64,000 nt of DNA from NCBI GenBank assembly GCA_976226885.1, contig OZ320314.1, positions 68,820,001-68,884,000 of the forward strand, written 5' to 3'. The translations under genes were made by a program, and so were the position numbers. Below are positions 1-64,000 of this stretch, in pieces. The stretch's first letter is position 1. The number at the start of each line of letters is the position of its first letter. Source of the stretch: Iphione sp. A-MEVVRFRX5. Its lineage: Eukaryota. The notes under the pieces were generated by a model. It had not been told where the DNA came from. It did not search any database and saw nothing but the letters and a program-made list of their open reading frames with translations.

Positions 1-359
1 ATTTTACTTTTATATTAAATGCTATCAAATAGACATAGGTTTCCAAAATGAATTGGGAACCTGAATAAGAGAGATAAGCTATCAAGTATTCATGACAACG
101 GAATCTCATAGTCCCTTCCATGTACTGGAGGCTTTTAAATAAGGGAGGTCTTGCTTTACGCTGAAGTCCAAAAGTTTTTCTTACAAAGTCATTTTCTCAT
201 ATTTTGTGACTAGATAACAACTAGAATATATTATCTTTTACCTTCCGGTAGTTCGGACCATTGTGCCAACATACCTATTACATTTCTAACGATCTTCCTG
301 AATATGTTAGAGAGGCCAGCGACCCAACCAAAGTAATGGAAAATGTTTCTGTCATGCAG

Positions 360-434
360 ACATTTGAAGCATTTGTATCGAGTGGAGACAACGTAATTAT
401 CGACTGCCCCACTTACTCAGGAACACTTGCAATT
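360..434 (+). CDS. AADAT: AADAT/KAT II-like aminotransferase, first exon in window (TFEAFVSSGDNVIIDCPTYSGTLAI)
   Basis: cag|ACA acceptor and ATT|gtaagt donor; 75 nt, phase 0/0. The peptide matches the FExxxxxGDNVxxDxPxYSGTL segment of human AADAT as I recall it. Confidence 0.9.
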
Positions 435-803
435 GTAAGTATAATACAGTTGAGACCCACTTAGAAGACCAAGCTTGGGACTGGGCAATTTTGGACTCTG
501 TTTCAGCTTAGTTACATTAAGCATCAACTTTGTAGAGGAGTTCTCTTCTCTGGTACTGTAAAATCTAGGTCTGTCACCAGGTTTGGTCTCAGACTTAGTC
601 CCGGTCTTAGAAGGTTCAGATTTATCTGAGTGGATTTTAAGATGGTTTATTTTATTTTTGATTAAAGGTAACTAACATAGACAGTGAACCTGTCAAAGTA
701 AAAGTAGTCATTTAACATACATTTGTATACATCTCGCATCTATTACGACAAAGTCCTTTTCAGTGTCCTTGTTTCTTTTGAAAGCTTGTTGCATTTTTTC
801 CAG

Positions 804-1013
804 CTTCGGCCTCTAGGTTGTAACCTCCTACCCATTGAGACTGACAATATGGGAATGTTGCCAGACAGTCTTGCTTCAGTGTTGTCTCGCTGGAGACCAG
901 AGGATGCTCAGGACCCAGCCTCAGGCCTACCCAAGCTACTCTATACCGTGCCAAATGGAGTCAATCCAACAGGCGCCTCACTCACTGCTGAAAGAAAAGA
1001 GAAAATATACAAG
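804..1013 (+). CDS. AADAT: AADAT-like exon (LRPLGCN...LLYTVPNGVNPTGASLTAERKEKIYK)
   Basis: ttttttccag| acceptor and AAG|gtaatg donor; 210 nt. Contains the class I aminotransferase LYTVPNGxNPTG motif. Confidence 0.95.
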
Positions 1014-1790
1014 GTAATGCAAAAGTACAACTCGGCCTATATTGAAATCATCAACAAAAAACAACACCGAGGCTGCTCTGTACTGCGCCAATTTCTTTCC
1101 GTCAAATAAGCACCTCATTCACTACAGAAAGAAAAGTTAACATCTACAAGATATGGTAGGAGAGCATCTCTTTCGATTCTTTATTCTTAAAACAGTTCTG
1201 ACAAATTTTAGAACAGTAGGGTATACTTTTATTAAGGTAGCCTCTCGGGAAACAAGCTTCTTTTTAGTGAAACCGGTATTCTGTACAGAATTTATGGCCT
1301 AAGGCCTGTGTCTCTATACATATTTTTGAAAGAATTAAATGAAAAAGAACAGGACAAATAAAGACATGTTCTAGTACAAAATAAAATGATTTATCAGTAA
1401 AAATCATTTCAAAAGCTACTAAAATTATTGCTAGTGTGATCCGACTCTCTTAATGAAGTTTCTCACAACAAAGTGTTTTTGTGGAACATATGTTAAAGGC
1501 CAGATTCCATAGCTGCGTTGGTGTCCATGTGCATTCCCACCCATTTTGTATCCATTTCCATGCACTGTTATTGAACCAGTGATCAGTATTAGAGGATGTC
1601 AAATGCGTCTGTGCGTGTGACTGTCTGTGACCATTCATGGGATCATTAATTGTCCCGGACCGATAATTTAATGCAAACAGACAACAACGGACAGTAGGAT
1701 AGAGGATATGTCCTTTGTAGCAGGTGTAACTTGTTAGTTTATGTAAAATAATATATAATTTGCATATAACCTGCAAAAAAAACAATCATG

Positions 1791-1940
1791 CCATTTACAT
1801 AGATTTGGGCAGAATTCCTTACAATAAACACAAAAGCGTGCTTTTACACAGATTTGGCCAGAATTTCTTACGATCAACACAAAAAACACACCATTTGCAC
1901 AGATTTGTCCAGAATTCCTTTATGATCAGCACAAAACACA
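1791..1940. repeat. Degenerate minisatellite, ~50-bp unit x3
   Basis: The core agatttg(g/t)(g/c)cagaatt(c/t)ctt recurs at 1801, 1850 and 1901. Confidence 0.75.
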
Positions 1941-2856
1941 TATCATCTGTCATACATCTATCATAGATTTCGTGAAACATAAATGCACTGTCAATATAAA
2001 CCCCTAATTTATCATAGATTTCATGCATCCTCTCACAACCTTGGCACAACCTCAATAGGCACCCCCGTCCATGAAGCTGCATGACTGCAAAACGCATGTA
2101 AAATGCAGGTTGGTGCACACGGACAGCCAACGCAGGTGAACACAGCTCAATGCATGTAAGGAACCCGGGCCTAAGGGATTATTAGGGGAGGTATACATGT
2201 ACCTGTTTATCAACAGCAAGCGCCTTTGGCACCTTCAACTGGTTAATTAGGGTGTGGTTGTGGTGCAGGGGGGGTGTCAGAGAGAGGGGGGGAAAGGGTT
2301 AAAGTCCAGACTACCCAGCATTTATAACCCTCGGTTCTGCTTGACTGGACACTGACATGTGTAGTGATATTACACCCAGCTGAAAAAGTAGTGCCAGAAT
2401 TTTATTCTGGTTTCTTTTATATTCTACTTTCTACCTTAAAACATATGGTAATATATATTTTTCTAAAAAGGATGAACATAGAATGTGAGAGAAGAAAAAT
2501 AATGAAGTTTTGAAAGAGTCTCATACACATGAGATCTTCCCCCGTGGCTGGACTACTTTTGGGCAACGTTTTATATGTGTAGTGTAATTAACCAATTAGC
2601 AGAGTACGTAAACACTGTCGTAGCATCATTTTGACACCGTTATCTGTTGAAATGATTAGTCAGGTATCTAATCACTTCCAAGTAGACACGGTATTTGTTA
2701 AACTTTTGATGCATGGGGCTTATGGATGTTGCTGTAAGTGTCTCTTAAGACTAACAAGAATGAGACAATAAATAATTCTACATGATCCTACAGTTGCATA
2801 AAAGCTGCAAGTATAAATCTGTTAATCATCATTTTGCTTTCACATTTTATTTTCAG

Positions 2857-2922
2857 ATTGCACAAAAATATGATATACTTATCTTGGAGGATGACCCGTA
2901 CTATTTCCTACAATATACCAAT
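2857..2922 (+). CDS. AADAT: AADAT-like exon (IAQKYDILILEDDPYYFLQYTN)
   Basis: ttttcag| acceptor and |gtaagt donor; 66 nt. Contains the EDDPY motif (PLP-contacting Asp/Tyr). Confidence 0.95.
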
Positions 2923-3414
2923 GTAAGTCTGTCGTCTTCATATGCAAGCAATGTTAAGTGGTTATTTAGTTGATTGTGAACAGGAAAGTATCGCTCCTTT
3001 TTCCTTTCATCTTTTGACCGTAACTGCCCGCTCACCAGCATTCCCTACATGCTATACACATATATTAATATTTTCCTTACTGCAAAATACCCTCAGGATC
3101 GACAGTCATGGTTAAATTGGTAGCTTTGCTTATACCTGTCGGCTTGCTTGTAAATGTGACGTCACGCTCAAGCTTGTCAGCTGTCTTATGCTAGGCTATT
3201 GTGGTAAACATAACAATGCTGATATCTATTGCTGGAAGTGTACTCAGCTATCTTCTCCTGAGGAATAAAGAACTCATCAGACTGGAACACAAACTGCATC
3301 GCATATAACAACCCATGAACTTCCAGCAATACTTTACACAATGTAAAGCAATGTGAGGGGCCGTCCCCTCCGAAGCTGCTTGTGTAATCGATCTTTACCT
3401 CATTTCTCTGACAG

Positions 3415-3497
3415 ACACCAGCGCCGAGTTTCCTCTCCATGGATCAGGATGGCCGTGTCCTTCGATTTGATTCCTTCTCCAAAGTTTTCTCGTCTGG
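3415..3497 (+). CDS. AADAT: AADAT-like exon with the PLP Schiff-base lysine (TPAPSFLSMDQDGRVLRFDSFSKVFSSG)
   Basis: ctgacag| acceptor and GG|gtttgt donor; 83 nt, ends in phase 2. DSFSK motif with the Lys codon at 3481-3483. Confidence 0.95.
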
Positions 3498-5320
3498 GTT
3501 TGTTCCAACTTTAGACATTTTCTAGGAACAAGACTTAAAAGTACACTCTCCTGATGTACATGTTAAACATGCATGCATAAAATTTGCTCTCCCGCAGGCC
3601 ATCCCTGAAAGAGACGTTATATTGTCTCGAGTGACGTCCACTCTTACCCATTTTAGTAACAAATGGGAACACACTGAGACCCAACGTGGGATATATGGAA
3701 CTCAAGTTAGGCTCTTATATATATCAGATATCAAATATTTTTTGTCACCAATGTCATAGAGGAGGTGGTAGGACTCGATCAAGGAATACTGCTGTCCAAT
3801 TATCCGACCCTCCATCTTTTTTTGATATGGTGTTCTTGCCACTGGCTTATTTTTGTATAATTCAAAATGATTTAAATATCCATTTAACATATTTTAATAT
3901 ATTGTTGTACATACAAAACAGTTGAAGACACAGTCAGTTTGTAGAATTCAAGGCATGCGGCTATGTCATAGACTGCTCACCCAGGCCGAACTGATTAGTT
4001 CCACTTGTTTGAATGGTTGGTGGGTGATAATTTCCTCAGATGACCCCAAACACTATGGATGGATCGATAACAATATTGTAACCATATTGATTAATTGCCC
4101 CTTGAAATTCGGCACTGAAAATAAATGAAGAAAGGGGAGAGGGAAGAAATATGTGGCGAAGTAGGGAAGGAGGTGTTGGGTAAGTTGTGGAAAAACGGGA
4201 AAGAGATATCTTAAAGCGGGAAGGAGAAATTATATGTTGATCTGGAAAAGAGGTTCAAGAGATGAAAGGAAAGGTTGAGGAAATTGAGGGAATAGAGAGC
4301 AGGAGAGGTTAGTGAGATAGGAGGAGGAGAAAAGATACTGAGATGTGTGTACGTGTGTGTGCGTGCTTGTGTGTACAATACGTGAGGAATCGCCACTGTA
4401 TAGATAAATTTATTGATCCCTCCACAGTGATTATTGATTGTTAAAATATCAGCAGTACCCATCCCTGCCCTGAAAATTATTTGCGATAGGATTTAGTTCA
4501 TGCTTTGTACACCAGGTGGTCACCTGAGGGACTCCCTCGATCAACGCTGACACCCGCACCTGTGCCAGTTTTCCCAGGGCGCCCGCTCAATACATGTGTA
4601 TGTGTGCATGTATGTGTGTGTGTGTTCCGGGCGTGGCTGGCACTAGGAAAATGCGCAGTGGCGCTGGAAATGAGGTAGCGGCTGATGCTGGTTGACCACA
4701 GAAAAAAAAATTAATACCACATTTGGATGGCACGACTCCATACTGAAAAACAGAAAATATGCCCCAAAGATGATATTTGTGAACCAGCACTGTTTAGTTT
4801 AGTGAGGTAAAAGTAACAGCTCCATCAAAACAACGATTCACCATTAATGTTTGAGTCCACAGTGTATGTCCAGATGATGCTGACATCTAGGAGGTGCACG
4901 GGGAATCGTGGTGCATCTGAAATAAATATCGCACTTGGTACACTTAACCAGAAAAAGGCCTTCTAGGAGGCGTGCTTTACCATTCTGGGTGGTTGCCCCT
5001 CCCCCAACCCACCTACTAACCCCTCCAACCCCCAGCAGGTATGGTTTGAGTAGTCACCGTGCAACATCCTAAACATCAAATTAGCCTTTTGAATGAGCAA
5101 ATATGACCGTTTGCAAAACATTTTCCTATATCATATATCATTACATATTGATTACATAGATGAGCGAATCATCACTTTGGATACACTGAGTTCCTCAAGA
5201 ACAGTAAAATTTGTTTTATATTTAATTCATTTTTTGTATGTACATGTATACATATTTTAGTTCTTAAAAGAAACATCGTTACTGATAATACATTCTATAT
5301 GGAGTCTTTCCGTGTTGCAG

Positions 5321-5417
5321 ACTGCGGTTTGGCTTTGTGAGTGGTCCCCAGCCTCTCGTTCAGCGGGTGGTTCTCCATCAGATGGTCTCCTCTATGCATG
5401 CCAGCACGATGTCTCAG
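5321..5417 (+). CDS. AADAT: AADAT-like exon (G-LRFGFVSGPQPLVQRVVLHQMVSSMHASTMSQ)
   Basis: gttgcag| acceptor and CAG|gtgtga donor; 97 nt, phase 2/0, consistent with the previous exon. Contains the GLRxG motif. Confidence 0.93.
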
Positions 5418-5750
5418 GTGTGATTCTTTATATCCAATTAGCCCCGTTCTAAGTTAGCCCCATTTAGAGATCGCATGATCTCACAAGAACCATGTGACAC
5501 CAAGCTTCTAAACTCATTTAGATAAGGTGTGTACACTAGTCTTTGAACTTGCACCGAATTATTTCAGGTTATTTTATTCAGAATCACTCCTTGAAAAGAC
5601 TGCGAAACGCATGTAGTTTAAAATGTAACCCATCGTCTATGAGCAGCGTTTTTCTTATAGCTAAACATTTTTCATGGTACACGTCTGCCGTGAGACATGC
5701 AATCTAGAGATAAACAAAACACTTATCTACTCTTTACTTATCCATGCTAG

Positions 5751-5812
5751 GTCCTAATTGCTGAGGTGCTAAACCACTGGGGACTTGACGGATTTAAAAA
5801 ACATGTCCAACA
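5751..5812 (+). CDS. AADAT: AADAT-like exon (VLIAEVLNHWGLDGFKKHVQ)
   Basis: gctag| acceptor and CA|gtaagt donor; 62 nt, phase 0/2. Matches the LLHxWGxEGFxxHV segment. Confidence 0.92.
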
Positions 5813-6179
5813 GTAAGTTCCCGCCCTCTTATTATTAATAATGGATGTAATGTTCTAACGTTAATGACACTTATTGTGTCCTTTTTATCACACGCAGTGT
5901 GGAAGCAAGTGTTTTCCAGACAAGCCTTAACCTGAACACGCTGGTAACGTGTATACTGTTGTCCTCTGTACTTTTCCTGATTCCTTCAACTTGTATCCGT
6001 ATGTATTATCAGTAATATTATCCTTACAACCATTCTTCTTTGATCAAAATGAGAGAATGACACAGGAAGAGAACAGAGGGTGAGAGAAGCAAAAGTAGAG
6101 TGAGTGCGAGAAGGAAAAAGAGAGGAGCACATTGTTATACTAGACTGAATCCATGGAAAATGTATGAATGATACATATA

Positions 6180-6541
6180 CAGTGGAGTCCTTCACTGCAG
6201 ACGCCCGGACACAGTGGACAACCCATAGAATGGACTGTTTGGGTACAGTCCCAAACAAAAACAAGTAAATAATATGTTTACAACAGCTAAGACACAGTGG
6301 ACACTCAGTTACTCATCAACTTCAGCACTTTAGTACTTTAACTCATTAAATTCAGCACGTTTAGTACTGTAACTCGTTAAATTCAGCTAAATTCAGCACT
6401 TTTAGGACTTTAACTCATTAAATTCAGCACTTTTAGGACCTTAACTTATTAAAACTGCAGAGCTGGGCTACAGTGGACACCCGCGACAGCGCACGCTTTA
6501 AGGACAGTCCGGCAGATGCCCACTGTTGAGGAGTTCCACTG
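6180..6541. mobile_element. pogo/Tigger-type MITE (TA-flanked, CAGTGGA... termini), left member of a tandem pair
   Basis: TA|CAGTGGAGTCC... at 6180 and ...GAGGAGTTCCACTG|TA at 6541. Imperfect inverted ends share CAGTGGA and CCGGAC. Confidence 0.7.
6321..6453. repeat. Minisatellite, ~31-bp unit x4 plus a partial unit, inside the MITE
   Basis: Unit ttcagcacttttag(t/g)actttaactcattaaa starts at 6321, 6351, 6392 and 6423. Confidence 0.85.
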
Positions 6542-6543
6542 TA

Positions 6544-6732
6544 CAGTGGAACCTTTCTACTGCAGATGGCGGAGAGCCTGTGTCCGCAGTAGGGGATGTC
6601 CAGTAGGCGGTGTCCACAGTAAACATTAGACATTTAACTATAAATCAAGGGTTTTTGTATGGTTTGTAAAAATAATGTCTGCACATAGGGTTGTCTGCTG
6701 TGTCCGGCTGTACGCTAACTGAGGTTTCACTG
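6544..6732. mobile_element. pogo/Tigger-type MITE, right member of the tandem pair
   Basis: TA|CAGTGGAACCTTT... at 6544 and ...GAGGTTTCACTG|TA at 6732. Confidence 0.7.
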
Positions 6733-7140
6733 TATATCTAAATGAACTTCTTGTGAATGTCCAGTTTTAATAGGTATCACTCAGTAATTGCAGTGTATAA
6801 TACTTGACTGAAAATCACTCATAAAGTGATAGAATAATGATCGAGCTTCAAATCAATACTTTTACTCAAAGTGCAGGTGTAGAGCTAATACGAACATACC
6901 AGGATTGCATTGATCTACTCTTTTTTTTTGAAATTACAAAGTCTTTTTTGCATCTTTTAAGGGAAGCAGTGCCTCGTTTCATACTGAGGTACATAACATG
7001 AAAGCAGAACTGAATACTATAAAGAATGAATTATCTATCTAATCGTCATTATGGTGTACATGAGACTTAAATTTGGGATAAAAGACCGCTTAACCACGCA
7101 TTACTTACTGAAATGTGTTCTATATACGTTTCTGTTTTAG

Positions 7141-7205
7141 AATTGTAGACTTTTATAGGGGTCAAAAAGAAGCGATGATTTCATCTGCCACCAAGAGATT
7201 GACAG
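7141..7205 (+). CDS. AADAT: AADAT-like exon (IVDFYRGQKEAMISSATKRLT)
   Basis: tgttttag| acceptor and G|gtatgt donor; 65 nt, phase 2/1. Matches [21 protein letters not shown]. This exon is not visible in the supplied ORF track. Confidence 0.9.
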
Positions 7206-7286
7206 GTATGTACAGTGTACCTCCATAGTTAAGGTCAGGAATACATCTACTTGTTTATCTGTATATCTTTCTATCTGTCTACATAT

Positions 7287-7309
7287 ATGTATGTATGTAT
7301 GTATGTATG
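7287..7309. repeat. (ATGT)n microsatellite
   Basis: About 5.75 perfect units. Confidence 0.9.
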
Positions 7310-7351
7310 AAATAATCATCAATACAAAATTGACTAAACTGATGACCTTAA

Positions 7352-7705
<354 letters not shown>

Positions 7706-8030
7706 TAATATTTAGGAAAAGTGCCTTTTGTTATGTTTCATGGCATCCCAGACAATTGGCATTATGAGGTCCGGTTCTCATATGTGCATCGGCCTGCATA
7801 TGTACATGCAGGTGCATTGGTGTGCATTAGATTTTGCCCACACCTTCTTGCACAGCAGTGTCTTTTGAGCCTGCATTTGAGTATGTTGCAAAATGTTGCA
7901 TAGTATTGTGTGAGTGTGTTGTCAAAGGTAAGCAAGACTTTGAGCATATGTTAGATTATGTAAAGGTACTAAAAAAGTGGTATTTCAGAAGAGAAATCCT
8001 CCAAATACCAGTGAATCTGATGAGTAAACG

Positions 8031-8112
8031 TCCTAAAACTGGCAAATTTGATAGAAAACCATGCTAAAATTGCCAATTTGATGCATACAATCCTAAAACT
8101 GGTGAATTTAAG
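8031..8112. repeat. Degenerate minisatellite, 30-bp period x3
   Basis: cctaaaactggcaaatttgat-like units start at 8031, 8061 and 8091. Confidence 0.7.
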
Positions 8113-9094
8113 GAAAAAAAGTTTTACAAACAACAAATTTGATGAAGATGTGCAGCAATGTGCAGATGTCCAGTAATCATGATTTTCACTTCATCTAACG
8201 TATGTAAGATTCATGTTCTTGCCTGCTACAAGAGATATATGTCCAATGCTACTTGTGTATTGACATAAATTGCATGAAAATTATAAAGAAATGTCCAAAA
8301 AACAGGCAACACACATTAACGCATGCCAGCAAACACAGCAACACATATGGAACATCCTGCAGTGAATTCACTATGTCCAGTAAAATGCACAGCAGCACAT
8401 AGACATTGCACTGGACAACGATGCAGATATGGAAACCGAGCCTTATCAACAGGCGCTGTTGACTTACGCCATAACCGACTTATGCCATGACCAAGTTGCT
8501 ACATATTCTTTTCGACTATATTGCACCCAAACATCAAGTCAGTGCCTATAGGAAGGACCATTGGCATGTGAATTACTGATGTTGCTGGTTGTGGTGCGAA
8601 TTGCCTTGCCCCCTGTTTAATGTAGTCATTCATGAAATAGAGTAAGAAAACAAAAACGTTATAAAGCACACATCCATACTAATTTGCTTTTAATAGGGGG
8701 TTTCAATAATTGTAAAGAAGCAGCTCTATATAACGAGCTATATGTGCCTTATGTGTCCAAAATGTTTTAAAGAATTATTGAACATGACTTTGGAAAGATA
8801 GTGTTTTAAGTATCACTCATCTTGGGTCATTAAAACATGTACATATCCGAACTTTACTGTACTGTCAACTTGTCAAATACAAATTCTGCTTTAATAGTAG
8901 ACAAGAAAGGAAGCGACGGAGGCTTGAATAGAACTGTCCAATTCAGCATCGGATTTTCTCCAATAACATTAATTAATTAACAGGTAAATGTATATATGTA
9001 GGAATATTATAGTCACTCGGATGCACAAATACCTTTATGTAATACGAGAAGATTCCCCAACCCTATGACATCACGATTGGTGTCACCTTGACAG

Positions 9095-9196
9095 GTTCTA
9101 CTGGTGCCTGGTGCTGCCTTCATGCCGGACAACAGCGCCCCCTGTCCATATGTGAGGGCATCTTTCTCCCTGGCCACGCCCGAGAAGATAGACCAG
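9095..9196 (+). CDS. AADAT: AADAT-like penultimate exon (VLLVPGAAFMPDNSAPCPYVRASFSLATPEKIDQ)
   Basis: ttgacag| acceptor and CAG|gttagt probable donor; 102 nt. Contains PG-x-x-F and the substrate-carboxylate-binding Arg in YVRASFS. Confidence 0.93.
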
Positions 9197-9980
9197 GTTA
9201 GTGAACTGTTGATACTATGAATAGGCCATATTTATGTGATCAAGCCGACGAATATATTCAAGCACGTGTCTACATAGTCGTGCAAACAACAGCGGTTATT
9301 CGTTTTTAGGAAAATCTTTTCAAAACTTCAATTCTGACTATACGATATGGACTATAGCCTTTTGAAGTTGACGAGGTGATTGGTGAGTTAAAGGGATCGC
9401 ATTGTTTCTTTAAGATCTCTGCTATCTAATTAACTGAATAGTTTAGTTCAGGTACCGCACACTAAGTGTCTTTCTGACAGGTGTCGCTCTGATCAGTCAT
9501 CCAAGCAAACAGCATTTAGATGTCGGCACAGTCCCTGTAACGCAATGGTTGGCGTAATTCTCCTACTTAATTGGTTAGATAAACTGATTCAAAATGGTTA
9601 ACCAGCACTGAATACCACAGCAGGTGACAATGGTGTTGCTGGTGTATTTCTAGGCGACTGAATAGAACTTGTATCTATAGTAATGCATCAACGAAGAGGT
9701 GGTACACGCAATATGTTGTAAATGTTGTCTTGCGATTTCACTGACATGCTCCAAATTTATTGTCAACGTTTTTGCCCCATTTAAGTGAAGTTGAGCCGAT
9801 TTATAATTGCAAATATTTGCTGGTGAAATTGTCCGGCAGTATGGTCCCGGGTATGTTGTGAGTTAACGTGTCATTACGTCGCAGCGTAACCAGATCCAAA
9901 CATAAATCTTAATCCATACAATTGCATATTTTGTATCAAAACTAAAATTAACTAAAAGAAAGCCATGCCCTGAGGTATTA

Positions 9981-10190
9981 ACGGAGGGGTCAGGGGGTAC
10001 CCAATAACGTTTCACCAAGAATTCAAAACCATCATAACGTTTAAAGAAGGAGCTGATAACTTTTTACCAAGAATGAATTCCTTGGTAGCACTTCACCAGT
10101 AAATCCTTCATAGCACTTCACGCTTATTTGCAGAAGCACATAACGCTACACCATGAATTAAAATGCCCAATAACACTTCACCAGAATAGG
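9981..10190. repeat. Degenerate motif array (ATAACRYTTCACCA-like, ~6 copies), probably part of a non-autonomous element
   Basis: ataacgtttcacca, ataactttttacca, agcacttcacca, ataacgctacacca and ataacacttcacca occur within ~190 bp. Confidence 0.55.
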
Positions 10191-10583
10191 TAACACGCCC
10201 TGTGTATTATCAATGGAGGTCATATCCGCGATGAGTCAACGCCTCCTTAGCGGAGGTAGGTAAAGGATCACATGCGATGATATATTCCAGACTTTGCTTC
10301 ACTCCTCATTCATTGTGAATGAACTGACTAATCTAAGCTTTCAACACATTGCATTCATCACATTCTGTACATTTCAGTTTTTGAAAATCCATATCAAATG
10401 GAGCAATGTAGCTTAACAGAAAGACATTACGCAGTTGACTCATCCATTTTCATAGCCATCGTGATAAAAAAAAAAACTGATCTAGAAAAAAACATAGATT
10501 TTCTGGACTAAAAATACCCAAAACTTATGGATTCCATTGAAAATCGATTAAATGTGAACAGAAAAGTAAATGATCCAGTAGTA

Positions 10584-11104
10584 CAGTGAAACCTCTCTAC
10601 AGCGGACATCATTGGGACTAGACTAAAAGCGTCCCTAGTAGGGGGTGTCCATTGTAGCTTAGCTCTGAGTGGCTCAGACTGTATGTTCATTAACATCCTC
10701 CCCACTTCCCCAAGCTCTTCCCTCACACCTTCCTTATGTGTTGATAGCTCTGATTGTATGGTCGGCACTATCCGCAAACGTCTTCCCCACTTCTCCAAGT
10801 CCTTCCCTCACACCTGCGACAGGTATGAGCATATCTAAGGATATGGTCACCAGTATCCACGAATGCCCTCCTGACCTCTCCCTGCCATCCCTTACACCTC
10901 CCTCATGTGTTGGTAGGGATATTTTATGCTGTAAATACTGTAAGATCAGTGTTTTGCACTGTGAAGTGGGTTTCCAGAGGTGGGTGCCCACTGTAGCTGA
11001 GTGTCCACAGTGGCCAGGCAAGGTTTTGACTGGGACTGAACTAAATCCATCCGTTGTAAGGGTTGTCCACAGTGGCGAGGCATCTGTCAAGAGGGTATGC
11101 ACTG
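10584..11104. mobile_element. pogo/Tigger-type MITE, 521 bp
   Basis: TA|CAGTGAAACCTCTCTACAG... at 10584 and ...AGAGGGTATGCACTG|TA at 11104. An internal direct repeat (ccccactt.tccaag..cttccctcacacct) occurs near 10700 and 10785. Confidence 0.75.
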
Positions 11105-11777
11105 TACAACATATTTCTATTTGATAGAACGACTAATTTTTTTTGAGCGACAATAAATCAAATGGTACATTAGGCTTACATGTAATTTTCATGTGCAGGT
11201 GTAGTGTGTAACCTGTTTTTATTGCCGTAATGCCGTGACATGTTGACACTGAGTTCAGTGTTCGGAAATGATTTAAATTAGTTTTGGATCGAAATATACC
11301 TATTTTATCTTATTCCAATCGCACATGGCATGTTTACCAAAACCGTCATCTTGATGATTCGTAGTTCGCATGTTGGACCTACAAAAATATGAGTCGAGCA
11401 TGTGCACTGAATGCAGTTCTGTATACTTCTGGTTTTGAGCTAATATGATGCCCTCAACTGAACTTCTTCTTATAAATCGAATAATTGATCAAAATGGCAT
11501 GGAAATACATCTGAAAGATCTGTTACTAATTAGTTTAACATAATTTCATCTTGATTTCATCCAAAAACATCTAATCTTTCCAAATTTCAATGAACTAAAA
11601 CCGAGTCGATACCAATCCACCATTTTGTTTTGATAAAAAACGAACATACAACAATGCCTTCTTCTGAACCAATAAAAATGAATTATGCCCATGTTTTGGT
11701 CAGCTCACCACAACACGCCTTTGGTAATGCTATCAGATAGGCAGTATCACGACCAACATTTTAGAAAAAAAGCCCTC

Positions 11778-11820
11778 GAGATGTGGTCCCGTCAGCCTGG
11801 GGCAGACTGGACCACATCTC
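11778..11820. other. 43-nt inverted repeat (hairpin)
   Basis: GAGATGTGGTCC (11778-11789) pairs perfectly with GGACCACATCTC (11809-11820). The stem extends by GTC/GAC and GCC/GGC across two 1x1 mismatches to a 3-nt loop. Confidence 0.8.
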
Positions 11821-12840
11821 TCAGGCGTCGTGTTTGGTGACACGTACCACAAGTAAAAGGCCATAGTTAAGCTTTTAGGCTGATTTGCGTTAAAGAATTA
11901 AATTCAATCGACATGGAAGCTTGTATCACCCACTGATATTAGCATAGTTTCCACTGAGAACAGGCGAACACATTCATGAAAGCACAGTGGAATGGGACAT
12001 ATCCCATCTCCAAAACACACCAACATGCTCATGAAAACACGCACACATGGAAATTAAGCCTCAGGTGAAACAGTGTGGTGCACTAGATTTTGATTGCCTG
12101 TATCCTCTTCCCAGTGCATTGAATTGTATAATGTTATCTAGACTGACTTTTATTCATTTTTTTTGTCTAAGTTTCTATTATATTTGTTTTAGTGTGATGG
12201 GATTCTGTCCTCCCTCAGCAATTTATTATCCTTAACCATGGTTATGTAAATAGATACACCAGAAGTCTACTTCTTGTTACTGTTATTTATTGAGGTGTAC
12301 ATTAGGAAAGTAAGTACCGTTTGTATGGGGTTAATATCACAATTATAAAACGTGAACCACGCACTGTTACTGGATACTGTCTGTACTAAAGTTCCACTCC
12401 CTATAGAACCAGGCAAGGTACTAGATGATTTAGCTAAATTGACCTGCGGTACGTTACGTACCATATGTATTGTCGTACATTTTAGCACCCTAATCTGTTC
12501 AGCATGACGTAACCTGAAAGAATCGATTGCCTTCATGAAAGCAAGTGTTGCGCCAGATAATATCATGTACTTAGTTGGGTAGATTATCGATGTTGCAGAG
12601 CCGGTCACCGTGGAAGTATTAGACATCGTCAGAGCGAAAATATTATCAGCTAGTTCCATTTTGCTGGATACCCTCTACCCGCAGCAAAAAATCCTTTATA
12701 CACTACATTGACACTAAATGTTAATGTGTCACCAATAAAGATTGTTCTGAGTTAATGCCTGAGAACCATTAAGAGTGGCCAGATTTGCCCCTAAATGAAT
12801 GGGTTAGAAAGGGGAATATGTACAGGTAAGGAAGTGGCCA

Positions 12841-14718
12841 CTATAACGTAGTGTCCATTTGATCAGGGGGTTTAGAGCTGCTCTGAAGGGCTGTCTCTAT
12901 GGAAACCTCTACAGTGTGATGCGTTGGAGCTTCAGAAGGATGTGTTGTGTGAGAAAGGAGAGGGGTCTCTGGGGTTAATGGGGCTGGTTGCGGAGGCAAG
13001 AGGGCGAGCGGAATGTCTGCAGCCTCAGACTGGTACGATCCATTTGACGAGGCGGTAGCCGTACTCATGGTGGAAAATGTTGAGGCATTTGCCAGGTTGT
13101 CAATGTAGGATAGCAGGGGTGTCTCCGACTGGCCCCTGGTGACAGCGGCAATGGTGTCAGTGACAACAATGATATCATCCGAGGGTCCCAACTGCTGTTC
13201 GGACGTGTTCTCGTTGGATGACATGTCGGTGATATCTAAGGACACGGGTGCAGCATCACGGGGAGGGAGTGCCCCTACACGAAATACAGCGTGGTCGTCA
13301 TCGTCGTCGTCACCATCGTCCATGGAAGCTTGGTGACTGTCCAGGCTCTCCATCAGTGGTGACCGCTGCCTTGGATTGGCCTGGTAGCAGGAGCGGCGCG
13401 GCTTGGGTGTGCCTTCCTTGTTGTTAGGCATCAGGAGGCAGGTACGCTGTATTCCCTGGATGTCAGCTTCACCTCCTGATGTGCAGTCAGGCGGACAGTC
13501 GCTGCACACCTCAAGGCTGGGGCTGGCTGAATACAAGGGCAGCTTAACTTCCTCTTCATTGCTGCTGTCTAGTGGGTACTTTAATAGGTGGTGCTGTCCC
13601 GACTTAGCCTTTGCTCCGACCACATGACACTCGGCGAATAGGTCATCCACCTCCTCCTCATCCTCGTGCTCGTGTCTGTGATCGTTGTGGTTGGACGGCC
13701 TGTGAGAGGAAGACGGGTCATACCAGAAGCTGGTCTCTTCCTGCGAGCTGGACCGGCGATTGGCATGGCGCTCATCCTCATCAATGTAAAACTCCACCTG
13801 CTCGTTGAGGTTGTCCTTGTAGATCGGCTTCAGAAAGCCGTTAGGTATATATTCATTGCAAGATCTCTCATTAGCAGCAGAAGCGGCCACAGCAGTAGCT
13901 GCAGCGGCGGCTGCAGTGGCAGCAGTGGCGGCAGCGGCGGCTGCTGCAACCGTAGTTGATGGAATGGCAGCTGGCCCATGGCCGTTGGGCAATGGAGGAA
14001 CAGCATTCAGCAGCTGGCGGTTGATGTTTTCAGCACTAACACTGGGATAACGAGAAAGTGGCACTCGGACACGCCTTTTGTGAGCCAGTGCTGGGTCCGG
14101 GATGGCCGTCTCAAGTGGCTGCATATGCACCCACTGTGCTGTAGCTGCAAGGATGGTTGGGTCAGGACTGCACACCGGGTCAATGACATAGTTAGTGCCT
14201 CTGCGACCATGCGATTCCTTGCAGTTCTGGCCACCAATAGCGGCGGCTGCAGCCGCTGCCTTGTTGGCCTGGCGCTGTTTGTACTGTTGCAAGTAGAAGT
14301 CATCCTCGTCAGTCCACGACTGATGACATTTGGCCTTGTATATGATGTAGAAGACCAGCATCAGTAGGAGAGATCCGAGGATGGCAGCGGTGCGTGCACC
14401 AGTCATGGGGTCGTACTCGTTGTAGAAGTTGCCGTACTGGGGCGGGTCGTTGGCCGTCAGTCGTGGCTGCACGTGCACTGTCCGTGTGGTGGGAGACACC
14501 GCTCCTTGAAGGGGTGTACTGTCAACCAGCGACCCTTCCAGGGACACCTTATCAGGGGTGCCACCATAGGAGGAGCTGTTAATGAGTCGCAGATGATTAC
14601 CGAGCAAGTCGGTCCCATTATGAGCTTCTCCACCGGCATCTTCACCCGAGGGAGCTGATGTTTCCCCATATTGATGGACTTGTGAAGAGAGCTTGGGCTT
14701 CTCATATAGCACCTTCAT
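12841..14718 (-). CDS. Uncharacterised 625-aa single-pass membrane protein with a long low-complexity cytoplasmic tail (single coding exon)
   Basis: Uninterrupted 1878-nt GC-rich ORF. The ATG at 14718 is preceded by an in-frame TAG 11 codons upstream, so it is the likely start. One hydrophobic stretch (aa ~110-127, TAAILGSLLLMLVFYIIY) is followed by KAKC; the ORF ends DTTL-TAG. No family recognised. Confidence 0.88.
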   Translation of the reverse strand: MKVLYEKPKLSSQVHQYGETSAPSGEDAGGEAHNGTDLLGNHLRLINSSSYGGTPDKVSLEGSLVDSTPLQGAVSPTTRTVHVQPRLTANDPPQYGNFYNEYDPMTGARTAAILGSLLLMLVFYIIYKAKCHQSWTDEDDFYLQQYKQRQANKAAAAAAAIGGQNCKESHGRRGTNYVIDPVCSPDPTILAATAQWVHMQPLETAIPDPALAHKRRVRVPLSRYPSVSAENINRQLLNAVPPLPNGHGPAAIPSTTVAAAAAAATAATAAAAAATAVAASAANERSCNEYIPNGFLKPIYKDNLNEQVEFYIDEDERHANRRSSSQEETSFWYDPSSSHRPSNHNDHRHEHEDEEEVDDLFAECHVVGAKAKSGQHHLLKYPLDSSNEEEVKLPLYSASPSLEVCSDCPPDCTSGGEADIQGIQRTCLLMPNNKEGTPKPRRSCYQANPRQRSPLMESLDSHQASMDDGDDDDDDHAVFRVGALPPRDAAPVSLDITDMSSNENTSEQQLGPSDDIIVVTDTIAAVTRGQSETPLLSYIDNLANASTFSTMSTATASSNGSYQSEAADIPLALLPPQPAPLTPETPLLSHTTHPSEAPTHHTVEVSIETALQSSSKPPDQMDTTL

Positions 14719-14763
14719 CTCCTTGTTTTGGACCCTCTCAGAATTCGCCTACAGCAGCCGTAT

Positions 14764-14790
14764 CTAAAACACGCAAAAAGATCGTATTTC
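14764..14790 (-). promoter_or_regulatory. Splice acceptor of the coding exon of the membrane-protein gene (implies a spliced 5' UTR)
   Basis: The minus strand reads ...ctaatgaaatacgatctttttgcgtgttttag|atacgg: branch-like CTAAT, pyrimidine tract, then AG, 45 nt before the ATG. Confidence 0.7.
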
Positions 14791-14911
14791 ATTAGTCAAA
14801 TGCAACGATCAGACAATAGACACATCAAAACTGTATACACATAAATTTACTTTTGCATACTTTAGAGTATAAACATATGCACGTGCATGTACCTATACAT
14901 ACTACTTACTT

Positions 14912-14960
14912 CACCTACCTACCTACCTAACTACATGTATCAACCTACCTACCTACCTGC
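14912..14960. repeat. Interrupted (CCTA)n microsatellite
   Basis: acctacctacctaccta...acctacctacctacct. Confidence 0.8.
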
Positions 14961-16300
14961 AAACATACATACATATAACATACTAAAACGTTCCCATAGA
15001 AATATAGACAAATGCATGTGCATGTATATAGAGATAGAGAGACAGATAAGGAAACATCCATGGGGAGTTTTTAAAAGGGAAATACGATTTTGCTTGTGCA
15101 ACGGATGTAATCAATATAGATCTAGAAGTATCCCTTGGTATCATATGAACGGTATCACTGTATTGTCTCTAAAACCTAATGCACATCTTTCAGTAAGATA
15201 AAGCATAGCTGATGTAAACAGAAGTAATATCCAATTTGGTCATTCAAGTTGCTACATGTGTACTTAACTGTCTTTGCACTGGCTTTGGCTTCGTTTGTGT
15301 CAGTGAAACCTTATTTCGTTTGTCTCAGTTAAGTAATTAGATACCTCTTCCCAGACAGCGGTGTGTTAGGCGAAGGTTATCTGCGAATGATTGTGGCGCA
15401 CATTTGTTCGCAATCAGACAAGTAATTGTGCAGGATAGTCCAGTATGTCTGACTTGATGTTTAGGTGTACCATCATTTTAAGCACATCTGCTTAATAAAT
15501 ATTTTGGTTTATATGTATCCCCAAGTCGATCACATGTCTGTTTGTATTCTCTGTCATATATATCTCTATGGAACCACACTTACTTTTGTATCATTATTCA
15601 CCCGTTGTGCTTGTCCTCCCTGCCATAGAAAATAGCCTGGCAAGAGCCCTTTCCAAGCTACGTTAATGTATGTATACATATATGTTTATGTACAATTTCT
15701 CTCTCTATATATATACACGTGTACATCAAGTAACATGGCCTTCTTCTTTTATTCACTTAGCCTTTGACCTTGTACCTTTCCATCTAACTATTTATCTCTA
15801 CATGTACCCATCCATTTATCTGCCCATTCATGTGCTCATCCATCCATCTATCAATCACTCTATACATTCATCAATATTTATCAATCAGTACATATTTTCA
15901 TTCATTCATTTATCTATTCAAGTCTCATATACTCAGTTACCTGATGCCACATTTTGTAACATTCATTCTTGTCGCCATTTTCTGTATCGGTTCGGGTCAC
16001 CGCTAGACATTTCTGTTCCTCATGGTTTTCGTTATTCCTACTGTCTCTTGTCTGCAGCATACTTTTTTTTCATTTATCACACGTCCATTGTGACTCAATG
16101 TTTCCCAGTCGACCTATATATGCGTCTTGCATTCCTCCCTTCGCCAATAGTGTAAAGTCTTGCTAGCTACCTTCTACCATCACCGCCTCCTCCTTCCCAC
16201 CTCCTGCCTGCCTTCCGCCCACCTTTCTTCCAGCATTACCCTTCATTAATCGAACGCCTACCCTTGTCACCCAGCGCCAACAGGACAGCAACATTTACAC

Positions 16301-16314
16301 GTTTCCATGGTGAC
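16301..16314. promoter_or_regulatory. RFX X-box-like motif GTTTCCATGGTGAC
   Basis: Matches GTYNCCATGGNRAC, ~1.5 kb upstream of the coding exon of the membrane-protein gene. Motif match only. Confidence 0.35.
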
Positions 16315-19300
16315 AGGATGAGCAGGTGCCCAGCCTGCTAAGCCATGCCAGTGGCGCCCCTTCTGCACCGTGTCAACAACAGAGGGCTCTTGGGTTCCGT
16401 GCAGGGATAGGGGGTGTGGACGTGAATGTGCCCAGTGTGCTGTTTTTAGGCCCAACGGCTTAACCAAACGAGTCCTTAGGGTGATGTTTTGTTGCCGTCT
16501 TAGTGAAACAAGGAAAGAACCCCTCCCGAACTCCTCTCTCTATCCAAGACATCAATGATTCCTACTGCCTTCTTTCTTTATGGCAGTTGCCTATCTATGC
16601 TATTTGTATTTTAGTCCTATCTACACAGCTTTCCTTTCTCCTTTTCCCCTGGGAAGCCCTATCATAATTGACTGCATGTGTCAGCAGTTGTGTTGAATCC
16701 ACAACGGCTTGTACATTTGTCAAGCCGTTTGCAAATACCGCTGTAACGTACAAAAAAAATAGTTATTTCAGATTCAATTCTTCTTTATTTTGATACATAT
16801 GGTTCCTTGAACCAGATATGTAAAGACATTTTTACATTATTCCTTGCATGGGATCAGATATCCAGCAAAAAGAGGTTCTTCTACGCCTTCGATATTTGAA
16901 TGTTGATGAGTTAATATCGAATAGAAAAAGTCACTTTTGTTAATGAGGTGCGTCACCTTAACGAGTAGTGCAAACAAATGTCCTTAAGCTGGTTACAGGC
17001 GCGCTACCTGTCATATTATGCCGTTGTCGTTAGGGGGCAATGATGGCTTCATGGTTGTTAAAGTCCACCATTACCACCGGCTGCCAGGCATATCGTCTTT
17101 CATAATCACAAGTCTATTTTGTCCTGCCCACAGTAAATACCCCAGTCACACATATTTCAATCCAAGCGTACACTTTTACGTACGAAAAAATTGAAATGTA
17201 TCCTGGAGTGTCAAGAGTGGCTGCAAAACCTTTGGTATGCCCAAGTTTGATAAATTGTGCTATTACCTGTGATGTATTGTTACCCGTTTAACCACACGAC
17301 GTCATACAAAAATGTGACTCAGAATTTTAGACATGCTAACCTAAGCCTCTTTTCCTAACCACAAACTCAGAATACAGGGATTAATTTCCAGGCTTCTTCG
17401 TGTGATGTCAGCTATGTGACCAGGAATAATGAAGGAGATTACCTCCTCAATCGAGCATTGTAATCACTTATTTAGAAAGGCCAAGGTTGTGCGGGAGGAG
17501 CGACAGGAGCCAGGCGGACATTCAGCGTGGCCTTGCAGGCCGCTTTAGGGAAATTACATGGCAGGAAAGGTGTTTTGTTCACCCAATGAGTTCTCTTAGT
17601 GAAACTCTGATAATAGTCCTTAGGAGGAAATAGTGGTAGAAAAAGTAGGTAATGCATCACCTGGCTTAGGTTAAAAAGGTTTTTTTGCGGAACCCTTTGA
17701 TGGGGATGAAAGATTATTGTTATTATGGATGTGAAACTAAGACTATTGCATCATTGCATTAGAAATGCATCATTAACAAGGGCTTCGGAAAATATTACCA
17801 GAATTATCTATTAAAGAGGTCGCAAAACAGAAAAAAGGAGTTCGTCCCTTGTGTTCGTAATGATGGCATTTGTCTTCCTCTTTGTTTTAGGATCCACGTC
17901 TGAGTCATTTCCATATTAGATTGATGAGCTTTGTCTTTTAGTCGTCGTCCACAAGCGTATAACCTTCATGCAAGCCCTTCATCAGTTTAGCTCCCCCATG
18001 AAGAGGACAATGTGCTTGGAGTTAGCCAGCGTAGATCCATTAGCTCGAGACCTCAGACCTTGACGATACTCAGCTTATGTCAGTTAACTGCTGTGTGCTT
18101 ATGCAGGGGTCTAGCAAATCTCGGGGCTTGGCGACCTGGCTCGTTTGCGTTCTTGAGATTGTGCGCGTTGGGCTGGAGAACGGGCGCTAAGTGTCCTAAA
18201 GCTGCCTCCTTTTTACAGTAATTATCTCCGTATTATTTATAAGTCATTCCTATACATTCGATTAAAAATACTACATAGGATTGGTCTTCTCCCCACATAT
18301 CTAGAGTGTGACGCACACATGAGATCTTACGCACGTCCTTCACATGTAGGATAAAATTAAGCTGTGGTCGATAGTTAAATTCATACTTTAAGAGATCTTT
18401 GGCATTTCAGAATCAAACCTGAAAACAGCTAGAATACATCGTCGGTTGTCTTGAATTGGCCATTTATGACGTCTAAACAAGGTTGCATATGCCCGCACCT
18501 GCTAAAACAAGTTATTTTTCAGAAATGATAATCATGACTTGACTTAGGAATACGTAACGGCCTTCCCTGTAAGTGAGTTTGTGTTGGTCGAATGTGTGCC
18601 GGTTTGAAAGGCGAATTGTGGATCTCTTCCGCGATTGACTGTCTACCGCAGTTCATTCCAAACTAGACTTACGAAAAGAGATTCAACAAATGAAGAGTCT
18701 CAAATCTTCAGAGAAATGTTCTTTTGTTTATCAAGTTCGTACCAACATGCTTGATATCATATCTCCTTATAAGCATCTGGCCACATAGTGATACTTGTGT
18801 GTTTTGTGCCTTTGCCATATTGTCTTTATTGTTAACTACACGTTTAGAAACTTTGTCCCACCACCCGTTGAGCACCACTATAAATTCTCCACATCTCACT
18901 TTGATTTTTGCACCAGTTGAAAAAGACTCGTAACGTTTGAGTTATTTCAGGTCGAACAGTCGTTTTTAATAGATTGAAGGATTTTTCCGTCTATCCAGGG
19001 AACTGTAGCTAGCTCGCGATGGACTGCGCAAATCTATATTCTCGGGCGATATCGGCAACCTGACGCACTCGTTTTATTGTGAAAGTTTCTGTTGGATATT
19101 TTGTCTCGGCTGCGTATGTGTCTTTATTTCTAGGACCACGAGAACAGACGATGGTCGCGATCAATAAAGCATTTTATACCCCTAGCTCAGCTACGAAGGA
19201 GAAGAATATGATTTAGGCACAGTAATCTATCACGGTAGGTCCGACATATTTATATGACAGTGTTGGAATACAGGAGGCATATGGAAACGTTCAATTCTTA

Positions 19301-21634
19301 ACTTAGTATATAACAGACGCAGTGGATCAACTCATTCTTATCTTTATAATAGAAGACTCCGCGTCTAGCTCTAGCTTAATGAGCCGATACAAGAAGATTT
19401 ATTGCGAGCTGCCTTGCTGCATTTATGTGCCTTCCGACACCTTTGCGCATTTATCAGTTGTGCCAGTAACAATGCATATTGTGGAAGATGATTTATGACA
19501 AAGCTTTTCGGCAGAGATATACGGGCACATGAGCTTTGTGAGTAAGGTGATTTATTATAAGGAGGACAGGGATTTATATGACCAGTATTGGAGCCAACAT
19601 GTTGACATATATTGATATGTAAAACTGAAATGTCACTTTCTTAATAATCACCGTGCATTATCCTGCCAACTGCTTTTCTCTGTCTAGCCAGTATCATTGA
19701 GGGTGAGCTGCTTTCCAGCATTTCAGTTAAAAAGCCTGTACCAAAGTACACAAAGTACTGAAAGGGTGCTCATTTTGGTGTAAAATTAACAATTAGTCCA
19801 ACCGCAGTGTGTAATTAAGTAGAGTTTCTCTATTATTGTAAGGATTTAAATGGATTAACCCGCCATCAAATGTTGAGAAGTCACTTTGCTTTGATGTATT
19901 GTAGCTATTTTATGCTTAGTTTCCAACGTGGCCATACATCCCTGAGTAGGGCAAGATATCAACTTCATATCCCACATATTATACTATCTGCTTAGTATAT
20001 AAGGTATCTTGAAAATGAATTTGCCACGTACTTTATTATCAACAGACTGCATAGAGAAATGTTGGTCTGAAGTTAATGAGTCGTTCGGAATCCGCTTACG
20101 AGTGCCTCAGCATAAATGGCTGCTTATACTACTAGAAGTAGGTATTCGTGCTCGCAGTGTAAGCAAATGTCGCTTTAGATAGATCCAGGGTGGACATTGC
20201 ATATCTAGCTGTTCGAGGGTAAGTAAACAAGGGACCCTATTATAGGGAAGGTAATGCAAGCAGTCCACATCACCAAGCTGTGTATCGATTGCTTCAGGTG
20301 TAAATAATGTCCAGTCAACACCTGTGGCTAGTCAAACCACAGGTGCGATGGGCCCGTTTTAGGGTGTTACCTGTCCTGCACTATGCTTTCATTCTTGTAC
20401 TACAGGTTGTTTGATGGGGCATGTTTATTTACCCTAAGGAATGTAATCATGCCAGTTACCATTATATGTATTATTTATATGTTATTTCTCTGTCTTTGCT
20501 GGGATATTTATTGATAAAACAGTCACAACCCATCTTTCATATCTAACCTTGCTGTGATAATTCATTTTCATGGGAAAGGCCTCTTGAATCCGTCACCCCT
20601 GTCAATCTCGGTGAACAGCAAAGGGAACTAATGCATCATCACAATCAAATAATCTCCTGGCAGGTGACACACATTAGGGTATATATATTTATAAATATAC
20701 CTCTATTCTGCTAGGTTTAGCAACTCTTACTTGCCTCAATGAATATGGGATATCGACATGGTACAGTACACGTATACGTGAATCTAAACTAATTCTACTC
20801 TTTCTCTCCTGTGGCGTTCCATCTCCTCATGTATATCTCGTTAATGTCCGATGCCGGTACACATTAATCTTAAGATTTATTTCCTTTAAAATATGTATGA
20901 ATTTAAGCGTATATGTTCAGGCAAGATCTGGTGTCCAAATGATTAGATTTACATGAAATTTTCTTTGGCTATTGGATCTATTCTGATATTTATTTTATAT
21001 GAAATAGTCACGTTGTAGTGTGTAATGACGCAGCAGATTTGACAAAAAAATGTTTCTCCATACGTGGAACTTTCATGACCGACCATATCTCTAAGAGCCA
21101 TATAAGGAACCACTAGTGTAACCTCATACAGTACTTCGTAGCACTTTAGAGCAGCAAGGTATGCATGTAGTTTTGTCTCACCTCCTGGCAACAGAATGAA
21201 GTATTGAGACAGATTGGTCAGGTTAGGAGATAGGTAGTGCAGGTCAGGGCTGTTAATATAGTCCTCAGAGGGAAGGTAAACTCAGCACGGTCAGGATGGT
21301 TCCGATCAACCCTAAATTACAGCCCAATCCTTACCGCAGCTTCCTACCCAGGTTGGATAGGACCCAGCCAATGGTACAGCACCAAACATAAATAGTGCAG
21401 CACCAACGATCATTGGTGAATCAACAGCGGTGCATGGTGCAGCAGCAACCATTGATGACACATCAGAGATGAAGTATTGACAATTGATAAGCGTCACTCC
21501 TACAGGGCTGCCATCCGTAACAGTACAGGCCAGTCAATCTCCATGTTGCAAATTGCACCCCTCCCACTTTTTTTTACCCATCATTTAAATATTACTCATC
21601 CCAAATGCCAGACTCGTGTCCCTCCTTCGTTACG

Positions 21635-21740
21635 CTCCTCTCACAATCCGCAGATGTTGCCCCAGAGTTTGCTGCCTACTCTCAATTCGCAGAGATCACC
21701 GGCGTCTTGTAATACTCCTCTCAATTCACAGATATCACCC
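21635..21740. repeat. Degenerate repeat, ~40-bp period x3
   Basis: ct(c/a)ctctcaatt-cgcaga-atcacc-like core near 21635, 21676 and 21715. Confidence 0.6.
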
Positions 21741-24700
21741 ACATCAATATTCTCTACCCTCTACCTGTGTTCCTCCTTTATGTACTCTACCCAAAACTCT
21801 GATCAGAAAACATCATTCCTGTCTCCTTTTTTCTCAGCTCAGTCGCCATGCCTGTATGCCTGCTTTCAGTTTACATGCATGTACCTCTTCTCACTGTGTC
21901 TGTCTTACCGTCTGGATGTTCGTGGATCTATCCTCGGCTGTCTTTGTTCTGCCTGCCTGCCTGCCTGGCTGTCTATATCTCTATCTCTCTTCCTCGTTGT
22001 CTCTGTCAGTGTTAACTTCTTCATAACCTTGTTCTGCTTTATTACGACCTTAGTTTTACCTGGCCACAATTCCGGTGTGTACACATGAAACATACTTTAC
22101 TAGATTGAATTCATGGAAAATCCATGAATAATGCACATGTATGTCAAACTGAACTGACCATAAATATCCGACTATAATGGGTTTCACTCAGCAACAGCAA
22201 TACAGGTATACCTCTGTTAACAAAGTAGATGTGCTCATTGATGTCGCTGCCTTGTTGAAAATTTCGCAATCAGCGGTATTCCGGGTTAACTTTTCATTAT
22301 TTTTTACTGGATATGTGTCCTCAAGCCACAAAGTATACAGTAAAAAAAACCCTTCGTTATCAGGAGGTTTTGTTCTCAGAGGATGTACAATTGATATACC
22401 TGTAATTATCCTATTAGAGTAACCGTGAAAATGGGTGAAACTTCATAATTTATACTTTGACTTAAAGTATAGGTGGATCTTAACGGGGACTCTGGGAATG
22501 AAGCTCCTGTATAACGAAGCTGATTTTCTGTTCAAAATCTGTGGCCTGAGGCCACTTTTATCACCTTAGAACAAAAACTATAGAATTGTAGGTATAAAAT
22601 GGTATTCTAATCAATATTAAGTCAGAAGCATTAGAAATTCGTAAAGGAATGATGTACCTCAGATAAAAAAAGTTTCCCACAACGAAGTGATATCAAAGAA
22701 TGCATCCACTCAGAGTATTGTAGTATCTGTGGATGCTATACCTGTGGAAGTAATTCCTTACATGCACCTAGCTGATATATATTGGTCTGCTATTCGGGTA
22801 ACATTGTTTCGTTTGACGAAATCAAACCCTGGAGTACTAATATATAGATTTGCAATGAGTAATACCACATTAAACCGCCTGTAGTTAGTCTAACACAAGA
22901 AAACAGGATTTGACGTGCACTAACTTTATTGCCGTTTGATGTCGATTAAAAAGAACAAAAACTTTTATAGTCTAGGTTACATGCAGCATACATCCAGATA
23001 CCTCTGAAACATTATTTCTATGCAGGAATGGTTCAAGCAAATATGTACATGTACTATATGTATATATAATTTAGCTTGTGGTCGTATCTGGGAGAAACTG
23101 TTTACGGACGACTGTCATGTAAGCACAACATAGAGCTTTTTAGTCCAATTTCGTCTACAGTTGACAGATGGTACATGGACACACTAAGCCACTGTTTTAA
23201 TCATGTGCTGTAGATGTTCGATTTTACTGATACAGATTTTGGATCCGTTGTTCGATTTCCACTAAGTGCGAATCACGAACGTGATCGACTTTATATCGCC
23301 TGTTTTACATCTTTTTTTTCTCGCAAACATAGGAGCAAGAATTATTTTGGTAGTCTAAATTTGGGGATATATTGTTTTACAATATTTCTTTTTAAAAAGG
23401 GATTTCTCAGCACCGTTCTCTAATGAAGTGAAGCGGGCATAGTGTAGGGGATGGATGGCAGCTGTTGTTATTAGTTCTTTTTTCTCTTATACCTGGACAT
23501 CTCTGAACGTGCATGGCATACACAGAAGATTGTACGTTCGGAAAAATAGATGTCATAAGCTAGACATGTGATAGTGTGCTTTGCGGCTATACCGGCCGCC
23601 GTTCATTACAACCGTTCGATATCCCCCGCTGCTTTGAATGCATCCTTCATCAATGGGCGGGTGGTTAAATGTCGTCTGTTTTTTCCCAGGCAGAGATGTC
23701 TTGCTTTGTGTTAGGGGAAAAAACAGACGATTCGCCTTGGTGATGAGCGGGATATACGATCGCTCACCAACATACATACGTACGCACACCGACATACATA
23801 GATGAACACAGACAAAACTACGTTCCCGTGAGTAGGCAGTGCTATTCATCTCGTTAGGGACTGAAATGATGCCAGCAGATTTGATAATTTACAGAGCGCT
23901 CCGAGTCCTTTGAAAACCTCTCTATATTCGAAAAAGTAGGATATGGACCCGCGAGAACAATGCCCATCATAGTTGCCATGATGACAAACTAGTTGATGCA
24001 CTTCCAATTGCAGGGAACGTCCATGCTAGGGTGCCGCGCCTTTTGTCCTGCAGTCGGCTGCTTTCATGTCTGCTTTCTACGCTTAACGTGGACATTTGAC
24101 AGCCTTTATATAATTAAGTAATCATCAGTCACACCCATTAGTTTCCTGTCCTATTCTATAAATTGTTTCATTCGTATTCACAACTTTAATGCGGGTATTT
24201 CAACAAACTGGTCAGTATCGTCTTTGGTATAGATTTTTTTATGAAAACCAAATTTGATCTGGGTCCTGTTCAAAGGGAAAACAAACCGAACTGATTTATA
24301 AGATAGACGCCATTTCGCCTCGGTGCTTTAAATGGCCCTTTTTATAAGCCTGCAGCCAGTTTATGGCAGGTTTCCTCCTGAGTTTACGTGTATATCTTGC
24401 ATGCATTTTCTTGTATAAATATTTATTCAAGTTATGTACATGTACATGTCTCTGTGTGGGACTAAGCATATCCGGCAAATGTCCTGCTCTAGAGCAGTTA
24501 TCAGACCTGCCAAGAATCGCTGCACGCAACGATTACCATTGACAAAAGAGGACAGGTCCTCCCTGGAGATAGGATCGATCTCCTAACCCCCCCCCCCTAT
24601 ATATACATGTATAGTCAAGCTAGCTCCGTCTCCACCAGGCATACCCATAGTTAAAACGTCTCTTATCTCAGCAGACCGAAGAAAAACCTTGTCCTTTGCG

Positions 24701-27700
24701 GTGCGAAAATTGTATCCTACTGAGTGATGCAATGTGGCAAAAACAAATGACAACGAGCTCATCGTGTGTGGAAAGATGAGTATGCCCTATCTTGATGGGA
24801 GAGATTCAGTCTCTAGGCCAAAGGCAGGCATGTTATTCTTTTACAAGTACAAATACATATCTTTTTATGAGCAGAGAAAAATGTTCTCTTGCAACAGCTC
24901 ATTAAATTTTGACTGGTATCCTCAATTTTATCCGATGCGTTGACTAATGCCATATTTAATGCACTTTCTCCCATGAAGACTTAAGTACTGCATGTTCTGC
25001 TGTGTGTGCCTTATTCGCTTCTCTTTAACAGCTATAAAATCTGTCAATCCATCTGCCATACATCGACATTGTTTACTTAGTAAGCCGTTGGCGCATATTG
25101 GATCATTTACTCCATTGAGGCCCCATTTCCTTCACCATACAGAACTAATGTTGATATACGATCCTGCTTGGCGAACACGGCGCGGCACATTTGTCCTCAT
25201 TATTATGTCCATAGCTTTCTCATCTGGGGCTGCGTTCTTCGTTCGTATGTGTGTCAATTTTCTTCCTTTAGATACGATTGGTTAGTGTTACTGTCGATTG
25301 CCTGGATTATAAACTACCTTTGAAATGACTACCACGGAAGGAAGTTGTTCCGAAACGATACTACTGTGAACTGGCAAGTCGGTTTGAATGTTCCTCTCCA
25401 AATCTATAATGTATTACTCTAAGGACTGATTTTGTCATCTCAGTAACTCTGTTACAGAAGGCTAGAAAATTGTTCATCTGGTATGTCCATAGGACGTATT
25501 ACCCACACTTTGCGTTAAAGTATAGAACTTTGCGAAGCACAGGCAAATTTTGTTAATGCCGTCAGCACTTTGAAATTACCCAGTATGGCCATGGCTGAGT
25601 GACGTCCTGTCAATTTAGTTAAGCACACGTGTTGTCCATGCATTTTCCATGCGTTCAGTCTTGTTCTAAATTATTCCTGGATATTATGTATCCCGACAAA
25701 TTATGCCATCATTCCTTTTCTGTACGTTTCATCACGTGCCTCTAGAGCAACACTCCTTACCAAATGCATTTGAAGTCTGTTAGTCAATTGCTAGAGTACG
25801 ATTCATCATTATATGGCATCTTCCCGCTGGAAGGCATCCCTACATCCCAAAATAACTTGCCCCCTCCCCCTAGTCGTCGTGAAGTGGGCCCGGACACGTC
25901 CATTATCGTATCTTTGTGTCACAACGAATCAAGATATGCATCTTTCTGAAGCAGTTGTCGGAGCAGCTCCCTTTCTTGGTTTTGTCCCCTGTTGCCTACC
26001 ATTCCTTTGCACCCAGGTCACCTTTTGTATCCTTTGACGCGTGTCAGGAGGCTTTCGCCAGGTATGGGCAGGTCGTACGGACACGCCATAGGGACATTAG
26101 CACCGGCTTCCGAAGGCAGCGCCATAGCCTTTGCCACTCAGTCACTGTGTTCGTTGATCTTCCAAATCCGGGAAATACAGTGAACATTCTTTACCGTTTT
26201 GATATCAAAGTTAACGCTTTCATTTGCCATCCCCATCCTCTATGTTGATCCTTTTATCTGCCGCCGATGCGTGTATCTGCTTGGCTTGTGCTCTCTGTCT
26301 ATATCAGCCTGACGTCACACAATCAGTTAAGTCAGTCATCGGGTCACTCAGTCTGTGTCACAAACGTTTGTGTCTGTCATAATCTCTCAGGTCGCTAGCT
26401 TGATAAGTTACACAGCTGTCTTTGTCACCAGATTTCTAGTTCTTCATGTTACTTCGTTGTGTAATTTCTTCCACTCCATACTATATATGTGAACGCGTAT
26501 ACGTCATCTTCCGAGTATCCGGTGCTTTTCTCCCATTGCCTTGTGCCCATAATGAATGCAACTATATTAATAGAACGATAGAAATGTGTGTCTGTGTGCA
26601 GGACTGATCTGTAGAAGGTACTCGGACAGATAGGATTGCATTGCTGGTTTCGATGACTGAGTTTTTTTAGTAACCCATAAGTACTATAAGGATTCCAGCT
26701 ATGCTTCCAGTTTCATTTAAATGGATCATGTTTTATATTTTTGGCCGATAGAGTCAGTATCAAATGCCAACTGAATAACAACAGGTTGTCCATTTTGGTG
26801 ATTCTATATTATACATGTACATGTAGTTATATTGAAATGGAAGGTTCCTTGCAGTGGTGCGGTATCCAGTTGGTTATGTAATCACAGTCACATCATTTAC
26901 TTATCCTAGTTTAGGAGCACACAGCCAGTGAGGATCAGCCGTTCACACCCTGATAACCGAACTGCAAGCATCACCTCAAGACCAAGAACAGAGGGAACAT
27001 CCTACATATATAAGTCAATCAGACAACAGTCTGTGGATGCTTATTGGACCACAAATGCTTTGAGAGCTGCAAGGAATTTTAGTAGCATGAGATTGAATTA
27101 TTTTGCACTGCAGCATTCCATAGATATATATGTAAATTTATACGGCCTAAAGAAGTAAGTACATTTCTGTAAATTATACGTGTATATCTATTTCATCCCC
27201 TGCCATAAACGGTCGCTGCATACACACGTTTCAGGATACTGATTGCTGCCTCATAATTCACTCGGTATGAGGTTCATTCCGGAGAAGACGATGGAGGTAG
27301 ACAGTAATGAAATAAACCAATTAGGCAAGACAGATACTGATGAACAGCCTAGTGGTAAAACTATGCAATAATCAATCTTTAGGGCAAAGGAAGCTGGAGC
27401 TATGTGGTAATAGCGTATTGAGGATGCCTTTGAAATTTGGCGGAAAGGGGGTCAGGATTCTTCGAGAAATTCCGCAGTGCTCTATTTTGTATGTTATACT
27501 TCCTATGGAACACTTCTGAAAATAATATGTGCGAACTTAGTTGCACACTCGTACCCAATTGATGAGAAAAGGGGATAGTTAGGTGGTGTCTCTGTAATTT
27601 ATCGATGGCTGCAGCACGTTTCTTGCCATACCTGGCCTGCACCGTACCCAAGTGAAGCCGCTCTCACGTTAGTGACTTGCTAACTTAATACACTTGTTTC

Positions 27701-28745
27701 GGGCGAGACTCGTCCAATGTTTAAAAAATTAACTAAAAACAGATATATCTCTGCTTCTCATCACTGCCATCACTAGATAACCGTATGTCAACCACCACTA
27801 TACCAAATTGGCGTAAATCAATGAAATACGATAGAAGTGTTAAGAGATAATATAGGGTGAATCTTCACATTGGAAGGTACAAGACGGTTGAGGAGTGAGT
27901 CGATTATAGAACAAGTTAATGACTTGGACACGGAACCAAACATCTAGCCCCTACCTTTTTCGTGTTTTGAATGAACTGGTTTTGGGCCTTGAATGTTAAG
28001 TATACTAAGTGAAGGCCAACTAATCAAACTGACATTCTTTTTATGCTTGATGTATATGTACAACTGTCCATGTGGAAGGTTATGGGAGAGATATATAGAG
28101 TAGAAAGTAGAAAGTCTCGGGATATCCTTGGTTCTCTCTCAAACTGTCCCAAAATGAGACTTGTCCCTGTTGGAGACTTCTTTTATATAGGGAAAGTATA
28201 ATCTGTTCGTGACATGGATGTCACTATAAGAGGCGTGTTCCTATACTGGCTTTCTATTGTATTGTATATAGAATAATTATCCTTGTAATCGTAAAGGAAA
28301 TGACAACTGCGCAATGTTGCATCCCATCCATCGTAGACTTTTTCGAAAGACTCTTTTGTCCTCTCTGCTTTTTTACCAAGGCGCCAGTAGCCCAAAGCAG
28401 GCGTTATATTCAGGGGGTGCATACAAGTGCAAATATACATTTATCATGTATACTTGTAATTTATGTATGGACGCCCTTTTGTGCGTGGTCGGTCGTTTGT
28501 AATGATATTATGTTTCAGTCAATGATTAGCTTCGATTGGTGTTTCTTTTTTATACCTTGCCAAGGTGCAGACGTTTTTTTCGTACCCAACGCAAGCCTCT
28601 TGCTCTTGTTTTGCATCTTGCCTGTTACCCTAATTCAAGGTCGCTCCAGGTGATCACAGATGAGAAGTTTCCTAAGTGCGAAGCGATCGATCTATATATT
28701 AGCATCAACAGATACCACCATACTCTAAAATAACTACATGTACTC

Positions 28746-28781
28746 CAAACCAGTGCCATCTTATGGCAAACCAGTGCCATC
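28746..28781. repeat. Short tandem duplication (15 bp, 21-bp period)
   Basis: caaaccagtgccatc occurs at 28746 and 28767. Confidence 0.8.
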
Positions 28782-31478
28782 GGTATTCCATAAGACGTTT
28801 ACTACATTATGTTGGGAGGTCAAGACCAAAGAGCAACCGCATCGTTAAGCTAGCAGAAAACGCTTCCTCAAACGTAACTTCTTCAGCCGACGTTTACGCA
28901 GAACAAAGGAGTAAAGAAAGACTACGTTGGATATAGTGTATCGCCCTTAACCCTTTCATCGCTTTGGTACCGGTTCGATGAAAGGCCTTTGGGACGTGTA
29001 TAATGCCCGGACAGGCGTTTCCTTCCATCCATTGAGAACTAACCTGCCTCCCAGTATCAATGAATAGGCGCACGAATTGCCTACTGACCTATGGACGCCC
29101 ATAACCCGAGAGATAGGAAGTGAAATACCCTATCAATGAAACAGCTTCACCTTATTATCCATGAGGCATTTCAATGGATCCTCTATGTAAAGAAAAGGCA
29201 TCTTATCTTGTTTGATTTGATTGCATTCTTTTTTATACCTCTGTTTTGATTTAGACTGTGGACTTTTTTACTGGCATCTTGACTTCCCCTTATGGATTAA
29301 AGCAACCTGGCACTTGCATCTAATTTTTTAAAACAAGCTTTTATCTCACGGAATCCATGAGTGAGTTTCGGTATACGGTTACTTCGCCCAGTGTCGATAT
29401 TTTGTTGTCTCTTGATCCTTTCTCATATTAATTTAAGCCGCTGTGATCCTCATCCGATGAAATTATATCACATGTTATGATGGCAGCTGTACCATTGATG
29501 AATTGCGGATAATACATCGGATTGCTAAGAGTTAGTAGGTGTCTTTCCTGCTAAGAGCAGGATCTACATTTGCTTCCTTGCACTCTATGCACCCCGCATG
29601 GTGAGAGAAATGCCCACTAAAACAACATTCACAACGCAATGCATGTACCTGCTTACATGTTGCCGCCAGACTACATCAAGTGGCACGTTCTTGCGCTCTG
29701 CTGTAATTTTTTTTCTCGCTTCCCCGCCCCCACACCCTCCTCTCTCGATTGGGACCAGGGCGCCTCGGAGAATTCCCTGGTGTGCACTCGGTCGGTTGTG
29801 GTGCTTGAAAGCGGAGCCGCTCGCAGAATCCCGAAGCATTCTCATAACGCTGTAAATATTGGCGTGTTTGAACGACGAGAAAACCCAACCAACTCAACCC
29901 TCTCACCCCCACCAAAAAAATGTCCTTTTTTCTCCTTATGCTCACTAGCGTAAACACAGAATGTGGAGCCGACGTAGATCCAGCTAACAGAGACACACAA
30001 AGGTTGCCTATAAACTCTTGTAAGTTTGTGTTGGGAAGCTAGTTTCAATTTTCAAATGTGTTTGACTCTTGTGTGCCTCGGCAAATCTTTCTTCAAACAC
30101 TTGGTTACAGTTATTACGGTTTGTCCAATTCTGTGTGGAAATTTAATTTAGTGGAAATATTGATCAATACACATTAATGATTTTTTGGAGTTAATCTGCT
30201 TTTGTGGTTGGGAAGCTTTTTTGTGTCTGTACTGTAATCCTGCTTGTTTTAGTCACAGGGTCATGCTGACCGCTGGTGGAACTTTACACCATGCGTACTC
30301 GCAATTTCGCTACACCCATCCAGGCGGATATCTGGATTGGAAACGTCAGGAAATACTAATAGTAACAGTAATTTATTCAGCTACACGTAGTTTTAATGCA
30401 TTTTTTTTGCAAAATGGTTCCAAATGGTTCCCGAGTTATCTGAAACATTATTAACCGATCGCCTAATGTTGTGTCTTCAGATTTGCATCCAAATTAAGGA
30501 GAATTTATTTTGTATGACTCCAGTGACGAGAAACAGCATAAGAATACTTTGACAGCACAGCACAAGTGTGTATAGCTTCTACCTAGAGTATCATCGACGA
30601 TGACCCATAGATGAGGAACATCTGACAAATATTTTAACTTGCAGCGAATGAACATTTTTTTTCTCCATGTATATATAGGAATATATTGTGGTATCTTTAC
30701 TAGCTATAGAGAAATGGCATGTTAAACTAAATATTGTCAGGTCAGTCTTTTTGTAGCGCAGCATTCTGTGCCACCATGCACTCGCACGACAATGGGTCAG
30801 GTTAGAATTAAATAATATCTACATTTATGACATGCGCAAATGCTGAAGTACATACATGTAAATACAATGTATATGTTCCTACCCACAGCTTTAGTTCCTT
30901 TTGCCTGGCTGCCAATAAATATAAACGATTAGAATTGATTTAAATATATTCTAATAGATATGGGCATTTAGCACTCAACAAATAAGGTATTTCGGCTTTA
31001 AAAGGCACTGGAACTGCTATCATCTGTGGTCCCTCCTCGCCCACGATACAGATTACAAAGTCTCCTTTGTTCGCTTACACAACATGGTCGTTTTGATTAG
31101 AGTATTAGTTGGAACTTCTGCTACAAGCACAGCATTATCAGAAAGGACACACGCATGGCAGTGTCAACTGCTGTAACGGACCCCGTCTCAGTGACGTTAC
31201 GAAACAACATCAATATTTTGTCAACGAATTAGTTCGTTACACATGAGTGGGCTCTTCCGGATGCCTCCTCCCTCGGAGGCTACTGCCGTTCTACTCTCAT
31301 CGACCAGCTATGACCTTGGCACACACTGACCATTTTAGTATGCTGACATTTTCGGTTTTCACCGTAATGGAGTAAATAGCCAAATGCTTGGCATTTTTGG
31401 ACTATTCTTTACATTTGTAAGATTACTCCAGAGTACATCAGCTAGTAGGCATGCGTGTGGTCATCCACCAGAGTCGAG

Positions 31479-32050
31479 GACAATGACAATGACAATGATT
31501 TTATTTCTCTAAAAAGCCCCTTTTCAGGGTATGAGAGAACAGTTACATACAGAGACGATGTACATGTTATAAAACTATGGAACCAGTGACACACAGAGAT
31601 TATTTATATATAACCAGCACCATGATTTGGTCAGCACCATGAGTTGATCACAGTTTACATGCATCATTTTGATCTTTTACTTGTAGCACCATCTTCTAGT
31701 TTAAGTGAAATTTCAATTTTTGCTCAGTGGGTTTCGGAAAGTAAGACGTGATTATCTTTATGAATCTGGCTGTTTGGGTTAATACTTTTACATCCTTACA
31801 GTTGAATAATAGAGACATTTTGATGACATTGGGTCTAGTTCTGAAATATTTCCCAATATACTTTTCTGTATGTTCCTTCATGGCTGGACAGACGAGTATG
31901 TAGTGAAATTCACCTGCCTGTTCATTAGTCTTACATAGGGGGGCAAGGTATAAATCAATGGTCAGTGCAAATTCTACTTCTACTGATTGGTAGTTTATAG
32001 TCACCACATTGAAACTTACTTAAGAGAATTCTGTTTCTTACGTCTACACT
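31479..32050 (-). mobile_element. 5'-truncated non-LTR retrotransposon (RTEX/CR1-type) 3' end, decayed
   Basis: The minus strand translates to RILLSKFQCGDYKLPI, then after a frameshift to CPLCKTNEQAGEFHYILVCP...YFRTRPNVIKMSLLFN...TARFIKII, the C-terminal (G)DEFHY-C signature of such ORF2 proteins. A 3' UTR follows and ends in AATAAA plus a (CATTGT)3 tail at 31479-31506. The 5' boundary is approximate. Confidence 0.8.
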
Positions 32051-35000
32051 GGTTATAGATTGCTCCAGGCCTGCCTCGTGTTTGAAATTACGGTAATTTG
32101 TGCATAACTTGTTTCTATCGACTTCTGCTTTCCAATTTTGAGCATCTATATCCCACAGTCTGAGATCTATTTACTGTAAATGACTGTTGAGTGTAAATGA
32201 CGTGGCGAATTCTCCCGCACCAATTACGATAGTATCTGTGGAGTGCTACTTCAAAAAAAGATATTGGATCCAAATAGCCGGAAAGTCTCAAACAATCCCA
32301 ACATATCAATAGCCTTGATATAATGACCTCAGGATTACCAGGCATCGTGCAAGCGGCAGACATACAAAACTATGCTTTCGGCATAATTCGTCGAATAACT
32401 AGTCTTGAAAGAACTCACTCACCTCCCCTGCTCCTGGGCAACCCTGCGAATCACGCGTTAACACTTTAATTTGTTGTCGCCCTTAAATTTATCTCTGAAG
32501 GATTTAAAAGTCCAAGCCTCGGTCACTTCTTGCTTTAATGGATAACATGCCCTTTGGCCTCTAATGTAGTAATTTTATCGCTACACTCCCTTATTGTCCA
32601 TGGGCGTAAGCCCGTTGCACACAGGGCAGCTGCCAATCTCAAAAATCAAAGTAGACAGTTACAGTCAGTTATGAAGCATTTGTAACAGTCATCTAGTAAA
32701 ACGCCGAACTGAAGACCTCTAGATTAGGAGACCAGCAGTCGAGTACTAATTGTACCGGCCCCGCTCGCGTGGGGGAGTCAGGCAACAGCTGGGCCGCTCC
32801 CATGTCCTCGTACGTTTCTCCATCTTCGGACTCATTACTGTAGCATTATGTCACGGCGACTGAAGGGTCAGTAAACGGGCCCCCACTAGTATTTACTGAA
32901 GGCAAGCAGAAACCGCCGGCCGAAAGACAGACGCGCGCCAGAAATGTAGGGATGCTGTGCCCATTCATTCCACGTACACTTTCACTTATTCCAGGGAGGT
33001 CATCTTGTACATAAGGAAGGCTGCCGTGTCGATACTTACGTGTAATTACTACAGTGGTACTGTAAATTTTTCAATGAAGACTTTTTGGTCTGACTGGATA
33101 AGAAATTAGTCCGATTAAACAGGAAGCAATGCGTTTGGCTAGCACGCCATGTGCAATAAACGTCCCATCAATATTTAATAACTGACTTTATAAATCGCTA
33201 TGATATGGATTCCATGATGAAAGACTGTAAATAGAGCCGTACCAAAACGTTTTACGAAGGTTTTTGGCCTGAAATGGTGGCTGTACAAATTTCATGATGT
33301 GTCTGTATCCAATTGACAACAAATTAATCAGAAAAGGGTTAGACTTAAATGAAATACAGAGTAAAATAATATATTATTGTCATCATTAGTTTTTTCATAT
33401 GCCATTCTTTTAAGATAACTGACTAATGCTCATTAATGACATATTGAATTCAGCCTTTGCTTTGTGGGTAAAGACGGCTCATAAAGTCGAACAGTTGTCG
33501 ATTGCTAGAATGTTATCTGTTGTGAATGAACAGAGCACCGCATCAAGCAGCTTTTATTTGCTTTGGTGTTCGGTACATGTCTGAACCATGTTATGCTTCA
33601 GCTTCGTGTTTTTATGAGTCCATGCATACTGATAGGCTCAATTAGAGGCCGTGTATTGATCATGAGCGTATGCTTAGCCGGGGAGAGGTAAAATCGAAAT
33701 GTGCACCCTCATACCAAAATGGATATTCAGAGTGTGCTGAACTCCGAAGCTTGCAAGGAAGGTTTCTTATGTTTCATTGCTATTCTCAGGCCAGTGATTG
33801 CCTGCCACTAGGATATTTATTGGAGAGAAGTTATCATACTAGTACGGTTGACTAACAGAAATGTCTCTTCGCTCTCTCTGAATAAGATTTCCGATGTTCC
33901 TCATTAGTTTAAATCCCGCGAATGATACCTGTAATTAGAGGGAATCGTAAGACGTTAGGCCGTGGCAACAATGTACCCTCTTTTGTGCTTTTAAACTGTT
34001 TCTTTTCCCTGTCTTTGTACGCCAAGACGATCAGCCAATCATCTGCCAGATTGTTATTTGCCGGTGCAAAAAGGAATAACCACTGAAAACCAATGAAGTG
34101 TTTCACTCCCGGTCATTTGGTGATATTAAAATTTTTTTTAACAGAATATTTTTGAAAAATTCTCAAGGAGCCGGCCCCATCAATTCTGAACAATGACGCA
34201 ACAACACAAGTACCACTGGTTGGTCAGGCATGTAAGAATTCAGATATTGAAATTGCTGGCTTTGGACTGCGTCCTTTCGATGAACATTTTATTGGTGACC
34301 CTGATGAGGACCCCTTTGTACCTTGTAGGTGCAGCACTGTTTTGTTTAGCTCTCATGTACCTGCACTGTGTATGTTTTTGTTTATCTTTTGAATAGTTTA
34401 CATATATCCTATACACGTTTGACTTATGAATTTGATTCAACGGGGGAAACACTCATTCTGTTCAGGTCTGTGGTTGTTCAATCAGTTCGTAGTCTAATTG
34501 CTGTGAGGCCTTATAAATGAGCAGAAAATAAATAGGCACAACAATTGCTTGTTTTTAAAGAAATGATGAAAAAACAGTTATTTCCCATTGTGTGACAGAG
34601 GCCGATAACAGCTATAAATGTGTGTCATCTAGTGCAACGTTATTGTGATCAGTATAGATTAAAATTTGGTTGAATTTAGAATCAACAAAGGCAGGGTGCT
34701 TCTCACGAAAAACTAAAGCCTGTATAAACCTTTCCATGACAAAATCGTTTGCATCCAGGAGTGATGACACACACTTTATTTCTGTATGATTTTCAGACCA
34801 ACAACACTATCAGCTCCATTCCCGTTTAGCGAAATGGTTTCAGAGGTCAAGAAGAGAACAAACAGCTGTTTGATTAGTCCGTCGTCCATTGTTATGCTGC
34901 CTCAAGGCTGCTTACATTAGAGGAAACATATTGTCCTTCTATAATGTCACTTTGCTGTTTCTTGTGTCGAGGTGCTACTATTGTGTTATAACGCAAAAAT

Positions 35001-49038: not shown

Positions 49039-50755
49039 CCACAATATATTGTTTCTTTTACCAACAGTAATCATATCTTTTCTCTGCAACATATGTTTAG
49101 TGATAATCACTAGACTGAGCTGGACCTTTGTGTCATCACCCATCATTGTTAGTTCAACCTTGAAGACACCCTGTCTGCAGTGTATTGGTAAGCTAATGAA
49201 GGTACCAATATTCGCAAAATGAGTGGTTAACGGTGGGGCTAGCGGAAACCGAGGAAAGAATGGCAGGATATTAGACGACCAATGCATGCAACTTGCTCCT
49301 TAGCTTAGTGCTCAGTTTTGAACAACTAACTGGAATTCTTTAGTTAACAAGAGGGATGCTAGTGCACTTTTATGATCATTTATGACCATAAATTAGTACT
49401 ATAAGTCGTTATACATTACGCAGAAACAAATTTCTTGTACATCTCCAAAGGAATCAAAGGTGGTAGACTGCTGCAAAGGTGTTTCTCCGTGTAAAATGTT
49501 GGCTTTCTCTGCCACTGCGAAACGTTGCCTCATAATGCCTCTTTAATAAAAGGCTTTTAGAAAATACATATTAATTTCTTTTGTTCAAATTGACATATAC
49601 ATGTATGTATAAGCTAACTTTGTCGTACTGCTTGTAATACAAACCGAATTGCCTTCCAATCTCGATTGTTTTGCAGCCAGATGTGTGTAGCATCGACTGT
49701 GTAGTTTTTGTGTCTGTCTTTAGGCAGACAATGGTGGTATCAGCTTTGTCTGCAAAATAATTACTAATAAGTTATAAGCGATTCTTATCAGAGCCCTTAA
49801 GGGATTCTGGTATAGCTTTTGCTGTACAAGAGTAGTTCCTATATTGCTTGCTCTTTCATATCACATGCTAACTTCAAGTGACTAGGGAAACAAACGTTTG
49901 TAGATTAACGATTTTTACACTGTTACTTTCTTTCTCCTTGTCTCCTTGTTCATTTTCTATATTCTCTGTCTGTTTGTCTGTCTCTCTTTCTCGTGTTTTC
50001 CTCACTTTCTTCTCTCCGTTTTCTCCGCAGACACATCTTCACAGAAGGATGTATTTGTCATCGTCGATATTTGTCTGTCCACTTATCCCCTTGCTTCACC
50101 TCAAGGGGCCTGCACATATGAAGGCGCTGCGACCAATTCTCCGATTCCAATAGATCTTGCTCCTTTGGATGTGATCCAATATGATGAATACCACATCTTG
50201 GCAGCTGAACGTGTTCCTGAAGCCTGGTGCACATAGCCCATAGACTTCAGATAAGGATGAGAGTTTTCTACTAGAAAGATTAACGTGCACTTACATGTTT
50301 AAGGCTAATCGCCACAGTTTACCGATACCTAATGGTAATAGTGAAGTCAGCGACGTGTACACATGAACCTCAATATCGAGATTTGTCATATTTCAATATC
50401 AAGTGGAGCACTCCATAGTATAGCGGAGCACGTTTGAAACATACATTCTGATGACACTATGCTCCCAGTGGTTCCGCTGAAGGCTTTGTACTTTCATCAT
50501 CCTGCAGTAAAATGAGAGATAATGAATAGTGAAAAAGACTCTTCAGTAGAGGTTTGCTCACGCCGAATGATATTGGAGACACCCAGTCCTTAAATATGAA
50601 TGCCAGTTAACAACATTTGTACACATGAGATGAAGTGATAGAAAAACGCCTTGCTGTCGGGTGTATCGTATTCAGCTTCGACAGTTTCTACAGATCGCCA
50701 GCATCTTTGGTTTTGGAAGGCAGTCTTCTTTTTATATAGAGACTTCTTAAAATAT

Positions 50756-50893
50756 NNNNNNNNNNNNNNNNNNNNNNNNNNNNNNNNNNNNNNNNNNNNN
50801 NNNNNNNNNNNNNNNNNNNNNNNNNNNNNNNNNNNNNNNNNNNNNNNNNNNNNNNNNNNNNNNNNNNNNNNNNNNNNNNNNNNNNNNNNNNNN
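50756..50893. other. Assembly gap (138 N)
   Basis: Run of N. The true gap length is unknown. Confidence 1.
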
Positions 50894-53877
50894 ATGTCCC
50901 CCTTTCTTTAAATTTTCACGTATGTCTCTGTATATTTCATTCACATTCTCATTGTTCGTCACTTATATCCTTCAGGTACACCGCCGAATACTATTATCCT
51001 GACATGTTCACTTGTTCCGTGTGTTCTGAATTAATACAAAGTAGACATCTGCACATTTGTACCTGCATATATTCTACGATATTTACGCAAGAGCCAGGTC
51101 ATATATTTAAGGAAATTGATTTGCTTGAAAATATAACAACTAGTTCTCCTAAATGTTTTGAGGCTAAATTATGCAGCAGCTGTAATCAACCTTTGAGGAC
51201 CCTTCTAGTCGGGCCCTTTTGTATGATGTAATATGCAAACGCAATGGAACTCGAGCCACTTAGCAGGAAGGGCAGAGCATTTGACAAGGTGTCACAATTG
51301 ATTCGGTTGCCATCAAGGTTGTGCAGGAACATGCGGAAGGAGAACGCGGCATTCAATAGTATCAACTCGGTCCCCAATCAGCTTAGTCTCCGGGAGCCCG
51401 TCGGGATTGTCCGAGGCGTCCTGCCCCCTGGGAGAAGGATTGGGGAGGGGGTGACCAATGGACGAGGGGGTCAATTCACTCATAGGAGCTCGCGCGACCA
51501 GTCGGTCGCCTGCCGTGACTAAATAGGAATATGACACAACGAGCGATAAAGGATGACTGATTCCGGTATCGATCCGTAGCTGAATGGGATTAGGCTCGTT
51601 TTCCACTCGCCCGACCAGCGTCCTGTGCTGGCCGGCTTGAGAGATTCAAAGACAGGCCCGAGTTCACCTATACACGTTCCAGGGCCACTCTCACGGCCAA
51701 AGCATTTTCCCCTACTTTCCATTATTGGCGACCGACCTTCTGCCTCGGCTGTCCCCAACCACAACAGGCCGAGCACATTTGGCCGTGCAGTCCTAAGCAC
51801 GACCCCATCGTCGTATTACCTCACTCCTCAAGGGCATGCCACATATTATTGTTCGTCTTCTCATAACGTCATGTCCTTTTTTTATAGGTAAACTACGACT
51901 GCCGTTCCCTATGACGTACTTAGGGCCTATACATGTTCTTTTTTCTCGCCACCAATCCACTCACGTTTCATTCGTGTCCTTTGTATTATACCCTTGGGGT
52001 TCTTGTGCGGAAGATGTATATATGTATACGTACGTAGAAGCAACGGCCCTGGATTATATGGAGCTCAAATGACCAGCAGGGTGTTTGTCCGTTTTCGAGC
52101 TTGAGCTTGTGCAGACATAGTCTCCATGGGCTATCACGGCGCTCCGTACCCCGTTATCAGCCGGGTCGCCGGCAGGCTTCCAGGACGGTCACCCTATCCA
52201 GGCATCCTAGCCAGGTGCAGATCTGGTAGCGGTCGATCGACTGCTTTCTCATTCGATCTTACTTGAGACCATGGGAGGCATCCTTATGTATATTATGGAA
52301 GATATTCGCAAGGAAAACACGCGTGCTGAAACATTTTGCTTCGAACGCTTCTTGCAATCTTATTTCATCTTTGTACATGACGACTGCCCTAACTATATCT
52401 AACAACATTAGTAGTACATGTATGTATATATGTATACTTATATGTATATAGCGTTCCGTCACTGGTTATCTTCCTTTTGAATGCCCAGCCAGCCTGTCCA
52501 CTACGGCTTCAATCAACTATCTGCCCCAGGCCTGAGAAAGGGACCGCCTCCTGAGACGTCGTGGCGCTGATGCTAAATCTTCATTGGCGTGACTACCTTC
52601 AGTGCCCAAGGGCCTCTATCTGCCATGGCTGTCGTGCTCTGACAACTCCTGTGTTTTCTTTTCAGCACCACTGGGATAAGAAGCTTGTCTCTGCTTGTAA
52701 CTCCTAAGCGTGGGCAGGGATTAGTAGAGAGCGCGCGCTGATTGCGTGCCCAGGTGCAGTTCGGTGTGCACGATGCGCTTTTATTAGTCTCTAAGATAGA
52801 AGTTTGTCAAGACGATCAGAGTAGTAATCGTGTGCTAGAGCGGCAACATTTGTACGTTTATCTATAGTTTACCTTCTTTCAGATCGACACCATCGGGCTA
52901 TAAAGCCTAAAATTGAATTCTTGTCCATATTCTCATGATGCATTTTATGCAAAGGGGCAGTTAAAAAGAGGTTTACATACTCGCACCCCTTACCTATTTC
53001 ATTATTTCGTGCGCTGATTCTATTATGATATTCCTACGACACTACTTTCTGTTTCTGCAGCCATCACGAATGCCACTCAGGGATTAGGAGATTTCTGGAA
53101 GAAATCTAATGCTCACTACGCATTGCCGGAACGACGTCCGTGTTTCAGTAGTCATTCCCAATGCGTGCACCATTTCAGTGTTGAAGTGGCTGATGTGAGA
53201 TGTCCCCTCGCTCTCTGGGTTCATTGCTATCTACAATTACCGGAGGTGTTCTCGGGCATCCAGGTCACATGTCTGTAATCAGCGAGTGAAATTTGTGTAC
53301 GATTTTCATCCCGTATCTAATTATTACAAAAACCTATGCATATATGTCGTCATTATCATCAATATTATCATTAGTTTTTGTCTCCTGCCTCAAAGAGGGG
53401 GGGCATTAGGAATGCTGCTGGCTGGTTGTCCCGACCTTCTGTCACACTCTTGTGGGTCTTATAAGTCTCAAACCCCTCACTCAAAAGCACTGATTTTAAT
53501 ATATGATATTGGTTTGTATGGCCTCATGGCATTGGGTAATTTTGGTAGTAATTAAAGTATTTTGAAGGTGAAATTATGCCAATTTTACTCTTTTGCTAAC
53601 ACACCTACAAACATACATACCTGGTTTAGTGATTCCTAGGTCTAAAAATCCACACACATGCACACATACACACTCACCAATTTCTCACTGCTACCAGTAT
53701 CAGCTTGTAGCAGTCTGCTGCTCAGTGAGGTAGAACCAAGGGTCCTGTGCTCAGTCATGCAAAACTGAGGGTTGTAAACCTGAAGGAGTTAAACAAACCC
53801 AGCTAACCACATCAAAACAACGTGCCAATCAAGATGGTTGTAAAGAGAGAGAGACACCACACACACACATTCACTCA

Positions 53878-53880
<3 letters not shown>

Positions 53881-53926
<46 letters not shown>
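53881..53926. repeat. (TC)23 microsatellite, preceded by short (AG)/(AC) runs
   Basis: Read directly from the sequence. Confidence 0.95.
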
Positions 53927-53930
<4 letters not shown>

Positions 53931-54060
53931 TCTCCCACCTGGGCAGTTGATGGTGGGGGACATTAGACCTCACAGGTCCACTCCTGTCATCTTGCCAACA
54001 GTAATAAAAAAAATGGTCGTCACAAGCAGCAACAACAGCAACAGCAGATGACCGTTTAGC

Positions 54061-54376
54061 TAGGCCTATGAAAAAATATCGCTATTTTCGGTAACCCGAC
54101 CGGCCCTTTTATTTGGGTACTTGCAGCTTTTCCCCCCGTGCTTTGTAAATATCTTTAGAAAGAATAATCCCAGGGACTTATACTATGTCAGTGTGTTCCC
54201 TACATCACTAGTTACCATTTGATATAAGTTTCAGTGAATTCTGAGGGGCAAAACATTACCAAGTACCTCTGTTGCCTTCAAGATCCATTAACATTGAAAA
54301 CAAAGAGAAAAAGTCCCACCTACCTAGCGACCCTATATTTTTTCAACTTGTTACAGGAAGCACATCTTTAAGGCCT
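54061..54376. mobile_element. Possible degenerate MITE with AGGCCT termini
   Basis: The left end AGGCCTATGAAAAAA...TTTTCGGTAACCCGACC and the right end ...GTTACAGGAAG...TTTAAGGCCT show partial inverted similarity. No clear target-site duplication. Confidence 0.35.
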
Positions 54377-54490
54377 TACCAGTGCGAAAACAATGTAAAG
54401 AGCCATGTTCCTTGGACCTGTTTTTTCTGTTCTTGTTTTTCATAGCAGTAATGAGATGTAGACGTATTTAGTTTTTGACACATCTCTATA

Positions 54491-57078
54491 CCGTCGGCCC
54501 GCCTTAACCGGAGGGGTACCGGAATGCAAAAAATTGTCCGGATGGGAGGGGGTCCGGAGTGGCAACCCAAGCACCATGTGTCTCCTGGTAGGGAAAACTG
54601 TCATAATAGTAAAGTATGGGAACCTAATGGATACTATCGATTATCGATCTGTATTGATTTTAAAAGACTCCCATGCACCTCCTGGTGTGGAAAACTGTCA
54701 TAATAGTAAAGTATGGACCAAATATTACCACTATAAGGATTTTTATGAAATTCTGAAAAATCATGAGAAAGTCAATTTCAGTTAGGGATAAGGGTATTTA
54801 TTATAGAAAACATATGAAATACTCATGCACAATGGATAGATAACAATAAAAATCACAATGGTGAGAAAAAAAAAGTTAAAAAAAATAATAATAATTCACA
54901 AGACAATTTCTTCTAAACCTTAAAAAAGTCTTTGATGAGGGTCTGTCTTTTACTCTTATGCGTTTTCTGGGCATCTTGAAGCAGCCCCCTGAGGAATTCA
55001 ACTCCAGCAATATTATTGCACTCTTCACACAATCTGACCAGTGTGTCCACTGATTTTGACACTTCCTTGAAAGTGAGTGGTGGTGGGGGGACATCCTCTG
55101 TCTCCTCCTCATTCTCATCAGTTTGTGAGTCAGTCACCTCAGGCTGACTGACAAGACTGAGAATGGCCTCATCAGTCAATTCCCCATTGGTCTCAGCCTC
55201 TTGGTCCACCTTTGAGTATTCCTGGGCAGACATCACTGTCTACCCATCCTCACTTGGCATTGCCTGCAGCAGAGCTTGTAACTCTGATAATAGGATGTCC
55301 TCCTCCTCATCAGATGGATCTTCATTGGTGGTGGTGGTGGTGTTGGTGGTGGTGGTGGTGGTGCTGGCGCTGGTGGTGCTGGTGGTAGTGGTGGAGCCGG
55401 GGAGGATGTTCACATGGTCCCAGCACTTTTTGATGGTTGTGGATGTGACTGAGGCCCAGCCTTCATGGAGCATCAGGATAGCTTTCCTGATGTCAGTCAC
55501 CATGGGCTCATCTCTTTCCACACACCCCAAAAAGTGCTCAGCCAGTCTCTTCCTGTATTGGGCTTTGAATGAGACAATGATATCAGCATCCAAAGGCTGG
55601 ATGTGTGCTGCAGTGTTGGGGGGCAGGAATTTTAGGGTCAGATGGGAAAACCTCTCGATTGTCTTATGAGGCCCAGCGTTGTCCACCAGAAGCAGGTACC
55701 GCCAGCCCTGACCCTTGGTGTGATCATTCAGCATCTGCAGGTATTCAACCCATACCTTCGATGTCATCCACGCCTTCTGGTTGTGATGATAGTGCACATA
55801 CATTCCAGGGTCGAATCCCCTCGAAAAACATCTGGGCTTGGCTGACTTCCCAATCACCAAGGGCCTCAACTTGTCTGATCCAGTGGTGTTACAAGCAAGG
55901 ACAACTGTAATTCAGTCTTTGTTTCATTTTTCACCCTTAACTGGGCCAGTTGACAAGGTAGCAGTAGGCTTCAGACGATAGAATAACCCTGTCTCGTCGA
56001 TATTGTAGACGTCTTCCGGATTGAAGCCCTAGAGTTGTTCCTGGAGGGAGGAGCGCCCTTCCTCGATGACTGCCATATCTGCTGAAGCAGACTCGCCCTG
56101 TTGCTTGTGGCATCGTATGTTGTTTCGAATCTTGAGGCGCCCAAGCCAGCCCTTGTTGTACTGGAAGCCCATGATGCCCATCTGCTCCCCCAACTTCTGG
56201 GCTTGACGAATCATCATGTCGTCTCATAGGATGGTGCCTCTTGACTGCATATCGGCAAACCATATCATCAGGGCGGCCTCAAGCTGGGACTGCAGTGGGC
56301 ATCGTTGGCGACACAGGCTCTCCTCTTCAGCCGACATGCCGATCCATTGTGAAGACTTTTTCAGAATATCGGATATGGTGGAACGTGGCACTGCAAATCC
56401 CCACTTGGAGCAGAATTTCGCAATCATGTCGGCCTGTGATGTTCCAGGGTGTTCTGCCTTATACAGGCAGATCTCCTTCTTTTGGGCGTTGGTGATGCAC
56501 ACTCGACAATGCTTGGAGGGTGGTGGTTCCATGATTGATGTTCCTGGAGGAATGAATGCAGAATCGTCCAGCCCTGCCCTTTTTAAGCTGATTCTCCCAC
56601 CCAGGAGGACGACCCAGCTGGCACGCCTCAATTGTGCACAGACAATACCCAGGGGGGACCTCAGGGCCACCGGCTATAAATTCTTTGTTCCCCTAATGCC
56701 TCCTCGCACCTATGTGTGATAAGGCCTCAGAAGTCCCCACCTAAGCCCCTTTGTTATGGAGTTACTCAGTGCGTCAACGGATGTCCCGTGTTGTCCGAGG
56801 AACTGATGCTATGTACTTCAAACAAACCCCTATCCATTGTCGTTGGGTCGCTCTTGTCACGCAGAGACGATAAGCCGCCTCGGACAACACGCCTCCGGTT
56901 AACTGAATGTATTTCCTATGTTAAATGCTGTAAAATACATCAAAATTTCGTCCGAATATGGAAAGGTGGGGTCCGGTTAAATAGTACAATTTTTAGAGAA
57001 AAACAATTGGTAATTCGTATACCCTCCAGTTATGACGATATTCTGGAAGGGATGGGTCCAGTAGGGGGGGGGCGACGG
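54491..57078 (-). mobile_element. Full-length pogo/Tigger-superfamily DNA transposon, 2588 bp, inactive
   Basis: TA|CCGTCGGCCC at 54491 and GGGCGACGG|TA at 57078. The subterminal TTAACCGGAGG (54504-54514) is the exact reverse complement of CCTCCGGTTAA (56892-56902). The element encloses a transposase pseudo-ORF. Confidence 0.85.
54913..56532 (-). pseudogene. pogo/Tigger transposase pseudogene (CENP-B-type HTH pair plus DDE_1 domain, DD30D)
   Basis: Four supplied ORFs share one reading frame. Joined, they give ~539 aa with ITNAQKKEIC...STISDILK (HTH), LEAALMIWF...KGWLGRLK (second HTH), YNIDETG (D 55996-55998), LVDNAGPH (D 55681-55683), QPLD (D 55588-55590) and a terminal QTLIKDFFK. Internal stops lie at 56224, 56029, 55924, 55912 and 55240. 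Confidence 0.95.
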
Positions 57079-57582
57079 TATATGGTGGTATGGCACGATA
57101 GAGGAATAATGTGCATGTATATGTGGATGTATGCGTGATAAACTTAATTATACTAACATAGGGCAGATCTAGTAGGGATTTTTTCCGTGTCTCTCGGTGC
57201 ACATTTGGGCCAGAATAGATATTTGAGGGATGGCATGGCCGGTTAGGGTGGGTGGGTGGTGGCAGTGGGGTAGGCACATGCCTCTCGTGCTCGTCCCTTA
57301 ATCTGCCCTTGTTAAATACACAGGTGTAGCCTACTTCTGACAAGTTAGTAGTATTGGCAACATCGCTTGGTATGAAAATTATGTGGTGACGTATTCGCAA
57401 ATTGCTACATGAAACTTGTCGATGGGCGATTTGCACTGGCTCTGTTATTACTCCCCTTATATTTCGACTACAGCGTAGAAAAAGAGAGCAGTTTATGAGA
57501 CGGGCTATCAGACACGACTCACGTAGTGTATGGGAAGGACCACGCGGAGCAGCAATCAGCGAGTTCCAGGTTCAACCCGTAA

Positions 57583-57683
57583 CCATGGCGGCGTGAAAAC
57601 ACTCGCCCTCTGGCGGTAACAAGATGACCGCGTTAACGTGGCACGCGACTAGCGCTGACTTTTTAATTATGCAAATGACGTCA
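57583..57683. promoter_or_regulatory. Promoter/enhancer-like motif cluster (YY1-like, CTCF-like, octamer, CRE)
   Basis: CCATGGCGGC (~57583), minus-strand CCGCCAGAGGGCG (57604-57616), CAAGATGACCGC (~57620), and ATGCAAAT (57669-57676) overlapping TGACGTCA (57676-57683), all in a CpG-rich context. Confidence 0.45.
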
Positions 57684-57980
57684 CAGCCGAACGGGACGTG
57701 TTTTGTGCTAGGTGTTTTTTTTTACCACTTACCGCCCGTCTAAATGGATCTTTAGTGTCAACCATACACCGGTCAACCGCGATAGATTAAATACAATAAG
57801 TATAGAAAGAGGGTTAAATAGGCCCGGAGTGAAATGCCAAGTTCAGGGCGGACGTTATCACTCTAGATGTGTCTTGGTTCTTTTTAACTGAGAAGGCTCA
57901 CGTCAATAATCTAACCGCTGAGCAGCTGGATTAATACTAGCATATACATGTATATAGACCATTTAACTGGCACATATATA

Positions 57981-58503
57981 TGTATTACCGTATGACGTCC
58001 TGGACCAAGCCTGTATCCCAAGCATCTATGTCCACCTCAGTCAGTAAGGACTTCTCTGGTTTGGCCATGTCCGCTGCATACAAGATGGCCACATCCCCAA
58101 AGACATCCTGTATGGAGAACTCGCAGCAGGATTTCGGCCCATGGGTCTCCCATAAATGCACTACGGGGACATTTATAAATGAGACCTGAAGTCTGCTCTC
58201 ATCAGTGTGGACATTTAGGTACAGACAGTTGCAAATCTCTCTGCCTGGCAACAGGCCGTAGGCCTACGTATAGGCATAGCAACAGAAAATGAGTAACAAA
58301 CTTCACTATGTTCAGAGAGAAATGAGCAAGAAAACTGTGGCAGGGACCACCTATCTGCAGTCACCAGCCTTCATATGCAGTAGCTGTGTCAAGAACTGTC
58401 ACTCAAGAATCAACTTAGACAGCCACAGCTAAGACTGTCCCACATCCAACTCAGTCCTCAACCAGGCGCGTCCATTGTCTACCAGAACAGATAGAACCAT
58501 CAT
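57981..58503 (+). mobile_element. 5'-truncated RTE-clade LINE (BovB/Expander-like) 3' end, decayed
   Basis: Translates to DVLDQACIPSI...WFGHVRCIQDGHIPKDILYGELAAGFRPMGLP*MHYGDIYK*DLK, and later FICSSCVKNCHSRINLDSH (C-terminal C2H2-like finger, from 58371). The 3' end ccattgtct... is typical of RTE. Contains stops and frameshifts. Confidence 0.85.
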
Positions 58504-58989
58504 ACCGTTATACTTGGGAGACAATCAGAGCAAAGACAACTAGCCTACATTTCGATGCGTTTGGCGTATGTTAAACTACTAATTAATTTTGTCTAACGAC
58601 TTAATATGTAGCAATAGTAACTTGATATGTATCTTTTGACGAAGGATAGCAGCACATCAAGAACTTCAACGGTAGACTGTGATGTTGGTTAACAGCTTTC
58701 TCAATAAGGACTTTGCATATGATCACTTTTCATACATGATCAGTTTTGAAAGTTCCCTGTCACAAGGTGACATTTTGTTTTTAACACATAAATTTTACAT
58801 ATATAGTGTTCCATGATGAGACTGTTTTTCTTTTATTATATAACTTGTCTTCTCCAACCGTGAAGAACCCACCCGGGAAAAATATGTGCAAATGAACTGT
58901 GGGAAGATATTTGTAGTATTATGTATGTACAAGTGGGATACAAATAAAACCTTTATAGTTCACATATGTTCAACATCCATCATAGACTT

Positions 58990-59027
58990 TGCCTGATGAA
59001 GGCCCCGGAGTGATCCGAAAGCTTGCA
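58990..59027 (+). ncRNA. Minimal type I hammerhead ribozyme motif of Penelope-element type, probably partly decayed
   Basis: TGC-CTGATGA-aGG...CC-GAAA-GC-T-T-GCA: intact core, 3-bp stem I (58990-58992/59025-59027) and palindromic AGCT stem III, with AATAAA at 59048-59053. Confidence 0.65.
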
Positions 59028-61404
59028 TTACCAGACCATGTTTCCAGAATAAAGCAAAATTCTTCTGTAGAATAGTTGTGATTATCCTTCGTTTTCGAAA
59101 CCTCAAAATAGAGGTACGTATGCAGTTCAAGTTTAACCAGTCCTTTAAGTCAATCTGTACAAATGTAATTTGTACACGACTTGTTACCTACTATACTCAC
59201 GATCTGGCTTGATTTTGATATTATAGATATCAGAAGTTGGGGAAAAACGAATTATAGAGGAAACGGCACACTCCACCTCCTGCCCTATAACTGGCAAGTG
59301 GGGTTCGTGTCACTCACGCATTGTCCTCAATCTGTGATTTATCAGTTGCGCGTAAGGAGGAAAACATAGACTGTTCAAGTTCTCTTGGTCCATTGATTGG
59401 TTAAAAGGAAGAAAGGACTTTTGGAATTTACAAGGGATCAAGAAAGAGATTAATGTATGAAAGTCAATTATATATTATTAACAAGGAAGAGAAATTGGAG
59501 TATGTGTTATTCTCGGTTTTCTTTTAAAATAGTTTTATGACGGTTGAAGCCTAACATTTTGCCACCAGCTGCTAGAAGTAACCCATTCATGGAAGTCATT
59601 ACTCCTGAAAACGTTGATTTTTCGTATTGGCTCCAAGTGCGCTTTGATCTGTTTTGGGGCGTTTTTTGCCCTTTTTCGCCTCGCAGATATATTTGTCGGA
59701 ACAAACAAGACGTCGCCATTAGGATCGTTCATTTTGGGCATTAGGAATACAATACTGATTAGAGGTAATCATCAAGCCTGTCTCGTTATGTAAGGGGGAT
59801 AGCACTTGCCTGAAGAAGCCACCAAGTTCAATAAAGCTCAATTACACGACAATTAATTACCTGGACTGGTCCATTGTGGTACCCGAGGGAGTTACTCTGC
59901 CCGAACCGCCGCCACTAGGTAGCCAAGGCAGGTTATTGTATTTGGGCTGGTGACTGGAGCAGTCAAGCCAGATTAAGGCCGGGTACGTTACTGTAAGGTC
60001 TCCTCCTGGTAGGGATGAATCTACAATGACCACGCCCAACGAATTGAGAAATACTCACCTCGCGTACTCTTGGGGAACACCCTATTCATTACACTACGAT
60101 GTCTTCGCTCGGAATTATCGTTGGTATTGCATGGATCCTCCTCCTGTTGAAAAATAGGACACTAATAAAAGAGTATTCCCACCTATCTGTGCATCTTACA
60201 GTCCGGGATTACTCGCGATGAGTGTTCTTGGGGGATTTTCTTGTAATCTTTCGTAAGCAGCAGTCACGCCTTAGCTCCACGGTGCTAAATACTCAGACTA
60301 GTCGGTGTGTACTCCCACAGCGATGCCTCAGCGCGGTACACAGTCACTGTTAAAAGTCACGCCGCTCATGCCGTAGTCTAGTCAGACAAGTTGATATTTG
60401 TTTGATCTCTTCACTTCGCAAGGCGCCTCGACTAGGTGGAGGCATGCGTTGTCACCTGCTTGGTATGTGGGCGCTGGTTGGAGTGGAAGCGGGTGTGTTG
60501 CTGGATATTATGGGTGTCGCGGAACCTGTGTGTCTAAGATGACACACAGAATTGCTGTGTGACCTCGCAGAAGACGAATGTCGTCATCGGTTGTTAACAC
60601 TGACACAAATGCGTCCTCCATGCACAGTAAAGCGTCATAGATGGACAGAAATCCAGAGAGAGGTGCCAGCCTAAAGAGAGACAGGGCACCTGGCAGTCGC
60701 TGTACGACTTGCCAAACAACCAACGAACGGAAAACCAGATGTGCAGGTAGACAAATAAATACGCTAATAGAGGCAAACATCTAAGGCCAAAAATGGCTTT
60801 ATATGCCATGCTTGCTGCACTAGTTTCTAGGGCAATTATTTATTTCTGGTATCACATGTACTCGGCCACCACCCATCCGCCAGAAAAAAAATTATTTGAT
60901 CTGCGCATAATGTATCCAGTAAACACGATTGGTTTAGAGTGCTCGTCTCTAGGGCTGTGTTTATTTGTTCTTGCACAGTGTTTTCCGAGCATATAGAAAC
61001 AGAATGACAGTCGGCTTTTGCTTCTGCCTGGTGTCGATTTTGTTTCCGATTCGATTGTATGATCATAGTGCATTTTGTCCTCTGCATTGGTCCTTCACTG
61101 TCATTATTATGAGTCGGGCATTCCAGCGTAAGGCTGGGTTTCCATGTGCGCGTGTCACTGTGAGGTATGTGAGTGTATTGTCACCGTAGTTTCAGTTGCG
61201 TGTCACATGTAACGTGTCCACGTGTTGCATTTTTTCAGAATGGGACAAGTCTCATCTTTCATTGCAACATGGTCATGTTTTCGTGAGAAGTAGAAAGAAA
61301 ATGACAGTGGAATATCCATGTTAGTTATATTTTCTGCTCAAAAGAACATATTTCTATACATGCCCACACATATCCACACATGTTCCATGAAATAATTATG
61401 GAGT

Positions 61405-61500
61405 TTTTAGGCTGCGTTTCCATGAAATACATGTTTACCATTTTTAGGCCTAGTTTCCATGAAATATACCATTTTTAGGCTGAATTTCCTGCCACTTTGG
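61405..61500. repeat. Degenerate minisatellite, ~31-36-bp unit x3
   Basis: ttttaggc...gtttccatgaaata...acca occurs twice, followed by a diverged third unit. Confidence 0.7.
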
Positions 61501-64000
61501 CATTTTGGACCTAAGTTTACGATTTTCTGCCATTTTTGGTTCATGTTTCACAGCCGAGAAACACCACATACATGGAAACACTCTCACAGTGTTTCCTGTT
61601 GAATCAGTGGTTATCGCATGAAGGAAACATAGCCATGGAAAATGGCTCATGGCGACATGCTTACATGCAAACCCAGCCTAACGTTATGATAACCTGCACT
61701 GGGTTTCATCTAGTAAATGTAGAATATAGAATAAGATTTACATTTTAAGAATGGAATGAAGTGGTTCTAACAGAACACACAATGTATTGCCACCGCGTAT
61801 GTAGGACTGATATTTAGACCAGGTTAACGTTTCTATAAATAATCTGACTACTAGATTTAAGATTTACTACTAGCTCTTTGACTAAACTTCTAATGTGTCT
61901 AGCATTGACTGAATCGAGTGTTCAGAATGAAATTGTTGACTAGACTAGTAAAATACTGACAAGTGAGACATTTTTCAACAAAGTCAACTGACGGGAAGGA
62001 TTGTTTTCGAGTCCTTTGCGGTCCATAAAGCTCTTGTCAGTGATGTCTGCTTGGTGAGTGGAACCACTGCGCTAATGTGGTTTATTTGACAGCGTCTTGG
62101 GCCTGGAGGAACAGACACCGCCTTAGTCTGGCACGACCTGGACATTTCCTGCTCTTTCTAAAGAATTCCTTGGCTGAAAACATCTGAAATGTTAGACGGC
62201 AGGCCGAGAAGCTTCCTTTGCAGCCCTTGCCAATTGCCGGAAAATTTTTCAATTCTCCAATTGGTTCGTATCTCAACCCTTATGCAGTGCAAGAGAACAC
62301 CCTCCACCCAATAAATGGGGGAAGAAAAACATCAATCGCTCTTCTTGCAGCTACCATTTATTTAAAATTTTACCGGAGGTCTTGATTGCTTCAAAGCCTG
62401 TCCTGCTGTGCATTGGTAAAGAAACAATTTATTCAGACGTGCGCGATGAGACAATCTCGAGACCTTAATGAGGTTTTGAATCAGGCCATGACTTCCGGCC
62501 CTTCCTCCTCTCGTACTCAGCGCTTATTGGGAAATATCTCTAAATATATGTTACACTATGCTGAACGCGGTAAATGCAATGGAAGACTGGTGCACCCACA
62601 ACGCCTTTCGGCCCTATCTGAAATGGCCTGTTAATGGATTGTTGTAGCCATTATCTGCGGCCAAACATCCAGCACTGATATGGCCTCTTTCGTCTTGTAG
62701 ACCACTTAAGTGTAGCTCACCAACCAGCGCTCTCCCAGGACGTAGAGTAATTCGAGGTACGACACACTAGTCACTGTCATTTGTTGGCCACATAGCGAGT
62801 GTGGAGCAAAAACAGGCAAGACTTCTTTAACTCTATTAAGAAGTGAATTCCGTAAGGTCAGGAGTGAGAGACGAGGCACTTAAAATCCCAAGGGGTATGT
62901 GAGTTACTATTAGGCTGACTCAAGTGCCAGGGCAGCAAGCTACGTGCTGTTTGTTGAACGGGAAATTGCAGATTTCTCCACCGGAAGACGACTAGGATCC
63001 ATTAGCCCCGCCCCCACAAACCTGTCAACAAAGATGCTTCTTAACCCCGCCCTATGCATGTCGACTGACGTTGATCGACAGGCCACGGGACGAGTAACAA
63101 GTGGCGACATCGCTGTCTGATAAGGATAAAGTGAGTCACGTGTTTGTAGCCACCTTCACTTGGCAACAAGCCAGACGACCTTAAAGCTTTCCAAAAGGTC
63201 CATCACTGGGAGAAAACCAGAAGAATTCCATCACTGCCGAGATTTTTTTTTCAAATAAAAGGGAGTCGCCAGAATAAATTCCGGAACTAAGATAGTTCAT
63301 TTCCGCTTTTTTTTCAGGGTATCAATTTCACTCTGACAGTGCACCTCGGAAACCTTAATTATCCAGTGTGTAACTTTCTGCAGGAATATATGTTCGGGGT
63401 TTTCATCTTTCTGATGCTGATGAGATGGATATTCTGTTTAATATCTGTCTATCTTCTAGAAAGTAAATATGACTTACTGTACGTGGCTTTGTCTTTAGAA
63501 AATAGAATATCCTGAGCAATTACTGGTCTAATGTAGGGCAAAACAATTTGCCTAGGTCTGTAGGTGTCTCAGGATGAGTGTCAGGAAAGCTTTGAACATT
63601 GACGTTTGTTACAGGCAGACAGACAGACAGATAGGTGACCTGTGTGTAAACAAGGACAAAGAACAAAGACATATTGATGACTGTACAGTTGTGTATGTAC
63701 ACTCGAATATCTATAGTTTCAGACGATAGTTACATATGTCCAAGTAAGTGTATTTCTTCGACATCTCTGAAAAAAAGCATCTTTCCAAGCTTGGCCTTAA
63801 ACGCTTACCCCAGCCGCACCGCTGGAATATACTCCCACGCGTTTCCCGAAATTCGATTCTAGCCCACGTCTACTACCAAGGGTCACTTGCGAAATGCTAA
63901 GCGCACGGCTACACCACAAGATCCGGCATTAATATTTGCACAGGTAATCCGTGCTCGACTAACCGTACTGCCCATAACCTGCCTTCCAGGGAATTAGTAG

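What the first reader, a model, noticed from the sequence alone, without database searches (positions are those of the whole stretch)
12841..14718. Orphan signal-peptide-less single-pass membrane protein resembling a receptor or channel accessory subunit
Seen in the sequence: no N-terminal hydrophobic leader, two N-glycosylation sequons before the helix (N34-G-T, N47-S-S), one TM helix (aa ~110-127), then K-A-K-C, and ~500 aa of Ala/Ser/Asp/Pro-rich tail. The positive-inside rule suggests an N-out/C-in (type III) topology, and the juxtamembrane Cys could be palmitoylated. This layout is shared with accessory subunits such as MRAP, KCNE and cortexin, but that is an analogy and I see no homology. 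A one-exon CDS with a spliced 5' UTR and a large non-coding upstream region is typical of neural signalling genes. This is the best candidate here for undescribed biology.
Basis: partly seen in the sequence, partly recalled or inferred. Interest (0 to 1): 0.7.

Follow-up and report, generated by a model that had tools for sequence, protein, structure and literature searches.

The report
Undescribed membrane adaptor family with PDZ tail
This is a real worm gene for a one-pass membrane protein with a sugar-coated outer tip, a very conserved membrane segment and a long floppy inner tail ending in a docking tag; it is not an orphan, because it belongs to a family of well over a hundred proteins in worms and snails that nobody has described.

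Summary
Window 12841..14718 (-) is a 625-aa ORF with one TM helix (aa 104-131). It has no N-terminal hydrophobic leader, sequons at N34 and N47, K-A-K-C after the helix, and a tail predicted to be disordered.

It is not an orphan. An exhaustive profile search found 157 relatives, none in Pfam or PDB. The only named ones are "hypothetical" proteins of the annelids Capitella and Paralvinella and the limpet Patella.

The family signature:
- a pre-TM block YDPxxGxRTAxxLG followed by the TM helix and YKxKC;
- a cytoplasmic ATAxW(I/V)QxQPL helix;
- a C-terminal [D/E]-T-x-[L/F] motif, a class I PDZ-ligand-like end (here DTTL).

N-out/C-in topology without a signal peptide is supported in four ways:
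- N-side sequons are twice the composition expectation;
- K+R counts are 1.3 on the N flank and 4.5 on the C flank;
- in-frame stops lie upstream of the ATG;
- a spliced mRNA contig from a relative shows only a 5'UTR intron.

TM conservation falls on one helix face, which suggests a membrane partner.

My best reading is a palmitoylatable type III adaptor that links a membrane partner to PDZ scaffolds. That function is inferred, not shown.

The parts
12841..14718 (-). Complete single-exon CDS, 625 aa plus stop (stop codon 12841-12843)
   Evidence: ORF list. Orthologues are 50/48/45 % identical over up to 91 % of the length. Overall pN is 0.29 against pS 0.73 versus L001.
14764..14780 (-). Putative 3' splice site of a 5'UTR intron: polypyrimidine tract 14766-14780, AG at 14764-14765
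   Evidence: Read directly from the sequence. An equivalent acceptor lies just upstream of the ATG in relatives L001, L003/L005 and L007. The relative's spliced mRNA contig L004 diverges exactly at that acceptor. It was not verified by RNA reads in this genome.
14719..14763 (-). Putative 5'UTR part of the coding exon, holding an in-frame TAG (14749-14751) upstream of the first ATG
   Evidence: Translation and sequence.
14410..14718 (-). N-terminal ~103-aa predicted extracellular/luminal segment: disordered, with sequons N34GT and N47SS and the conserved motif TRTVHVQPR (aa 78-86)
   Evidence: Across the family, N-side sequons number 86 observed against 40.3 +/- 5.5 expected from composition shuffles.
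14326..14427 (-). Family core, aa 98-131: F..EYDPMTGARTAAILGS pre-TM block, TM helix, then Y-K-A-K-C131
   Evidence: Y102, G107 and L114 are invariant. D103, P104, A111, L118, Y124, Y127, K128 and C131 are >=90 % conserved in 32 members. AF2 helix 104-131 has pLDDT >90.
14224..14316 (-). Cytoplasmic juxtamembrane helix, aa 135-165 (W-T-D-E-D-D-F-Y-L-Q-Q-Y-K-Q-R-Q...)
   Evidence: AF2 helix 137-165. The family pattern is RW(T/S)xxDxx(F/Y)(I/L)xxY(K/S).
14110..14160 (-). Conserved cytoplasmic motif LAATAQWVHMQPLETA, aa 187-203 (short helix)
   Evidence: T193, A194, W196, Q200 and P201 are >=90 % conserved. AF2 helix 187-198 has pLDDT ~90.
13870..13965 (-). Species-specific Ala/Thr-rich insertion (aa ~252-283) encoded by an imperfect GCN repeat
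   Evidence: It is absent from the orthologues in alignment A1. The tandem repeat finder reports 13876-13932.
12844..13128 (-). Conserved C-terminal block, aa 531-625 (LSYIDNL, STFSTMSTATASSNGSYQSE, HTVEVSIETAL)
   Evidence: 74 % identity to the L001 orthologue and pN 0.17.
12844..12855 (-). C-terminal D-T-T-L-COOH, a class I PDZ-ligand-like motif
   Evidence: T623 and L625 are invariant in the 5-sequence alignment. Among 87 family hits of >=300 aa, 41 end in [ST]x[LVI] (background 3.1 %) and 26 in [DE][ST]x[LV] (background 0.4 %). About 16 more end in E-T-x-F.
708..9217 (+). Convergent neighbour (context only): exons of a kynurenine/alpha-aminoadipate aminotransferase (AADAT) orthologue. The microsynteny is kept in two relatives.
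   Evidence: tblastn of window ORFs against L001/L002. phmmer of one exon against PDB gives AADAT at E 1.6e-27.

Best explanation
The ORF is an intact gene under purifying selection. It belongs to a conserved but undescribed family of single-pass membrane proteins, present at least in annelids and molluscs.

Shown or strongly supported:
- There is no signal peptide.
- About 100 residues of disordered, sequon-enriched N-terminus lie on the exoplasmic side.
- There is one TM helix whose conservation is concentrated on one face.
- A near-invariant Cys sits at the cytoplasmic membrane boundary.
- Two short conserved cytoplasmic helices follow the TM helix.
- The cytoplasmic tail is ~450 aa and disordered.
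- The C-terminus is a conserved [D/E]-T-x-[L/F] motif.

Inferred mechanism:
- The TM segment inserts as a reverse signal-anchor (type III).
- The N-terminus is N-glycosylated.
- Cys131 is palmitoylated.
- The conserved TM face and the juxtamembrane helix pack against a membrane partner or another copy of the protein.
- The free C-terminus docks into a class I PDZ domain of a Dlg/Scribble/NHERF-type scaffold.

The protein would then act as a membrane adaptor that tethers or positions its partner at a PDZ-organised membrane domain such as a synapse or cell junction. My rough confidence by step: real gene and new family member ~0.95; type III topology ~0.8; PDZ-linked adaptor function ~0.45.
For: Gene and family:
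- Four relatives were found at E 3e-125 to 3e-14.
- The exhaustive profile search gave 157 hits at E<=1e-3 and 35 at E<=1e-10, all matching the TM-centred core.
- The named relatives are only hypothetical proteins of Capitella, Paralvinella and Patella.
- The core is 83 % identical to the L001 orthologue, with pN 0.11 while pS is saturated.
- Synteny with AADAT is conserved.

Topology:
- There is a single hydrophobic peak and no leader.
- Mean K+R is 1.3 in the N flank and 4.5 in the C flank.
- N-side sequons are 86 against 40 expected, and 0 of 2000 shuffles reach that. C-side sequons are 122 against 121 expected.
- An in-frame stop lies between the acceptor and the ATG.
- The spliced mRNA contig L004 of a 48 %-identical relative joins non-coding 5' sequence 25 nt before the ATG, with an in-frame TGA 9 nt upstream of it.
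- The gene models deposited for Patella, Capitella and Paralvinella also lack a leader.

TM partner face: conservation in aa 104-131 is periodic at about 105 degrees, permutation p = 0.001.

PDZ end: C-terminal motif statistics, and T623 and L625 invariant among orthologues.

Structure: only helices 104-131, 137-165 and 187-198 are confident and the rest is disordered.

Analogy: PAG/Cbp is a palmitoylated transmembrane adaptor whose C-terminal VTRL binds the EBP50 PDZ domain (PMC4861716). Family member P0009 ends in VTRL.
Against: - There is no expression, localisation, glycosylation, palmitoylation or binding data for any family member.
- Only about 57 of 87 long family hits show the C-terminal motif. 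The others may be mis-called 3' ends or real losses.
- A C-terminal hydrophobic residue can also serve as an ER-export signal.
- The periodicity of TM conservation comes from related sequences, and it could reflect lipid-facing or insertion constraints.
- About 100 residues is long for an N-terminus that is translocated without a signal peptide.
- Tail tyrosines are replaced by F or I in orthologue P0003, so phosphotyrosine scaffolding of the LAT/PAG kind is unlikely.
Confidence: 0.55

Rival explanations
1. It is a dedicated auxiliary subunit of an ion channel, transporter or receptor, as KCNE, MRAP and FXYD proteins are. The conserved TM and juxtamembrane core would bind inside the partner's transmembrane domain and change its gating or trafficking. 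The tail would be secondary.
For: The TM/juxtamembrane core is by far the most conserved part, with invariant Y102, G107 and L114 and conservation on one helix face. The topology is type III and glycosylated, like KCNE. An aromatic-x-x-x-YD...R pre-TM block loosely recalls the FXYD signature; that resemblance is from my own knowledge.
Against: No member hits the Pfam models of any accessory-subunit family, and PDB sequence or profile searches find nothing. Known accessory subunits of this layout are 80-220 aa, whereas these proteins are 315-1020 aa with conserved distal motifs and a conserved C-terminus. No partner is known.
Confidence: 0.2
2. The C-terminal E/D-T-x-L/F is mainly a trafficking signal (ER export or sorting). 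The protein would then be a cargo or cargo receptor of the secretory or endosomal pathway, not a PDZ-tethered plasma-membrane adaptor.
For: The terminal residue is always hydrophobic (L, F or V), and C-terminal hydrophobic residues are known ER-export signals (established knowledge). The disordered tail holds many short linear motifs.
Against: Thr at position -2 and an acidic residue at -3 are conserved as strongly as the last residue: 26 of 87 hits fit [DE][ST]x[LV] against a 0.4 % background. That is the class I PDZ pattern and is not needed for ER export.
Confidence: 0.1
3. The ORF is only the last exon of a type I protein, and its signal peptide lies in an undetected upstream exon.
For: In L001 the frame stays open between the acceptor and the first conserved ATG. 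About 100 aa is long for an N-terminus translocated without a leader. No RNA reads were available for this genome.
Against: In the window an in-frame TAG lies between the acceptor-like site and the ATG. In the relative's spliced mRNA contig an in-frame TGA precedes the ATG, and all three frames upstream are closed. Another clade shows the same layout. None of the deposited gene models has a leader.
Confidence: 0.07
4. It is a membrane-tethered signal precursor. The glycosylated N-terminal segment would be shed at the conserved juxtamembrane motif ([KR]-T-[FVY]-[HY]-M-Q-P-[RK]) and act on other cells, as neuregulin does without a leader.
For: A conserved extracellular motif lies ~20 residues before the TM helix in most members. 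Neuregulin-1 shows that type III precursors with long N-termini exist (own knowledge).
Against: Apart from that motif and the sequons, the N-terminus evolves almost freely (pN 0.53, 31 % identity). It is predicted to be disordered and has few Cys (0.8 per 100 aa), which is not what a folded ligand looks like.
Confidence: 0.05

Closest known systems
Uncharacterised spiralian proteins: Capitella teleta CAPTEDRAFT_191415 (ELT93456.1), Paralvinella palmiformis LSH36_84g07024 (KAK2163188.1), Patella vulgata LOC126831121 (XP_050417717.2)
   Same: They are true homologues. They share the YDPxxGxRTAxxLG-TM-YKxKC core, the RW(T/S)xxD juxtamembrane helix and the ATAxWIQxQPL motif, and they have sequon-rich N-termini without a leader. 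Many end in (S/T)-x-L.
   Different: They are only 17-25 % identical overall to the window protein and are probably paralogous subfamilies. None has a described function or a paper.
PAG/Cbp and other transmembrane adaptor proteins (LAT, NTAL, LIME)
   Same: Type III single-pass topology, a Cys next to the membrane (the palmitoylation position), and a long disordered cytoplasmic tail. In PAG, a C-terminal VTRL binds the PDZ domain of EBP50 (PMC4861716).
   Different: No sequence homology. TRAP ectodomains are very short, whereas here ~100 glycosylatable residues lie outside. TRAPs carry a CxxC motif and conserved tyrosine motifs, whereas here there is a single Cys and the tail tyrosines are not conserved (Y to F/I in P0003). 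TRAP TM helices are not strongly conserved, whereas here the TM helix is the most conserved part.
KCNE, MRAP, FXYD and cortexin accessory subunits
   Same: Small-ectodomain single-pass proteins. KCNE also lacks a leader and is N-glycosylated at its N-terminus. In these families the TM and flanking residues carry the function.
   Different: No Pfam or PDB match at any threshold tried. Those proteins are 80-220 aa and lack a ~450-aa tail or a PDZ-type end.
CD34/podocalyxin family and other D-T-x-L-ended NHERF ligands (own knowledge)
   Same: The C-terminal D-T-x-L motif (DTTL, DTNL and DTKL in the window protein and its closest orthologues) is the pattern that binds NHERF-type PDZ domains.
   Different: Those are type I sialomucins with signal peptides and short tails. 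Nothing beyond the last four residues is similar.

Membership tests
Undescribed 'YDP-TM-KC / ATAxW / ETxL' family (Capitella CAPTEDRAFT_191415-like) | Pre-TM block (F/Y)YxxYDPxxGxRTAxxLG continuous with a single TM helix that ends in Y-K-x-K-C | tested here: met
   Window aa 98-131. Invariant or >=90 % columns are Y102, D103, P104, G107, A111, L114, L118, Y124, Y127, K128 and C131 in 32 members. The motif is present in 81 of 87 long hits.
Undescribed 'YDP-TM-KC / ATAxW / ETxL' family (Capitella CAPTEDRAFT_191415-like) | Cytoplasmic ATAxW(I/V)xxQPL motif 50-110 residues after the TM helix | tested here: met
   Window aa 192-202, ATAQWVHMQPL. T193, A194, W196, Q200 and P201 are >=90 % conserved.
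Undescribed 'YDP-TM-KC / ATAxW / ETxL' family (Capitella CAPTEDRAFT_191415-like) | No signal peptide, with a sequon-enriched N-terminal segment | tested here: met
   (30 of 32 members have at least one N-side sequon; 86 observed against 40 expected).
Undescribed 'YDP-TM-KC / ATAxW / ETxL' family (Capitella CAPTEDRAFT_191415-like) | C-terminal [D/E]-[S/T]-x-[L/V/F]-COOH | tested here: met
   The window protein ends in D-T-T-L.
KCNE (Pfam ISK_Channel) | Match to the family profile over the TM and flanks | tested here: not met
   No Pfam hit at E<=1 for the window protein or for any of 32 relatives. No PDB sequence or profile hit.
FXYD (Pfam ATP1G1_PLM_MAT8) | FXYD signature with two conserved TM glycines and a serine, and a profile match | tested here: not met
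   No Pfam hit in 32 members at E<=1. The spacing of the YD...R block differs, judging by comparison with the FXYD motif from my own knowledge.
MRAP / cortexin | Match to the family profile | tested here: not met
   No Pfam hit.
Transmembrane adaptor proteins (LAT/PAG type) | Very short ectodomain, juxtamembrane CxxC, and several conserved tyrosine docking motifs | tested here: not met
   The ectodomain is ~103 aa. There is a single conserved Cys131. The tail tyrosines at NY(V/I)IDP, NEY(I/V)PNG and LSYIDNL become F or I in orthologue P0003.
Class I PDZ ligands (functional class, not a homology family) | Free C-terminus X-[S/T]-X-hydrophobic that actually binds a PDZ domain | not testable with these tools
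   The sequence pattern is met and conserved. Binding needs an experiment or multimer modelling.

The most novel reading that the evidence does not exclude
This family is a previously unrecognised, ancient protostome class of type III membrane adaptors. Its invariant TM face would capture a specific membrane partner (a channel, receptor or adhesion molecule). Its E/D-T-x-L/F end would plug that partner into Dlg/Scribble/NHERF-type PDZ scaffolds. It would be an invertebrate counterpart, unrelated in sequence, of vertebrate auxiliary or adaptor proteins that organise synapses or junctions.
Probability: 0.3. Interest if true: 0.65.

Novelty: new variant of a known kind. Interest (0 to 1): 0.5.

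Why it matters
Single-pass proteins with disordered tails are hard to annotate and are usually left as "hypothetical". Here a clear signature defines a family of more than 150 sequences with no Pfam model, no solved structure and no paper. The signature is a pre-TM/TM core, a cytoplasmic W-motif and a PDZ-type C-terminus. The one-sided TM conservation, together with a scaffold-docking end, gives a concrete and testable hypothesis: a membrane partner on one side and a PDZ scaffold on the other. It can be tested in tractable spiralian models such as Platynereis, Capitella and Crepidula. If confirmed, it would add a component to invertebrate synapse or junction organisation. It would also give a well-supported example of a long (~100 aa) glycosylated N-terminus translocated without a signal peptide.

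Tried and rejected
- Pfam on the window protein (E<=1), on 32 relatives and on 10 more distant hits: no family, only scattered single-member noise.
- PDB sequence search with the full-length and core profiles: nothing below E 0.39.
- Foldseek of the core model against PDB: nothing (best E 2.6). The core is three helices with pTM 0.33, so a fold search cannot say much.
- Word-indexed homologue searches with the 32-member alignment and with the core region alone: only the same four or five proteins. The exhaustive search was needed to see the family.
- Literature search for the three named locus tags and for "ETLF"+PDZ: no papers.
- FXYD-like reading of the pre-TM F...YD...R block: rejected for lack of any profile match.
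- LAT/PAG-like phosphotyrosine scaffold: rejected because the tail tyrosines are not conserved.
- Hidden signal-peptide exon: disfavoured.
- Rfam, tRNA and tandem-repeat scans of the window added nothing relevant.
- Earlier scan notes by place and by sequence: nothing.
- The AADAT neighbour was searched exon by exon, by reference only.
- No contig was taken for human, and no N stretches were touched.
Full report
**Observation.** The minus strand of window 12841..14718 carries a 625-codon ATG-to-stop ORF.
- A 19-residue Kyte-Doolittle scan gives one strong peak at aa 108-129 (2.06). The only other window above 1.4 is a poly-Ala tract.
- The first 40 residues contain no hydrophobic stretch.
- Sequons lie at N34 (NGT) and N47 (NSS), before the helix. 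K-A-K-C follows it.
- The 494-aa tail is rich in A, S, P and D.
- The ORF is GC-rich (56 %) in flanks of 37-44 %.

**Gene model.**
- Upstream of the ATG (14716-14718) there is a polypyrimidine tract and an AG (14764-14780). An in-frame TAG follows at 14749-14751. If the exon starts there, the ATG is the first one in it and no upstream exon can add coding sequence in frame.
- Indirect evidence is good. For the 48 %-identical relative P0002/P0006, two contigs (L003, L005) carry an intron-like sequence ending in a ttttcag acceptor 25 nt before the ATG. A third contig (L004) diverges exactly at that acceptor into different sequence, so it is a spliced mRNA.
- In L004 an in-frame TGA lies 9 nt before the ATG, and all frames are closed in the preceding 200 nt.
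- The same acceptor-then-ATG layout is seen in L001 and in a distant clade, L007.
- A single coding exon behind a 5'UTR intron, with no signal-peptide exon, is therefore the best-supported structure.

**Selection and synteny.**
- Against three orthologous loci the synonymous sites are saturated (pS 0.73-0.82).
- Against L001, pN is 0.11 in the core (aa 92-210), 0.17 in the last 95 residues, 0.31 in the middle tail and 0.53 in the N-terminal 91 residues.
- The gene lies tail-to-tail with exons of a kynurenine/alpha-aminoadipate aminotransferase orthologue on the plus strand (708-9217). That arrangement is kept in L001 and L002.
- This is a real, orthologously conserved gene.

**Not an orphan.**
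- Word-indexed searches found only four relatives.
- The exhaustive profile search with alignment A1 found 157 proteins at E<=1e-3 and 35 at E<=1e-10. All match through the TM-centred core.
- The only named members are hypothetical or uncharacterised proteins of Capitella teleta, Paralvinella palmiformis, Patella vulgata and P. caerulea. No paper mentions them.
- Earlier notes of this scan call the genome a probable annelid, which fits.
- No member hits any Pfam family. PDB sequence and profile searches are empty.

**Family signature** (alignments A3 and A4):
- An extracellular motif near [KR]-T-[FVY]-[HY]-M-Q-P-[RK].
- (F/Y)YxxYDPxxGxRTAxxLG running into the TM helix, which ends in Y-K-x-K-C.
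- A juxtamembrane RW(T/S)xxDxx(F/Y)(I/L)xxY(K/S) helix.
- ATAxW(I/V)QxQPL.
- A C-terminus of [D/E]-T-x-[L/F].

Of 87 hits of 300 aa or more, 81 have the core motif. 41 end in [ST]x[LVI] (3.1 % background) and 26 in [DE][ST]x[LV] (0.4 % background). About 16 more end in E-T-x-F, notably a clade ending in SQETLF. The window protein ends in DTTL. Its orthologues end in DTNL, DTKL, VTSL and TTRL.

**Topology.**
- All 32 aligned members have one TM helix. The exception is one ORF whose N-terminal extension looks intronic.
- Mean K+R is 1.3 in the 15 residues before the helix and 4.5 after it.
- N-side sequons number 86 against 40.3 +/- 5.5 expected from shuffling each N-terminal segment, and no shuffle out of 2000 reaches that. 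C-side sequons are exactly at expectation, 122 against 121.
- This is selection for glycosylation sites on the N side only, so the N-terminus faces the lumen or exterior and the tail faces the cytosol.
- One caveat is that the sequences are related. The sequons are not positionally conserved, however, so the signal is not one inherited site.

**Structure.**
- AlphaFold2 was run with the family alignment. It gives confident helices at 104-131 (TM, pLDDT >90), 137-165 and 187-198.
- Everything else is low-confidence: 399 of 625 residues are below pLDDT 50.
- Foldseek finds nothing.
- Conservation within helix 104-131 is periodic at about 105 degrees per residue (permutation p 0.001). It marks the face G107-A111-L114-L118-Y124-Y127/K128-C131.
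- That is what a helix-helix interface in the membrane looks like, but it does not prove one.

**Mechanism.** I take the protein to be a type III, N-glycosylated membrane adaptor.
- Shown or strongly supported: the architecture, the conservation pattern, the topology indicators and the motif statistics.
- Inferred: palmitoylation at Cys131 (conserved in 29 of 32 members), packing of the conserved TM face and juxtamembrane helix against a membrane partner or itself, and docking of the free C-terminus into a class I PDZ domain.
- The E/D-T-x-L pattern is the classic preference of Dlg/PSD-95/Scribble and NHERF-type PDZ domains (established knowledge).
- PAG/Cbp gives a precedent for a palmitoylated type III adaptor whose VTRL end binds the EBP50 PDZ domain (PMC4861716).
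- A phosphotyrosine scaffold of the LAT/PAG kind is unlikely, because the tail tyrosines are replaced by F or I in orthologue P0003.
- The rivals are a KCNE/MRAP/FXYD-like auxiliary subunit, a trafficking signal in place of a PDZ ligand, a hidden signal-peptide exon, and a shed ligand precursor. They are weighed in their own sections.

**Comparison and novelty.** By homology it belongs to an unnamed family that is present in public databases only as hypothetical proteins. The general design (type III, palmitoylatable Cys, disordered tail, PDZ end) is known from unrelated proteins. I therefore rate it a new variant of a known kind and not categorically new. Interest is moderate: the family, its signature and its PDZ-type end appear to be undescribed, and the hypothesis can be tested directly.

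**Limits.**
- Organisms are known for only four relatives, so the taxonomic range beyond Annelida and Mollusca is open.
- No multimer modelling was available.

Noticed in passing
window 708-9217 (+): Seven or more exons of a kynurenine/alpha-aminoadipate aminotransferase (AADAT/KAT2) orthologue. It converges tail-to-tail on the studied gene, and this microsynteny is conserved in loci L001 and L002.
   Followed up: partly
window 55240-55869 (-): A 209-aa ORF matches the Pfam DDE_1 endonuclease domain (E 3e-28). It is probably a fragment of a pogo/Tigger-type DNA transposon. Overlapping ORFs on the opposite strand (55163-55669, 56216-56719) have no hits.
   Followed up: no
window 13870-13965 (-): A lineage-specific Ala/Thr-rich insertion (about 30 residues, imperfect GCN repeat) in the cytoplasmic tail. 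It is absent from all orthologues and looks like a recent repeat expansion inside a coding exon.
   Followed up: partly
L004:600-670 (+): The spliced 5'UTR of the relative's mRNA contig carries a short upstream ORF (about 17 codons) in the same frame as the main ORF. It ends 9 nt before the main ATG and may be a translational control element.
   Followed up: no
L002:10001-10290 (+): Upstream of the conserved start of orthologue P0003, the called ORF runs through a tandem repeat that translates as NQHEQRL-like units. This is probably non-coding repeat sequence, not a real N-terminal extension.
   Followed up: no
family hits P0066, P0081, P0082, P0090, P0092, P0093, P0099: A distinct clade has YDVMTGVRIAATLGG in the core and an invariant C-terminal SQETLF. 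It also shares tail motifs of its own (SSSDTSYLERRGSA, GSDSVF, FSTDSE). The organisms are unknown, possibly arthropods.
   Followed up: partly
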